From assembly GCA_041946855.1 (NCBI GenBank), contig JBHGBE010000009.1, forward strand, positions 7,838 through 71,837: a stretch of DNA of 64,000 bases, read 5' to 3'. The position numbers were made by a program, and so were the translations under genes. A model generated the notes under the pieces. It made no database searches. It had not been told where the DNA came from and saw nothing but the letters and a program-made list of their open reading frames with translations. Numbering within the stretch: the first letter of the stretch is position 1; every line of letters begins with the position of its first letter. This document shows positions 1 through 64,000 of this stretch, piece by piece. This stretch comes from Phycisphaerae bacterium (lineage in GTDB: Bacteria; Planctomycetota; Phycisphaerae; SM23-33).

Positions 1-897
<897 letters not shown>

Positions 898-898
<1 letters not shown>

Positions 899-1665
899 TA
901 GACGGCGAGTTCCTCCCGCACTTCCTCCCTGGCGCTCCACGGAACGGGCTTGACGTCATAGCTGTCCAGGGCGTCGATAACGCCCTGCGACACATGCTGT
1001 TCCTGGTCGTTCAGGAAGGCATACGCCTTGGAATCCGGCGACCTGACATCCTTCGTGTCGATCCACTTGAACGCCACGGCCTCGGCTGTATCTCGACTGG
1101 GGCGTGTAATCGTCTGGATGATGCGCTCTGGTTGCCTGCGCGACTTGGGAATCACAAAGTCGAACAGGTGATCGTATCCGCTCTTGCCGGTGAACTTGAC
1201 GTTCGGCGTGTATCGAATCTCAGCGGCATCCATCCATGCGACCACGTCTTCGTAGAACAAGCTGGCCACCATGGGCACCGAAAGGAAGAACAAGTCGTTG
1301 ACCGCCAGCATCGCCTGTACCAGGTTGTGCTTGCGGAGCGCGAAATTCTCCCCCGACGCCGAGACCTCCAGCCGCCCCTCGTTGTTCTGCACGCCGAAGC
1401 CCGCCAGCGTCATTCGCAACAAGTCCTGCCGCTTCGGGCTGTCCAGCTTGCACCCGCTGTGCTTCAGATCCTCAATGATGTACCCGTCATCCGTCAGCAT
1501 GAATCCGCCGTTGCCCTTGCGGACGTAGATTTGGAGGTAGTCGTTGTGCCGGTCCAGATACGGGGTCGTGACCTCCACCCAATTGTCGGGGGCTTGGCGC
1601 AACGTGGTCTTGTCCCTGAGCCAGGCCACATAGTCGTCCAGCAGTTTCTGGATTTCGTCAATCAT
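898..1665 (-). CDS. DUF1828/DUF1829-like protein with a putative PD-(D/E)xK-like C-terminal domain
   Basis: Motifs [20 protein letters not shown] and [16 protein letters not shown]; TAATG overlap with hsdR. Confidence 0.75.
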
Positions 1666-2111
1666 GTGAATAACCCTCGATTGATGGCGGGCGGATCAAC
1701 GACGTTGCAGAACTTCATGAAATCCTGGAGGGTCTGCCACAGATCGCCAACATTCGGAAACTTGTCGGCGGGGACCGCGACGGCCCACTTGTCGCCGTAT
1801 CCCTCCCGGTACATGTGCAAGTGCGGGCAGGTCACTTCTTGGTCATCCGGGTTGCGATGCGGCGAGCCGCCGAAGTCCAGACGGACGAGAACGACGATCT
1901 GCCGAGCCCGGTTCTGGTACTTGCCCTTCTGTAAGTCGATGCGGGCGCGGCTGATATCAAGCAGGAACTGCTCGCGCTTATCCTGTGACGCCAGTGGGAC
2001 GATCAGTGACCCGCCGCCCCCAGGATAGTCGCAGGCGTCGTCGTTGACCCTCACCTTCGGCATCGCAATCAACGCATCTGCCTCCGCTTGTGTTAGGTCC
2101 AGATCAGCCAT
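1662..2111 (-). CDS. DUF6978-like hypothetical protein
   Basis: [14 protein letters not shown]...[31 protein letters not shown]; ATGA overlap with the next gene. Confidence 0.7.
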
Positions 2112-3471
2112 TTGCCGCTCTCCTTGCCGCCTCCGCGCCTACCGGCACGGCTTGGACGGCCGGCCTCGCCTTCCGTTCCTGATAGGTCTCGAAGATGAAC
2201 ACCGCCAGGGTGCCCGCCGCACCGACGGCCAGGCGGGCATGTCTGGCCTGCAATCCCCTCGCCCCCGCATCTTTGCCATGCCCGGAACCATATAGGCCGC
2301 GCAGTTCGGCGATTCCCTGCGCGACGGTGCCAAGGTTGCTCAGCACCCTCTTGATGGTATCGGCACCTTTTGCCGTGTTTGGCACGTTGTCGGGCAGGAG
2401 GTCAAGCTCCTCACGAACCTGCTTGACCAATTGCGGGATATCGGCGCTGGCGGTAATCGTCGCGCCGCACTCGCGAAGAATGGTCTTGCAGATGGTCTCG
2501 ACAAACTCCTTGGCCGTGCCGATGGCCAGTTCCGGGTCCGACTCAATCGCGGCTTCCATCCGCGTCAGTTGCTGCGTCACGTATTCGGCGTTCAGCGTCT
2601 GGACAAGCGATTTGACGCCCCCAAGCGCCGCAGCGCCCTTCAGCATGCGACGCCGCCCCGCAAAGATGGGCCTGCCCGACAACTGGGCCCTGGCGGCAAT
2701 CTCCCATCCATCAGGGGCCAGATGCTCGTTGAACATCTGGACAAGCCGCTGAACTTCCTGGCCATCCGGGCGGACGACGGGATGAACCATCTCGCAAAGG
2801 AACCGCAAGAACGCCTCGTCAGAGGCGTGCTTCAGGCCAAACCGCGAGTCCGCAAACACCCAATCGCTGGTCCAGTCATCGTTCATCACCCGGTGCTGGT
2901 GTATGTCGCCAGCGGCCATCGTGAACCGGGAATCCTGGGAAGGCAGGCTGTCCAGATCATACAGCCGGGACAGGAAATCCGGTTCCATGAGCCGACCGGA
3001 CCACGAGATGCGCCCGACGCTGATTGCGTCAAAGATATTCTGCCGGGTGAGTTCGGAGATGCTGCGTCCAGACGGAGCGTCGTCGAATACTCGCTGCGTA
3101 TCTGGCGCGGCCGGGCCAATCCTGCCGTCCTGGAACTTGTACCCGTCCTTCTTCAAGCAGCTCACGAGCGCGTCGATGGCGCGCTGCGCTGCCTGCTTGT
3201 CATACTGGTCGGGCAACTTCTGGTTTGCGGTGTTCAGGACGTTCTCGTAGGCGGAGAGCAGCCGCAGAACGTCTGCGGGGTCGGTGAAGTCCAACGTGTG
3301 GTAGTATTGTTCGACGAGACATCGTCGCTGGCCGCCAAGCTGCGGGGCATGCTGCCGGTCGCAATCCACATGCGCCGCATCGAATTCCATCTCGATTTCC
3401 CGAAGAGTCCAGCCGACCAAGTACTCTCGGAACTGGTCGCGCGTCTTCTTGCTGACAAGCTCGCCGTTCAT
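2104..3471 (-). CDS. Abortive-infection family protein (extra N-terminal domain + AbiJ-NTD3-like + Abi_C/HEPN-like)
   Basis: Central [42 protein letters not shown]; C-terminal [29 protein letters not shown] (Rx6H). Confidence 0.8.
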
Positions 3472-4805
3472 GCGACCCCCTTTGACGACTTGCCGGCATC
3501 CTGGACCCGAATCTCGCCAGATAGCAACCTCGGCAACAGCGCGTCGCGCATCGCGGTCAGCGTCTCAGATTCCTGACGATTGCACTCGGCCTTGGCATGG
3601 AGGTCGGCGGCAAGGGACTCGAAGCGGTCAATTAGCCCGGCCGGCGGAAGGACAAACAGGGGGCGCTGGAGGCCGTCGGCCGCGAGCATGTTGACGGTCG
3701 TGCCGTTGGTGCAACCTGTGATCTGGTCGCGGACAAGCGGCGACATCAGCAGATGGTAGAGGAACTGCGTTTTCAGCGGGGACTTCGACACGGGACGGAC
3801 GCGGTACAAATGATGGCTGAACAGCCCCGATTCACCAAAGCACGCGGGCACGATGGCAGGATACCCGATGAGCAGATAGTCAAACCCTTGCTCAGTATTG
3901 GCAACGATCACGTCTCCGGGCCGGACGAAGTGCCTCTCCCTGTACTCGCCGGTGTAGTACTTGATGCCCGCGTACTTGTAGCCGCCGCCTTCAAGGACGG
4001 AATTCAGGTTGTGGAGGGGCAGCCCTTCACCCGCCTGCGCAAGACCGGCACCGTTGTAGCTGAGGCCCTTGACGGCCTCTACGTATTGCTCCAGCCCAAC
4101 TGCTTGCCACCCCTTCGGGATCGGCCCGATGGGCGAGTCCTGGAAGGCGGCGGGGAAGAGAGCGGCGGTGGCGGCGTCCATGCTGGGGGGCTTACGGCCG
4201 GCGACCTTGGCGCGGACAGGGTCGAAGTCAACGAACCAACTCTTGAAGATGGCCCGCGCCATCGCCTCCAGCGTCTCGTTCATCCGCCGGTTCAACTCGA
4301 TCTTATCGTCCAGCGTGCCCAGGATGCCCGCGATCCGCTTCTGTTCCCCGAGAGGCGGCACTGGCACTTCGCAATGACTCAAGGCACTGATCGGAACCCT
4401 CTGCCTTCCAGAACTGCCCGTCATCTGCGATACGCAGTACAACCTGACGCCATCCCACTTCGTCAGGTAGTATGCGAAGTCGTTGTCGGTTACGCCCGGC
4501 CTCCCTCGGATCACTATGAATTCCGTAGAACCGTGGCCAACTTGATGGTCGCCCTGAGGCCGAAAACGGGCAATTTTCCCGTTCTCCAGACAGGGAGTGA
4601 TTCTCGCCATCAGCGTATCGCCAGGCGCGAAATGTGAACCTCCGCCATCGAACTCACGTGTCTCACTGGGACCGACGCTGCGTGATGCAGGGATGACCGC
4701 CTGCATATCCACGAAGGGATAGACCTCCCCGCGCTTAAGCGCGACCGGGGGATTGACCTGAACCGCTTCGTCAAACGGCATATTGACCCAAGGTTCACTC
4801 CCCAT
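3468..4805 (-). CDS. hsdS: Type I RM specificity subunit
   Basis: Two TRDs separated by PPLGEQKRIAGILGTLDDKIELNRRMNETLEAMARAIFKSWFVDFDPV; ends RDALLPRLLSGEI. Start set to MGSEPW. Confidence 0.93.
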   Translation of the reverse strand: MGSEPWVNMPFDEAVQVNPPVALKRGEVYPFVDMQAVIPASRSVGPSETREFDGGGSHFAPGDTLMARITPCLENGKIARFRPQGDHQVGHGSTEFIVIRGRPGVTDNDFAYYLTKWDGVRLYCVSQMTGSSGRQRVPISALSHCEVPVPPLGEQKRIAGILGTLDDKIELNRRMNETLEAMARAIFKSWFVDFDPVRAKVAGRKPPSMDAATAALFPAAFQDSPIGPIPKGWQAVGLEQYVEAVKGLSYNGAGLAQAGEGLPLHNLNSVLEGGGYKYAGIKYYTGEYRERHFVRPGDVIVANTEQGFDYLLIGYPAIVPACFGESGLFSHHLYRVRPVSKSPLKTQFLYHLLMSPLVRDQITGCTNGTTVNMLAADGLQRPLFVLPPAGLIDRFESLAADLHAKAECNRQESETLTAMRDALLPRLLSGEIRVQDAGKSSKGVA

Positions 4806-6285
4806 CGCCCACCCCCTTATCCTTGGCCTTGCGCAGTTCTGCCTCGATGTCCCGCGGGGCTGGCAGAGCGCCCTTGAGTTTGGCCGGCAGCGACGCGACC
4901 AGCCGGGTGACGTAACGGGCGACGCCGACGGGCTTGGCGACATCCCGCAGGGCGTATTCAGCGATGACCTTGTTGCGGGTCTTGCACAGGATCAGGCCGA
5001 TGGACGGCTTGTCGTCGCCCTGGCGCAGGTGGTCATCCACGGCCGACAGGTACAGGTTCATCTTGCCGGCGTATTCCGCCTTGAACGGCCCGGCCTTGAG
5101 GTCGATCACGATGTAGCGGCGCAAGCGCAGGTGGTAGAAGAGGAGGTCGATGTAGAAGTCCTCGCCGCCCACCACCAGGTGGTACTGCTGGCCGACGAAT
5201 GCGAAGCCCGCGCCAAGCTCCAGCAGGAACCGGCGGATGTGCGCCAGAAGACCCTCCTCAAGCTCGCGCTCCGCGGCGTCGGTGCGGAGCGTGAGGAAGT
5301 CGAAGTTGTACGGGTCCTTGATGACCGCCGCGGCCAGGTCCGACTGCGGCGGGGGCAGCGTGACGGGAAAGTTCGTGACGGCCTTGCCCTGGCGGGCGTG
5401 CAGGTCCGACTCGATCCAGTGTACGAGCATGGCCCGCGACCAGCCGTTGACGATGGCTTGCTGGGCATACCATAGGCGTTTGGCTGGATCCTTGAGCTTC
5501 TGGAGCAGGACGATGTTGTGTCCCCAGGGGATTTCTGAAACAGGCTGTTTCAGAATTGACGGGGGGCGGGATTCTGAAACAGGTTGTGTCAGTTTCTCCT
5601 GGTCCTCGGCGTAGGCCAGGTAGAACGCCCTCGCGTGCCAGATGTTCCTTGCCGAGAAACCTTCCAGGCCAGGGAACGCTTTCTGCAAGTCGCTGGCCAG
5701 TTGCTCGACCACGGCCTTGCCCCAGCCTTCCTGTTGTTGTCGCTGCGCTATGTCCCGGCCGATGGTCCAATACAGATAGACGAGTTCACGGTTAACCGAC
5801 AGGGCGGCCTTCACCTGGGCGGTGTGGATGCGCGCCTTGATGTTCTCCAGCAGGTTGGAGTAGCCCGACGGCAGGCCATTGCTGGGCCGCTTTGCGAGCG
5901 AAGCGCCCGCTTGGACCAAGGCGGCCAAGTAGTCTTGAACGGAGAAGTACTTGCCGCCCTTCTCGTGCGGGTAGACCGCGGATGGCTCGGCCTTGCCATC
6001 CTCGTACACGAAGAGCGCCGGAACCTGCTTGCCCAGGAGCGGCAGGCCGCCGGCTCGTTTGGAGCCGAACGTCTGACGGATGCGCAATCTGCGCCGGACG
6101 GACACGATCCAAGCCGCGTCCCGCCAGGTTTCCCACCCGGCGACCGGCATCCCCTTGGTGTCGATGGACTCGCACATGATGCCGGAAGCATGCGCCCGGT
6201 CTAGGCAGTTTCTGATCGCCTTCAGGTCAACGTCTCCGAAGGGCTTGATTGCGCTGTCAAACAGGAGAACCAGTCTGGAGATCAT
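4795..6285 (-). CDS. YhcG/DUF1016 PD-(D/E)xK nuclease-domain protein with an extra ~130-aa N-terminal domain
   Basis: [52 protein letters not shown] and GKMNLYL. Confidence 0.88.
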
Positions 6286-7880
6286 CTCGGTTTGCCTCCC
6301 GGCAGTGCGCTGAGCGAGAAGCCGATGCCCTGCAAGTTGGCGCGGATCGCCTTCTCCAGGCCGGCCGACTCGGCGAACTGCTCGGCCAGCGTCTTGGTCA
6401 GGCGGGCCATCTTCTGATCGAATGGCTCGCCGTCATCCTCTATGGCCTCCGCCCCGACGTACCGGCCGGGGGTGAGGACGTGGCCGTGGGAGGCGATCTC
6501 CTCGGCCGTGGCAGACTTACAGAAGCCAGCCACATCGGCGTACTTGCCGGCGTCCTTGTCGCCCCGCCAAGCGTGGTATGTGCCGGCGACCTTCTCGATA
6601 TCCGCATCCGTCAACTCGGCGTGGGTGCGGTCCACCATCGAGCCGAGCTTGCGGCCATCAATGAATAGCGTCTGGCCGCGGCGGTCGCGGAACTTGCCGT
6701 TGCCCTTGCTGCGCGCCAGGAACCACAGGCACACGGGAATCTGCGTCGAGTAGAAGAGCTGGCCGGGCAGGGCGACCATGCAGTCCACCAGGTCCGCCTC
6801 GACGATGGCCTTGCGGATGTCGCCCTCGCCGGATTGGTTCGACGACATCGACCCGTTGGCCAGGACGAAGCCGGCCGTGCCGGTGGGCGCCAGGTGGTGG
6901 ATGAAGTGCTGCACCCAGGCGTAGTTCGCATTGCCGGCCGGCGGCGTGCCGTACTTCCAGCGGACATCCTCACGCAGGCGCTCCCCGCCCCAGTCGGACA
7001 TGTTGAACGGCGGATTGGCCAGGATGAAGTCGGCCTTGAGGTCCTTGTGCAGGTCGCGGTGGAAGCTGTCGGCGTTCTCCGGCCCCAGGTTGGCGTCGAT
7101 GTGGCGGATGGCGAGGTTCATCTTGGCCAGCCGCCAGGTGGTCGGGTTGGACTCCTGGCCGTAGATGGCGACGGCCCCGCGCCGGCCACCGTGCGTGGCG
7201 ACGAACTCCTCGGACTGGACGAACATGCCGCCGGAACCGCAGCAGGGGTCGAAGATTCGGCTGTTCTCGCGCGGGGCGAGCATGGCGACCAGCAGGCGGA
7301 CGACGCAGCGCGGCGTGTAGAATTGTCCGCCTTTTTTGCCCTCGGCGGACGCGAACTGCGCCAGGAAATACTCGTAGACGCGGCCCAGGATGTCCTTGGA
7401 GCGGTTCTCCGCGTCGCCCAGGCCGATCCTGCCCACCAGGTCGATCAGCTCGCCGACGGCCTGCTTGTTGAGCGCCGGCCGGGCGTAGTCCTTGGGCAGG
7501 ACGCCCTTGAGCGTGGGGTTCTCCTTCTCGATGGCGACCATCGCGTCGTCGAGAACCTTGCCGATGGTCGGCTGCTTGGCCCCGGCGCGAAGGTGCTCCC
7601 AGCGGGCGACCTTGGGGACCCAGAAGACGTTCGCGCCGGCGTACTCGTCCCGATCCTCCGGGTTGGCGTTGGGCTCCAGCTTGAGCCTGGCGTAGTGCTC
7701 CTGGAAGGCGTCGGAGATGTACTTGAGGAAGATCAGGCCCAGGACGACGTGCTTGTACTCGGCGGCGTCCATGTGCCCACGGAGCTTGTCGGCGGCCTGC
7801 CAGAGCGTCTCCTCGAAGCCCAGGACGGCCCCGTTGCCCTGCTTGCCGCTGCCGTTGCGCGTGCGTACCGACTTGGACAT
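6282..7880 (-). CDS. hsdM: Type I RM methyltransferase subunit M (N6-adenine)
   Basis: [26 protein letters not shown] and NPPF motifs; start MSKSVR follows a GGAG SD. Confidence 0.95.
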
Positions 7881-8040
7881 CGTGACTCCTGGCGACGAAT
7901 CCCGTGCGGAATGGATCGACGGCGGCCAGTATGCGCCGGGGCGGGGGGAAATGCAATCGTCGCGTGGAAAGCAATCAGGGCCACGGGGGTTAGCGCTCAG
8001 CGTGCGCGTGCAGAGCGGCGGGGAATGCTCCATCACAGGA

Positions 8041-10209
8041 CTAGCGCCCCACTTGCATCAGCCTGGCCCTGGCCTTCTCGTACCGCGCCATCCTGCGACG
8101 GTCCTTCGGGCCGATCACGGGCAGCCTTGACAGGTCCATGTTGTCTCCCAGGTCGGCCAGCTTGACGCGCCGGGCGACGGGATTGGCCGCGCACCGCTCG
8201 ATGAACGCCTCGTAGGGCTCATCCTCTCGCTTGGTCAGGCACTCCACGGCCGCCAGCACCGCCTGCGAGTAGCCCGCCTTCCGCAGGTCGTCCAGCGTGA
8301 CGGCCGTATCCTCAACCACATCGTGCAGCACGGCCACGATCCGGTCCACCGGCTCCCGGAGCCTCAGCATGACCCTCAGCGGGTGCGTGATGTAGGGCAC
8401 GCCGGCCTTGTCCACCTGTCCCTTGTGGGCCTGGGCGGCCAGGATGATGGCGTCGTCGCGCTCTGGACCTCTGCTCAGCACCGTCGCGGGCGCCAGTGGG
8501 AATATGGCCGGGTCATCCCTGTACTCCTCCCCGGCCCGGAAGATCAGGGAGCCGTTGGCATCGTAGACAAGGCCAACTTCCCCGTCCCCCCGCCAGTCGT
8601 CGATTGTCTTGCAGACCAGCAGGCTCTTCCGCGTGATCCCGATGGCCCTCGGGAGGGCATCTTCCAGACAGTCGTACTGGCCCTCGGTCCAGAAATCGTC
8701 CTCTTCGTCGCCATCCCCGAAGAGGTCATGCACGTCTACCTTCCAGGGCCCCTTCGTCACTCGCAGGGAGTCGATGTACGTCATGGCATTTCTCCAGTGT
8801 TCCGCCTCCAAGTCCTTCGACCACTGGTGCTGTGAGGAGGCCGAAGACTCGCTCCCTGTCGGCGGCGGCGTATCGGTTGAACCATTCGGAGGCTTTGGCT
8901 TCGGTGAATTCGTCGCGGGAGTGTTGGGCTTGTGCAGACCCATCGCCTCGTCGGCCTCGCAGATCATCCGGCGAAGAACGTCGGATGAGGCCATTGGTAT
9001 AAGTCCCGCCGTCGAGTAGGCTTGATGTTCCAGGTATCGCTTGGCTTCCTGGACCAAGGAAGAAGCCTCCTTACTGTCCTGGATTGCCTCAAAGTCGTTC
9101 ATAAACTCGTCGGCCGAGGGCACGCCACGGCGCCAGACGCCGCCTGAACGGCGGGCGGCGAACGCGCCGTCCAGCACGGAGATGTCGCCGGTTTCAGGAT
9201 CCCAAGAGACACGCGGCTCAACGGGTGACTTTGGTGGAGACCCCTTTCCCCCAGAAGGCTCAGCGATGTCAGAGCCTGCGGCTTGTGGTGCGTCCCCGAC
9301 GTCTTCCGGCTCGGGCATGTCCGGCAGGAGGATGTAGTCCGCCATCACCAGCTCGCGGCGCACCTCCGGATCATGGACGCCCTGCTTCTCCATCACCTGG
9401 TCGTAGTCCTCCGCCTCCTCGCCGATCAACTGCATGTACTGCCAGAACGTCCCCTCCGCCGCCGCCTGGTTGCAGACGTTCGGGCGGTGCTTCAGGGAGT
9501 GCCTCATCGCCAGGCGGCCGTAGCCGTTCAGGTCCTTCTCCGACAGGCCGGTTTTCGGGTCCGGCGGGGGCTTGTTCTTGAGGCTGTACCGCCGGAGGCT
9601 CGGGCGGCGGGGTTCCAAGTCCAGCTTGGCCTGGAGGCTGCTGTCCAGGTCCTCGCCCGGCTGGTTGTCCAGTTCCTGGCTCATTTGTGCCTCCTTCTGG
9701 CGCTTCTGGTGGGCCTGGCGGCGCCGGCGGGCCAGCTCCAGGGATTCCTCGAACAGTCGCTGGCTCTCGGACACTTCCAGGACGTTCGCCGACATGATCT
9801 CCGGCAACTGGCGGACCAACTCCGGCAGAGATAGGCGATCCTCCGGCCTCGCGCTGTGCCAGGTAGCCAAAGAGCTTGGCCCTGGCGGATGCGGGGTACC
9901 GGTCGAACCAACCGGAGGTTTTCGCGTTGGCAAGTCCGGCACGGGCAATTCCTGGGCTTGTGGTGGTGCGCTCGGTGTACCAGTCAGAGGCTGTGGCCTG
10001 GACGCCAGGAAGGCCCGCGCCTCCTGGATGATCGAGGATTCCCTGTTGCGGTCCTGGATATCCTCAAACTTCTCCATCAGCTCGAACGGCGAAGGGATCG
10101 CGCTGGGGCCTGTGGTCCAAACACCGTTCACCCGCCGGCAAGGTTCGTCCAGCCCAAGGACGAATACCTTCCCGGTTTCCGGGTCCCAACCTGTCTCGAT
10201 TCGTGGCAC
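8041..10209 (-). CDS. Multidomain protein: two copies of an unrecognised WDPE domain, a TnpV-like segment and a C-terminal RelA/SpoT/Mesh1-type HD hydrolase
   Basis: [35 protein letters not shown] at the C-terminus; internal repeats; GTG start with AAGGAG SD. Confidence 0.75.
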
Positions 10210-10237
10210 GGGTCAATCTCCTTTCCGCACGGAAAGT

Positions 10238-10534
10238 TCAGCGCCGACGGCCAGATCGGCGGGCGCGATCCGGGAGCGGCGGCGCGGTATTCGTCGAAGC
10301 AGTGGCAGGCTCTGGCCTGGATGAGAGGAAAGCCCTGGCTTCCTGGATGAGGGAGGAGGCGAGTTTGGTGTCCTCTATCGGCTCGAAGTCATTCATGGAT
10401 TCATCGGCGGTAACGACCCCATCCACGCCGGCCATCCACCGGCCGCCCCTGCGCCGGACCGGCGTGCCAAGCCCACGGATGGCGACATCGCCGCTTTCGG
10501 GGTCCCAAGACACTCGCAGCTCATCGGGTGACAT
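10238..10534 (-). CDS. Small protein consisting of one WDPE domain
   Basis: [26 protein letters not shown] aligns by eye with both repeats of the downstream gene; GGAGG SD. Confidence 0.7.
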   Translation of the reverse strand: MSPDELRVSWDPESGDVAIRGLGTPVRRRGGRWMAGVDGVVTADESMNDFEPIEDTKLASSLIQEARAFLSSRPEPATASTNTAPPLPDRARRSGRRR

Positions 10535-10657
10535 AGGCGAGGCTCCCTCCCCCAACATGATTAACGCCACAGGGGTATGGCGATTGCCGTAGACCGCCTG
10601 GAATACCAGACGATCCGCAGCCGGCGGCAAGAGCCGACGAACGCCCAGGCGTAAGAG

Positions 10658-11257
10658 CTAGATGCACTCGCCAGCGTTGTCGAAGCGACTGCCTGATTTC
10701 ATCAGGGCCAACTTGTCTTCGGGCCGTCCCCATTTCCTGATGTACTCCCGCATTGTCTCGGTTAACCTGCCCACGATGTAACGAGTCACACCCCTTGCCT
10801 CCATGACAGTCCGGCGCAAACGCCTTCGCCACAGGGCGTGCGCGGCGAAATACAGTACACCAGCGCCGAAGACCGGCAGAGCTACCCTCCAGGCCATCGA
10901 CCACCATCCCTGATCCCCGCCAGCCGTCAAGACCAAGACCTCTGTGAGGACGATCCATGCGGCGGCCGCGCCGGCGAAAATGCTACAGATGACGCGGACA
11001 AGAGACCTGCCCGACCCCCAAAGCATGGCCAACAATGGGATTTCGGACAAGTCCCTGACCTCGCAGTCCAGGTCAGATGTGATCTCATATTGGGCGGACC
11101 ATGCGTCGAGGTCGAGATCGAGCCAGTCGGGGCGCGAAAGCCTTTCAACATGGCGCCTAAGGTCGTCAAGCACGGCATGACTCTTCTGTTCCTTGCGGCT
11201 TTGTGCATCGGGACCACCAAGGTAGAATTCTTTGAGTTCTTGGGGGGACAGCGCCAC
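10658..11257 (-). CDS. Hypothetical membrane protein (two predicted TM segments)
   Basis: GTG start after AAGGAG; hydrophobic stretches VICSIFAGAAAAWIVL and VALPVFGAGVLYFAA. Confidence 0.55.
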   Translation of the reverse strand: MALSPQELKEFYLGGPDAQSRKEQKSHAVLDDLRRHVERLSRPDWLDLDLDAWSAQYEITSDLDCEVRDLSEIPLLAMLWGSGRSLVRVICSIFAGAAAAWIVLTEVLVLTAGGDQGWWSMAWRVALPVFGAGVLYFAAHALWRRRLRRTVMEARGVTRYIVGRLTETMREYIRKWGRPEDKLALMKSGSRFDNAGECI

Positions 11258-11836
11258 GGAGGTCTCCTTTCGCCAATCCAGGTTCCCTTGATGCCAGCGG
11301 CACAGATGCTCAGTTCGATAGGTCCGCCTCAGCCGTTCTTCGTTGCGGCTGCCAAACGCCGCATTGCTGACACGGAGTCTGTCGGGACTCCTGATGGCCA
11401 CTTGCCGGCTGCCGATCCCATAGAAAAAGGGAGCTGCCGGCTACTACCCCGCTGGAAGGCCCGTGACGGCCCGCGCACGAGGATTCACCAGCAGACTCCC
11501 ATGCGGGAGCCTGCCAGCGGTCGCCTTGTGCGCGGAGAATGTCGCGGTTTTCCAGCGACGCGAACGCTTGGTCAGACCAAGATCAAGTTGTCTAACCTCA
11601 TTGTAACCCCTGCGGCAACAGTGGCAAGTGGCAAGGCCGCAAGATTGAGGCCGGGCCACGGGGTCGGCCGGAGACATGACGCCCCGCGGTCGGGGGGCGG
11701 CGCTGACCTTGGACGGCGCGCCCGTCGCTGGTAAGATCGTGGCCTGGGTTGCCGCCGACGGGCGGCCCAGGGCTGGCCGATCTTCGCCTGCTATCCGACG
11801 GAGATCGGCCAGCCGGCCCAGGAAAGGATAGCCGCC

Positions 11837-12652
11837 GTGCCAGCGCCGCGTCACCGGAAGCCATCCCATCATCGAGGCCCAACACCGGCAGAGGCGGAGG
11901 TACTCAACGGCGCCGCAAGGCAGTATCTTGAGGGGATCCTCAGATGTGTTGATGGCATCGGCAAGGAACTGGAGGCGCGCCTGTCGCCTCACTACCTCCC
12001 GGAAGCTTGTCCCGGCAGGATTCTCTGTGTGCCGCTTCGCCGGATGTTGCATCCGTTCGCCAGGCGCAGATCGGCCAAGCCGGTTGATCTCCACGTACTG
12101 CCCGGCGGCGATGACAAGAGCCGCGTTGCCCTTTGGTCGTGGTTGAGTGCGCTGGGGCATGATCCTGAGATAGCCGCAACCATTCTGTCAGGAATCATCG
12201 ACGACCTCCCGGCGGGTGTGTGGACAAGCGGGTGGCGCCCATCCGCGGGCTTGGTGGATGAATGGCATAAGGCGACCGAGATGCTCCGCGGGTCCCTGCG
12301 GCAGCTTGCGTCTGGAGAAAGCGCTGGCTGTGTCGCCCATATTGACATGGGGCAGGCGGAACCTTCCGCTGAGGGAGCTGGCAAGCGGAAGTCGAAGAGG
12401 AAGAACCAGATGGAGTCGGGAGAAACACTCGTGCTAACTCCCGATGACGAAGCGGTCCTGGGCGCTTTGCTGGATTCCAGAACCACGATGAAGCAAGCGG
12501 ACCTAGCTGCCGCTGCCGAACGAGATATCAAGACAGTCCGTAAGGGGCTGAGGGTGCTGGAGAAAGCCGGCTTGCTGATGCGACCACGGGGGGTAAGATC
12601 AGGATACGCGATCACTGACGCCGGACGCACATACTTGAGCGAGGGTGGTTGA
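11837..12652 (+). CDS. Protein with a C-terminal winged helix-turn-helix
   Basis: LTPDDEAVLGAL..KQADLAAAAERDIKTVRKGLRVLEKAGLL..GYAITDAG; SD AAAGGA. Confidence 0.65.
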   Translation: MPAPRHRKPSHHRGPTPAEAEVLNGAARQYLEGILRCVDGIGKELEARLSPHYLPEACPGRILCVPLRRMLHPFARRRSAKPVDLHVLPGGDDKSRVALWSWLSALGHDPEIAATILSGIIDDLPAGVWTSGWRPSAGLVDEWHKATEMLRGSLRQLASGESAGCVAHIDMGQAEPSAEGAGKRKSKRKNQMESGETLVLTPDDEAVLGALLDSRTTMKQADLAAAAERDIKTVRKGLRVLEKAGLLMRPRGVRSGYAITDAGRTYLSEGG

Positions 12653-12683
12653 TTACCGCTTAGTTCCCGCTTGATTCCCGGCT
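12651..12683 (+). promoter_or_regulatory. Three imperfect 11-bp direct repeats, candidate operator
   Basis: GATTACCGCTT / AGTTCCCGCTT / GATTCCCGGCT lie between the wHTH gene and the xis-like operon. Confidence 0.4.
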
Positions 12684-12725
12684 AATGCCCTCCAGTGATC
12701 GTCGATATGGCCTACATTGGGGGCC

Positions 12726-12917
12726 ATGATCGAGAAACCGAGACTCGCAACGTTGCGGAGCATGGCAGCGCGCCTCCACGTCACGGGAAAATGGCTGAGG
12801 GCCGAAGCCGAAGCGGGACGCCTGCCGCATGTCAAGGCGGACAGGGTTCTACTGTTCGACCCGGAAGCAGTCGAAGCGGCGCTCCTAGAGCGGGCGCGGG
12901 GAGGGGACCACCCATGA
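12726..12917 (+). CDS. Excisionase-like (MerR/HTH_17) DNA-binding protein
   Basis: TLRSMAARLHVTGKWLRAEAEAGRLPHVK..LLFDPEAVEAAL. Confidence 0.7.
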   Translation: MIEKPRLATLRSMAARLHVTGKWLRAEAEAGRLPHVKADRVLLFDPEAVEAALLERARGGDHP

Positions 12918-13213
12918 GCTGGACGCAGCAGGCTCACGACGGGCAAGTGCCTATTCGCCTCGATAGCCGGCCCGAATCGGCCCCAGGAATCGTCCAGAGC
13001 AGTCCGGTGGACGTGCAGGCCGTCCGACGGCAGCGGCTTGCCCAGGTTCCCGCCCGGCAACGTCCCATCTTCCTTCGCGCCTGGACAGGCCGGAGCCGCA
13101 AGGCGGCATTGAGGGCTGCCTGTCTTGAGTGTGTCGGCTACGAGTCGGCCGAGGTCAACCGCTGTACTTCCTTGCCATGCCCGCTGTATCCATACCGGGA
13201 GGGCCGACTATGA
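12914..13213 (+). CDS. Small phage-type Cys4 zinc-binding protein
   Basis: ALRAACLECVG..EVNRCTSLPCPLYPYR; ATGA-coupled on both sides. Confidence 0.65.
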   Translation: MSWTQQAHDGQVPIRLDSRPESAPGIVQSSPVDVQAVRRQRLAQVPARQRPIFLRAWTGRSRKAALRAACLECVGYESAEVNRCTSLPCPLYPYREGRL

Positions 13214-13482
13214 CCCACCTCCAGGACGCCCAGCCTGTCCCCGCCTGTACGTGCGACTCGACCACACCCACGCCGCTGCTCTGCACTGCGGCCCAGGCCG
13301 CCGCGCTATGCTCATGTTCCCTTCGCCAGTGGTGGAGGATGAGCGCCAGCCTGAAGACCCCGGCACCAGTGCTCTTGGGCCAGCGCCGTCGATGGCGGCA
13401 CGCCGACATAGCGGCCTGGTGCGCCGCCGGCTGCCCGGATCGCGAGAGTCTTGAGCGGCTGAGGCAGGAGGGGCCGCCATGA
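13210..13482 (+). CDS. AlpA-like HTH regulator
   Basis: LLCTAAQAAALCSCSLRQWWRM..PAPVLLGQRRRWRHADIAAW..GCP. Confidence 0.7.
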   Translation: MTHLQDAQPVPACTCDSTTPTPLLCTAAQAAALCSCSLRQWWRMSASLKTPAPVLLGQRRRWRHADIAAWCAAGCPDRESLERLRQEGPP

Positions 13483-14831
13483 GCAACAGGCCCGCCGCCC
13501 GCAGCGATGGCTTCTGGCGCGTCCCGCACGATGAGCTTTCGGCCCTTCTCCGTCGCCGTGATCTTCTCTCGGAAACCGCGCGCGTCTACCTAGCCCTGGC
13601 GGACCTGACTTGGGGATACGGCAAGGCGAGAGACATTGTAAGCATCGGCCAAGTGGGGGAACTGGCGGGCATTGAGCGGCCCAACGTCGCCCGCGCCTTC
13701 CGTGACCTGGCAATCGCGGAAAGCACACCCGGCGCGGCGAACGTGCCGTACTACGTCGGCCAGATTGTCGAGGCCCGCAAGCGCCGCGATTCTATGCTGG
13801 CCGGGCTGGACCTGCGCGCCAAGGCCGCCGATTGGGGCGAACCGCTGGCGGACACGCTGACCTCGCACAACCGGGCGCTGTACGAGATCATGGGCCAGCG
13901 ACAGCAGACCGGCGGCGCTGCCGGGGAGATCGGCAACCGCGTGCTGGTGGAGATCGAGCGGATACAGCGCGAGGGCTTGACGCCGGGGCTGTGGACGGGC
14001 ATGGCGCCCCTTGACGCGGCGACGGGCGGGCTGCGCCCCGGCAACGTGTTGGTCCTGGCGGCCAATCGCGCGCAGGGCAAGAGCGCGCTTGCCGGGGCCG
14101 TCGCCTTGCACGTCGCCAAGGCCGGCAGGCCCGCGCTGTTTGTGTCCCTGGAAATGGAGCCGTCGGAACTGACGACGCGCTTCCTGGCGAACCTTGCCGA
14201 CGTTCCGCACAGTGTCTTGCGGGGCGCACGTCCGACGGCGGAACAGTGGACGCGGCTCCAAGTCGCCCAAGGGGAGCTTGACAAGCTGCCGCTGCGGATA
14301 GTCGCGCCGCCGTCGCCTACCGTGGAAGCCGTCGCGTCGGAAATCGCCGTCGCCGGCTACTCGATGGGAAGGCCCCCGGCGCTTGTCGTGCTGGACTACC
14401 TACAGCTTGTCGAGGGCGGCCGTTCCGCGTCGGAATACGAGATCGTCACGCGGGCTAGCCGGCAAATAAAGGCCCTGGCGCGGGGGGCCGGTGTGCCGTT
14501 CATCCTCTTGTGCCAGTTGAACCGGCAGGCGGAACTAGAGAAGCGCCGGCCGGAATTGCACGACCTTCGCCAATCCGGGCAGATAGAGAACGACGCCGAC
14601 GCGGTTCTCCTGTTGTGGAGCGACCCCGACAGGCCGGCCGATGGCTTCGGCACAATCGAGACATGGGGCAAGCTGGCCAAGAACCGGCACGGACCGACCC
14701 TGAACCGATGGCCCGATGAGAACGCCAACGGCGGGGGAATCATTCTTCGCTGGCGGCCGGCCGTTATGCGATTCAACTTGGCCCAGGGCGACGGCGGAAA
14801 GAATCTGCAAATCCAGAAGGAATCTAGTTGA
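13479..14831 (+). CDS. Phage Rep(O)-like HTH fused to a DnaB-like helicase C-terminal domain
   Basis: N-terminal VYLALADLTWGYGKARDIVSIGQVGELAG; helicase motifs GKS, SLEM, LDYLQL, LCQLNR, DLRQSGQIENDAD and KNRHG. Confidence 0.8.
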   Translation: MSNRPAARSDGFWRVPHDELSALLRRRDLLSETARVYLALADLTWGYGKARDIVSIGQVGELAGIERPNVARAFRDLAIAESTPGAANVPYYVGQIVEARKRRDSMLAGLDLRAKAADWGEPLADTLTSHNRALYEIMGQRQQTGGAAGEIGNRVLVEIERIQREGLTPGLWTGMAPLDAATGGLRPGNVLVLAANRAQGKSALAGAVALHVAKAGRPALFVSLEMEPSELTTRFLANLADVPHSVLRGARPTAEQWTRLQVAQGELDKLPLRIVAPPSPTVEAVASEIAVAGYSMGRPPALVVLDYLQLVEGGRSASEYEIVTRASRQIKALARGAGVPFILLCQLNRQAELEKRRPELHDLRQSGQIENDADAVLLLWSDPDRPADGFGTIETWGKLAKNRHGPTLNRWPDENANGGGIILRWRPAVMRFNLAQGDGGKNLQIQKESS

Positions 14832-14857
14832 CGAACAGGCAACCACAAGCGTAGTAT
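14828..14857 (+). promoter_or_regulatory. Sigma70-like promoter for xre-int
   Basis: TTGACG-18-TAGTAT; the XRE ATG lies 8 nt after the -10 box. Confidence 0.5.
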
Positions 14858-14864
14858 ATGGGCG

Positions 14865-15134
14865 ATGGGACAGAGACGAGCGAACCTGAGCGAGCAAGTC
14901 AGACGGGCGCTGGACGATTCCGGGCTGTCGCGATACGCCGTGTGCAAGCTGACCGGAATCGACAAGGGCCACATGTCGCGCTTCATGTCCGGGCAAGGCG
15001 CGCTGTCAATGGAGAACCTAGACGCGCTTGGCCGGCTGCTGCTGTTGCGGATCACGGCGAACGGCAAGCCGACACCGCCGCCCAAGATGAGGCCGGGGCG
15101 CAAGCGCAAGAACGCAAAGGGAAAGAAGGGCTGA
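14865..15134 (+). CDS. XRE-family HTH regulator
   Basis: LSEQVRRALDDSGLSRYAVCKLTGIDKGHMSRFMSG..LSMENLDAL. Confidence 0.8.
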   Translation: MGQRRANLSEQVRRALDDSGLSRYAVCKLTGIDKGHMSRFMSGQGALSMENLDALGRLLLLRITANGKPTPPPKMRPGRKRKNAKGKKG

Positions 15135-15137
15135 GTA

Positions 15138-16625
15138 ATGGCATTTGCGATTCGCAGAAGCTACCGGGACAGAAACGGCCGTAAGAGGAAGTGCCGGGCC
15201 TACATCGTCTGCTGGCAGGATGTTCACCGCCAGTGGCACAGGCTCCCAACGCGCTATACGGACAAGCAGGCCGCCGTGGACCTTGGCAACCGCCTGGAGC
15301 GCGAAAGCGCTCAAGGTGAGGAAGGCCGGCGAGACCTGTACGCCGAGGCGCGGTCGGCCCCGCTGTCAAGGCACGTCGCGGACTGGACGGCCGATCTCGC
15401 CACGGCCGGGCGCGATGACAAGTACACGCTCGTGTGCAAGTGGCGGATGAACAGGCTGATTGCGGAGTGCCATTGGAACACGCTGGCGGATGTCAGCGGC
15501 GACAGCTTCATCAAGTGGCGAACGGCCGTCAAGGACAAGGGCAACGGCACGGACACGGGCAAGGGCCGCAAGGCCAAGGGTCCGCGAACGCTGAACGAGT
15601 ACCTCGAAACAGCGCGGGCGATGCTGTCATGGTGCGTCCGCCAGAAGCGGCTGCCGGATAACCCGCTGGCGGCCGTGGGGAAGCTGGACACGACCGGCGA
15701 CATTCGCCGCAAGAGGCGGGCTCTGTCTGAGGATGAGCTTCGCCGGCTGTTGGCCGCCGCCCCGGAAGATCGGCGGAGGGTGTACCTGTTCGCGGCCACT
15801 ACGGGGTTGCGGCGGCAGGAGATCGCGGACCTCCGCTGGTATGACTTGCACCTGAACGCGACGAAGCCCTACATCGCGCTGCGGGCCGCCGCGACGAAGG
15901 CCCGCCGCGCTGACTGCGTGTACCTGCGGCAGGACATGGCGGAGCAGTTGCGGAAGATCAAGCCGGCCGATGAATCCGGGCCGGTGTTCGCCCGCGTGCC
16001 GTCCATGATCGTCTTCCGCAACGACCTCGCGGCGGCTGGCATACCGGAACTTGACGCGCAGAAGCGCCGGGTCGATTTCCACGGCCTGCGCGTGTCCCTG
16101 GCGACGATAATGGCGCGGAGCGGTGTATCGCCTCGGACGGCAATGGAAGTCATGCGGCACACGGACATCCGTTTGACCTTGCAGACGTACACGGACCCGC
16201 AAGCCCTGGCCGTCGCGGATGCTGTTGAATCCCTGCCGGACCTCACCAAGCCCGCCCCGGAAGCCGACGCCCAGGCACAGAAGGCCGTCCGCACCGGAAC
16301 TGACGACCGGCCGGTCGAGCGGCCCGCTGATGCCGCCGGCCCCAGGTCGGCCAGCGCGCCGGCCAAGGGAATTTGTCTGACACACCCACTGACACATGAA
16401 ACCGACTTTTCGCTGCGCATGATGGCACACGGCGGCGCGGTTGACGGCGCGGCCGGCGCTGTCAACGAGGCTTCGCCGGCGAACTTGCCGACAGTGATTT
16501 CACCCCTTGAAAACAAGCATCTCGGCGCTGTCGAGCGCGACATGGCACACGATGGCGCAAGCGAAAAGCCCGGCGCTGACGCCGGGCTTCAAGAAGTGGG
16601 AGCGGTAGGATTTGAACCTACGTAG
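15138..16625 (+). CDS. Tyrosine recombinase/integrase
   Basis: Catalytic residues TGLR, K, FHGLR, MRH and Y (LQTYT); adjacent to the tRNA 3' end. Confidence 0.93.
   Translation: MAFAIRRSYRDRNGRKRKCRAYIVCWQDVHRQWHRLPTRYTDKQAAVDLGNRLERESAQGEEGRRDLYAEARSAPLSRHVADWTADLATAGRDDKYTLVCKWRMNRLIAECHWNTLADVSGDSFIKWRTAVKDKGNGTDTGKGRKAKGPRTLNEYLETARAMLSWCVRQKRLPDNPLAAVGKLDTTGDIRRKRRALSEDELRRLLAAAPEDRRRVYLFAATTGLRRQEIADLRWYDLHLNATKPYIALRAAATKARRADCVYLRQDMAEQLRKIKPADESGPVFARVPSMIVFRNDLAAAGIPELDAQKRRVDFHGLRVSLATIMARSGVSPRTAMEVMRHTDIRLTLQTYTDPQALAVADAVESLPDLTKPAPEADAQAQKAVRTGTDDRPVERPADAAGPRSASAPAKGICLTHPLTHETDFSLRMMAHGGAVDGAAGAVNEASPANLPTVISPLENKHLGAVERDMAHDGASEKPGADAGLQEVGAVGFEPT
16562..16590 (-). terminator. 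Intrinsic terminator-like hairpin downstream of tRNA-Tyr
   Basis: Minus strand GAAGCCCGGCG-TCAG-CGCCGGGCTTTTC. Confidence 0.7.
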
Positions 16626-16681
16626 GCAGTTAAGCCGGCAGATTTACAGTCTGCTCCCATTGACCACTCGGGCACACTCCC
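16597..16681 (-). tRNA. tRNA-Tyr(GTA), CCA not encoded
   Basis: GGGAGTG/CGCTCCC acceptor stem, GCAGA-CTGTAAA-TCTGC anticodon arm, long variable arm and GTTCAAATC T-loop. Confidence 0.96.
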
Positions 16682-16695
16682 AAGAAGACAAACTA

Positions 16696-16724
16696 AGCCT
16701 ACGCAATGTGGGCCTGTCCGTCAA
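16696..16724 (-). promoter_or_regulatory. Promoter for tRNA-Tyr
   Basis: Minus strand TTGACG-17-TAGGCT ending 14 nt upstream of the tRNA. Confidence 0.55.
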
Positions 16725-17224
16725 GTCCTATCGGCGCTATCGGCGGGCGATTCGCCTTGCGGCTGGGGCGACGGGTCGGGTGGAGCAGGATAGTCGATGA
16801 TGACGTTCACCGGCCCGACGGCCGTCGAGAGGACCGCCATGCTCGCGCGGAACACGCCGCAGGCGACGGTGCAGCCAAGCTTGCGCAGTTCGGCGACGAA
16901 GTCGTCGTAGAGCGGTTGGGCGATTTCGGGCGGGGCGGCCGCGGCGAACGCGGGGCGCCGGCCCTTGCGGGCATCCGCCAGCAGGGCGAAGTTGGACACG
17001 GCCAGCACCGCCCCGCCGGCGTCGCGCACGCTGAGATTCAGCTTGCCCTGCGCATCGTCGAATATCCGCAGGAAGGCGACCTTCTCCGCGAGCCGCGCGG
17101 CGCACGCGGAATCGTCGCCGGCGGCCACGCCCAGGTACACCAGGAGGCCCGGCCCTATCCGGCCCGTGACCTGCCCATCGACCCGCACCTCCGCGGACTC
17201 GACGCGTTGGACCAATGCTCGCAT
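16721..17224 (-). CDS. dtd: D-aminoacyl-tRNA deacylase
   Basis: MRALVQRV..LRIFDDAQGKLNLSV..SNFAL..KGRRPAF..GVFRASM..GPV. Confidence 0.9.
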   Translation of the reverse strand: MRALVQRVESAEVRVDGQVTGRIGPGLLVYLGVAAGDDSACAARLAEKVAFLRIFDDAQGKLNLSVRDAGGAVLAVSNFALLADARKGRRPAFAAAAPPEIAQPLYDDFVAELRKLGCTVACGVFRASMAVLSTAVGPVNVIIDYPAPPDPSPQPQGESPADSADRT

Positions 17225-17295
17225 CGCCAGCTCCTTGCCGGCGGATTGTCCTATAATTCGATGCTCCGTGGAATAGGCGGCCCGGAGGGAACATA

Positions 17296-17958
17296 ATGGT
17301 TCAGGCGATATCATCCCATCTTGAGAGTATCGAGGTGCGCGCCGGGGCCGTCGCGCTGAAGGGCGACCTTGCCGTTCCGGAGGATGCCCGCGCGCTTGTG
17401 ATTTTCGCGCACGGCAGCGGGTCCGGGCGCGCCAGCCCGCGCAACCGCGCGGTGGCCGGGTCGCTCAATGCCGGCGGCCTGGCGACGCTGCTGGTGGACC
17501 TGCTGACGCCCGGCGAGCGGGAGATAGATGATCGGACGATGCGGCTTAGGTTCGACATCCCGCTTCTGGCCAATCGGGTAATCGGCGCGATCGACTGGGC
17601 CGGCTCGCAGGAGGACCTCGCGCGGATGCAAGTGGGCCTGTACGGCGCGAGCACCGGGGCGGCGGCGGCGATAGTGGCGGCGGCCCAGCGCGCGGACCGA
17701 GTGGGGGCAATCGTCTCGCGCGGTGGCCGGCCGGACCTGGCGGCCGAGGCGCTGCCCAATGTTAAGGCCCCGCTCCTGCTGATCGTCGGCAGTCTCGACG
17801 GGCAGGTCATCAATCTGAACCGCTACGCCCAGGGCTTCCTGCACTGCGAGAACCGCCTTGAAATCGTCCCCGGCACCGGCCATCTGTTCGAGGAGCCTGG
17901 AAAGATCGAAGAGGTATCGCGCCTGGCGGGCGAGTGGTTCAGGCGGCACCTGGCGTGA
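17296..17958 (+). CDS. Dienelactone hydrolase-like alpha/beta hydrolase
   Basis: HGSGSGR.SPRN, GASTG, SRGGRPDLA and HLFEEPG. Confidence 0.88.
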   Translation: MVQAISSHLESIEVRAGAVALKGDLAVPEDARALVIFAHGSGSGRASPRNRAVAGSLNAGGLATLLVDLLTPGEREIDDRTMRLRFDIPLLANRVIGAIDWAGSQEDLARMQVGLYGASTGAAAAIVAAAQRADRVGAIVSRGGRPDLAAEALPNVKAPLLLIVGSLDGQVINLNRYAQGFLHCENRLEIVPGTGHLFEEPGKIEEVSRLAGEWFRRHLA

Positions 17959-18064
17959 CGGCCGTCAGGGCTGGACTGCGACCCGGAAGCTGAAGTCCGC
18001 GTCGGCCTGATCCGGGCCGTACATGATCCAGCCGACAGGAGGGCCATCAACGTCCGCTTGCGGA

Positions 18065-20101
18065 TCACTTCCCGCTCGCCGCGGCAGTGGCCGCCGGCGC
18101 GCTGGCGGGCCGCGTCGCGGGGATGAGCTTGGGCAAGTCCGCCTCGCTGGGCCAGTCGCTCCCGCTGATGACCGCCGGCATGGCGATGTGTACTCGCTGG
18201 AGCTCAAGAACGGTCCCGGTTGCCCGGGCCAGGTCGGCCATGGCCGAGTTGTACGCGACGATGGCCTGCCACCGGGAGCGGTGCGCATCCGCCAGCGATT
18301 CCTGCGCCTGGAGCTTGACCTGGAGGAACTCCGGCGAGAGCCTGCCGCGAATCTGCTGCGTGTCCTCGAGGGCCTGTAGCTGCGCCTTGGCCGCCGCGAT
18401 CACGGCCTCCTGCGCGTGCATTTCCTGATACGTCGTCTCGACCTGGCGTATCCGCTCCTTGATGAGAACGCCCACCTGATCGGCCGCGTCCTGTAACTGC
18501 GCGATGGCCTTAAGATATCCGTACCGCTGCTTGAGCACTTCGGCGCGCCGCTCGCGGTTGCCCAGCGGGTACTCGAATTGAAGGCCTACCGAGTAGCTGG
18601 CGAACTCGAAGCTCGTCATGCTCTCGCTGGCCTCCTCGGCGAACTTGTCCAGACCCTGAATGCCGGCCGTGAGCTGGAAGTTCAGCTTGGGCAGCTCCTG
18701 GTTGCGGGCGACAGTCACGTTGACGGCGGCCACATCGATGGCCTGTCTGGCCTGCTCCAGTACCGGGTTGAACCGCAGGCCGGTAAGCAACTGGTCGGTC
18801 ACGTCGAGCTTCACCTCGGCCGTCGCCGGCGCGGTCTCCGGGATGATCTCGTAGGCCGACAGCAGGTTGATCTGCTTGTCCGAAAGCTGCCTGGCCAGCT
18901 TGTCCTGGACGTCGTGAATCGTCTTGCGGGCGCGAATGAGGACGGCCTTTCGCGACTCCACGGCCGCCTCCGCCTGCTTGATCTGCACCTGGCTGGCGTC
19001 GATGGGCTGGCGCTGGACGATGTACCAGTAGGTCTCCTGGGTCTTCGCGAGCAGCGCCTCCTGTATCTGGAGGTCCGCCCTGGCCTCCACCAGCGACCAG
19101 TAGGTCGAGATCGTGTCGTTGATGATCTCTTCAACCTTCTGGCGGAACTGCGCCGCGGATATCTTCTGGTTGAGCTGGGCGATCTTCAGCTTCGACAGGT
19201 TGAACTCCGGCCAGGCGTCCCGCAGCAGCGGCTGGTCGAGCTGGTACTGAAGCTGGTCCTGCCACTGCGGGCTGAACGAGTGGAATATGGTGTTGTCCCA
19301 GTTCCTGGTCATCGTCCATGCCAGCGACTGCTGCGCGCCGGTGATGGTCATCTCCTTGATGCCGGCGTTGAAGGTAGCGAGCTTCTGGAGGCCCGGCTGG
19401 AAGCTGGCCGGATCCACCTCGTTGTGCGCGCGGGCGTAGCTGGCTCCGCCGAAGACCGTCCAGTCGAACTCGGCCGCCGCCTTTATCACGTCCTGCCGGG
19501 CGATGGCCGGGTCGTATGACACCACGCGGATTTCCGCGTTGTTGGCCAGCGCCCGCGTGATGGCGTCCTCAAGCGTCAGGTGGATCAGCACGCCGCGGTC
19601 GACGACGATCGAGCGGGTCCACGAGTCGCGCCCGACGCGGTCCTCGGTGTCCGTTATGACGGGGGAGACCTTCGGCGCCTTGGAATCGGGCGGCACGTAT
19701 TCGAACGACCGCTCGACGGTCGTGTCGGAGCGAGACTTCAGCACCGTCTCCTGGCCGGTCGTCGGGTCGCGCTGGAACGTCGTGCCGGTCGTGCGGACGG
19801 TCGTCACGACCTCCAGCCGCCGGCCCTTCTCGTCGACCTGCCCCGTGTCCTTGTAGACCACGTCGGTCTCGACGTGCAGCTTGCGCGGCACCGTCTCCTC
19901 GGTCGACAGGGCCGGGATGCCCTCCGTGCCTGGGGGCGCGAGCAAGCTAAGCCCTTGGTCCGCCCTCTGCTGTGGCCGCGCCACCAGCGACTCCTGGTAA
20001 CGGTTGACCACCGTCGCGTCGATTGGTCCGGGATCGACACACCCGCCAAGCACACCCGCCGCGACGCACGCCAGTATCGTCATCGCCCTGAGAGTGTTCA
20101 T
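18065..20101 (-). CDS. TolC-family outer-membrane efflux lipoprotein
   Basis: Lipobox-like LGGC, LTLEDAITRALANN, QPLLR, ELPKLN and YPLGNR. Confidence 0.85.
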   Translation of the reverse strand: MNTLRAMTILACVAAGVLGGCVDPGPIDATVVNRYQESLVARPQQRADQGLSLLAPPGTEGIPALSTEETVPRKLHVETDVVYKDTGQVDEKGRRLEVVTTVRTTGTTFQRDPTTGQETVLKSRSDTTVERSFEYVPPDSKAPKVSPVITDTEDRVGRDSWTRSIVVDRGVLIHLTLEDAITRALANNAEIRVVSYDPAIARQDVIKAAAEFDWTVFGGASYARAHNEVDPASFQPGLQKLATFNAGIKEMTITGAQQSLAWTMTRNWDNTIFHSFSPQWQDQLQYQLDQPLLRDAWPEFNLSKLKIAQLNQKISAAQFRQKVEEIINDTISTYWSLVEARADLQIQEALLAKTQETYWYIVQRQPIDASQVQIKQAEAAVESRKAVLIRARKTIHDVQDKLARQLSDKQINLLSAYEIIPETAPATAEVKLDVTDQLLTGLRFNPVLEQARQAIDVAAVNVTVARNQELPKLNFQLTAGIQGLDKFAEEASESMTSFEFASYSVGLQFEYPLGNRERRAEVLKQRYGYLKAIAQLQDAADQVGVLIKERIRQVETTYQEMHAQEAVIAAAKAQLQALEDTQQIRGRLSPEFLQVKLQAQESLADAHRSRWQAIVAYNSAMADLARATGTVLELQRVHIAMPAVISGSDWPSEADLPKLIPATRPASAPAATAAASGK

Positions 20102-20196
20102 GGCCGGGATTATAGGCGGCGGCGAATGAGGTTGCAATTTCCGCCGGATTGCCGAATAATTCCCTGGCGCGGTTTTCCCCATGAAAGGGCCGACGA

Positions 20197-21585
20197 ATGG
20201 CTGCCTACGACAAGGTGTTCAAGGCTTACGACGTCCGCGGGATTTACGGCGAGGAGATCGACGAGGACCTCGCCTGGAAGGTGGGCCACGCGTCCGCCGG
20301 GTTCCTGCGGAGCCTCCTGAGCGGCTACAACCGCGGACAGGCCTCAAGCAACAAGCTCGTCGTCGGCCACGACATGCGGCCGTCAAGCGAGTCGCTCACG
20401 GCCGCGCTCATCGAAGGCATCACGTCAACCGGCGCCGGCGTCATCAACATCGGCCTGTGCGACTCGCCAATGATGTACTGGGCGGTCAACCACCTGGGCA
20501 CCTGCGGCGGCGTGATGGTGACCGCCTCGCACAATCCCGTCGAGTACAACGGCTTCAAGGTCTCGGGCGCCAAGGCCCGTCCCGTCGGCGCGGACACGGG
20601 CCTGAAGGAAATCCAGCGAATCGCCTCCACGACTCGCCGCCAGCCGGCCGGCTCGTCCATCGCGCCCGTGCAGAAGGTGGACCTCTGGGCCGACTACCGC
20701 AAGCACATCCTGAAGTTCCTCAAGGCCGCCAGGCGGCTCAAGGTCGTCGTCGACGCCTCCAACGGCTGCGGCGGCAGAATGTTCCCGGCCGTCTTCGACG
20801 GGACAAACATCGACATCGTCCCGCTGAACTTCGAGATCGGCCACGGCTTCGCCCACTCGCCCAACCCGACCATCGAGGCCAACCTGGAGCAGCTCAAGCT
20901 GGCCGTCGTCCAGAACAAGGCCGACATGGGCGTCTGCACCGACGGCGACGCGGACCGCTGCGTCTTCGTCGACGAGCGCGGCACGACAATAACCGGCGAC
21001 CTGATGACCGGACTGCTGGCGAGGCACTTCCTGAAGGACAATCCCGGCGCGGTCGTCGTGTTCGACCTGGTCTCATCGCGGGCGGTGGCCGAGGAGATAC
21101 GCGCCGCCGGCGGCGTGCCGCGGCGCGAGCGGGTCGGCCACGCATTCATCAAGAAGGCCCTGCTCGACACCCACGGCGTCTTCGGCGGCGAGAGGAGCGG
21201 GCATTTCTACTTCCGCGACAACTGGTACTGCGACAGCGGAGCGATCGCCTTCGCGACGGCCGTCTCCATGCTCTCGGCCCAATCCCAGCCGCTGAGCGAG
21301 CTTGTCGCGCCGCTGCGCCGCTACGCCTCCACCGGCGAGATCAACTTCAAGGTCGCCGACAAGCAGGGCAAGATGGAAGAGGTCGCCTCCGCGTTCAAGG
21401 ATGTCTGCCCCAAACCCGACTGGACCGACGGCGTCACGATCGAGTGCGACGACTGGTGGTGCAACGTCCGGCCGTCGAACACCGAGCCGCTGCTGCGCCT
21501 GAACCTGGAGGCCCGCGACATGACGCTGCTGAAGGCCCGGCTGACGCAGATTCAGAAAATCCTCGGCCGGCCGGTCGACCACTGA
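20197..21585 (+). CDS. Phosphomannomutase/phosphoglucomutase
   Basis: FKAYDVRG, TASHNP, DGDADR, GERSGH and RPSNTEP. Confidence 0.95.
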   Translation: MAAYDKVFKAYDVRGIYGEEIDEDLAWKVGHASAGFLRSLLSGYNRGQASSNKLVVGHDMRPSSESLTAALIEGITSTGAGVINIGLCDSPMMYWAVNHLGTCGGVMVTASHNPVEYNGFKVSGAKARPVGADTGLKEIQRIASTTRRQPAGSSIAPVQKVDLWADYRKHILKFLKAARRLKVVVDASNGCGGRMFPAVFDGTNIDIVPLNFEIGHGFAHSPNPTIEANLEQLKLAVVQNKADMGVCTDGDADRCVFVDERGTTITGDLMTGLLARHFLKDNPGAVVVFDLVSSRAVAEEIRAAGGVPRRERVGHAFIKKALLDTHGVFGGERSGHFYFRDNWYCDSGAIAFATAVSMLSAQSQPLSELVAPLRRYASTGEINFKVADKQGKMEEVASAFKDVCPKPDWTDGVTIECDDWWCNVRPSNTEPLLRLNLEARDMTLLKARLTQIQKILGRPVDH

Positions 21586-21652
21586 TCGCGGATCTGTGAG
21601 AATTGGCTTCGTCTTGCAGAACGCCCTCCTTTCCGCCCAGCCGCGCAACGGG

Positions 21653-21668
21653 TGTTCCACGTGGAACA
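21653..21668. promoter_or_regulatory. parS site (ParB-binding palindrome)
   Basis: Perfect intergenic palindrome TGTTCCACGTGGAACA matching the widespread TGTTNCACGTGAAACA-type consensus. Confidence 0.8.
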
Positions 21669-21707
21669 GCTATTGCGCCGCCTCGCCAGGCCGGCCCCGG
21701 CGGCGCC

Positions 21708-21736
21708 GGGACAGTCCCGCCGTCTGGGACTGTCCC
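21708..21736. repeat. GGGACAGTCCC/GGGACTGTCCC inverted repeat
   Basis: 11-bp perfect inverted repeat with a 7-nt loop. Confidence 0.6.
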
Positions 21737-22170
21737 AGGCTGCTCCGCTGGTCGCTCAGCGATCTTGCCCAGATTACCCAGTCGCATATAAGTTCGGCTT
21801 TGTTTCGGGACTTCTGCACTCCCGCGGCCGCCCGGCCGTGCTATGCGACCTGCCTTTCCGGCGCGCCGTCCGCGCCGTGCTTGAGGGATGATTGGGCCAC
21901 AGCCGTGCGCCTGGCTGCCTGGAATCGCTGGGGCATCCGCGCCGTCGGCGTCCTCGGCTCCATCTTGCCGCCTTCAACCTTCGACATGTCGATCACCTGG
22001 CCTCCGCGTCAGCGGGTGCTCCTTACACAACCGATATATTATAGCATACCGAATATAATGCAACAACATAATTCCGGAGGTCCTTTCGGGATTTCCGGCC
22101 GTGGGGTCGGGCCCGGAGCGATGGCCGGTTCCGGCCGTGGGGTCGGGTCAGGAGGGATGCCAAGGGGGGC

Positions 22171-22323
22171 AGGCCCGAAGGGCCGGTAGTGCTGTAGCCG
22201 TGGGCGAAGCGCAGCGGAGCCCACGGCCTGGCGAGCGCAGAGGTTAGAGGCCCGAAGGGCCGGTAGTCTCGCCCGTTCCCATTCTGTCTTGAGAGGCCTG
22301 AACACCGCCGGCCCTTCGGGCCT
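22171..22323. repeat. Composite REP-like palindromic element
   Basis: AGGCCCGAAGGGCCGGTAGT twice (22171, 22248), an inverted copy near 22308, and an internal GCCGTGGGC..GCCCACGGC hairpin. Confidence 0.65.
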
Positions 22324-22458
22324 CGTTTGCTTGACGCGTCTGATTCCGGGGCCTGTGCTTGCCTTCGGGCGGAGCCATCGCACAGTCCATAGGGGCCGAG
22401 GATAGGACGCGACACCGCCAGGAGCCCCGGCAGGAGCACCCGCCGCTCACGCGGCGAG

Positions 22459-22983
22459 CTATCCGCCTCTGGCGGATGGCCGCCGCCGCGGCTCAATGCG
22501 TGTCGCACGGCCGGCCGTGAGTGGCAGGACCGCGTGGCGATGGAACTCGACCGGCCGGCGCCGGTGTAGCCGGCCGGGACGTCGACCCGTGCGCGCGGCA
22601 TCGTCACGCCCGGAGGTATCGGCCCCGCCCGCGGCCGACTCGCCGTCGGATGGGTCCTGGTTGATGCCCGTCTGGACAAGTTCGTCGATGTACGTCAGGC
22701 CCCAGACGTGCTGGCGGATGGTCTGCCCGGCGCCGTTTCGCTCCTCCACGCACGACTGCCCGTTGTGGTAGTAGTGGTACGTATAGTTCCAATCCGCTGA
22801 GTTGCTCACGTCCTTGCAGATCCGTCTGCCCAACCCGTCGTAGGATATTGTACCGACGGTGGATGTCAAGGACAGGGATCCATCGCCATTTCTATAGGCC
22901 CTCTTGACCGCGGCCATGCGGTTCCAGGCGTCGTACCTGAAGGCGTACTGGCCGTCGTAGACCATGTTGCCGCGTGCGTCGTA
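22459..22983 (-). pseudogene. RHS-repeat core fragment
   Basis: YDARGNMVYDG..YDAWNRM..YDGLGRRI..VWGLTYIDE; no N-terminus, no core terminus and no toxin tip. Confidence 0.7.
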
Positions 22984-23106
22984 TGCGGGCGGATCGGCGG
23001 CCGCGCCGCTCGAGGTGGCGAAGTTGTCAAGACAACAACGCCACCCCCGAGCTCAACAGCAAAGGCACGCTTGGGTGTGGCACACCAAATCACCTTCGAT
23101 TGGGAT

Positions 23107-23254
23107 GGCCACCCGCCGGCCGCTACAGCGGGCCATAGAGCAACAGGTCGTTACACCGCTTGCCCATTTCCTGGCGGCCAATCCGCGCGCCCGCGGCGCG
23201 CGGATCGTGCCGGACTACTTTGACGGGAAAGTGGTCCTGACGGTCGAACGATGA
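23107..23254 (+). pseudogene. Clp ATPase C-terminal (D2-small) fragment
   Basis: RRPLQRAIEQQVVTPLAHFL resembles the GARPLxRxI tail of ClpB/C; no upstream ATPase domain. Confidence 0.5.
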
Positions 23255-23267
23255 CGCGCTTCCCAGG

Positions 23268-24845
23268 CTACTTCGGAGAAGGCGCCGCGCTCTTGGCGGT
23301 CGCTCCCGTGACGGGCACGGCCGAGTCGGTGCTGGTCAGCAGCGCCTGAATCAACTGGTCCTCGGTCACCTGCACCGGGCCGGTCACGAACTCGGGGATG
23401 TTGTAGGTCTGGGTGCAGGAGTCGTAGAAGCTCGGGTCTTCCTGCGGCAGGACCCATGCCTTGGAGTCTTTGCCTTCGGCGTCGATGTAGGTGAAGTGCG
23501 GCCGCGCGAACTGCGGGCTGCCCCGCCGGCTGCTGAAGACCACCCACCGGCCGTTGGTGGACCATGAGTGCCACGACTCGCTCTGATCGCTGCTGCATTC
23601 GAGCTTGCGGTACGTCTTCTTCTCCGGGTCCACCAGGTAAAGGTCGGCGCTCTCGCGGAAGACCGGGAAGCTCCCGTAGTCGCACATGGTGACCAGCAGG
23701 AACCGGCCGTCGGGCGAGGCCTTCGGCTCCAGGATGCTCAGGCCGGTCGCCTTCGAGGAAAGGACTACTTCCACCTCTCCCCACTTCGGCGGGGCGGTGC
23801 TGTCGTCGTACCTGATCCGCACCAGGTCGAACTTGACCTCTTTATGGCGCTCGATGGCGGCCTCTTCCATGGTTCTTGGATCGGTCCATAGGACCGGCGC
23901 CCGGCAGAAGTACAGGTACTTGCCGTCGGCCGACCAGCAGGGGAATGTCTCCTGGGCGTCCGGGGCGGATATCTCGGGCGGGTACGCCAGCGTGCGCGTC
24001 TGCACGTCATACACGGCCAGATCGCAGATGTAATCGACGTGGTCGCGGATCTCCCGGCCGATGCTGTGCGTGTACACCGAGAACTTCTGCACGGAGAACG
24101 CGGCCACCCGCCCGTTGGGGTGCCAGGAGGTGTAGGCGACGGGGCGGGGGTACTTCTTCGTCCGGGTGTCAACCTTCGTCAGCTTGCCGTCGCGCCACAC
24201 GAGCATGCCCGACGATGGGAAGATCGGTCCCGGCCGCACGTGGATGAGCATCGTGTCGGGCCGGTTCCTGTAGAAACTATGGCAGTTGCAGCAGGAGGTC
24301 TGGATGTTGGTGCTGTGGAGTATCTCCCTTTCGCCGTAATCGGACAGGCGCCGCTGGAACAGCCCCAGGTGCGCCCAGTTGTGGATGCTCGGGTTGAGAA
24401 GGCGATACGCCAGGTAGGGGTCGATCTCCTCTTGGGCGACCTTGTTGTGGACGGTCCTGAACTTCGTCCACCTGCCGCGGCCGTCCCGCGAGAAGACGTC
24501 GATGCCGATCCCGCCGCCGCGGTTGGCCGCCAGCAGCTCCCGCCACGGCTGGATGGGGATGATGATGTCCGGCCCGTTGCCGGAGATGTCGATCGGCCTG
24601 CCCTTGTCGCCCGAGATCCTCGCGCGGAACGCGCTGCCCGGCCCCGAAACCCGAAAGTTCATCGGGGCGATGTTGGGGGGGATGACGATGTCGGTATAGT
24701 CAGGTACGATGCGCGGAGGGTCCTTGGCCTCGGTGTACGTCGATGGAATTCCGCCAGTATGCGCCAGAAGCGCCGCGGCGGCGACGGCCCCGGCCGCGAT
24801 GACACCGCCCGCCCCGCCCAGTATGCACCACTTTCGCCGGGTCAT
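23268..24845 (-). CDS. TolB-like/PD40 beta-propeller protein
   Basis: PDYTDIVIPPNIAPMNF, CCNCH, SWHP.G, FPCWSADG and SWHSWSTNGRW; ATGA overlap with the upstream gene. Confidence 0.8.
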   Translation of the reverse strand: MTRRKWCILGGAGGVIAAGAVAAAALLAHTGGIPSTYTEAKDPPRIVPDYTDIVIPPNIAPMNFRVSGPGSAFRARISGDKGRPIDISGNGPDIIIPIQPWRELLAANRGGGIGIDVFSRDGRGRWTKFRTVHNKVAQEEIDPYLAYRLLNPSIHNWAHLGLFQRRLSDYGEREILHSTNIQTSCCNCHSFYRNRPDTMLIHVRPGPIFPSSGMLVWRDGKLTKVDTRTKKYPRPVAYTSWHPNGRVAAFSVQKFSVYTHSIGREIRDHVDYICDLAVYDVQTRTLAYPPEISAPDAQETFPCWSADGKYLYFCRAPVLWTDPRTMEEAAIERHKEVKFDLVRIRYDDSTAPPKWGEVEVVLSSKATGLSILEPKASPDGRFLLVTMCDYGSFPVFRESADLYLVDPEKKTYRKLECSSDQSESWHSWSTNGRWVVFSSRRGSPQFARPHFTYIDAEGKDSKAWVLPQEDPSFYDSCTQTYNIPEFVTGPVQVTEDQLIQALLTSTDSAVPVTGATAKSAAPSPK

Positions 24846-27049
24846 TGCCTTCCTCGTTCGCCCAGGACAAGATAGTAAAAGTAGAAATAGGTGTCGTGGA
24901 ATTCCTTCCACATCTTGTCTTTCAAGTCTTTCATCCGGTCGGCCGACTCCTTCTCGCGCCGCTGGTCCTCGGCGATGGAGGCCTCCAGTTCCGCCTGGCG
25001 CTGGCGGTTGCCGGCCTGCGTCGCGACGCGCAGCGATTCCCGCTTGAGCACGGCGGCCTTGGCGGCCCCATCCTTCTGGTCCCGGATTCTCTGATATTCC
25101 ATCATCATGGGCGTGAACGCCTCGAACCGCTTCCGGGTCTCGGGGCGGATGCTCTTGCCGGGGACCTGAACGGCCTGGCCGGTCATGTCCTGGTAGATCA
25201 GCATCGCCTCCTCGTAGTGCCGCGGTATGTCGGGGTACCTGAACCGCTGAGCGTTGACCCAGTACTCCTCGTTCAGGCGCGAGGGCCGGCCCGGCCTGTC
25301 CACGAGGTTCGCGCAGACGTCCTTCACTCTGCCCTCGAGCAGGCAGAAGGCCATCATGTACTCGAACGCCATCTTGTTGTGGGGGTTGACTCGCAGGCAC
25401 GCGGCGTAGACAACGGCCGTGCCCGCAAGGTTGGCGTGGTAGACCAGGCCCGGGTAGTCCTTGTCCTCGCCCGACGCGAGGGCGCGGTATCTCGTGATCT
25501 CCTCGTCGGGCGGGGAGTCGGGGTCTTCGTCGATCCGCTGGAGCCAGGCCCTTGCCCATGCGCCGTACTCGGCGTGGGCGCTGAGGACGTTCAGGAAAAT
25601 GCGCGCGGAGCCGTAGTCCCTCTTGATGATCTTGATCTTCGCCAGCCGGCTCATCGTGGGGCCCTGATAGCCCAGCCCCGCGAACGCCTCCGCCTCGTTT
25701 ACCCTTCCCATGGCCAGCAGCAGGTCCGCGATGTGGCAGTTCGAGTGCCAGTCGGGCACCTCCATCACGCCGGCCAGCAACTGGTATTCCTGCGGGTAGG
25801 AGAACATGTCGTACGCCAGGCGGCCCTTCTCGAACAAGGCGCGGTTCACGTCCATGTTCATGGCGAAGGTGTAGGACGATTTGGGCACATCTGGCGCCTC
25901 GCGGAGGATGTCATCCCACCGGCTGTTCGTGAACCAGTAGTCTATCTTCACCTCCCGCTTCAGCTCCCTGTTGACGGTCAGGTGCGCTACGCCGGCCGCG
26001 ACGCCCAGGAGCACCGTCATCTGCACCACGGCCATCAGGATCGTCCTGCCCGCGGGGGGGGGCCGGAGGGCGGGCTTTTCGCCGCCGGAATCGTGCGCGG
26101 ACGCGCGAGCGTCGCCAGCCGGCGAGTTGCCGGTCCTGGAGATGAGCTTAGCCGCCTGTTCCTTCAGCTTTCCCATGAACGGGACAAGGGCGGCGCAGAC
26201 CGGTATGTAGAAGTACAGCAGGCCCACGCCCCAGTTGATCCAGGCGTTGGAGTGCTTGAGGAAAGGCATCAATCTCGCCCGGAGCGCATCCCATCCGCCC
26301 GCGCTGCTCAGGACGGTCCATCGCGCGCCGAAGGCGTCCATCGCGGGCCATCGCCATCCCGATTCCGCGGACGCCGCCAGCAGCACTTCGATGATCGCCG
26401 CCGCCAGGACGGCCGCCGGTATGCACGCCGCCCCCGCCGCCCATCGCCTGGCGGTGGCCATCTCGAAGACGGCGCAGGTGACAGCGAAGAGGAAGCACGC
26501 CCCGGCGGCAAGGTAGTAGACCACCAGCGCCATCGCGGCGAAGACGGCGATGCGAAGGGCCGAGTTGCGGATGGGCGTCCACGCGTATGCGGCCGCCGCG
26601 GCCATCGCTATGATAATGCCGATGACGGGCGCGCCGTAGAAGTCGTACTGGCCGTACAGCGCCATCAGGAGCAGTCCGGGGGCCACCCATGCCCCGGGCG
26701 CGGGGCCGCGAGCGGCGGCCCTCATAACGGCGGCCGTCAGGAGCAGGAAAACGCCGATAACGGCGGCGTTGGCGGCCGGCCCGCCCCACTCGGACCGGTT
26801 GACCTGGCAGATGTACCGGGAACACCAGTCCGCCACGTCGCCCGGGGCCCTGACGAACTCCTTGAAGGTCCGCCAGGTGGGCGCGAAGACCGCGCTCTCG
26901 TATACCTGGTGGTCGTAGATGAGCCTGGTATCGACCAGCGAATGGAACAGCAGGACCAGGAAGGCCAGAAACACAGCGACGCGCAAGAAGAACAGGGCCG
27001 ACGGCATCGGCCGCCGCCCCGCGCTGTTGGGCCTCTGTGAACCAGGCAT
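24842..27049 (-). CDS. DUF6057-like multi-pass membrane protein with a TPR-like C-terminus
   Basis: Many TM segments, NPHNKMAFEYMMA and IPRHYEEAML; the usual partner of the PD40 gene. Confidence 0.7.
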   Translation of the reverse strand: MPGSQRPNSAGRRPMPSALFFLRVAVFLAFLVLLFHSLVDTRLIYDHQVYESAVFAPTWRTFKEFVRAPGDVADWCSRYICQVNRSEWGGPAANAAVIGVFLLLTAAVMRAAARGPAPGAWVAPGLLLMALYGQYDFYGAPVIGIIIAMAAAAAYAWTPIRNSALRIAVFAAMALVVYYLAAGACFLFAVTCAVFEMATARRWAAGAACIPAAVLAAAIIEVLLAASAESGWRWPAMDAFGARWTVLSSAGGWDALRARLMPFLKHSNAWINWGVGLLYFYIPVCAALVPFMGKLKEQAAKLISRTGNSPAGDARASAHDSGGEKPALRPPPAGRTILMAVVQMTVLLGVAAGVAHLTVNRELKREVKIDYWFTNSRWDDILREAPDVPKSSYTFAMNMDVNRALFEKGRLAYDMFSYPQEYQLLAGVMEVPDWHSNCHIADLLLAMGRVNEAEAFAGLGYQGPTMSRLAKIKIIKRDYGSARIFLNVLSAHAEYGAWARAWLQRIDEDPDSPPDEEITRYRALASGEDKDYPGLVYHANLAGTAVVYAACLRVNPHNKMAFEYMMAFCLLEGRVKDVCANLVDRPGRPSRLNEEYWVNAQRFRYPDIPRHYEEAMLIYQDMTGQAVQVPGKSIRPETRKRFEAFTPMMMEYQRIRDQKDGAAKAAVLKRESLRVATQAGNRQRQAELEASIAEDQRREKESADRMKDLKDKMWKEFHDTYFYFYYLVLGERGRQ

Positions 27050-27225
27050 CCGCACTCCCAGGTCCTCCGGCCGCCCCTTGCCCCAAAGGAGCACCGTCGC
27101 GGACGTGCAAGACCGATGTTACCAGACACGCGCGAGATATGAAAGGCCATCTCCGGGCCGGGGGCATCGGGCAGGCCTAGAGCCTCCCAACCTCCTGCCT
27201 CCCAAACATTTTCCCGTTTTCGCGC

Positions 27226-27254
27226 TTGACAGAACGGCCGATATTCAGTAATAT
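27226..27254 (+). promoter_or_regulatory. Sigma70-like promoter
   Basis: TTGACA-17-TAATAT upstream of the PEP-CTERM gene. Confidence 0.65.
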
Positions 27255-27366
27255 CTCTGTTGCTCGATGTGCTCAACCGCATGTGGCACATGGACGGAGG
27301 ACGCTCAGGCCACCAGGTCTACCTCCTGCCATCGTGCGGACATGCCTAACTTGGACGGAGGAGACC

Positions 27367-28083
27367 ATGCTCATGGTCAAGGGACGCTCGCTCGTTGGGG
27401 CAGTATGTCTGACGGTCATGCTGGTTGCCTCGGCTTCCACCTCATGGGCCGCGATCATCTACGATTTCGGCAACCCCCAGGACTACACGCTTAGCGCCGT
27501 CATCGCCGCCGGCGGCATCAAGGTGGGTGACAAGCTCTTTGACAACTTCCAGGTGACGACCAATAAGTCGACCGGCGCCGTGGCCCCCGACGCTAGCGGC
27601 ATCAGCGTCCGCGGGGTCCTCCAGAGCGGGGACTACGGCCTCCGTTTCAACGGCGGATGGTCCGCCGCGCAGAACCAGATCGCCGACAGCACGATCAAGT
27701 ACAAGGTTACGGCCGATGACCCGTTCCTGATCAAGGACAACACGCTGATGATCTCGGCCTTCGGGGCCGTCAACGGGGGCATTGTCAGCGTCAGCGAGAA
27801 CCTCTATCTCCAGAATCCCGACGTGGTGATCAACCCGCCCATCGCAAACGAGCTTGTTTACTACGTCAGCGCGACTAACCAGGGGCTGGTCAGCAGCGGC
27901 ACGTTCTCGCCGACAGCGTCGGTCTGGGTTGTGAAGGACGTCATAGCCAACGGTGGCGTGGATCCCAACGGGCTGGGGCACCTCAGCGAGTTCTACCAGA
28001 CCTTCAGCCAGGTGCCGGAACCTGCCACTATGGCAGTCCTGGCTGCGGGTGCCCTGCTTGCCCTTCGCCGGCGCAGGGCCTAG
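27367..28083 (+). CDS. PEP-CTERM sorting-domain protein
   Basis: Signal peptide; C-terminal VPEPATMAVLAAGALLALRRRRA. Confidence 0.92.
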   Translation: MLMVKGRSLVGAVCLTVMLVASASTSWAAIIYDFGNPQDYTLSAVIAAGGIKVGDKLFDNFQVTTNKSTGAVAPDASGISVRGVLQSGDYGLRFNGGWSAAQNQIADSTIKYKVTADDPFLIKDNTLMISAFGAVNGGIVSVSENLYLQNPDVVINPPIANELVYYVSATNQGLVSSGTFSPTASVWVVKDVIANGGVDPNGLGHLSEFYQTFSQVPEPATMAVLAAGALLALRRRRA

Positions 28084-28239
28084 AGGGAATCCCCAAACGC
28101 GATAGACCGCGTTTGGGGGCCAAAGGTCCCGCCGGAGGTCCTATAAATTCGGGCCCCGTCGGCGCTTCTCCTCCGTCGCGCCGGCGGGGCCGGTTATTGC
28201 GCCCTTCCAATCCCGCCGCCGGCAACTACACTATCCGCG

Positions 28240-29514
28240 ATGAGCGCACGGCCCGTCCGCCTGGACATTTACCGCACGGCCATCCCGATGCGGACCTTCG
28301 AGCACGCCGCCGCCAAGCGGGATGTGGCCGAGGCCGTCGTCACGCGAGTTACGTTTGACGATGGGGGGGTCGGTTGGGGCGAGACGCTCCCGCGGCCGTA
28401 CGTCACGGGCGAGACGATCCAGAGCGTCGTCCACGACCTCCAGAACGCCATCTGGCCGGCTTGCAGGGGGCTGGACGTAGCGGACGGTGAATGCCTCGCC
28501 GCGCTCGACAAGGTCACCGGCGGGCAGGGGTGCATGAACGCCGCTCGATGCGCATTCGAGTTGACTCTTGTCGATTGCGGCGCGCCTATGGAGTGCGGGG
28601 GCCATATGGAGTGCGGTGGCAATGTCCCGAAGGGACGCGACACCGCTTTGGATGGTGGGCACAGACCCGATCAGACAGCAAGACTATCAAACGTGATGGC
28701 CACAGCCAAAGCGGCGTCGCATCCGCCTTCGGCGGACTTGCCGCCGCACTCCATAGCGGTGCGCATCAGCGGCGTTCTCGGCTCGGCCGACCCGGCCGGG
28801 ACCGCAAGACGCCTCCGCCTGATGCGACTCTACGGCCTGCGGGATTTCAAGCTCAAGCTGGGCTTCGGCGATGATATCGACGCTGAGAACCTGCGAGTCA
28901 TTCAGAAGCGAATCGGTAAGGCCATCGCCGCCGGCAAGTGTTCCCTGCGGGTCGATGTCAACGGCGGGTGGGACGCCGCGACCACGCTGGATCGCGTCGA
29001 GGGCCTCAAGCAGTTCGGCATCTGCGTCGTGGAACAGCCAGTCTACTGCTCGGCTGTCGAACTGGTGGAGTTGGCTCGCTGGTGCGCCCTTCCCCTCATG
29101 GCTGATGAATCGCTGTTGACGTACGCGGACGCACAAGTACTGGCCAAGGAGCCGCAGCAAGTCTGGTGGAACATCCGCATCAGCAAGAACGGCGGCCTGT
29201 CCGATGCCTTTGTGCTCGCCGCCATGGCAAAGGATCATGGAATCCCATTCAGCATCGGCTGTATGGTAGGGGAAAGCAGCATCCTTTCAGCCGCGCAGCG
29301 CCGCCTCCTTCAGATGCTTGGCCCGTGGTCCCACCCGCGATTCGTCGAGGGCAACTACGGCCGGTTCCTCCTGGCCGACGACCTGACGACTAGGTCCATC
29401 CGCTTCGGCTACGGCGGGCGGCTCAAGCCGCTCAAGGGGCCGGGGTTTGGCGTGACCGTCGATCCGGCCAAGCTTGCCAAGTACGGAACGCTTGTGAAGA
29501 CGCTCGAGGCCTGA
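28240..29514 (+). CDS. Enolase-superfamily (MLE/dipeptide epimerase-like) enzyme with an in-frame repeat insertion
   Basis: GWGETLPRPYVTGE, FKLK, DVNGGW, EQP, ADES, NIRISK and GCMVGE. Confidence 0.85.
   Translation: MSARPVRLDIYRTAIPMRTFEHAAAKRDVAEAVVTRVTFDDGGVGWGETLPRPYVTGETIQSVVHDLQNAIWPACRGLDVADGECLAALDKVTGGQGCMNAARCAFELTLVDCGAPMECGGHMECGGNVPKGRDTALDGGHRPDQTARLSNVMATAKAASHPPSADLPPHSIAVRISGVLGSADPAGTARRLRLMRLYGLRDFKLKLGFGDDIDAENLRVIQKRIGKAIAAGKCSLRVDVNGGWDAATTLDRVEGLKQFGICVVEQPVYCSAVELVELARWCALPLMADESLLTYADAQVLAKEPQQVWWNIRISKNGGLSDAFVLAAMAKDHGIPFSIGCMVGESSILSAAQRRLLQMLGPWSHPRFVEGNYGRFLLADDLTTRSIRFGYGGRLKPLKGPGFGVTVDPAKLAKYGTLVKTLEA
28587..28755. repeat. Palindromic repeat element inside the CDS
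   Basis: TATGGAGTGCGG (28587, 28605)...CCGCTTTGG...CCAAAGCGG...CCGCACTCCATA nested inverted repeats. Confidence 0.8.
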
Positions 29515-29518
29515 ACAC

Positions 29519-29630
29519 GTGGCGTGGGCCTCTGGCCCGCGCGTCTGGCGGGCGTCTCGCCCGCATATTGCGTCACACGTCGTGCGGGCGAGACGCCCGC
29601 CAGGCGCACGGGCGATCGCGCCCATGCCAC
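29519..29630. repeat. REP-like element, family copy 1
   Basis: GTGGCGTGGGCCTCTGGCCCGCGCGTCT..GCGGGCGTCTCGCCCGC..GCGGGCGAGACGCCCGC..CCCATGCCAC, between convergent genes. Confidence 0.75.
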
Positions 29631-29636
29631 GTCGCG

Positions 29637-32633
29637 TCATGCCGGCGGCGGTGGTGGTGGCATCGGCGGCGGTTCGGGCGGCGCGGGCAATGGGGCCTGC
29701 TCCGCCTGACTTGGCGTCTGGGGCTCGGCCGGCGGCGCGGCAGTTTCATCAGAAGCCTGAGTCGGCGGCATTTCCGCTGCCGGTGTTTCCGGCTCCTTTG
29801 CGGCCTGCTGAACCGCCGGTTCCGTGGAAGGCGGCTTGTCAGCCTCCTTGTGCCTGGCGGGGCGCTCTTCCGGCTCGGCCGGCGGGCGGACGCGGATGGG
29901 CTCCAGGTCGGCCAGGGGGACTTCCATCTCGAAGATGCCGCTTTGGACCGTTGCGACGCCCTTGTCGGCGTTCATGCGGATGAGCGTGGCCCGCTTGTTG
30001 AACGGGACGACGAAGACCTGCTGGCCGGGCTCGATCTTCAGGAGCTGCTCGCGCAGCGCCTCGGCCGCCTTGCCGTCGGCCTTGCCTCGGTGCATGGGGC
30101 CGTCGGGGATGGGCTCGCGCGGCGGTCGGTGTGCCTGCGGCGGGCGCTGGGCCTGTCCGTGCGCCTGGCCGCCGACTTTGCCCTGCGGGCCTCGCTCGCG
30201 CTGGTCGCGGCGATCACGGCCGCCCTGTGGCACGCGCTCCTGACCACGTTGCGGATAGCGGCCCTGGGGACGGCCCTGGCCGCGATCGTGGCCGTAACCC
30301 GCGCCGACGGCCTCGGCCTGCGGCGGCCGTTGGCGCGGAGGCGCTGGCGGCTGGTATTGCGGCAGGTGCGCGAACGGCCCGGTCTGCGGGAACAATTCCG
30401 ACAGCGGAAGCTCCAGCTCGCGCGGCTCCTTGCCGCCGCCCTCGTCGATGAGCACGGTCGCGCGAAGGCCCTGAAGGTCGACCTTCGTGATCTTGCCGCG
30501 TCCCGGCCGCTGCGAGATCGGCACCTCGTCGCCGGCCTTCACGCGGGCGATCGCGCCCAGCCAGTTGTCGAACTGCCTCGCCCGCTCCTTCTGCTGCACC
30601 AGGCTGCGGTGGTACTCCTCCTGGATGTGCTGGGCCTGCGCGCGGGCCTCCTCGGTGGCGCGGGCCTGGTCCATGATCTGCTGGCGGAGGGCCGCGATCT
30701 GCTCGCGGACCTGGTTCTGCCCGAGGTCCGGCATGAGCTCCGGCAGCGGCACCTCGATCTGGAGATTGTCAACGTCCACCAGCGCGATCTGCCTGTGCAG
30801 CTCCAGGCGGACCAAATGGCCGGTCTTCTTGAGCGAAGGCACGAAGACCTCGTCGCCGGTCTTGAGTTCGCCCAGGCGCGCCAGCCACGTCTCGAACTCG
30901 GCCTGGAGGCGGTGCAGGTCGGCGAGCTTGGCCTGGTAGACCTCGCTCTGGCTTCTTGCCTCGGACTGCGCGGCCAGCGCATCGGCCCGCGCGGCCTCGG
31001 CCGACTTGCGGACGGCCGTCGTCGCGGCGATGGCCTTGCGGAACTGCTTGCCCTGCGCGGAAAGGTGATTGCGGGCCGCCGCGATCATCCGCTTTGGCAG
31101 GCCGAGCTTCTGCGCGACGACGATGGCGTGGCTCTCGCCGGGCGTTCCGATGAGCAGCTTGTAAGTCGGCGAGAGCGTGGCCGTGTCGAACTCAACGGAG
31201 GCGTTGTCGACCCGCTCGTTGCCGAACGCATAGGCCTTCAGCACGCTCAGGTGCGTCGTGGCCATGCCGAGGCAGCCGATGGCGCGAAGCTCGTCAAGCA
31301 CCGCCTGGCCGATCGCGCCGCCCTCGTCGGGGTCGGTCCCGCTGCCAAGCTCATCCAGCAGCACCAGGCTGTGTGCGGTGGCCTTGTGCAGGATGTAGCG
31401 GATGCGCTTGATGTGCGCGCCGAAGGTCGAGAGCGATTGCTGTAGGCTCTGCTCGTCGCCCACGTCGATGTAGACGTCGTGGAACGCGGGCATGGTCGCT
31501 CCGCGGGCCGCCGGGATGTGCATGCCCGACTGCGCCATGAGCACCAGCGTCGCGACGGTCTTGAGCGTCACCGTCTTGCCGCCGGTGTTGGAGCCGGTGA
31601 TGACCAGCAGGTCGAAGTCCTGCCCCAGCCGCACGTCGATTGGCACGACCGGATGTCGGTCCTCGGGCCTGACGCCGGCCCGCTCCTGCCGCCGCGCCTG
31701 GTCGATCAGCAGCGGGTGCCGCGCCTGCGTGAAGACGACCGGCCCGCGCTCGCCGACCTCCGGGCAGGTCATCTCGAACTGATACGAGTACTGCGCCTTG
31801 GCGGAGATCAGGTCAACCTGCGACAGGACGCGCATGGTGGCGGCGATCTCCTCGGCCCGTGCCGAGATTCGGATCGCCAACTGGTTCAGCAGGCGCTGCA
31901 CCTCGTTTCGCTCATCCTGCGCCAAGTCGGCCAGCAGGTTGTTCAGCTCGACGCACTGCTGCGGCTCCACGAAGACGGTCGAGCCGGTATTGCTCTCGCG
32001 GTGGACTACGCCCGACAGCCGTCCGCGGTTCTCGGCCTTGAGCGGCAGCACGTACCGGTCGCCGTGCAGCATGACGACCGTGCTCTGGAGAAGCTTGGCG
32101 ACGTCGGGGTCGCGGACAAAGCCGCTGACCACGTCGTGGATGTGCCGGGAGGTCTGCTCCATCTGCCGGCGGACCTCGGCCAGGCGCATGGATGCCTCAT
32201 CCTTCACGCGCCCGTCGGCGGCGACGATGGACCACACGGCCGCGATCTCTCCGGAAAAGTCCGTGATGCCGGCGGACATCTCGCGGAGGGCATCAAGCTC
32301 CTCGCCAAGGGAGTCCAGGTACTTCTTGATGTTGCCCGCGCCTTCGAGCGCGCCGGCGATGGCGACGTAATCCTGGCCCGACGCACCGCCGCCGGGCCTG
32401 GCGCGCTCGAGGGCGGCCGTGATGTCCGTCACGCCGCCGAAGGGCGGCAGGCCCTTGTCCTTGTGCGCCTTGACCATCTGCGTGACCTGGGAGAGCCACT
32501 TGCGGATGACCTCCGGGTTGCGCGACGGGCTGATGTGCCGCGCCAGCTCCTTGCCAAGGCTGCACGCGCAGAACTCCGCCAGTATGCGGCGGATTTCACC
32601 GAACTCGATCTTGTTCAGCGTAAATGAGTCCAC
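29637..32633 (-). CDS. mutS2: MutS2-family ATPase with three KOW-like domains and no recognisable Smr domain
   Basis: TGSTVFVEP, ARHPLL, ITGSNTGGKT, QSLSTF, DELGSGTDP and NASVEFD. Confidence 0.9.
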   Translation of the reverse strand: MDSFTLNKIEFGEIRRILAEFCACSLGKELARHISPSRNPEVIRKWLSQVTQMVKAHKDKGLPPFGGVTDITAALERARPGGGASGQDYVAIAGALEGAGNIKKYLDSLGEELDALREMSAGITDFSGEIAAVWSIVAADGRVKDEASMRLAEVRRQMEQTSRHIHDVVSGFVRDPDVAKLLQSTVVMLHGDRYVLPLKAENRGRLSGVVHRESNTGSTVFVEPQQCVELNNLLADLAQDERNEVQRLLNQLAIRISARAEEIAATMRVLSQVDLISAKAQYSYQFEMTCPEVGERGPVVFTQARHPLLIDQARRQERAGVRPEDRHPVVPIDVRLGQDFDLLVITGSNTGGKTVTLKTVATLVLMAQSGMHIPAARGATMPAFHDVYIDVGDEQSLQQSLSTFGAHIKRIRYILHKATAHSLVLLDELGSGTDPDEGGAIGQAVLDELRAIGCLGMATTHLSVLKAYAFGNERVDNASVEFDTATLSPTYKLLIGTPGESHAIVVAQKLGLPKRMIAAARNHLSAQGKQFRKAIAATTAVRKSAEAARADALAAQSEARSQSEVYQAKLADLHRLQAEFETWLARLGELKTGDEVFVPSLKKTGHLVRLELHRQIALVDVDNLQIEVPLPELMPDLGQNQVREQIAALRQQIMDQARATEEARAQAQHIQEEYHRSLVQQKERARQFDNWLGAIARVKAGDEVPISQRPGRGKITKVDLQGLRATVLIDEGGGKEPRELELPLSELFPQTGPFAHLPQYQPPAPPRQRPPQAEAVGAGYGHDRGQGRPQGRYPQRGQERVPQGGRDRRDQRERGPQGKVGGQAHGQAQRPPQAHRPPREPIPDGPMHRGKADGKAAEALREQLLKIEPGQQVFVVPFNKRATLIRMNADKGVATVQSGIFEMEVPLADLEPIRVRPPAEPEERPARHKEADKPPSTEPAVQQAAKEPETPAAEMPPTQASDETAAPPAEPQTPSQAEQAPLPAPPEPPPMPPPPPPA

Positions 32634-32663
32634 GTCCGTCCTCGATCTGGGAAGAAACACTGT

Positions 32664-32855
32664 AGGGATACACGTGATACAAGGGATGACAGGGATTCAA
32701 GCCAATGCCACGATGGAAGCCCTGGCGGCATTACGAGTCCGCTTGATAGGCTGCTTTCGCTCCTCGCGAGGTCTCTGCCGGCCAAGCGGCGCGCCGAAGG
32801 TTTCCGGGCGACGAAGATCATTTCCTCTGAATCCCTTGCATCCCCTTCATCCCTG
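32664..32855. repeat. Inverted arrays of 9-bp tandem repeats
   Basis: GGGATACAC GTGATACAA GGGATGACA GGGATTCA versus TGAATCCCTTGC ATCCCCTTC ATCCCTG; contains the epimerase stop codon. Confidence 0.65.
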
Positions 32856-33809
32856 TTTCGTTGTCAGCCGGCCGTTGGCCAGGAGCCATTCGATGCACTC
32901 GCGGCAGGCCTCCAGCGACGTGTATCGCGGCTGGTAGCCAAGGCGCCGGCGGCCCTTTTCGATGCTCAGGCACGGGCTTCGCGAGATGTGCTCGATGGTC
33001 TGCTCGGCGTCCGCCGGTGCGATGGTCTTGGCCAGTTCGCCGGCCGGCGCGAACTTCAGCCGCGGCTCGCGCCCGAACCACTCGTAGGCCGCCCTCGCGT
33101 AGCCCAGCAGCGTGACCGCGCCGGGCGAGACCGCGTGGAAGCTCTCGCCGACGGACTGGCTGGGGTTCTGGATGGCCTTCTGGAAGACCTGCGCGACATC
33201 ATCCGCGTGGACGTGGTGCAGGCACTCCAGCCCCATGTTCGGCAGCGTCAGTTCGCCGCCGTCGATGATCGTCTGCCAGACCGCCAGGTTGAAGTTCCCC
33301 TGCGGGTTGACGCACGGCCAGCCGGGGCCGACGATGTGGCCGGGGTGGACCACCGTGGCGGGAAAGCCGTTTCGCCAGGCCTCGGCCATCAGAAGCTCCT
33401 CGATGGCGTTCTTGCTGATGCCGTACTGGCCGATGGGCCTGCGGCGGGCGGATTCGGGCGTGGGGACGACCTCGGCCTCGCCGTGGACCCACGCGGTGCC
33501 CGTCAGGAGGAAGTGCCGCACCTTGCCGCGCAGCGCCTCGACCAGGGCGGCGGCGCTGGCGGGGGTAAAGCAGATGTTGTCGATGACCGCGTCGGGCTTG
33601 AGGTCCGCGACCCGGCGCGGGAAGGCCCCAGTCTTGTCCTCGGCATGGCGGTCCGCGGCGACGGACTTCACGCCGGCCCACTGCGGGGCGGCGATGTAGG
33701 GCTTGCGCGCCTGCCGGCTGATGTTGATGACTTCGTGGCCGGCCTGCACCAATCGAGGGACGAGATACGTTCCGATGTGCCCGCTTCCGCCGATGATGAC
33801 GATACGCAT
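32847..33809 (-). CDS. NAD-dependent epimerase/dehydratase
   Basis: GGSGHIG Rossmann motif and YGISK. Confidence 0.9.
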   Translation of the reverse strand: MRIVIIGGSGHIGTYLVPRLVQAGHEVINISRQARKPYIAAPQWAGVKSVAADRHAEDKTGAFPRRVADLKPDAVIDNICFTPASAAALVEALRGKVRHFLLTGTAWVHGEAEVVPTPESARRRPIGQYGISKNAIEELLMAEAWRNGFPATVVHPGHIVGPGWPCVNPQGNFNLAVWQTIIDGGELTLPNMGLECLHHVHADDVAQVFQKAIQNPSQSVGESFHAVSPGAVTLLGYARAAYEWFGREPRLKFAPAGELAKTIAPADAEQTIEHISRSPCLSIEKGRRRLGYQPRYTSLEACRECIEWLLANGRLTTKQG

Positions 33810-34029
33810 CGTCAGTTCCTTCTGATCGCCAGGGACACACGGTCCGCCCAGGCGTCTGGATGATGTCACACGGCCGACTGGGTATTGTACCCCTGTTCCT
33901 GGGAACGCAACAGGGGCTTCGCGGGCCGACGTGTCGAATTTTGCACTGGTTTGGACATTGCCCGACGGCCGCCCTTAGGGTATGAAGGAACGGTACACTA
34001 TCGCAAAACAGAAAGGGAAAGGACTAGCC

Positions 34030-34584
34030 ATGGTACCGCTCTTAATCGTTCTGGGAGTCATCGTCGTGCTGGCGCTGTTCGTGGTGGGGATCTACAACGG
34101 CCTGGTTCAGAAGCGCATCCGCACGCAGGAGGCATGGAGCCAGATCGACGTGCAGCTAAAGCGTAGGTACGACCTGATCCCCAACCTGGTGGAGACGGTC
34201 AAGGGCTACGCCGCGCACGAGCGCGGCACGCTGGAGGCGGTCATCCAGGCCCGCAACGGCGCGATGGCCGCGCAGGGCGTGGCCGCCAAGGCGGAGGCGG
34301 AGAACATGCTGACCGGGGCGCTGCGGCAGCTCTTCGCCGTGGCCGAGGCATACCCGAACCTGAAGGCCAACGAGAACTTCGCCCAGCTCCAGGAGGAGCT
34401 GACCGGCACCGAGAACCGCATCTCCTTCGCCCGCCAGCACTACAACGACACGGTGGCGATCTACAACACGGCCCGCCAGGTCTTCCCAAACAACATCATC
34501 GCCGGCATGTTCAACTTCGCGGCGGCGGAGTTCTTCGAGATCCCGGAAGCGGCGCAGAAGGAGGCGCCGAAGGTGAAGTTCTAA
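34030..34584 (+). CDS. lemA: LemA family protein
   Basis: YNGLV..WSQIDVQLKRRYDLIPNLVETVKGY..EAYPNLKANENF. Confidence 0.95.
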   Translation: MVPLLIVLGVIVVLALFVVGIYNGLVQKRIRTQEAWSQIDVQLKRRYDLIPNLVETVKGYAAHERGTLEAVIQARNGAMAAQGVAAKAEAENMLTGALRQLFAVAEAYPNLKANENFAQLQEELTGTENRISFARQHYNDTVAIYNTARQVFPNNIIAGMFNFAAAEFFEIPEAAQKEAPKVKF

Positions 34585-34593
34585 CTGCCACGG

Positions 34594-35146
34594 CAATATT
34601 CAATATTCAACACTCAAGCTCAATGCTCAAGTGAACGGCAATAGCGGACAAGGCAAGACAGGCTTTGCGGACATTGCCCGGACGGGGCATGTGCCCCGAA
34701 GGCGTGAATACGACCTTGAGCAGAGGCTGATCAACTTCGCGATCATGATCATCGAGATCGTCGAACGCCTGCCAGATACGCGTGTGGGAAACCACATAGC
34801 TGGCCAGTTGCTGCGCTGCGGCACCAGCCCAGCCGCCAACTACGGCGAAGCCGAGGCGGCCGAATCACGCGAGGACTTCGTACACAAGATCAAGGTCGTG
34901 CTCAAGGAGTTGAAGGAGTCGCGAGTGTGGCTGACCATCATTGACAGGAAGAAGATGGTGACGCCTCCACAGATCGTGAAGGATGCTCTCGTGGAATGCG
35001 GTGAACTGGCGGCAATCTTCTCAACGAGCGTCGCAACGGCAAGACGCAATCTCGAGCGCAAGTGACACTGGCACCAGGCTCCTGCATCGTTGAGCCTTGG
35101 GCTTCCACTTGAGCATTGAACATTGAGTGTTGAATATTGAATATTG
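34594..35146. mobile_element. Cassette bounded by ~42-bp heptamer-array inverted repeats, carrying a four-helix-bundle gene
   Basis: CAATATTCAATATTCAACACTCAAGCTCAATGCTCAAGTG (34594-34633) is near-perfectly complementary to 35105-35146; the cassette separates lemA from htpX. Mobility is inferred. Confidence 0.6.
34631..35065 (+). CDS. Four-helix-bundle protein (23S rRNA IVP/TIGR02436-like)
   Basis: DLEQRLINFA..QLLRCGTSPAANYGEA..SREDFVHK..LKELKES..WL. Confidence 0.9.
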   Translation: MNGNSGQGKTGFADIARTGHVPRRREYDLEQRLINFAIMIIEIVERLPDTRVGNHIAGQLLRCGTSPAANYGEAEAAESREDFVHKIKVVLKELKESRVWLTIIDRKKMVTPPQIVKDALVECGELAAIFSTSVATARRNLERK

Positions 35147-35172
35147 TCCTTTTTCCGTCAAGTAGGCGGCGC

Positions 35173-36111
35173 ATGTCCACCGAAACCTTCTACACGCTCA
35201 TCTCCCGCAACAAGCGCAATAGCTGGATTTTGATTATTGTCTTCACGCTCTTCTTCATCGGCCTGGGCCTGTTGATCGGGGCCGTCTGGGGCGGCGGGCA
35301 GGCCGCGTTCAGCATCACCGTGGCCGTCGTCGCGGCCGTGATCGCGTTCATCATCACGCTGGCCAGCTACTACGGCGGCCCGTCGCTGCTCCTGAGCATG
35401 TCGCGGGCCCGTGAGATCACGCACGACGACGACCCGCAGCTCTTCAACGTCGTCGAGGAGCTGAGCATCGCGGGCGGGATGCCGATGCCGCGCGTCTTCA
35501 TCATAGACGAGCCTGCCATGAACGCCTTCGCCACCGGGCGCAACCCGCAAAACGCGGCCGTCGCCATCACCAGCGGCCTGCGGACGCGGCTGAAGCGTGA
35601 TGAGCTTCAGGGCGTGATGGCCCACGAGCTCTCGCACGTGCGGAACTACGATATCCTCTTCTCGATGCTCGTGGCCGTCATGGTCGGCGTGATCGTGATG
35701 ATGTGCGACGTGTTCCTGCGGAGCATGTGGTGGGGCGGTGGCCGGCGGAGCCGCAGCCGCGAACGCGAGGGAGGCGGAGGCGGGATTCAGATCATATTCA
35801 TGGTCGTGGCCCTCGTCCTGGCGATCATCGCGCCGATCCTGGCGAAGGTCATCGAGATGGCTCTGTCGCGGCAGCGCGAGTACATGGCCGACGCCGGCAG
35901 CGTCGAGCTGACCCGCAACCCGCAGGGCCTCATCGGCGCGCTTGAGAAACTGGCCGGCGACCAGGAAGTGCTCCAGGTCGCCAACCGCGCGACGGCCGGG
36001 CTCTACTTCGTCCACCCCATCAAGCGGTTCGAGGGAGGCCAGAGCAGCATGTTCGACAGCCACCCGGCGATCCAGGACCGCATCGCCCGCATCCAGTCGC
36101 TGACGGTGTAG
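35173..36111 (+). CDS. htpX: HtpX-like M48 zinc metalloprotease
   Basis: NAFATG, AHELSH, SRQREYMAD and SHP; LemA neighbour. Confidence 0.88.
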   Translation: MSTETFYTLISRNKRNSWILIIVFTLFFIGLGLLIGAVWGGGQAAFSITVAVVAAVIAFIITLASYYGGPSLLLSMSRAREITHDDDPQLFNVVEELSIAGGMPMPRVFIIDEPAMNAFATGRNPQNAAVAITSGLRTRLKRDELQGVMAHELSHVRNYDILFSMLVAVMVGVIVMMCDVFLRSMWWGGGRRSRSREREGGGGGIQIIFMVVALVLAIIAPILAKVIEMALSRQREYMADAGSVELTRNPQGLIGALEKLAGDQEVLQVANRATAGLYFVHPIKRFEGGQSSMFDSHPAIQDRIARIQSLTV

Positions 36112-36158
36112 GGCTCGCGTTCCGCAACTGGCCACTGCTTCGGGCCGATATCAGGGAA

Positions 36159-36917
36159 ATGCACGACTCGCATTGGGAGGCCGTCGGTTTCCTCTGCCGG
36201 TGGTGCCTGCTGGCGCTGGCGTGTACGGCCATCGCGGCCGTGTTGTGGGTCAGCGCGGCCGGGGCAGTCGCCGGGCGAGGGGACCAAACCAAGTTGACCT
36301 TCCCCGATCGCATCAAGCCGCCTGAGGGAGTGCCGATATGCGGGCTGCTGCGACCAAGCAATGGCGGGGGTTCGCAGGGCGACTTCATCGTCGCGCCGCC
36401 CGGCGGCGAGGCGAAGGCCGCCATCACCGGGGACAGCGAGGTGTGGATCCTAGTTGACCAGGCGCGCGCCGGCGGGAATCGGTTCATTGTGAAGGGCTCG
36501 CCCTACGGTCCGACGGCCATGATCTCGCAGGAGGCCAAGGTCATCGGCATCGGCGAGGGCGCGGAACTATTCGCGATCGATGCACGGATTCCGCTGCGCG
36601 GGTCCGGGCCGCAGCGCGAGGGGCTCTCGCGGCGCATCGATGCGCTCCGCGGGCTGGGTACGGTGGTCTTCTTCGACGGCGACGATGTGACACAGTACGC
36701 GCGCGACCGGGCGGCCCTGGCGGCCATGGGCTTGGACATTCCCATCATCGGCCGTCCCTGCGACAAGTCCGATTGGCCGGCGGTTCTGTGTGAGATTGCC
36801 GGCTCCGTCCGCCAGGCGAAGGGGCGGGTGAAGATCATCACGGCCGACGGCGAACTGGCCCGCGCGGCGGCCGCCGAGGGCCTGGCCGTGGAAGGTTTCA
36901 ACCTCGGCCTGCCATGA
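36159..36917 (+). CDS. Hypothetical membrane-anchored protein
   Basis: ORF with an N-terminal hydrophobic segment that fills the intergenic gap on the operon strand. Confidence 0.5.
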   Translation: MHDSHWEAVGFLCRWCLLALACTAIAAVLWVSAAGAVAGRGDQTKLTFPDRIKPPEGVPICGLLRPSNGGGSQGDFIVAPPGGEAKAAITGDSEVWILVDQARAGGNRFIVKGSPYGPTAMISQEAKVIGIGEGAELFAIDARIPLRGSGPQREGLSRRIDALRGLGTVVFFDGDDVTQYARDRAALAAMGLDIPIIGRPCDKSDWPAVLCEIAGSVRQAKGRVKIITADGELARAAAAEGLAVEGFNLGLP

Positions 36918-36952
36918 GCCATGCGCTGCCCGTCCTTGGTGCATCTGTGAAT

Positions 36953-37051
36953 GTGGCATGGGCGTCTCGCCCGTGCGTCTCGCAGGCGTCTCGCCTGCGG
37001 AAACAGCGGCCGGGACGGCCGCGAGACGCGCGGGCCAGAGGCCCACGCCAC
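36953..37051. repeat. REP-like element, family copy 2 (inverted relative to 29519)
   Basis: GTGGCATGGGCGTCTCGCCCG...AGACGCGCGGGCCAGAGGCCCACGCCAC. Confidence 0.75.
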
Positions 37052-37151
37052 ATACCGTAGATGCCCCGCGATCCAGACAGTCGAAAGAACCGCCTGCCGC
37101 ACGGCCGATAAACACCCAGGATGGGCCATCCCTGACCCAAGAGGACAGTTG

Positions 37152-37823
37152 ATGCGCCGAAGTCTCGCCCTGACATGCCTTGCCGCGACGCTCTTGGCGC
37201 CCGCACTGGCGGGGTGCGGACACTCGAGCTCGAGGATGGGCACCATCATCCCGGCGCCACCGTACACGGCCGGCCCAAGCCACGCCAATGATGGCAACGT
37301 CGTGCGGCCCGACCCGCCCGCCGGCGATCCGTGGGCCGTGCCCCCATCCGTCGAGGGCCGCGCGTGGCGGTACATCGTCGTCCACCACAGCGCGACCGAC
37401 CACGGCAGCGCCGCCACCATCGACGCCGCGCACAAGGCCCGCGGCTGGCAGGGGCTGGGCTACGACTTCGTCATCGACAACGGCAACGGCGGCCCCGACG
37501 GGCGCGTGGAGGTCGGCCCCCGCTGGCGCCAGCAGAGCGTCGGCGCCCACACCGGCGGCACGCCCGGCAACGCCTACAACGAGCACGGCATCGGCATCTG
37601 CCTGATCGGCAACTTCACCAAGCGCACGCCCTCGGCCGCCCAGCTCGCCTCGCTCAACCGGCTGGTTTCATACCTGGCGGCCAAGTACAGCATCTCCGTG
37701 GGGAACATCATCGGCCATCGCGACGCCCCCAACGCCCACACGGAATGCCCGGGCGACCTGCTCTGGTCCTACGTCCACGGCCAGCTTCGCGCCAACGTCG
37801 CCAGGCAGGTCGCGTGGAGGTAG
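37152..37823 (+). CDS. N-acetylmuramoyl-L-alanine amidase (Amidase_2/PGRP-like), lipoprotein
   Basis: LAGC lipobox; IVVHHSA, GYDFVI, GAH, IGICLIGNF, GHRD and TECPG. Confidence 0.9.
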   Translation: MRRSLALTCLAATLLAPALAGCGHSSSRMGTIIPAPPYTAGPSHANDGNVVRPDPPAGDPWAVPPSVEGRAWRYIVVHHSATDHGSAATIDAAHKARGWQGLGYDFVIDNGNGGPDGRVEVGPRWRQQSVGAHTGGTPGNAYNEHGIGICLIGNFTKRTPSAAQLASLNRLVSYLAAKYSISVGNIIGHRDAPNAHTECPGDLLWSYVHGQLRANVARQVAWR

Positions 37824-37916
37824 CGTAACGGCATTACCTCTTCCGTTACCGCGGGCCGGCATTATCGGGTATAATGCCTGCCAATCACGGACGATCATCC
37901 GTTGCCGGAGTGTGCC

Positions 37917-38627
37917 ATGGAAACGGCCAGAAGACGCCGCCGAAGACGACCTCCCCGCGTCCGGCCCGCAAGGCGGCGGATGCGCTCCCGCGTCAGGAGA
38001 ACCGCGCACTACGCGTGGCGGCGGTGGGTCCGCCGGCAGAAGCGCAAGCCCGTGCCGCTGATCTGCCTGGCGGCCGCGCTGGTCCTGGCGCCGATCGTCG
38101 TGGTCGCGGCCGTCAGGTTCGCCGAAACCGCCACGGCCCCTGTCCCATCGCCGCCGCCTGGCCGTGTGTGGCGGCACATCGTCATCCACCACTCGGCCAG
38201 CGACGGGGGCAACGCCGAGACCTTCGACGCCATGCACAAGGCCCGCGGCTGGCAGGGGCTCGGCTACCATTTCGTCATCGACAACGGCAACGGCGGCCCC
38301 GACGGCAACCTGGAGATCGGCTGGCGCTGGGAGCAGCAGGCGGCCGGGGCCCACACCGGCGGTACTCCGCACGGCGAGTACAACGCGCACGGCATAGGTA
38401 TCTGTCTCGTCGGCAACTTCGTGAAGCACTCCCCGTCGCCGGCGCAGCTTGCGGAGCTGAACCGCCTGGTCGATGAGCTTGTGCGGCGGTACCGCATACC
38501 GCCCGAGCGCATCATCGGCCATCGCGACGCCCCCAACGCCAAGACCGAATGCCCCGGGGACATGCTCTGGGCCTACGTCCACGGCCCGCTTCGCGACAGG
38601 ATTGCCGGAGAGTATGCCGGGCAGTAG
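37917..38627 (+). CDS. Second Amidase_2 paralogue with an Arg-rich N-terminus and TM anchor
   Basis: IVIHHSA, GYHFVI, GHRD and TECPG. Confidence 0.88.
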   Translation: METARRRRRRRPPRVRPARRRMRSRVRRTAHYAWRRWVRRQKRKPVPLICLAAALVLAPIVVVAAVRFAETATAPVPSPPPGRVWRHIVIHHSASDGGNAETFDAMHKARGWQGLGYHFVIDNGNGGPDGNLEIGWRWEQQAAGAHTGGTPHGEYNAHGIGICLVGNFVKHSPSPAQLAELNRLVDELVRRYRIPPERIIGHRDAPNAKTECPGDMLWAYVHGPLRDRIAGEYAGQ

Positions 38628-38661
38628 TCTAGCAGGTCGTTGAAGAATTGGCACGGCCATC

Positions 38662-39148
38662 TTGGCCGTGAGTTTCACGGGCGTCCGCCCGGCCGTCATC
38701 GTGGTGATGCTCATGCTCATGGCGTGGTCGATCATCTTCCTGACGGCCACCGGCCGGTACTTCAGCGCCCGCCTGAGGAAGGCGGTGACGGCCGTGCTGA
38801 TGAACTTCGCCCTGGGCGTAGCGCTGTGGGGCCTCGTGCCGCTGCTATTGGGCGCAGCGATGGAGATCGCCGGCAAGTACCAGCACGGGGCCCGTGGAGA
38901 CGGTCCTGTGCGCCAACCCGGTCGTGCAGGCGATCGCCATCGCCGATGGCAACAGGCGCAGGATCAGTCAGTATGCCGCCGACTTCTCATGGGTCCCCAC
39001 AGACCAAGCGCCGTTTGCCTGGCCGACGGGGCCGATGAGCCTGGCGGACACGTTCATGATCATGTTCGTCAGCATGTTCGCTTACTGCACGGTGTCGGGC
39101 CTGTTCCTGGGCCGGGCGAAACGGCTGCTCCGGCGAAACCTGTCTTGA
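38662..39148 (+). pseudogene. Frameshifted C-terminal fragment of an ABC-2-type permease-like membrane protein
   Basis: TM segments continue across a frame change near 38890 (GKYQHG to ETVLCANPVVQ); no N-terminus. Confidence 0.5.
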
Positions 39149-39212
39149 TTGCGGATTGTGGATTTCCGTGCAGACGACGATTGCGGGAATTCGCATTCCG
39201 CAATCCGCAATT
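39147..39212. repeat. Heptamer-array hairpin (GATTGCG type)
   Basis: GATTGCG GATTGTG GATT ... AATTCGC ATTCCGC AATCCGC AAT. Confidence 0.7.
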
Positions 39213-39255
39213 GAATATTCCACATTCGCGCGGTCGCCCTTATTATCTAATCGCA

Positions 39256-40170
39256 ATGGCGATCCAACCCGGAAAGCACGAGCGCGAGAACCTCTGGCGG
39301 CTGCTGGAGATGGCGCGTGATGAGGACCTGGGCTCGGGCGACGTGACCAGCGCGATCCTACCGGCCGAGGTGCTGGCGACGGCGCACTTCGTCGCCCGCC
39401 AGCCGATGGTGGTCTGCGGCCTGGCGCTGCTTGAGTCGATCGCCCTGTGCTACGACGGGCAGATTCGCACCGAGCAGTTGGTCGACGACGGCTCGCGCGT
39501 CGAGAAGGGCGCGGCCCTTGCGGTCTGGCACGGTCCGGCCCGCGGCGTGATGGCGGCCGAGCGGGTGGCGCTCAACTTCGTGCAGCGCCTCTCCGGCGTG
39601 GCGACGGTGACAAGCGAGTACGTGCAGGCGGTGGCCGGCACCGGGGCGGGCATCTACGACACGCGGAAGACCACGCCCGGCTGGCGCGAGCTGGAGAAGT
39701 ACGCCGTCCGCGCGGGCGGCGGCAAGAACCACCGCCGCGGCCTGTACGACGCCGTGCTGGTCAAGGACAACCACCTCGCGGTGCTGGCCAGGGCGGAGGG
39801 CCTGGCCGACTCCCTCGACCGCAACCCCATCACCGAGGCCGCCAGGGAGCTGGAGCGGATACGGCCGTACCTGGGCGAGCGGGCGTTCGTCGAGTTCGAG
39901 GTGGACACGCTCGACCAGTTCATGATCGCGCTGGCCCTGCCGGTCGACATCATCCTGCTGGACAACATGACGCCGGACCAGATTCGCATGGCCGTGAACA
40001 TGCGCGACGGCGCGGGACTCAAGGGGCGGATCGACCTGGAGGCCTCCGGCGGCATCACGCTGGCCAACGTGCGGCAGGTCGCCGAGACGGGCGTGGAGCG
40101 GATTGCGATAGGGGCGCTGACCCATTCATCGGGGTCGGTGGACGTGGCGCTGGATATCAAGGTGGGTTGA
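39256..40170 (+). CDS. nadC: Nicotinate-nucleotide diphosphorylase (quinolinate phosphoribosyltransferase)
   Basis: EDLGSGDVTS, ERVALN, DTRKTTPG, HRRGLYD, KDNH, LLDNM and EASGGI. Confidence 0.95.
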   Translation: MAIQPGKHERENLWRLLEMARDEDLGSGDVTSAILPAEVLATAHFVARQPMVVCGLALLESIALCYDGQIRTEQLVDDGSRVEKGAALAVWHGPARGVMAAERVALNFVQRLSGVATVTSEYVQAVAGTGAGIYDTRKTTPGWRELEKYAVRAGGGKNHRRGLYDAVLVKDNHLAVLARAEGLADSLDRNPITEAARELERIRPYLGERAFVEFEVDTLDQFMIALALPVDIILLDNMTPDQIRMAVNMRDGAGLKGRIDLEASGGITLANVRQVAETGVERIAIGALTHSSGSVDVALDIKVG

Positions 40171-40175
40171 AAGCC

Positions 40176-40207
40176 GATTGTAGATTGCAGATTGCAGATT
40201 GTAGATT
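40176..40207 (+). repeat. Solo heptamer array (GATTGYA, 4.5 copies)
   Basis: GATTGTA GATTGCA GATTGCA GATTGTA GATT between the nadC and DUF433 stop codons. Confidence 0.75.
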
Positions 40208-40426
40208 TCAGAGAGTTGAGCAGTTCTTCCGTTCCGTCAAAGCAGTTGCGTAGCGCAGGGAGGCTTGGAGGTCCTCGCGGGTCAGGGAGGGATATTCCTT
40301 CAGCAGGTCCTCCACGGTGTCGCCGTTGGCGAGCATCTTGACGATCTGGTGAACGGGGATTCTCGTTCCCTTCACGCACGCCTGGCCGTGGCAGATGGCT
40401 GGATCTATGCTTATTCGCGGGAACAT
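40208..40426 (-). CDS. DUF433 protein (putative antitoxin)
   Basis: RISIDPAICHGQACVKGTRIPV..LLKEYPSLTREDL. Confidence 0.85.
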   Translation of the reverse strand: MFPRISIDPAICHGQACVKGTRIPVHQIVKMLANGDTVEDLLKEYPSLTREDLQASLRYATALTERKNCSTL

Positions 40427-40519
40427 GGTTATCTCCGGTTTTTTCTTCTATCCATCTTACCGCAGTCAAGGAAGGATTGCACGAAGGCGAAAATGGCCTG
40501 AATGGCACAGGGATGAGCG

Positions 40520-41581
40520 TCATGAAGAAGCCGGGTGCATCTCGACAGTGACGCATCCAGCGCCCCCGGGGCTGCCTTCAACCGTGATCTTCCTCCCCGC
40601 GACCTGCCGGATCACGGCGGCGTTGGTAAGGAGATGGTCGGTGATGCACTGCGTGGTGAACCGGCTTTGGTCGGGGCACAGGGCGGCGATGGTGATGATC
40701 TGGTCCGCCGCGTGGGGGTCGAGGGCGGCGTCTGTCTTGAGGAAGTCCAGCAGTGCCGACGCGGCCTCGGCGGCGACGGCCTCCGCAGGCTTGCCGCGCT
40801 TGCACAGCGCCGAGAAGCCGGCGACCGTGCGGGCGAAGGCCGCCCGCAGGAACACGGCCGTGCCGGGCGAGTGCGTCGGCCAGGCGGCCTGCTCGATCCT
40901 GACCGGGCAGCCGGCGGCCGCGAGCATCTCGGACCCCTTCGCGGCCTGGCGCTCGATGATGTGATGCGGCAGCGACTCCGCCGCGGCCGACAGGCCTTCG
41001 ACGCCCTTGAGCGACCCGCGCCCGGTCAGGCAGATCGGCGCGAGGTCCTCCGCGATGCCGCCGCGGACCTGCATCCGCACCTCCCCGCCGCCGGCCGGGA
41101 AGAAGCCGGCGCGGACCATCTCGAAGTAGACCTGCACATTCATCGCCGAGGCCAGCACGCCAAAGACGTCCCGCAGGTATTCGAAGCACGGCGCCATCGG
41201 GTTGTGCGTGCCGCCGGTCACGGCGACGTCGGAGTCGCCGTCGGCAACGATCAGGGCGGGCAGCACCGTCTGGAGCACGAGCGTCGTCGAGCCGGCCGTG
41301 CCGATGTCGAAACGGTAGCTTCCCGCCTTGACCTGGCCCGGCTTGAAGGAAAGCTCCCTCGACCCCAGCGCATCGCCGGCAAGCCGCCCCTGGCAGACCG
41401 CCGCCGCCGCGCGCACGGCCGCAAGGTGCTGCGCCGCCAGGCCGGGCTTGGGCCGATTGGCGCGGATGTTGACGACCTTGACGGCCCGCCCAAGCGCCGC
41501 AGCAAGCCCAAGCGATGTCCGCAGAATCTGCCCGCCGCCCTCGCCCTGCGAGCCGTCGATGACCACGAACTCATCCGCCAT
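40520..41581 (-). CDS. rtcA: RNA 3'-terminal phosphate cyclase
   Basis: IDGSQGEGGGQILR, RPKPGLAAQHL, GGTHNP and DPHAADQ. Confidence 0.93.
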   Translation of the reverse strand: MADEFVVIDGSQGEGGGQILRTSLGLAAALGRAVKVVNIRANRPKPGLAAQHLAAVRAAAAVCQGRLAGDALGSRELSFKPGQVKAGSYRFDIGTAGSTTLVLQTVLPALIVADGDSDVAVTGGTHNPMAPCFEYLRDVFGVLASAMNVQVYFEMVRAGFFPAGGGEVRMQVRGGIAEDLAPICLTGRGSLKGVEGLSAAAESLPHHIIERQAAKGSEMLAAAGCPVRIEQAAWPTHSPGTAVFLRAAFARTVAGFSALCKRGKPAEAVAAEAASALLDFLKTDAALDPHAADQIITIAALCPDQSRFTTQCITDHLLTNAAVIRQVAGRKITVEGSPGGAGCVTVEMHPASS

Positions 41582-41613
41582 ACGCGGATGTTATCCCCGC
41601 CGGCGTGCGCTGA

Positions 41614-41673
41614 AAATAGGGACGCACCCCATTTTCCAGGCAAACGGCGGGAAAATAGGGTGCGTCCCTATTT
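41614..41673. repeat. Long inverted repeat/hairpin ending the MoxR operon
   Basis: AAATAGGGACGCACCC ... GGGTGCGTCCCTATTT; includes the stop codon of the HEAT gene. Confidence 0.7.
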
Positions 41674-44088
41674 ATCGGGCACCGCGGGCGTAATGCTGAT
41701 ACGCATGCCCTTGGGGTCCACAAGGCGCACGCGGAACTGGTAGTAAGAGTAGTTGTTGAGGGCCTTGACCACCAGGCGGTTGGCGCCCTTCTGGAGCGTC
41801 ACGTCGATCTTCGTCTCCTGGTGCTGCGGGAGGTCCTTGAGCTTCTGGCCGTTGAGCCACACCATGCACGAGACGGATGTCGAGAAGGACAGGACGGCCT
41901 TCTCCGGGAAGTTCTCGGGCGGGACCTGGAAGTCGGCCACCGCGTAGGAGACGCTGTTTGCGGGCGGGGACACGAAGCCGCCGTCGAGGTGTACCATGCC
42001 GTCCACGGTGTTGACCCTCAGCGGCGTCCAGGCGAGTTGGGGGCTCTTCTTGCCCGGGATGACGATGCGAGCCGAGGACGACGCGGCCAGCTCCAGCAGG
42101 TCCAGCTTCTTTTCGCCGGCCGTTATGACGGGCGAGCCCACGAAGGCCGCGCCGGAGGAAGCGTTCTTGGCCGCGCCGGCCTGGAGCTCCAGCGTGACGC
42201 TGCGCCCGGCCCACGCCGACAGGTCGATCTCGACGGCGTCCCAGGCGCTGGACTTGTCGAGTTGCCGCGAAAGGAGCGACTTGCCGTCGAGGACCACCTC
42301 AAAGGGCGTCCCCGGCTGGGCGCCTTCCCGCAGGGCAAGCGCCATCGCGAGCTTGACGTCCTTGCCCGCGGGGACCTCAAGCGCGTACACCGCCGATGTG
42401 CGGCTGTTGGGCAGCTCATCCTGGCTGGGGGCGACGATCAGGAGCGCCTTCTTCGCGGCCCCGCCCGCGGTGGCATCGGCGACGCTGACGGCCGCGCCGG
42501 CGCTGAGCGTGTCGTAGGTCTTCTTGAAGTCGATTTCCTTCTCAGGCGTGTACTCGACGGCCAGGCCCTTGTTGTCGCGGTCGGGGCCGTAGGGGCCGAG
42601 GGTCATCCAGTCGGTGATGTACGCCTCGGCGGCGGCCACGCGGCGCTTGGTGTCGTCGTCGGTGTGCTTGTCCAGCGCGGCGGCGGCCGCATCCCGCAGC
42701 GAGTCGTTTGCCCCGCCGAGGAACTTGTCCAGCGCCGCCAAAGCGCCGTTCGTCTCGGCGGCGGTGACGCGGTCCTTGAGCAGGCCGATCGCCGCCCCGG
42801 CGACGCCGGTGTCCGCGTGGTCAAGGGCCTTGGCCAGGTACTTGACGATGCCTTCCTTCGGCGCGCCGGTGGTGACCTTGGACAGCGAGGTCAGGGCCTG
42901 AAGCGCGACGTAGCGATTCGGGTCCGCGATGGTCTGGCGGAACAGCTCGAAATGGTCCGCCTTGGGGCAGCGGGCCAGGCCTTCAACCGCGTGGATGCGG
43001 ACCCGGCCGTCGGGATCCTTGTGGGTGAGATAGAGCGCGAAGGTCGACTGATACCGCGGCGCATCGAAGGTGTAGAGCAACTGCATGGCCGCGGGGAGAG
43101 CCTGGTCGTAGGCCGCGTTGGGCGTGGCGAGGATGGCGGCGACGTTGTCACAGACCTCGGCCGACGGGTGCGCGCCCAGCAGCTCAACGGCCGGCACATA
43201 CAGGGCCGTGTTGGTTGACTTCAGCGCCAGGCCGAGCGGCCCGGCGAGCGTCTTGCCGTCGAAGCACGCGAGGCTGCGCTTGCAGGCGGCCTTGGTCTCC
43301 GCGTCGGCGTCGGTCGCGTGATGGGCCAGCAGGGCCGGGATGGCCCCGGCGTCGAGCAGCCTGCCGATTGCGGCGGCGGCCTCGATGCGGACGGCCGGCT
43401 CCTTATGGTCGAGCAGTTCGATCAGGCTCCTGCGGGCCTGGTCGTTGGCCACATACACCAGGGCCTTTGCCGCGTGGCGAACCATGTCCGTGTCGGCGGA
43501 CTTGAGCTGTGCGGCCACGGTCGGGTACGCGGAGGCCTTCTTGAGGCGGGCGTACGCCACCAGCGCCTGGCACTGGACGGCCGGCGACTGGTCCTTGAGC
43601 CGTTCGAGGATCGCGCCCTCCGAGCCGGCGTCGCCGATGATGCCCAGGGCCTCCACGGCCGCCGCACGCAGCTCGGGAACCGCGCCCTTGGCGTGGGCCA
43701 GCGCATCCTGGAGCACGTCGGTCTTCTGGATCTCGGCCAGGGCCACCAGCGCCCTTCCCCGCGACCACGCGTTGCCGCCGCCAGTCAGGATGGCCTTGAG
43801 CGGCGCGATCGCCTCCTTGGACCCGGCCGCCGAGAGTTGCTTCATCGCGTGAAGCTGGATGATCCAGTCCTTGGAATTCAGGTCCTCAAGCGCCTGCTGG
43901 ATGTCGATGGGGGCGGACTTGTCCTGGGCGAGGAGCGGAGACGCCAGAATCAATGCTGCCGCCGCTCCCAGAACGATGCGGCACAGCCTTGGATTGGGGT
44001 CGAACGTCCGGTCATGGTATCCGGACTTGTGGATACTGACACCGAACTCAGGAGAGCCAGAAACCGACCTGTAAGGAGCCATCGTCAT
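41668..44088 (-). CDS. Exported HEAT-repeat protein with C-terminal beta-sandwich domains
   Basis: Repeated LRAAAVEALG/VRIEAAAAIG units; ITDWMTLGPY; VWLNG..GANRLVVK. Confidence 0.8.
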   Translation of the reverse strand: MTMAPYRSVSGSPEFGVSIHKSGYHDRTFDPNPRLCRIVLGAAAALILASPLLAQDKSAPIDIQQALEDLNSKDWIIQLHAMKQLSAAGSKEAIAPLKAILTGGGNAWSRGRALVALAEIQKTDVLQDALAHAKGAVPELRAAAVEALGIIGDAGSEGAILERLKDQSPAVQCQALVAYARLKKASAYPTVAAQLKSADTDMVRHAAKALVYVANDQARRSLIELLDHKEPAVRIEAAAAIGRLLDAGAIPALLAHHATDADAETKAACKRSLACFDGKTLAGPLGLALKSTNTALYVPAVELLGAHPSAEVCDNVAAILATPNAAYDQALPAAMQLLYTFDAPRYQSTFALYLTHKDPDGRVRIHAVEGLARCPKADHFELFRQTIADPNRYVALQALTSLSKVTTGAPKEGIVKYLAKALDHADTGVAGAAIGLLKDRVTAAETNGALAALDKFLGGANDSLRDAAAAALDKHTDDDTKRRVAAAEAYITDWMTLGPYGPDRDNKGLAVEYTPEKEIDFKKTYDTLSAGAAVSVADATAGGAAKKALLIVAPSQDELPNSRTSAVYALEVPAGKDVKLAMALALREGAQPGTPFEVVLDGKSLLSRQLDKSSAWDAVEIDLSAWAGRSVTLELQAGAAKNASSGAAFVGSPVITAGEKKLDLLELAASSSARIVIPGKKSPQLAWTPLRVNTVDGMVHLDGGFVSPPANSVSYAVADFQVPPENFPEKAVLSFSTSVSCMVWLNGQKLKDLPQHQETKIDVTLQKGANRLVVKALNNYSYYQFRVRLVDPKGMRISITPAVPDK

Positions 44089-44203
44089 GTGAGAGACTCA
44101 ATATCGAATATCAAACACGGAATATCGAATATCGAACGCAAAGCATCGCCAATGTTCTCACTTCGACATTCGATATTGCTTGTTCGATATTCGTGATTTC
44201 CTT
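44086..44203. repeat. Heptamer-array hairpin (AATATCG type), copy 1
   Basis: AATATCG arrays on the left arm and CGATATT arrays on the right arm. Confidence 0.85.
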
Positions 44204-44209
44204 CGCGGG

Positions 44210-45298
44210 TCATCTTTGATAGATGGGCAGGTATCGGTACGGCACGCCGAGGATCAGGATGGACATCGACGCGCCGTAGGCGGAGTCGGAGGCGTCGGGC
44301 ACGCGCCAACTGCCGTCCTTGGCCTGCTTGGTCAGCAGCACGTCGCGGATGTGCGGGTACCAGTCCTGGTAGTAGTCCTCGCCGGCCTGGTACATCGACT
44401 GGATCGCGTAGTAATGGCCGTAGAGGTAGAAGCCGGTCAAGTTCGTGAACTTGGAGTCGGGGAGCTTCCTGAGGTATTCCAGGGCCTTGCGGACGGCCGG
44501 TGTATCGCGCTCGCCGCTCATCAACAGCGACATCGTGCCGGCGGCCGAGCGGGAGAAGATCGGGTCCTGCGGCCCTGTGTAGCCGAAGCCGCCGTTGGAC
44601 TTGACCTGGCAGCTCTTGACGTACTTGACGGCCTTCTCGATCACCTTGGACGGAACGAGGATTCCCGCCTCGCGGGCCGAGGAGAGCGCCACCACCTGCA
44701 TCACCGTGACGGATATGTCGGCGTCGACCGGCCGGGGGTCGTAGCGCCAGCCGCCGGCGTTGTTCTGCGACTTGATGATGACCTCGACGGCCCGCTTGAG
44801 CACGTCGCGGATCTCGTCGCGGTCGCTCATGCCCCAGGCCTCCGACAGCGCCAGCGTCGCCAGGCCGTGCTCGTACATGTTGATGCCCATGTATCCGGCG
44901 CCGTCGTTGGACTTCTTGATGAGGTACTCGACCCCCTTGTCGAGCATCACGCCGTACTGGCCCTTGCGGGGGAAATTGCCCTTGAGCATGAACGCCATGA
45001 GCGTCAGGGAAGTGCCGGCCACCTTGTACTCGCGGCCCCAACTGCCGTCCTTGTTCTGCTGGGTGGACAGGAACTTCAGGCCGCGGTCGATGGCCGACTC
45101 CACGTCGGGCGTGAGCTCGGCGATGTTGACCCGCGTGTCGGCCGGCGCGGCCTGGACGTACCGGAGCGGCGCGTCAACCAGGCCCAGTATCACGGCGAAG
45201 ATGACGGCCGTCCTGACCGGCCCGCGAAGGCCCTTGCCCAGCCGGAACGGCCTCGGCGACCTGGCGTCCTCGTGGCCGTCACTTGGACAACGCTTCAT
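44210..45298 (-). CDS. Prenyltransferase/squalene-oxidase repeat protein
   Basis: QNKDGSWG, MYEHGLATLALSE, QNNAGGWRY, YGHYYA and LPIYQR. Confidence 0.85.
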   Translation of the reverse strand: MKRCPSDGHEDARSPRPFRLGKGLRGPVRTAVIFAVILGLVDAPLRYVQAAPADTRVNIAELTPDVESAIDRGLKFLSTQQNKDGSWGREYKVAGTSLTLMAFMLKGNFPRKGQYGVMLDKGVEYLIKKSNDGAGYMGINMYEHGLATLALSEAWGMSDRDEIRDVLKRAVEVIIKSQNNAGGWRYDPRPVDADISVTVMQVVALSSAREAGILVPSKVIEKAVKYVKSCQVKSNGGFGYTGPQDPIFSRSAAGTMSLLMSGERDTPAVRKALEYLRKLPDSKFTNLTGFYLYGHYYAIQSMYQAGEDYYQDWYPHIRDVLLTKQAKDGSWRVPDASDSAYGASMSILILGVPYRYLPIYQR

Positions 45299-47015
45299 AG
45301 TAATTCTCCAGGAGCTCCTTGTACTCCGGCGGAAGCTCCCGCTGGTACTTCTGGTAGAGCGCCTCGCGCTCGCGCGGCGTCATGGGCGTCCACTTGGCGT
45401 CGCCCTCGGGGTTCATGCCCGGGGCCGCGGGCTTCCTGGTCGACTCGCGCTTGCCCTCGGGGTCGGGGTCCTTCTTCTCCGGATCGTGCATCTTCATCCG
45501 TTTGCGCGCGAGCTTGTCCTTGAGCTTGTTGCCCTTCTCCTTCAGGGCCTTGATGACGTTCTGCTCGTGCTGAATGGCCTCTTCCTTCTTGCCCTGGTGC
45601 ATGTCCTGGGCGGCCTCGTGGGCCTCCTGCTGGGCCTGCTCGACCTTGAGCTCGTTGGACTTCTCCTCGATCTTCTCCTCCTGGCCTTCGAGCTTGCCCA
45701 TCTCCTTGGGGGCTGTCTGCTGGGTCTGATCCATGACCCTCTCCTGCTCCTTGGTCAGGTCCTCGATCTGCTGTAGCTCCTTCTCGTCGGGGTCCTGCTT
45801 GGCTTCCTCGTCGGTCTGGTCCTCGCGCTGCTGCTCGTCCTGCTCGAGTTTCCTGTTGACCGCCTCGATCGCGTCGGACAGGTCCTTCTCGGCCTGCTTC
45901 TGCTCGGCGACGGCGTCCTTCTTGTTGGGCTCCTCGATCTTCTTCTCGGCGTTCTTCATGTCCTGCCGGGCGGCGTCGAGCTTCTTGTCGGCCTCCGGCG
46001 GGTTGACCTCCTTGTTCTCCTCCTGGACCTTCTGGGTCTTCTTCTCCAGGTCGTGCTGCTGGTTCTGGAGGTCCTTGCGCTGTTCGGGGTTCAGGTCGCT
46101 CTTCTCCGTCTTCTGGCGAAGCTCCTGCTGCTCCTTTAGGAGCTGCTCCAGGTCGGCCTTCTCCTTCTCGAGCTGGTTGATCTCCGCCCGGAGGTCGTCG
46201 GCCATCAGCATCTTCTCGATCTCGCGGAGCTGCTCCAGTATCGTCTTCTGCTGCCCGACGGCCGCGATGGGCTTCTTGTCGAGGATGTCCTTGGCGGTCG
46301 CGGTCATCTCGGCCTCGATGTTCATCCTGGCCATGGCAGTGAACGCCTGCTCCAGCGGGATCTTGTCCAGCCCTTCGGCGGAGTCCCTGGCTTCCTTGAG
46401 GCGGTTGTGGAAGTGCTCGACGTTCTTGGCGAGGTCGCTCTGGCGCGGGGCCAGCTCGTCCTTCTTGCCGTCGGAAGTGGGGTCGGCCACGAGCTGCTTG
46501 GCCCACTTGGCCGTGTCCTGCATGGTCACGTCCTGCTTCTGGATGATGATCCGCAGCTCGGTCAGGAGGTCCTCATCCGACTGGAACGTGTCGGCCTTGG
46601 TCAGCAGGCGTTCAAGCTCCTTGAGGATGAACTTGATCTCCTTGTCGGCGGATGAGAGCTCGGGGCCGCTCAGGCCGGTCTTGAGGGACTCCAGGCGCGC
46701 CTTGGCGGCCTCCAGGTACTTGGCCGCGTTGGGCACGTGCTCCGTGCTGAGCTTGCCCAGGACGTTGGTGATCCGCTGCATCTCGTCGGCCATCACGCCC
46801 TGCAAGAGGTCGTTGGACTTCAGGTCGGCGATGAGCAGGGCCACCGTGGCGATGGTGTTGTCCATCCGCTGGTTGACGCTGTGCTGCCGCTGGGCCTCGT
46901 CCATGAGCTTGTCGGCAAGTTTGAGGAACTCGTCCTTGCCGTTGTCCTGCCCGGCCGCATACGGGATGCACAGGCCCGCCAGGGCCACCGCCACAGCCAG
47001 ATGCACGATTTTCAT
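45279..47015 (-). CDS. Exported coiled-coil protein (DUF4175-like C-terminal part)
   Basis: Signal peptide, Q/E/K-rich helices and terminal LPPEYKELLENYYEAL. Confidence 0.75.
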   Translation of the reverse strand: MKIVHLAVAVALAGLCIPYAAGQDNGKDEFLKLADKLMDEAQRQHSVNQRMDNTIATVALLIADLKSNDLLQGVMADEMQRITNVLGKLSTEHVPNAAKYLEAAKARLESLKTGLSGPELSSADKEIKFILKELERLLTKADTFQSDEDLLTELRIIIQKQDVTMQDTAKWAKQLVADPTSDGKKDELAPRQSDLAKNVEHFHNRLKEARDSAEGLDKIPLEQAFTAMARMNIEAEMTATAKDILDKKPIAAVGQQKTILEQLREIEKMLMADDLRAEINQLEKEKADLEQLLKEQQELRQKTEKSDLNPEQRKDLQNQQHDLEKKTQKVQEENKEVNPPEADKKLDAARQDMKNAEKKIEEPNKKDAVAEQKQAEKDLSDAIEAVNRKLEQDEQQREDQTDEEAKQDPDEKELQQIEDLTKEQERVMDQTQQTAPKEMGKLEGQEEKIEEKSNELKVEQAQQEAHEAAQDMHQGKKEEAIQHEQNVIKALKEKGNKLKDKLARKRMKMHDPEKKDPDPEGKRESTRKPAAPGMNPEGDAKWTPMTPREREALYQKYQRELPPEYKELLENYYEALSK

Positions 47016-47100
47016 AATCTGTTCTCCCGCGTGTACTTCCCTACATCTTAAACCTCAGACGGCCCAAACGGGCCCTGGTTCCGATATTTCCAGCCGTGGC

Positions 47101-49062
47101 CTAAGGCGCCGGCGACGAGGCCGGCCCGGACGACGGCTCGGGCGACGGCTGCGACGACGGGTTCTTCATCACGTCGACCGCCTTGGAGGCCTCGGTCTCC
47201 TCCTGCTTCATGGCCTCGATCTCCTTCATCTGCCTGGCCATCTCCTCGAGCATCCACCGCCTGTACTCCGCGTCGGATACGATGGTCAGGCGGAACGACC
47301 GGCTGCGGTTGAGGAACGGCCGTTTCTTGAAGACTTCCTTGCCCGCGGCGTCCTTGGCCTTCTCTTCGTGGTTGTCGGCGGCCTCCAGGGTGAACAGGAC
47401 GTTGTCGCCCTCCTTAAGGTCCTTGAAGGAGTCCGCGAGCTTCCATTCCATGTCGGCCTCGACGCTCTTGCCCGTCAGCGGGCCCTTGTAGGGCGACACC
47501 TTCACCGGCTGGCCGTCGTTGAGCTGTGCGATGATCGAGACATCAGACAGCCCGTAGTTGTCCTCCGCCCTGAACCTTATGGTGAGCTTCTTCCTGATAG
47601 TGGCCTTGCCGTCCTGGGTGGGCTGGATGATCTCCACATCCGGCGGCACGTCCTGGTCCACCTGGAGGATGTACCTGACCAGGTCCTCGTACGGGTAGCC
47701 GTGCTCGCGCTCGACCCACCTGAAGCTGTACGGGAACGACTCGGTGGCCACCGTGGTGTAAGTCGCCGTCCGGCCGTCGTCGCTGAGCGTCAGCGGGATG
47801 GAAATCCTGGTCGGCTGTGCCGGCGCCGTGGAGGGCGCGGTGGATGTCGTCGGCTCAAGGCTGATCGACTCCGCCACGTCGCGGACCATCTCGGCGGACC
47901 TCAGCGGCACGTCGAACCGTAGCTGCCAGGTGATCTCGGTGCTCTCGGGGACCTGGAGGTTCAGGTCGTCCATCTCGCCCGTGCCCGGCTGTGTCGCCGC
48001 CTCGGCGGGGACGGTTGAGGGATGCTTGCCCATGCCTGTGAAGGCCGGGTACTTCAGAAGCACCTTGGCCTTGGCGATCCGCGGCGGCGAGATGAACCGG
48101 ACCCGGTAGACGGGGCTGCGGTCGTCGCCGATCTTGACCGAGAAGAGGAAGTCCTGTGCCTGCACACCGATGGGGGAGTGGAAGGCCCCGCGCGTGTCCT
48201 TGTCGTCGAGGTCATTGGGCGGCCCGGCCTGCATCGGGTAGGTGCCCCAGGCACCGTTGGCGGGCTTGTACCGCAGCGCGCCCTCCGACGGCAGAGCGCC
48301 GGTGCATCGCGCGACGATCGTGACCGGCTCGCCGTACTTTACGTCGAACTGGCCGATTGCCCCGTCCGACGCGGCCTTGTCCGGGCGGACCAGGCCCGCC
48401 GGCTCAAGGCCCTTGCCCACGTACACCTTCACGTCCTCAACGTGCGTCCGCGTGGGGTAGGCGATCTGGCTGCCCATCAGGCGGTACAGCAGCGCGGTGA
48501 AGTAATCCGACTGTGTGAAGCTGATTACCCCGAAGAGGATGAACGCCGCGGCCGACACCGCGAAGAGCCGCTTCAGCTCGCGGTAGTTGACGATCTCGCG
48601 GAAGTTGATCGGGCGCGTCTCATCCACCGCCTGGTGGCGGAACGCCGTCAGCAGCACGGGCGATGCCTGTGAATCCGGCGGCAGCGGGCCTTCCAATTGG
48701 ATGTACGAGACCAGCAGGCTCCGAAGCTCCGGGTGGCGATTCTCGACCTGGAGGGCGACCCGAACGGGATCGTACTTACGCAGCAGCCGCAGCCACCTGC
48801 GCCAGGCGATCCACCCCAGCACGACGGCGTCGATTGCCAGCAGCACCACCCGGCCGACGCGGGAGCCCGTCTCGCCGACGGCCGACGAACTGAGGAACAG
48901 CCAGTCGATCACGAAGTCCAGCAGCGCCAGCGCCACCACCCACAGCAGCAGGCTGCACAGGCCGCGGGTGTGGACGAACCGCCGCTCCTTGCGCCAGGCC
49001 TTCCGCAGCTTGGCGTGGATCTCGTGCGAGCCGAAAACCGTCGTGTCGGTCAGTGTCGTCAT
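47101..49062 (-). CDS. Membrane protein with Ig-like domains (DUF4175-like N-terminal part)
   Basis: Three TM segments, ENRHPEL, DVPPDVEI..P and AEDNYGL. Confidence 0.75.
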   Translation of the reverse strand: MTTLTDTTVFGSHEIHAKLRKAWRKERRFVHTRGLCSLLLWVVALALLDFVIDWLFLSSSAVGETGSRVGRVVLLAIDAVVLGWIAWRRWLRLLRKYDPVRVALQVENRHPELRSLLVSYIQLEGPLPPDSQASPVLLTAFRHQAVDETRPINFREIVNYRELKRLFAVSAAAFILFGVISFTQSDYFTALLYRLMGSQIAYPTRTHVEDVKVYVGKGLEPAGLVRPDKAASDGAIGQFDVKYGEPVTIVARCTGALPSEGALRYKPANGAWGTYPMQAGPPNDLDDKDTRGAFHSPIGVQAQDFLFSVKIGDDRSPVYRVRFISPPRIAKAKVLLKYPAFTGMGKHPSTVPAEAATQPGTGEMDDLNLQVPESTEITWQLRFDVPLRSAEMVRDVAESISLEPTTSTAPSTAPAQPTRISIPLTLSDDGRTATYTTVATESFPYSFRWVEREHGYPYEDLVRYILQVDQDVPPDVEIIQPTQDGKATIRKKLTIRFRAEDNYGLSDVSIIAQLNDGQPVKVSPYKGPLTGKSVEADMEWKLADSFKDLKEGDNVLFTLEAADNHEEKAKDAAGKEVFKKRPFLNRSRSFRLTIVSDAEYRRWMLEEMARQMKEIEAMKQEETEASKAVDVMKNPSSQPSPEPSSGPASSPAP

Positions 49063-49183
49063 GTCAGAGAACTCAATATCGAATAGCCAACAGCGAATAT
49101 CGAATATCGAAGTAACGACGACACAGGCGACGATCTCTCACTTCGCTATTCGATATTTCCTGTTCGATATTCGTGATTTCCTT
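49060..49183. repeat. Heptamer-array hairpin (AATATCG type), copy 2
   Basis: Near-identical to 44086-44203, including both flanks. Confidence 0.85.
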
Positions 49184-49206
49184 TCGTTCGCCGCCCAATC
49201 GCGGCG

Positions 49207-51678
49207 TTACAGCAAGTCATACTTCCTTCGGAAGAACCACTCCACCGCCAGCAGCGTCAGGAGGATGGCCAGTACTATCGGCAGGTCCCACAATTCCTTC
49301 TCGCGCCTGATTGTCGTCGGGATCTGCTGGCCGCCGAGCTTCTCCCGCAGCTTGGGCAGGTCGCCGATGGTGAAGTAGCCGCACTCGGGTCCTTCCCACT
49401 TCTTGAGCTTCTCGGGGTCTTCCGGCGGCGTGCGGGAGGCCTTGGCCATCGCCACCAGGAGGTCCTCCTGCATGGCCGGCTCCAGCATCTCCAGCGACGC
49501 CGGGGCGAGTGTGAAGTCAACCGTGTTGGAGATGGAAACTCGCTTGCCCTCCGCGTCGATTTCCTCCGCCTGGTCCGCCTGGGCCGCCATCAGCCTGTAA
49601 CGGCCGGGCGCGAGGTCGGCTGGGGCGAAGCCCTGGAACATGCCCGGTATGCCCGCGGCCGGGTCGAGCTTGACGGGTACAGGCTGGCCCGTGGGCTGGC
49701 TCTTGTCGTTCAGAGGCTGGAGGTGGACCGTGTAGGACGGCAAATTGGCCGGGTCGTACGCCTCGTTGAGGACGTTGGCGTTGATGAGGATCCGCTCGCC
49801 GACCTGGTAGTCGGTCCTGTCGGTCTCAAGCTGGATGCGCTTGTTGGCGCCCAGGAGCCGCGAAAGCGTGAGGAACTGTATGGTCTGGCCCCAGAAGCGG
49901 GCGTGGTAGCGGTCGCCGACCTTCAGGCGGATGCGCCACAACTGGTCGGTGCCGACGAACATCGTCTTGCCCGTGCCGTACCGCTGCCAGGCGATGAGCG
50001 GGTAGGCCTCCTTGCGCCGTTCCTTGTCGGACAGTTCCGCCAGCACCGTCGCGCCGGGCTTGGCCCCGGCCAGCGACGGGATGGTGAACATCGGGCGGAT
50101 GACGCTCCAGAGCTGCTGGTTGTACTCCTTTGTAGGTTCCAGCGCCATCATCGCGCTGGCGTAGCCGGCCGTCGTCAACAGGGGATAGACCTGGTCGTCG
50201 ATGTTCTCGGGGGCCTCGGTCTTGATCTTGACCGGCAGCATGTTTGCCAGCGGGGTGTTGGCGTAGCTCATGGGGGCGTGCTTGGCCCCGGCGATCATGA
50301 TGAGCGACGAGCCGCCGTTCTTGACGATCTCCTCCATCCGCGCAAGCTGTGCGGCCGTGAAGTAGCCGGCCGGCACGTCGCCGAGGATTATCAGGTCGAA
50401 GTGGAACGCCTTGGCCTTGTCCTCGGGGAACTCGGCCACGTACTCGTTGTCCGGCTGGGCAAGCTCCTTGTCGCCCTCGGTCATCAGGAACTTCGTGTCC
50501 AGCCGATGGTCGCGGAGCAGCACGCGGCGGAGGTAGCGGAACTCCCACCGCGGCTTGCCCTCGACGTAGAGGACCTTGATCTTGTCGTCGATAACCTTGA
50601 TTGTCTTCGTCAGGCGGTTGTTGTCGGTGTTCACCTCGCCGGGCAGCGGCGCGGCGACCACGTCCAGCCGCAAGCCTTCCGAGACGCGGTCCGGCGTGAA
50701 GGTCATCTCGAAGAACTGCGGCTGGCCCGTCAGCGTGAACGTCTTCCTGGCGATCTCCTTGCCGTCGATCTGGAGCGAAAGCGTCACGGGGTGGTTCTGG
50801 TAGCCGGTCGATTGCACCTGGAAACGCACAGGCACGATGTCCCTCACGAAGACCTTGTCCTGCACCGCCAGGCCCTTGAGCCGCACATCCGGGGGGCTGG
50901 CCAGGCCCAGGCCGACGGCGTAGATAGGGATGCCACGGTCCTTCATCCGCTTGGCGACGTCCAGCGGCTCCGCGCCCTTGTTGGACGCGCCATCAGTCAG
51001 GAGGATAATTCCCGACACCGCCTGCCCGCTGTAGCGCGAGACGGCCTCGTCGATCGCGTCGCCCAGCCGCGTGGACTGGGAGAGCTTCGTCACGCCCAGG
51101 AGCGTCTCCGGCACGGTCTCGCCCTTGCCCTCGGACGGCTCAAGGCGGTCGCCGAAGCCGAAGTACCGCACCTGGTAGTCCTGTCCGAGCTGTCTGAAAA
51201 GGTCGAGCTTGGAATTGCTCAGGATGGCTTTGCCCAGCTCCAGGCGCGAGGCATTGGCGACATCCTGCCGGTCCTTCTCCGAGATGGGCATGTACGGCTG
51301 GCCGAAGCCGACCTTGCCAAGCGCGGCCGCCGCGTCCTCGATGTCCTTGGGCGTCTTGCGGGCGTCGCGGATGCCCATGCTCTCGGAGGTGTCGAAGAGC
51401 ACCAGCAGCGTCCGCCGCAGCTTCACCTGCATGTCGAAGCCCAGCACCGGCTCGAAGAGCAGGCAGATGATGACCGCCAGCAGCACCGCCCGCAGCGTCC
51501 CCAGGAACAGCCGCCTCCGGACGGGCAGCGACTTCTCGCGGCGGTACATGTACAGCGCGTAGACGACGGCCGCCGCTATCAGCACCAGCGCGACCACGCC
51601 GCCCCACGGATTGCGAAGGAACCACTCGAAGAAAGTGATCGGCCCTTCCTGATCCAGTCCTATGAGTCTAGGAATCAT
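49207..51678 (-). CDS. Membrane protein with vWA and GATase1-like domains
   Basis: MIDAS DTSESM, TRLG, LLTDG; KVLYVEGKPRWEFRYL; ELWD plus C-terminal TM. Confidence 0.85.
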   Translation of the reverse strand: MIPRLIGLDQEGPITFFEWFLRNPWGGVVALVLIAAAVVYALYMYRREKSLPVRRRLFLGTLRAVLLAVIICLLFEPVLGFDMQVKLRRTLLVLFDTSESMGIRDARKTPKDIEDAAAALGKVGFGQPYMPISEKDRQDVANASRLELGKAILSNSKLDLFRQLGQDYQVRYFGFGDRLEPSEGKGETVPETLLGVTKLSQSTRLGDAIDEAVSRYSGQAVSGIILLTDGASNKGAEPLDVAKRMKDRGIPIYAVGLGLASPPDVRLKGLAVQDKVFVRDIVPVRFQVQSTGYQNHPVTLSLQIDGKEIARKTFTLTGQPQFFEMTFTPDRVSEGLRLDVVAAPLPGEVNTDNNRLTKTIKVIDDKIKVLYVEGKPRWEFRYLRRVLLRDHRLDTKFLMTEGDKELAQPDNEYVAEFPEDKAKAFHFDLIILGDVPAGYFTAAQLARMEEIVKNGGSSLIMIAGAKHAPMSYANTPLANMLPVKIKTEAPENIDDQVYPLLTTAGYASAMMALEPTKEYNQQLWSVIRPMFTIPSLAGAKPGATVLAELSDKERRKEAYPLIAWQRYGTGKTMFVGTDQLWRIRLKVGDRYHARFWGQTIQFLTLSRLLGANKRIQLETDRTDYQVGERILINANVLNEAYDPANLPSYTVHLQPLNDKSQPTGQPVPVKLDPAAGIPGMFQGFAPADLAPGRYRLMAAQADQAEEIDAEGKRVSISNTVDFTLAPASLEMLEPAMQEDLLVAMAKASRTPPEDPEKLKKWEGPECGYFTIGDLPKLREKLGGQQIPTTIRREKELWDLPIVLAILLTLLAVEWFFRRKYDLL

Positions 51679-51720
51679 GTCCTTTTCCAGACAAGTACAA
51701 CCTTCAGCTACTCAACGGCG

Positions 51721-51830
51721 AAGGCAAAATGCGGAACGCAAAAGGCAAAAGGCAAATCGCCGGAGGGCCTGTATGGCATTCTGCCCTCTGCATTCTGCAT
51801 TCTGCCTTCTGCTTCCTGCATTTTGCCTTT
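51721..51830. repeat. Heptamer-array hairpin (AAGGCAA/GCATTCT type)
   Basis: Five left units AAGGCAA AATGCGG.. and eight right units GCATTCT GCCCTCT.. Confidence 0.8.
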
Positions 51831-51838
51831 CTTTGTCT

Positions 51839-54076
51839 TCACGCCTTCTCCGCGAGCAGTTGTTCCCTGCGTCCTGCGGCGGTCTCGGCCGTCTCGACGC
51901 GTGCGATGCGCTTGGCGAAGTACCTGGCCAGGAACAGCTCAACCACGAGAGCCGCCAGGCCGAGCATCATCAGCCAGCGCCAAAGCTCGCGCCCTACGCG
52001 GCCCTGCGTTATCACCGAGGCGATGTCCGCGCCGTCGGCCATCACGCGCACATCCGTTCCCGCCAGCGGGACCGTCATCGCGGCCGTGTCAACGCAGCGG
52101 ACCTCACCCTCGGCCGGGGCGACGTTGACGGCCGCCACAAGCGGCGGCCCGACGCCCGACTGCACCTCGTAGAACCCGGCCGCATCGACAGGATCGCTCA
52201 GTTCGGCGACCTTGCGCCCGCTGACCTCCGCAACCTTCACCGGCCTGTCGGCGGCCAGCGGGTCGCGGAAGACCACCGTGCTGAGGTTGCTCTGCCGCGG
52301 CAGTGTGACCGAAAGCTTGTCGCCCACCTTCAGCGGGGCGTCGAGCGCGGGCGTCGTCAGGTAGGTCAGCGCGTCGTTGACCAGGATCGGGCCTATCGGC
52401 TCGCGCATGAAGTTGTTCCAGTCCAGGTTGGCCGTCGAGGCGAACATCAGGACCTTGCCCTCGCCAAGCGGCTTCTCCGCCAGCAGTGGCGAGCCGTCGC
52501 GCGTGATCTTCAGGATCGGGTGGCCGTCGGGGTAGAGCTTCAGTTTGTAGTAGTCCTGGAAGAGCGTCTCGCCGAGCAGGCCGGAGGACATCCGCGCGGC
52601 GGCCTTGGACAGTGGATGCGGCGCGGCGACCTCCATCGGCCAACCGAGCGGGTTGGCCGCGTCGGCCTTGACCACTTCCGCCAGCGCCGCGGGCAGCAGC
52701 GGCGCCGTCTTGTCCGGGGCCTCCTGCGCGACCATGTACTTGTTGTAGAACTCGACGTTGACGCTGGGGCCCAGGAAGACGATCAGCCCGCCGCCGTTGC
52801 GGACGAAGTTGCACAGGCCGGGCACGTCGTCCGAGTGGATGTTCTGCACGTCGGCCATGATTATCAGGTCGAAGTCCGTCAGCCGCTGGCCGGCAAGGTC
52901 CAGCCACGAGATCGTCTTCATGATGATGGTCTCGCCGCTGATGCGCGGCACGGACGGATCGCGCCCGGACAGGACCATCTTGGGCGACAGGGCGGTCTGG
53001 AGGAAGCCGCTTGCGCTGCGGAAGAGCTGATTGGAGGGCCGGCCGTCAATAACCAGCACCTTGATGTTGTCTCGGACCGTGACGGCCGCGTAGCGGTCGT
53101 TGTCGGCGGTCAGGGCGTCTATCCCGATGTGGGCCTTCAGCCGGTACGTGCCGGCCTTGTCGAACCGGACGAACAGCGGCACCGTCTGCGATTCGCCGGG
53201 CGGCAGGTTCTCCATCACGCGGCGGTCCACGCGGGCGTCGCCGGCCATCAGGTCGACCGTCACGCCCTTGGCCGGAAGCCTGCCGAAGTTGCGGACCTCC
53301 ACGTCGTAGCGGGCGATGGAGCCTTTGCGGACGGCCCCGCCGCCCACCTCAAACCGCGTGATCCCCAGGTTCTCGGAGTTGTCGCTGCCGGCGGAGACGA
53401 AGTAGACCTTGCCCCGCGACGCGATGTCGCGCAGCGCCTGCCTGGTCACGTCCGACGGGTGGCCCCAGGTGATCTCCTGCGCGTCGGAGATGATGTAGCA
53501 CTCCTTGGCCCCGGCCTTCATGTCGAACATCATCGTCCTGACGCCCTTGAATCGGTCCGTCAGGCAGGCCTCCAGGTTCAGCTCCTCCGGCAGGGGGGCG
53601 AGCTTCTTGAGCACCTCGCTGACCCTCTCCTGGTCGTATGTGATCTGCCAGACGCGGGGGAAGTTGCCCATCAGCACGATCGTCACCGGGTCGCCGGGGT
53701 TGACGGTCTTGAGTATCTCGCGGGCGCGCTGCACGGCCGTGTCGAAGCGGGAGCTGACCGCGGGCTTGTGGCCCATGCTGTAGGAGCCGTCGATGGCGAT
53801 GACGACGCCGGCCTGAGCGTTCTTGCCGAAGACGCCGCTGGTGATCGTCGGGCGGGCGATGGCCAGGGCCAGCAGCAGCACCGCCAGGCACCGCAGCGCA
53901 AGCAGGATGAGGTCCTCGATCTGCACCTGCCGGCTGCGGACGACCAGGGCACGGCGAAGCAGCTCCATCGCGCCCCAGTCAACCTGCCGGTGCCGGTAGC
54001 GGTTGAGCAGATGGATGATGATCGGCACCGCCACGCCCAGTGTGCCAAAGAGCAGCCATGGATTGAGAAACGCCAT
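51839..54076 (-). CDS. BatA-domain/vWA protein
   Basis: MAFLNPWLL..PIIIHLLNR..W.AMELL; DGSYSM; ISDAQ; ELW plus TM. Confidence 0.88.
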   Translation of the reverse strand: MAFLNPWLLFGTLGVAVPIIIHLLNRYRHRQVDWGAMELLRRALVVRSRQVQIEDLILLALRCLAVLLLALAIARPTITSGVFGKNAQAGVVIAIDGSYSMGHKPAVSSRFDTAVQRAREILKTVNPGDPVTIVLMGNFPRVWQITYDQERVSEVLKKLAPLPEELNLEACLTDRFKGVRTMMFDMKAGAKECYIISDAQEITWGHPSDVTRQALRDIASRGKVYFVSAGSDNSENLGITRFEVGGGAVRKGSIARYDVEVRNFGRLPAKGVTVDLMAGDARVDRRVMENLPPGESQTVPLFVRFDKAGTYRLKAHIGIDALTADNDRYAAVTVRDNIKVLVIDGRPSNQLFRSASGFLQTALSPKMVLSGRDPSVPRISGETIIMKTISWLDLAGQRLTDFDLIIMADVQNIHSDDVPGLCNFVRNGGGLIVFLGPSVNVEFYNKYMVAQEAPDKTAPLLPAALAEVVKADAANPLGWPMEVAAPHPLSKAAARMSSGLLGETLFQDYYKLKLYPDGHPILKITRDGSPLLAEKPLGEGKVLMFASTANLDWNNFMREPIGPILVNDALTYLTTPALDAPLKVGDKLSVTLPRQSNLSTVVFRDPLAADRPVKVAEVSGRKVAELSDPVDAAGFYEVQSGVGPPLVAAVNVAPAEGEVRCVDTAAMTVPLAGTDVRVMADGADIASVITQGRVGRELWRWLMMLGLAALVVELFLARYFAKRIARVETAETAAGRREQLLAEKA

Positions 54077-54091
54077 AGTCGCCTGTCAAAC

Positions 54092-54203
54092 AAGGAAATA
54101 TCGAATATCGAACAGGGAATATCGAATATCGAAGTGGAAGACGCGTCCATGGCAACGACCGTTCACTTCGTCATTCGTTATTGTTTGTTCGATATTCGTT
54201 ATT
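54092..54203. repeat. Heptamer-array hairpin (AATATCG type), copy 3, opposite orientation
   Basis: AAGGAAAT..CGAATATCGAACA is on the + strand here but on the - strand in copies 1 and 2. Confidence 0.85.
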
Positions 54204-54268
54204 CTCCTCGAAATACTCTGAATCCGTGCAATCCGTGTTCCACTTCCTCGCCGGCGGCCGGTCCTGTC

Positions 54269-55495
54269 TCACTGCGCCTGGAACACCATCGGATCCGCCA
54301 GCAGCACGCCGCACGGGAACTTCACCTTCGCGGCGAACGTAACGTCGATGAACAGGTCATCCGAGTCGGTCAGCGCGAGGTTCAGCGGCACGACGTCGCC
54401 GCCGGCCGGGACGTCCTGGTCGAAAAGCGTGCTCTGCCCGCTCCGCACCCGCACGTGAACATCGCCTGCCGAACCTTCAATGCTCTGGAGCGTGGCGATG
54501 AACTTCCGGGACGCGCCCTTAGGCAGGCGATACGAGACCGTCGCCTCCGGCCATATCTTCATGCCGCGAAGCGCCGCCAGCATCCCCGTCTGCTTGCCCG
54601 AGCCTTCGAGGAATTCGACCGTCTCGGGCTGCACGGCCTTGACCAGCAGCGGCTTGGCGTCGATCTGCGGCTTGAGGTCCGCAAGCTGCGTGACGGCCGC
54701 GTCGCGCCTCATCGCGGCGCGCACGGCCGTCAATGGAATCGCGACGTCCTTCAGCACGGCGTGGCGGAGGACGAGCTTGTCGGGCAGCGGCGCGAGCTGC
54801 CCGGTCAGCCGACTGCCGTCGAGCAGGACGACCTCGAACGTGCCCGCGAAACTCAACGCAGGGGGCGCGGAGGACGCAGAGGGGGTTTCGATTGGCCCTG
54901 TCACGCTCTGCGAGCTCTGCGTGCTCTGCGCCGAATTCCCAGTTGCTGTCTGCGTAGCCGGGCGCGTGGCCGCTCTCAGTGCCGCCGGGTCATAGACATA
55001 TCGGGCCACGCCGTCGCGCTTGAGCGTCAGCATGCCCAGGGGACTGTCGATGGCAAGCTGCCGGCCGTCGAGCCAAGCCAGTTGTCCGGGGATCGGCTCG
55101 CCCTCCTCGCGGTACAGGACGCCCTTGTCGACCGCGCTCACCGCCACCTTCGGCAGGAACTGAAGCTGCGACAGACTCAGGGCGTCGAGCTCCAGCCGGC
55201 CCACCAGGAACGAGTGGACCGCCACCTTGTTCGACGCCTGGCTGAGTATCTGGCAGGCCAGCACGTCGCCGCCGGCGAACTGGACGAACTGCGTCGGGGC
55301 GAAGACGCTCTTTTTCGACTGGACCGCCAGCAGCACCACGTCCTTCCACTCGATGGTCTTCTGCGCGATGGTGATCTTGCCGCCCGCGAAGGCGATGTCG
55401 CCCGTGCTCCGCTCGCCGGCGGCCTGGACGAAGTCTCCGCGCGCGGAGGCTGTGGCCGTCGCCAGGATCAGCACTATTGTTGATAGTCTTGCCAT
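54269..55495 (-). CDS. Exported protein with a C-terminal NPCBM-like domain
   Basis: Signal peptide; ATVSYRL..FIATL..LLADP. Confidence 0.65.
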   Translation of the reverse strand: MARLSTIVLILATATASARGDFVQAAGERSTGDIAFAGGKITIAQKTIEWKDVVLLAVQSKKSVFAPTQFVQFAGGDVLACQILSQASNKVAVHSFLVGRLELDALSLSQLQFLPKVAVSAVDKGVLYREEGEPIPGQLAWLDGRQLAIDSPLGMLTLKRDGVARYVYDPAALRAATRPATQTATGNSAQSTQSSQSVTGPIETPSASSAPPALSFAGTFEVVLLDGSRLTGQLAPLPDKLVLRHAVLKDVAIPLTAVRAAMRRDAAVTQLADLKPQIDAKPLLVKAVQPETVEFLEGSGKQTGMLAALRGMKIWPEATVSYRLPKGASRKFIATLQSIEGSAGDVHVRVRSGQSTLFDQDVPAGGDVVPLNLALTDSDDLFIDVTFAAKVKFPCGVLLADPMVFQAQ

Positions 55496-55505
55496 TATCG
55501 AACAG

Positions 55506-55634
55506 CGTTACTTCGTTGCCTCGTTACTTCGTTAATTCGTTACCTCGTTCCTTCGTTGCCTCGTTGGTCCGTCGCTTCGTGGCGGGACGTTCGGTCACGC
55601 TCACGAAGTAACGAATCAACGAATACGAATTACG
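55506..55634. repeat. Octamer-array hairpin (CGTTNNYT type)
   Basis: CGTTACTT CGTTGCCT CGTTACTT CGTTAATT.. (7.5 units) versus ACGAAGTA ACGAATCA ACGAAT.. Confidence 0.8.
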
Positions 55635-55643
55635 CCGTTGCCT

Positions 55644-56532
55644 CTACGCGTGCTTCGTCACAGTCCTCAGTCTCGAAATCAGGTATCCCGAAAGCACCGC
55701 GTCCACCGGCCTGGAAGTGTTGACCAGGACGTAGTCGACGTGGTTTCGCTCGCACGCCTCGCGAATCTGCCGGGTGAACTTGCGGACCTCCTCCAGGTAC
55801 GCCGCTTGTATACGCTTGGGCTGCGTGACCAGTTCGCCGGTCAGCTCGAGGTCCTTGAACTTCCACGTCCCCGTGAAGGGGAACTCAAGCTCGTACGGGT
55901 CCATCGTGTGGAAGACGGTCACGTTGTGCCCGCGGAAGCGCAGGTGGTCGATGCCCTTGAGGAAGGCGTCCACGTTGTCGAACAGGTCGGAGAACAGCAG
56001 GACGAATCCGCGCCGCGGCAGCCGGCGGGCGAACTCGTGGAGCATCTCGGCCACGTTGGTCCGCGGCAGCGGCTCGACCTTGGCCAGCTCGTCGGCGATG
56101 GTCGCGACGATGCTCTGCGAGCTCTTTGGCTCGATGAACGTCCGCAGCTCGGCGTCGAACACGCCCAGGCCCACCGAGTCGCGCTGGCGGATGATGAGGT
56201 ACGCCAGGCTGGCGGCCATGAACTTGGCGTACTCCAGCTTGGTGACGCTGCCGGAGTGGTAGTGCATCGACGAACTGGCATCCAGCAGCAGCGTGGCGTT
56301 GAAGTTGGTCTCGGCCTCGAAGAGCTTTACGTAGAACCGCTCGGTCCGGCCGTAGACGCGCCAATCGACGTGCCGCAGCGTGTCGCCGGGCACGTACTGC
56401 CTGTGCTGCGTGAACTCCGTCGAGAACCCGCGCAGAGGGCTTTTGTGCATGCCGACGCGGATGCCCTCGACCACCTCCCGGGCCACCAGGTCAAGTGATT
56501 CGAGCTTCTGGAGCGTCGCTGGGTCTAGGTAC

Positions 56533-56558
<26 letters not shown>
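55644..56558 (-). CDS. DUF58 domain protein
   Basis: GMHKSPLRGFSTEF.QHRQY.PGD..HVDW; LLDASSSM; SDLF. Confidence 0.92.
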
Positions 56559-57606
<1,048 letters not shown>

Positions 57607-57807
57607 TTATGGCTCCATTCTCGCTTCGGGATTTCGCGCCTCGGCCGCGTCTGCGGCCGCAATGACGCCTTCCTACTAGAACACTGACGGCCAGGCAAGT
57701 TCCTACAACGAATGACGTAATTCCTCATTCGCTTCCGTTCCGGCGCGTCTTGGTCCTCCTAAACCTACAATTTGTTGAGGCGGGGGGACGGGCCAAAGGA
57801 GCGAGCC

Positions 57808-59004
57808 ATGCCCGGCAAGCAGGTCAGGCTCTTCACCATGTTCGGCTTCACGGTTCGCGTCCACGCTAGCTGGCTGATAATCGCGCTGCTGGTGACCTGG
57901 ACGCTGGCCGACGGTGTCTTCGCGGCCCCGTCGCTGGGCTTCTCTACGCTGGCCCGCTGGCTCATGGGCGCGGCGGGCGCAATCGGTTTGTTCGCCTCGG
58001 TGATCGTACACGAGATGTGCCACTCGCTGGTCGCACGGCGCTACGGCCTGACGATGAAAGGAATAACGCTGTTCGTCTTCGGCGGCGTGGCCGAGCTCGG
58101 CGAGGAGCCGCCCAGCGCCCGCGTCGAGTTCCTGATGGCCGTCGCGGGGCCGGCGGCCAGCGTCGCGCTGGGAGGGCTCTTCCTGGGCCTGCACCTGCTG
58201 ACATCCCTGTCGCCGGCCATTGAGGCCACCACCATCGTGCTCTGGTGGCTGGGGCTGATCAACCTCGTCCTGGCGGCGTTCAACCTCATCCCAGGCTTCC
58301 CGCTGGACGGCGGGCGGGTGCTCCGCTCGGCGCTGTGGGCATGGAAGGGCGACCTCCGCTGGGCCACCAGGATCGCCGCCGAGGTCGGCGCGTTCTTCGG
58401 CCTGGCGCTGATGGGCTGGGGCGTGCTGGAGGCGCTGAACCCGTGGGGGCCGGACATCGTCGCCGGCCTGTGGTACTTCCTGATCGGCCTGTTCATCCGC
58501 TACGCGGCGCGCCAGGGCTACCAGCAGGTGCTCTCCCGCGATGTCCTGCACGGCCAGCCGGTGCGGCAGGTGATGACTCCGGGGCCGGTGGCCGTCAGTC
58601 CGTCGCTGCCGCTGGACCAGTTCGTCCAGCAGTACGTGCTGGGCTATCATCACAAGATGTTCCCGGTGGTGGAGGGCGGCGAACTTCTGGGCGTCATCGA
58701 CGCTCGTGCGGCGATGGCAGTGCCGCGGGAGCAATGGCCGCTGCTGACCGTGGGCCGCCTCGCCCAGCCGTGTACGCCGGCCAACACCATTGGTGCCGAC
58801 GAAGACGCCCTGGCCGCGATGAACCTGATGACCAAGACGGGCAACGGCCGGCTCCTTGTCGCCGAGGGGCCGCGCGACCTGCCCGGCGCGCGGCAACTGG
58901 CGGGGATAGTCACGCTCAAGGACCTGGTGAAGTTCATCGCCCTGAAGATGGAGCTTGACGGCCGGCAACACCCAGCCGGGACTCACCTGCCGCATCCGCG
59001 GTGA
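57808..59004 (+). CDS. Site-2 (M50) protease with a CBS domain pair
   Basis: HEMCH, AGP and FNLIPGFPLDGG; two CBS domains. Confidence 0.92.
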   Translation: MPGKQVRLFTMFGFTVRVHASWLIIALLVTWTLADGVFAAPSLGFSTLARWLMGAAGAIGLFASVIVHEMCHSLVARRYGLTMKGITLFVFGGVAELGEEPPSARVEFLMAVAGPAASVALGGLFLGLHLLTSLSPAIEATTIVLWWLGLINLVLAAFNLIPGFPLDGGRVLRSALWAWKGDLRWATRIAAEVGAFFGLALMGWGVLEALNPWGPDIVAGLWYFLIGLFIRYAARQGYQQVLSRDVLHGQPVRQVMTPGPVAVSPSLPLDQFVQQYVLGYHHKMFPVVEGGELLGVIDARAAMAVPREQWPLLTVGRLAQPCTPANTIGADEDALAAMNLMTKTGNGRLLVAEGPRDLPGARQLAGIVTLKDLVKFIALKMELDGRQHPAGTHLPHPR

Positions 59005-59094
59005 AGGCCCGTTCCGGAACGGCCCTGCCAGGGGCACCGGCGGGAGCCCGTTCCTCCCGGTCACCCTCCAGCCCCAGCGAATCAGCGAATTGCC

Positions 59095-59122
59095 TTGACC
59101 GCCGGCCGCATTGTGGTATGAT
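59095..59122 (+). promoter_or_regulatory. Sigma70-like promoter
   Basis: TTGACC-16-TATGAT with an extended TG. Confidence 0.55.
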
Positions 59123-59307
59123 CCTGTTTGCGTGTAGGTTGCGCAAGTCATGCTAACCAAGCCGGCTGAGGCGCCTGTAAGTCGCACGCTGTCTACGTTC
59201 GCATCTGTGGCAGGACAATCCAGAGCATCGTGGCGTCGCCCGCACGTGCGTAGAGCCATGGGCGGCACCTCTGGTGTCGCGCATTTTTTGCTTCGGAGGA
59301 AGGACGA

Positions 59308-61944
59308 ATGAACGCGACAAGGTTGCGAACGCTATTGGCCGGAGTTCTGTTGCTGCTCGCGGGCGCCAGCCAGGCCCCCGCGGCCAACATATACTGGCAG
59401 CTTGCGGGAGAGGGCGACTGGTCGGTCGGCCTCAACTGGTCCACAACTACTGGCCCCACAAGTGCCGACAGCGCCTACGTGAACAACCTCGGCACCGTGG
59501 ATGTGACGCAGCCGGGCGCGGTGTGCAACTACCTGTACCTGGACGCCGGCGGCGTCATCCTGAGCGGCTCCGGCCAGTTGACCGCCGGCTACGCCAGGAT
59601 CGCCAACTCCGGCACCTCCAACGCCACGTTCGCGCAGAGCGGCGGGAGCTTTGCCACCACCAACGACTTGATCGTCGCTGCCAACAGCGGGGCCATTGGG
59701 GCCTACTCGTTAAGCGCGGGGCAGTTGACCGCCAAGTCTGAGTCTGTCGGCAGCTCCGGGATGGGCACGCTGACCCAGACCGGCGGCATCAACACGGTGA
59801 CCAGCACCTTGACCCTTGGCGCCAACGCTACCGGGAACGGGACCTACCAGTTGAGCGGGACCGCGCAGTTGACGGCCCTGTCCGTAGTGATCTCGCCCAA
59901 GGGCGCGGGCACTTTCGCCCAGACAGGCGGGACCGCCACCGCCGGCCTGGTGACGGTGGGCACCACCGGGCAATACCAGCTAGGCGGCGGGACACTCCAA
60001 GTCTCATCGGGCCTCGCTCTGCCCGGCGGCACGCTGGACTTCATGTCAGGCCCAGGCGCCCTGTCCGCCAGTAACGCGATAGTGGACTTCTCAAATGGAA
60101 CCATCCAGAACGCCGGGGCGGCTACGCTGACCATCGGGCCCAATTCGCTGCTCCTGCTGAAGCCGTCGCAGACGACGACCTCTTTTGGCGCGCTCAACAA
60201 TTCAGGCATGGTCCACACGGTAGGGGCCACGCTGACGGTGCTGACGGGCCAGGGATTCAGTGGGATTGGTACCATCACCGACTTCGTGGATGTGCAGGGC
60301 GGCCTGATCCAGACAGGGACACTCATGAACCTGACAGGCGGGCTGTTTGTGTCAGGCACGGGCAAGGTTGACCTGGGTGGCGTGGGGGGAGGCGGCCAGT
60401 TGATCAGCGAGAGCAGTCTCTCGGGCATCGCGGATTCCGGATCTCTTATTGTCACCAATGAATACGTCGGTTACAGGAACAGCGACAAGGCGATCTTCAC
60501 GCAGACGGGCGGGACAAACCATTCTCAGAACTTCTGGGTCGGCTACACGCAGAACTTCATGGCCGGTGTTGCCGGCAGCGGCACTTACCGTAACAGCGGC
60601 GGCACCCACCTGGTCGACGGCACGTTCATGCTTGCGAACATGGGCGATTTCATGGGCGGGGTGGCGTGCAGGGGAGGATACGAACTGAGCGGCGCGGGGA
60701 CGCTGACAGTAAGCGGCACTGAGATCGTCGGGTGGGCCGGATACGGCACGTTCATCCAGACGGGCGGGTCGGATACCGCCAAGGTGCTGGTTATAGGAGG
60801 CGGCGCCACCGGTGCCGGAACGTTCCAGTTGAGCGATGGCGCCTTGACGGTGGACCAGGACGAAATCGTCGGCAGCCTCGGCGGGACGCCTTCGAGGCCC
60901 AAAGCGGCCGACTCCTTCACGCAGACCGGCGGGACCCATATTATCGGCGGCAATCTCTACATAGGCTACCAGGCAGGTCAGCAGGGCGCCTCCGGCAACT
61001 TCACGTTGAGCGGCTCGGGACAGTTGACGGTCAACCATGATGAGTACCTCGCCTACGCCAGCACCCGAACCAGCACGTTCACCCAGACGGGCGGCACTCA
61101 CACGGTCGGCGGCGAGCTCACGCTTGGCTACACCGCGAGCTCCAACGGCGTATACCAGTTGAACGGGCCGGGGCAGTTGACGGCCGGGACCCTCAATATA
61201 GGGTATCTGGGCACGGGCGATTTCAGCATTGGCGATCCGGCCGCCAGCGTCACCGTCACGAACGTGCTCAGCTTCGGGCGCTACGGCGTCTTCACGGCCG
61301 CAAGCGGCAGCGCCATCCATATCTCCGGCACGGCGATGAAGAACCTGAGCCTGTCCTCAACAAGTCTGTCGGGACTGGGCTACCTGAACCTGATCGTCGA
61401 GGGCGGGCCGTCGATGACGACGAGCATAGAGGCGGCCGGGAAGGACCAGGGCGCTGTCGCGGCCGGGTGGACCGATAACTTCGTCCTTGGCACGCTGACC
61501 CTCGGCGGCGCGGCCGCGGGGCGCATACGGCTTGTCGACAACACCATAAACCAGGTCGGGCCCGGCCCCGGCGCGCCGGAGGCGCTCTACGTCAACAACC
61601 TGGTGATGAACGCCGGCGCGGCCGTCGACCTCAACGGCCTGAACCTGTACTATATGAAGGGCGGCGAAGCCAAGCAGCTCTTCCCCGGCGATGCCAACCT
61701 CGACGGCATAGTTGACATGACGGACTACATCACGTGGTTCAACAACTTCGGCTCGACGGCCGGCATCGGCTGGACCAGCGCCGACTTCAACGGCGACAAC
61801 CTCGTGGACATGACGGACTACATAACCTGGTTCACCTACTTCGGCCAGGGCGGTTCCACCGGAGTGCCTGAACCAGGCACTCTTGCCCTGGTCGCGCTTG
61901 GCGGGGCGGCTATGATTGGCCCAAGACGCGGGAGGCGCGGATGA
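59308..61944 (+). CDS. PEP-CTERM surface protein with beta-helix-like repeats and a dockerin-like domain
   Basis: Signal peptide, recurring F[TA]Q[TS]GG repeats, GDANLDGIVDMTD/ADFNGDNLVDMTD, then VPEP-TM-basic tail. Confidence 0.9.
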   Translation: MNATRLRTLLAGVLLLLAGASQAPAANIYWQLAGEGDWSVGLNWSTTTGPTSADSAYVNNLGTVDVTQPGAVCNYLYLDAGGVILSGSGQLTAGYARIANSGTSNATFAQSGGSFATTNDLIVAANSGAIGAYSLSAGQLTAKSESVGSSGMGTLTQTGGINTVTSTLTLGANATGNGTYQLSGTAQLTALSVVISPKGAGTFAQTGGTATAGLVTVGTTGQYQLGGGTLQVSSGLALPGGTLDFMSGPGALSASNAIVDFSNGTIQNAGAATLTIGPNSLLLLKPSQTTTSFGALNNSGMVHTVGATLTVLTGQGFSGIGTITDFVDVQGGLIQTGTLMNLTGGLFVSGTGKVDLGGVGGGGQLISESSLSGIADSGSLIVTNEYVGYRNSDKAIFTQTGGTNHSQNFWVGYTQNFMAGVAGSGTYRNSGGTHLVDGTFMLANMGDFMGGVACRGGYELSGAGTLTVSGTEIVGWAGYGTFIQTGGSDTAKVLVIGGGATGAGTFQLSDGALTVDQDEIVGSLGGTPSRPKAADSFTQTGGTHIIGGNLYIGYQAGQQGASGNFTLSGSGQLTVNHDEYLAYASTRTSTFTQTGGTHTVGGELTLGYTASSNGVYQLNGPGQLTAGTLNIGYLGTGDFSIGDPAASVTVTNVLSFGRYGVFTAASGSAIHISGTAMKNLSLSSTSLSGLGYLNLIVEGGPSMTTSIEAAGKDQGAVAAGWTDNFVLGTLTLGGAAAGRIRLVDNTINQVGPGPGAPEALYVNNLVMNAGAAVDLNGLNLYYMKGGEAKQLFPGDANLDGIVDMTDYITWFNNFGSTAGIGWTSADFNGDNLVDMTDYITWFTYFGQGGSTGVPEPGTLALVALGGAAMIGPRRGRRG

Positions 61945-61957
61945 GAAAGGGATTCAC

Positions 61958-62773
61958 ATGCCGGCCATGACCGCCAGATCGCGCGCGGCATTCACGCTCA
62001 TCGAGCTGCTGGTCGTCATCGCCATCATCGCCCTGCTGGTGGCGATCCTGGTGCCGTCGCTCCAGGCGGCCCGCGACCTGGCCAAGCGGATGCCCTGCGC
62101 GGCCAACCTGAGGTCCATGGGGCTGGGGGTGCAGACGTACACCCAGGAAAGCCAGGAAGTGCTTCCGCCCAGGGATTTCTTCGGCGGCGCCAGCGTAATG
62201 AGCGCCTCCATGCTGCTCTGGGGCGACAAGATAGTTCAGTATTTCGACCAGTCGGCCCGTCCTCCCAAGGCAGGCGAGAGGGGCGACCTCGCCTCCTCGG
62301 TCGGTTGCCAGCCGGCCAGCGGGAACTACAGCGTCTCGCTGGGATGCAACCCCAACGTCAAGTACTCCCGCTCCATGCAGTGCGTGGCCCAGAAGAACGC
62401 CAATGCCTATCACTACGGCTGGGTCTACTCGACGTGGAACGGCAAGTGTACGGGCTGGCGGATTACCTCACCCGCCCTGCCTCCCAAGAAGCTCTCTGAT
62501 TTCCGCCCGATGGACTACTGCGTGATCGTGGAGCCTTCCTGCCAGTTTACCGTGCCTCAATATGGCGCGTTGTTCGGCGACTTCCCCGCCTTCTGTGCCG
62601 AGCAGGACAGATACGTCAACTTCGTCATCGCCAACGCGCCTCACCGCAAGACATTCAACGGCCTTATGCTCGACGGGCATGTGACCAACTTCACAACCGA
62701 CTTCCTGGGCAAGTGGTACGCCACGTCCATAGCGAACAACTGCGCCCAGTACCCGTTCAATGTTCCGCAGTAG
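61958..62773 (+). CDS. Prepilin-type N-terminal cleavage/methylation protein with H-X9-DG motif
   Basis: AFTLIELLVVIAIIALLVAILVPSL; C.ANL; HRKTFNGLMLDGHV. Confidence 0.92.
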   Translation: MPAMTARSRAAFTLIELLVVIAIIALLVAILVPSLQAARDLAKRMPCAANLRSMGLGVQTYTQESQEVLPPRDFFGGASVMSASMLLWGDKIVQYFDQSARPPKAGERGDLASSVGCQPASGNYSVSLGCNPNVKYSRSMQCVAQKNANAYHYGWVYSTWNGKCTGWRITSPALPPKKLSDFRPMDYCVIVEPSCQFTVPQYGALFGDFPAFCAEQDRYVNFVIANAPHRKTFNGLMLDGHVTNFTTDFLGKWYATSIANNCAQYPFNVPQ

Positions 62774-62804
62774 CCTTAACGCCGCCAGGAAGGGCAAGCA
62801 CGTG

Positions 62805-63659
62805 ATGAAGGCTGCCACGGCGGCGACGGCCATCCTGGCGGCCCTCTGGCTTGTCCTTGCCGGGTGCAGGGACGAGCCCCCGAACCCACCCCCCGCGCAA
62901 CCGGCCGTGGAGCTGCCCGGCATCGACGTGGACCTGGGCGGCAGCGTGACTATGAAGCTGCTCCTGGTCCCCGCGGGCGAGTTTATGATGGGCTATCCCA
63001 ACGGTGATCCCGAGCGCCCTCGCGACGAAGGCCCCCAGCGGAGGGTCGTCATCGCCCAGCCGTTCTACATGAGCGCGTGTGAGGTGACGCAGGAGCAGTA
63101 CGAGCGAGTGACGGGCGTCAACCCCAGCAGGTTCAAAGGGCCGAAGAACCCTGTCGAGACGGTGAACTGGGACGACGCCGTCGAGTTCTGCCGCAAGTTC
63201 TCCCGGAAGACGGGCATGACGGCCCGGATCCCAACCGAGGCCCAGTGGGAGTACGCCTGCCGGGCGGGCAGCGCGACGCGCTTCTGCTACGGCGACGACC
63301 GGGAGAACCTGCATTTCGGCGACTACGCCTGGTACGGCCCCAACAGCGGCGGCAGCACACACCCCGTCGCTCAGAAGAAGCCCAACGCGTGGGGCTTCTA
63401 TGACATGCACGGCAACGTGTTGGAATGGTGCGACCAGGGCGAGCAGGCCGCCACCGGCCCTGCCTCATTGTTCCGCCCGATCCGCGGCGGGGGTTGGATG
63501 GTAGGGGCCTGGCTGTGCGCATCCGCCCGCCGCGCGGGCGATCCCCGCACCACCAGCGCCGACCATCTCGGGATTCGCCTGGTCGTCGACGCGCCGGCCG
63601 CGAGCCGGCCGGCATCCCACCCGGCCGGCGCGAATGCCTCCATTGCGCCGGGTAGCTAG
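62805..63659 (+). CDS. FGE/SUMF1-domain lipoprotein
   Basis: LAGC lipobox; PAGEFMMG, EVTQEQY, PTEAQWEYACRAG and DMHGNVLEWC. Confidence 0.9.
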   Translation: MKAATAATAILAALWLVLAGCRDEPPNPPPAQPAVELPGIDVDLGGSVTMKLLLVPAGEFMMGYPNGDPERPRDEGPQRRVVIAQPFYMSACEVTQEQYERVTGVNPSRFKGPKNPVETVNWDDAVEFCRKFSRKTGMTARIPTEAQWEYACRAGSATRFCYGDDRENLHFGDYAWYGPNSGGSTHPVAQKKPNAWGFYDMHGNVLEWCDQGEQAATGPASLFRPIRGGGWMVGAWLCASARRAGDPRTTSADHLGIRLVVDAPAASRPASHPAGANASIAPGS

Positions 63660-63725
63660 ACACTTGGCGCGCCCCACGCCCGCGGCTACCATCATGCCGC
63701 CAGACTTGTCCGGCGGGAGAAGGGC

Positions 63726-64000
63726 ATGATTTCTCGCGTACACAGCAGCATCCTTCAGGGCATCGACGCCATCGCCTGCGAGATCGAGGTCGACGTCTGC
63801 GGCGGCTCGGAGATCGAGTTCAAGCTGGTCGGGCTGGCGGCCGAGGCCGTCCGCGAGTCCATCTCCCGCATCCAGTCCGCGCTGCGGAACAGCGGCTATC
63901 GCTGGCCAGGGCCAAAGGTCGTCATCAACCTCGCCCCGGCGGATGTCAAGAAGGAGTCGGCGGCGTTCGACCTGCCCATCGCGCTGGCGGCCGCGGCGGC
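63726..64000 (+). CDS. comM: YifB/ComM Mg-chelatase-like ATPase, 5' part
   Basis: Hand translation: MISRVHSSILQGIDA..EVDV..LVGL..AVRES..INLAPADVKKE..FDLPIA. Confidence 0.88.
   Translation, partial: MISRVHSSILQGIDAIACEIEVDVCGGSEIEFKLVGLAAEAVRESISRIQSALRNSGYRWPGPKVVINLAPADVKKESAAFDLPIALAAAA

What the first reader, a model, noticed from the sequence alone, without database searches (positions are those of the whole stretch)
34594..35146. Four-helix-bundle gene inside a heptamer-array inverted repeat: the loaded form of a window-wide hairpin family
Seen: a ~42-bp near-perfect inverted repeat made of CAATATT-like heptamers brackets one TIGR02436-like gene and splits lemA from htpX. Arrays of the same architecture (7-, 8- or 9-mer units) recur without cargo at 32664, 39147, 44086, 49060, 51721, 54092 and 55506, and as a solo arm at 40176. 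Known: this protein family occurs in excised 23S rRNA intervening sequences and shares a fold with the DGR accessory protein Avd. Inference: loaded and empty cassettes belong to one system that inserts at cistron junctions and may be excised from or processed in mRNA, with the protein as an RNA chaperone or mobility factor. No transposase is present in the window.
Basis: partly seen in the sequence, partly recalled or inferred. Interest (0 to 1): 0.85.

Follow-up and report, generated by a model that had tools for sequence, protein, structure and literature searches.

The report
Gene-carrying heptamer hairpin: an IVS-type cassette
A small four-helix-bundle gene sits inside a long hairpin made of seven-base repeats between two housekeeping genes, and the same layout surrounds most genes of this family examined here in many bacterial phyla, which suggests one widespread selfish element of the kind so far described in ribosomal RNA genes.

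Summary
Arms 34594-34633 and 35106-35146 match in 39 of 41 aligned columns. They enclose one 144-aa ORF, a TIGR02436/PF05635 protein with the S23p/Avd fold, between lemA and htpX.

The layout is general:
- Four of five testable paralogues in this genome are bracketed in the same way.
- So are 22 of 29 best hits in relatives.
- In 80 loci from many phyla, 68 exceed the 95th percentile of a non-cognate control. Period is 7 in 59 and 8 in 8 of the 67 loci that passed my cut-off.

The window's arms recur at 34 other places in the genome, as short-loop hairpins or single arms. So loaded and empty forms are one family.

Repeat unit and protein diverge together across phyla. Hairpins also sit in frame inside genes such as dnaG, where all 20 relatives lack the insert.

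The closest known thing is the 23S rRNA intervening sequence, whose heptamer stem RNase III cuts in Coxiella. RNA processing here is untested, and stems show no G:U excess.

Verdict: an IVS-type palindromic cassette in an operon. Its generality is apparently undescribed in the library searched.

The parts
33982..34584 (+). lemA, the upstream host gene. Its stop codon lies 9 nt before the left arm.
   Evidence: PF04011 218.5 bits; ORF
34594..34633 (.). Left arm: about six degenerate heptamers (CAATATT type). Its inner end overlaps the GTG start of the ORF.
34631..35065 (+). Four-helix-bundle gene (TIGR02436 / PF05635, S23p family), 144 aa. An in-frame GTG at 34691 is an alternative start. GC3 is 0.74 against 0.91 in both neighbours.
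   Evidence: AF2 model with pLDDT 88.6; Foldseek hits 2rld, 2gsc, 4dwl
35106..35146 (.). Right arm, the reverse complement of the left arm (39 of 41 columns). It ends 26 nt before the htpX ATG.
35173..36111 (+). htpX, the downstream host gene
   Evidence: NF003425 357 bits, PF01435
32664..32854 (.). Array hairpin of another unit family (AGGGATN), loop about 130 nt
39147..39211 (.). Empty hairpin, GATTGCG family
40176..40212 (.). Solo heptamer array (GATTGCA, 5.3 copies); no partner arm found
44100..44198 (.). Empty hairpin, AATATCG family
49075..49178 (.). Empty hairpin, AATATCG family
51721..51829 (.). Empty hairpin, AAGGCAA / GCATTCT units
54097..54203 (.). Empty hairpin, AATATCG family
55506..55623 (.). 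Octamer array (CGTTACYT) with a partial inverted partner. The unit family is the same as the left arm of the four-helix-bundle gene on contig C105.

Best explanation
The feature is an intervening-sequence-type palindromic cassette that has landed in an operon instead of an rRNA gene. It consists of a small gene for a four-helix-bundle protein (S23p/TIGR02436, Avd fold; solved relatives are pentameric rings) enclosed by two inverted arms of about five to six 7-base units. It is the gene-carrying member of a dispersed family whose other members have the same arms around a short loop, or a single arm.

Shown here:
- the anatomy of the cassette;
- that this layout is the rule for this protein family across phyla;
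- that arms and protein are inherited together;
- that genomes with a cassette carry many further arrays of the same unit;
- that such hairpins are insertions, present or absent at orthologous sites and in frame inside dnaG.

Inferred:
- The cassette is transcribed by read-through from the upstream host gene.
- In the transcript the arms pair into a stem of about 40 bp that brings the lemA stop and the htpX start back together. This stem is a substrate for RNase III, as shown experimentally for the heptamer stem of the Coxiella 23S element.
- The pentameric protein recognises its own repeat array, roughly one unit per subunit, and helps the family to spread or persist. The relation would resemble that of a RAYT transposase to its REPIN hairpins, although the protein has no known catalytic domain.
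For: Anatomy.

Generality:
- C29, C168, C104 and C13 are bracketed; C126 is not; C105 runs off its contig.
- 22 of 29 best-per-genome hits in 40 relatives exceed the 99th percentile of random windows.
- Of 80 loci from many phyla, 68 exceed the 95th and 48 the 99th percentile of 320 non-cognate arm pairings.
- Among the 67 loci passing my cut-off, period is 7 in 59 and 8 in 8, and arms have a median of 4.8 units.
- Genomic period-7 arrays peak at 4-5 copies.

One family: the window's arms hit 34 other places. Arms of the other cassettes hit about 31, 17, 8 and 4 places. In two other genomes the cassette's unit array occurs 126 times (control 1) and 28 times (control 3).

Co-inheritance: protein identity against unit distance gives rho = -0.30, and 0 of 500 permutations are as low. 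Clades share a unit class across phyla.

Insertional nature: lemA-htpX spacers in relatives range from 3 nt to 911 nt. They include an empty hairpin, a decayed four-helix-bundle remnant and another cargo. The dnaG insert is missing in all 20 relatives.

Read-through: the upstream neighbour is co-directional in 54 of 67 cassettes, and the arm starts a median of 3 nt after its stop codon.

Not RAYT-driven: 0 of 7 Y1 transposase genes has heptamer arms.

Precedent (Warrier 2016, PMC4990558, passages read): a 28-bp stem with tandem heptamers, RNase III cleavage mapped within it, and a pentameric XCC0516. Fold: 2rld, 2gsc, and Avd including the DGR ribonucleoprotein.
Against: - Stems give no sign of selection at the RNA level. 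G:U-type and A:C-type mismatches are equal: 187 vs 192 in 126 empties and 80 vs 75 in 67 cassettes.
- There are no RNA data.
- The protein has no known catalytic domain.
- I saw no target-site duplication by eye in six two-armed members.
- The six paralogues each carry a different repeat unit and I found no near-identical cassette copies, so recent movement is not shown.
- The largest array families of this genome (GATTGCG, GGAGGAC and AGTGGGG types) have no gene-carrying member in the assembly.
- Across 20 genomes, gene density and array density correlate only weakly: rho 0.35-0.42, p 0.07-0.13, and the genomes are related.
- The window's cassette has the rarer chirality, with a 5' arm richer in C than G. 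In 63 of 67 cassettes the 5' arm is G-rich.
- In Coxiella the protein appears not to be made.
Confidence: 0.6

Rival explanations
1. The arrays are the host's own cis-elements: binding sites for a global regulator, mRNA stabilisers or terminator-like hairpins. They arise in place by replication slippage. The four-helix-bundle gene is an unrelated passenger that tends to land, or to survive, in their loops.
For: Empties far outnumber loaded forms: 262 against 4-5. The largest families have no gene-carrying member. Aklujkar 2009 (PMC2700814, passages read) read paired hepta- and octamer repeats in Geobacter as regulator sites. Rehm 2015 (PMC4692102, passages read) found 70-75 convergent GGGAATC pairs in Xanthomonas that were mostly conserved in position. 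Heptamer copy number varies among Coxiella strains, which fits slippage.
Against: Related proteins carry related units even in different phyla. Random landing in local hairpins would not produce this. Family members share the whole arm of about 40 nt, with its order of unit variants, and not only the unit. Hairpins interrupt conserved domains of DnaG and HypF in frame, and the DnaG insert is missing in all 20 relatives. Four genomes without the gene had 0 hairpins in 328 kb.
Confidence: 0.2
2. The arms are only an expression device of a resident gene and no mobility is involved. The stem lets RNase III cut the small cistron out of the host operon transcript, or insulates it. The dispersed empties are decayed remains or unrelated.
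For: The stem is predicted with z = -7.8. The upstream gene is co-directional in 54 of 67 cassettes. RNase III cuts the equivalent stem in Coxiella.
Against: This does not explain 34 further copies of the same arms without a gene, in-frame copies inside genes, or the tandem-repeat build. G:U mismatches are not in excess.
Confidence: 0.1
3. The hairpins are spread by another enzyme encoded elsewhere, such as a Y1/RAYT transposase or a reverse transcriptase working with the Avd-like protein as in diversity-generating retroelements.
For: The genome has 7 Y1_Tnp hits and 2 RVT_1 hits. The fold matches Avd in its complex with reverse transcriptase.
Against: Of the 7 Y1 genes, 5 are flanked by their own classical REP-like palindromes (inverted-repeat scores 56-87) and none by heptamer arrays. 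Neither reverse-transcriptase hit lies on a contig that carries a four-helix-bundle gene. No template or variable repeat pair was looked for.
Confidence: 0.1

Closest known systems
23S rRNA intervening sequence carrying an S23p ORF (Coxiella burnetii helix 45; also reported for Leptospira)
   Same: The protein family is the same. The gene is enclosed by terminal inverted repeats that form a long stem. Tandem heptamers lie in the 5' part of the stem and their copy number varies. Horizontal acquisition has been proposed (Warrier 2016, PMC4990558, passages read).
   Different: This cassette lies between two protein-coding genes, not in rRNA. None of the 109 four-helix-bundle loci fetched (29 of relatives, 80 from the collection) touched a 23S gene. 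It has dozens of gene-less copies of the same arms in the genome. RNase III cutting is not shown here.
REPIN-RAYT systems
   Same: A single gene is flanked by its own inverted repeat, with many gene-less hairpin doublets of the same repeat in intergenic space. Several independent gene-repeat pairs exist per genome.
   Different: The gene is not a Y1 transposase and has no known catalytic motif. The arms are tandem 7/8-mers rather than a single REP palindrome. The genome's own Y1 genes have different flanks.
Rickettsia palindromic elements
   Same: Short palindromic repeats inserted in frame inside protein-coding genes and translated.
   Different: Here the arms are built of tandem heptamers, and there is a gene-carrying form.
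Dispersed heptamer repeats: GGGAATC in Xanthomonas, GGGGA(C/T)T in Nostoc, paired hepta/octamer sites in Geobacter; cyanobacterial STRR (the last from my own knowledge)
   Same: Tandem 7-mers of about 4-5 units, mostly intergenic, often as convergent pairs.
   Different: Terms naming the protein family ('S23', '23S', 'helix bundle', '0516') gave 0 hits in the Xanthomonas/Nostoc paper, and 'four-helix', 'four helix', 'intervening sequence' and 'S23' gave 0 hits in the Geobacter paper.
Avd, the accessory protein of diversity-generating retroelements
   Same: Same fold: 4dwl with TM 0.79 on the target, and 8ub7. The solved relatives are pentamers.
   Different: There is no adjacent reverse transcriptase. 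Sequence membership is in TIGR02436, not shown for Avd.

Membership tests
TIGR02436 / PF05635 (four helix bundle protein, 23S rRNA intervening sequence protein) | Profile score above the curated cut-off | tested here: met
   71.2 bits against a cut-off of 24; 43.4 bits against 33.8
TIGR02436 / PF05635 | Four-helix-bundle fold like 2rld and 2gsc | tested here: met
   AF2 model with pLDDT 88.6 and four long helices. Foldseek: 2rld E = 3.4e-5 with target TM 0.88; 2gsc target TM 0.84.
TIGR02436 / PF05635 | Conserved Q, N, E and E positions of the family | tested here: met
   Q59, E73 and E96 are invariant and N70 nearly invariant in 20 sequences
TIGR02436 / PF05635 | Homopentameric ring | not tested
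   Both solved relatives have five chains per entry, and XCC0516 is described as a homopentamer. The window's protein was not modelled as an oligomer.
rRNA intervening sequence (IVS) | Inserted in a helix of 23S or 16S rRNA | tested here: not met
   It lies between lemA and htpX. No 23S gene is assembled in this genome.
rRNA intervening sequence (IVS) | Terminal inverted repeats that form a long stem around the insert | tested here: met
rRNA intervening sequence (IVS) | Excision from the transcript by RNase III | not testable with these tools
   No RNA run was listed
REPIN-RAYT-like system | Gene flanked by its own inverted repeat, plus dispersed gene-less copies of that repeat | tested here: met
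REPIN-RAYT-like system | The gene is a Y1 (IS200-like) transposase | tested here: not met
   The gene is TIGR02436. The Y1 genes lie elsewhere and have other flanks.
MITE / transposon pair | Target-site duplication at the ends | tested here: inconclusive
   None seen by eye in six two-armed members. Instead the flanks continue the palindrome by a few bases. No closely related empty site was available.
Diversity-generating retroelement | Adjacent reverse transcriptase with a template and variable repeat | tested here: not met
   The RVT_1 hits lie only on C144 and C123, not on any contig with a four-helix-bundle gene. Template and variable repeats were not searched.

The most novel reading that the evidence does not exclude
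Four-helix-bundle (S23p/TIGR02436) pentamers are the sequence-specific partners of dispersed palindromes built of about five 7-base units, reading roughly one unit per subunit. Together they form a widespread selfish gene-plus-hairpin system in bacteria and some archaea. One mechanism would then explain three things so far treated apart: rRNA intervening sequences, the unexplained heptamer repeats of cyanobacteria, Xanthomonas and Geobacter, and in-frame palindromic inserts in genes. The repeat unit would co-evolve with the protein.
Probability: 0.35. Interest if true: 0.9.

Novelty: new variant of a known kind. Interest (0 to 1): 0.8.

Why it matters
TIGR02436/PF05635 genes are very common and have no known function. 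Tandem heptamer repeats have been reported in several phyla without explanation. rRNA intervening sequences have been an oddity since about 1990.

The results here tie the three together. The gene is nearly always enclosed by inverted heptamer arrays. The arrays have gene-less copies across the genome. Unit and protein diverge together.

This makes an old question testable: what the S23p protein does. The direct experiment is to compare binding of a protein to its own array and to a foreign one.

It also matters for annotation. Dozens of short inserts in essential genes and operon junctions of such genomes are mobile-element scars, not native sequence.

Tried and rejected
RNA evidence. No RNA holder was listed for 33900-36200, so expression and RNA ends could not be examined.

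Reads laid on the locus. Contigs of the likely source run cover the cassette. Two joints skip from arm to arm (34617/34618 to 35106), one with 31 other letters between them, but only 25-27 letters fit on the shorter side. I read these as paralogous empty hairpins with the same arms, not as an empty allele at this site.

Three-frame stop idea. Arms with stop codons in all three frames numbered 20 of 67 (5' arms; 23% expected) and 14 of 67 (3' arms; 11% expected). This is not convincing and I dropped it.

Orientation of the G-rich arm. In 63 of 67 cassettes, and in 93 against 23 of the 126 co-directional empties, the 5' arm is G-rich. I first took this as polarity relative to the gene. For a palindrome the 5' arm is the same on both strands, so this is an intrinsic handedness and says nothing about strand.

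G:U wobble test. It was negative in both sets.

23S context. No 23S gene is present in this genome. None of the 109 four-helix-bundle loci matched the 23S genes of two relatives; only one lemA locus, L021, did. I therefore could not check heptamer arms in an rRNA copy myself and rely on the Coxiella paper.

Dose-response across genomes. It was weak. Samples were 20-160 kb per genome, partly from contigs chosen because they held a hit, and the genomes are related.

Gene context. This rests on a crude GC3-based gene caller of my own (3535 genes). Of the 73 hairpins called 'inside genes', I checked 10 against Pfam and one against relatives. Two of the ten ORFs had no Pfam hit, and one (L233) may be two fused genes.

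Literature. Searches found no paper that links this protein family with dispersed heptamer arrays outside rRNA. 'TIGR02436' gave 0 papers. The supplements of the Geobacter and Xanthomonas papers may list neighbouring genes that bear on this.

Full report
**The locus.** Arms 34594-34633 and 35106-35146 are reverse complements. One search finds a perfect 24-nt block and a perfect 14-nt block, and a gapped alignment gives 39 of 41 identical columns. Both arms have period 7. Between them lies one credible ORF, 34631-35065 on the + strand, 144 aa. It matches TIGR02436 at 71.2 bits (cut-off 24) and PF05635 at 43.4 bits (cut-off 33.8). Upstream is lemA, whose stop lies 9 nt before the arm. Downstream is htpX, whose ATG lies 26 nt after the arm. 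All three genes run the same way. The ORF's third-position G+C is 0.74, against 0.91 in both neighbours. Folded as RNA, the 571-nt stretch pairs the arms over about 40 bp (-247.5 kcal/mol, z = -7.8). A model of the protein (pLDDT 88.6) matches the two solved S23-family structures and the Avd protein of diversity-generating retroelements. Q59, E73 and E96 are invariant in an alignment of 20 family members.

**The other arrays in the window.** They use other repeat units: AATATCG, GATTGCG, AAGGCAA, the octamer CGTTACYT and AGGGATN. They share the architecture of the cassette, not its arm sequence.

**The genome.** The window lies in a 5.2-Mb assembly of 178 contigs. Named records that hold its close protein relatives are Phycisphaerae and other Planctomycetota. 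TRF finds 841 period-7 arrays of at least three copies. After merging there are 1424 arrays and 339 inverted pairs, of which 262 have loops under 80 nt. Period-7 copy number peaks at 4-5 units and then falls sharply, whereas periods 9 and 12 decay steadily.

I placed the 262 empties with a crude gene caller of my own. The counts are 126 between co-directional genes, 20 between convergent genes, 15 between divergent genes, 73 inside called ORFs, 22 far from genes and 6 at contig edges. In the co-directional cases the hairpin starts a median of 6 nt after the upstream stop and ends a median of 17 nt before the next start.

**All paralogues.** The family profile finds six places in the genome. 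Four are bracketed by inverted arrays, each with a different unit: GAGTTNT, CAATATT, GAATGNN and a 9-mer with ATAGGAC. One runs off its contig and shows only the left array. One has no outer bracket but carries an array hairpin inside its own reading frame. That one and the ATAGGAC one also carry the four-helix-bundle suffix domain TIGR04258.

**Loaded and empty forms are one family.** A BLAST of the window's two arms against the genome finds 36 elements. Two of them are the cassette's own arms, which leaves 34 other places. About a dozen have both arms around a 20-45-nt loop or are fused. The rest are single arms. They share the whole arm of about 40 nt with its order of unit variants, not just the unit. 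None of these copies lies inside the window. Arms of the other cassettes also recur, at about 31, 17, 8 and 4 places. The largest array families of the genome have no gene-carrying member in this assembly.

**Generality.** In 40 relatives, 37 of 41 genomes (own genome included) have the gene. For the best hit per genome, 22 of 29 testable loci exceed the 99th percentile of 300 random windows; one locus had too short a flank.

A scan of one genome per species returned 80 loci. They come from Planctomycetota, Acidobacteriota, Chloroflexota, Cyanobacteria, Bacteroidota, Proteobacteria, Clostridia, Lentisphaeria, Gemmatimonadota, Nitrospirae, Elusimicrobia and two archaeal records. Arm scores have a median of 43, against 19 for 320 non-cognate pairings. 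Of the 80, 68 exceed the 95th percentile and 48 the 99th. Sixty-seven pass my cut-off, with period 7 in 59 and period 8 in 8. The inner distance is mostly 350-540 nt, and arms have a median of 4.8 units.

The 5' arm is G-rich in 63 of the 67. Because the element is a palindrome, this is a handedness of the element and not an orientation to the gene. The window's cassette has the rarer handedness. Units are enriched in AGT (35 observed, 11 expected) and AG (60 observed, 37 expected).

The upstream neighbour is co-directional with the gene in 54 of the 67, and the arm starts a median of 3 nt after its stop. In two other genomes the cassette's own unit array is dispersed: 126 matches against 1 for the reversed control, and 28 against 3.

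**Gene and arms travel together.** For 59 period-7 cassettes, protein identity and cyclic unit distance correlate (rho = -0.30; 0 of 500 permutations as low). Pairs at 70% identity or more differ by 1.08 positions on average, against 3.14 at 40-50%. On the protein tree one clade carries AGGCA-type units. Another carries GGGTGT-type units in Gemmatimonadota, Acidobacteriota, Alphaproteobacteria and Cyanobacteria. A third carries AGT-type units in several phyla. Relatives share features by descent, so this shows co-inheritance. It does not show recognition.

**Insertional nature.** The lemA-htpX spacer varies among relatives. It is 3 and 10 nt in two of them and 44 and 66 nt without arrays in two more. 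One relative has a 97-nt empty heptamer hairpin. Several have single arrays. The relative with the closest LemA has 347 nt with arms and a decayed remnant of the gene. Another has 789 nt with heptamer arms around a small zinc-ribbon ORF.

Of the 73 hairpins inside called ORFs, 47 have the same best coding frame on both sides. Pfam places them in the linker of an ABC exporter, within the DnaG catalytic core, within the Sua5 domain of HypF, in a P-type ATPase and in a histidine kinase. All 20 relatives align to DnaG as residues 2-192 plus 232-636 with only a few codons between, so the insert of about 35 aa is specific to this genome.

**Rival mobilisers.** The genome has seven Y1 transposase hits. 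Five are flanked by their own classical palindromes and none by heptamer arrays. Two reverse-transcriptase hits lie on other contigs than any four-helix-bundle gene.

**What is known.** Warrier et al. 2016 (PMC4990558; I read passages) describe the Coxiella 23S element. It is a 428-nt insert with an S23p ORF and terminal inverted repeats that form a 28-bp stem. Two or three tandem heptamers lie before the ORF, and their number varies among strains. RNase III cleaves it in vitro, and the ends were mapped to the middle of the stem. The paper also cites the Xanthomonas protein as a homopentameric ring, and an older idea that the ORF encodes a mobility component. Rehm et al. 2015 (PMC4692102; passages) report dispersed heptamers in Xanthomonas, with 70-75 convergent pairs, and in Nostoc. 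Aklujkar et al. 2009 (PMC2700814; passages) report paired hepta- and octamer repeats in Geobacter. Terms naming the protein family gave no hit in either text. My searches found no paper that makes the link outside rRNA.

**Against the RNA reading.** If the stems were kept by selection on RNA pairing, G:U-type mismatches should outnumber A:C-type ones on the transcribed strand. They do not: 187 vs 192 in empties and 80 vs 75 in cassettes. Complementarity may instead be kept at the DNA level, or the arms may be young. No RNA data exist for this organism. The link between gene count and array density across 20 genomes is weak. Still, the four genomes without the gene had no hairpin in 328 kb.

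**Verdict.** The feature is best filed as an intervening-sequence-type cassette outside rRNA. It belongs to a gene-plus-hairpin system that resembles REPIN-RAYT in layout but has a non-enzymatic, ring-forming partner protein. RNA excision and the protein's role remain inferences.

Noticed in passing
window 41600-41687: A REP-like palindrome (38-nt arms, 82% complementary). The same motif flanks a Y1 (RAYT-like) transposase gene on contig C95 at 25006-25848. A classical REPIN-RAYT system therefore coexists with the heptamer hairpins.
   Followed up: partly
G000 contig C83:1211-3127 (locus L228) and nine further ORFs (L224-L233): Heptamer and octamer hairpins lie in frame inside genes. They split the DnaG catalytic core, sit inside the Sua5 domain of HypF, in an ABC exporter linker, in a P-type ATPase and in a histidine kinase. 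The DnaG insert of about 35 aa is missing in all 20 relatives searched.
   Followed up: partly
G000 contig C126:18800-19760 (L235) and C13:44900-45720 (L234): Two longer paralogues carry the four-helix-bundle suffix domain TIGR04258, and their arrays have period 9. In the C126 gene an array hairpin sits in frame between the bundle and the suffix domain.
   Followed up: partly
L017 (G008), lemA-htpX spacer of 789 nt: Heptamer arms (AGGCAAT type) enclose a small ORF with two CxxC pairs (zinc-ribbon-like) plus REP-like palindromes, in place of a four-helix-bundle gene. So the arms can hold other cargo.
   Followed up: no
L002 (G003), lemA-htpX spacer of 347 nt: The relative with the closest LemA has inverted arrays of a different unit type around a decayed remnant of the four-helix-bundle gene (tblastn 51% over residues 24-64).
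   Followed up: no
window 36951-37823 and 37902-38627: Two adjacent ORFs on the same strand encode similar proteins that share a long conserved block. They look like a tandem duplication. I ran no family search on them.
   Followed up: no
G000, own-genome members of the window's arm family: Some members are arranged right arm then left arm, fused at the palindromic AATATT end. The family therefore exists in two topologies, one of which has the common G-rich-first handedness. This is unexplained.
   Followed up: no
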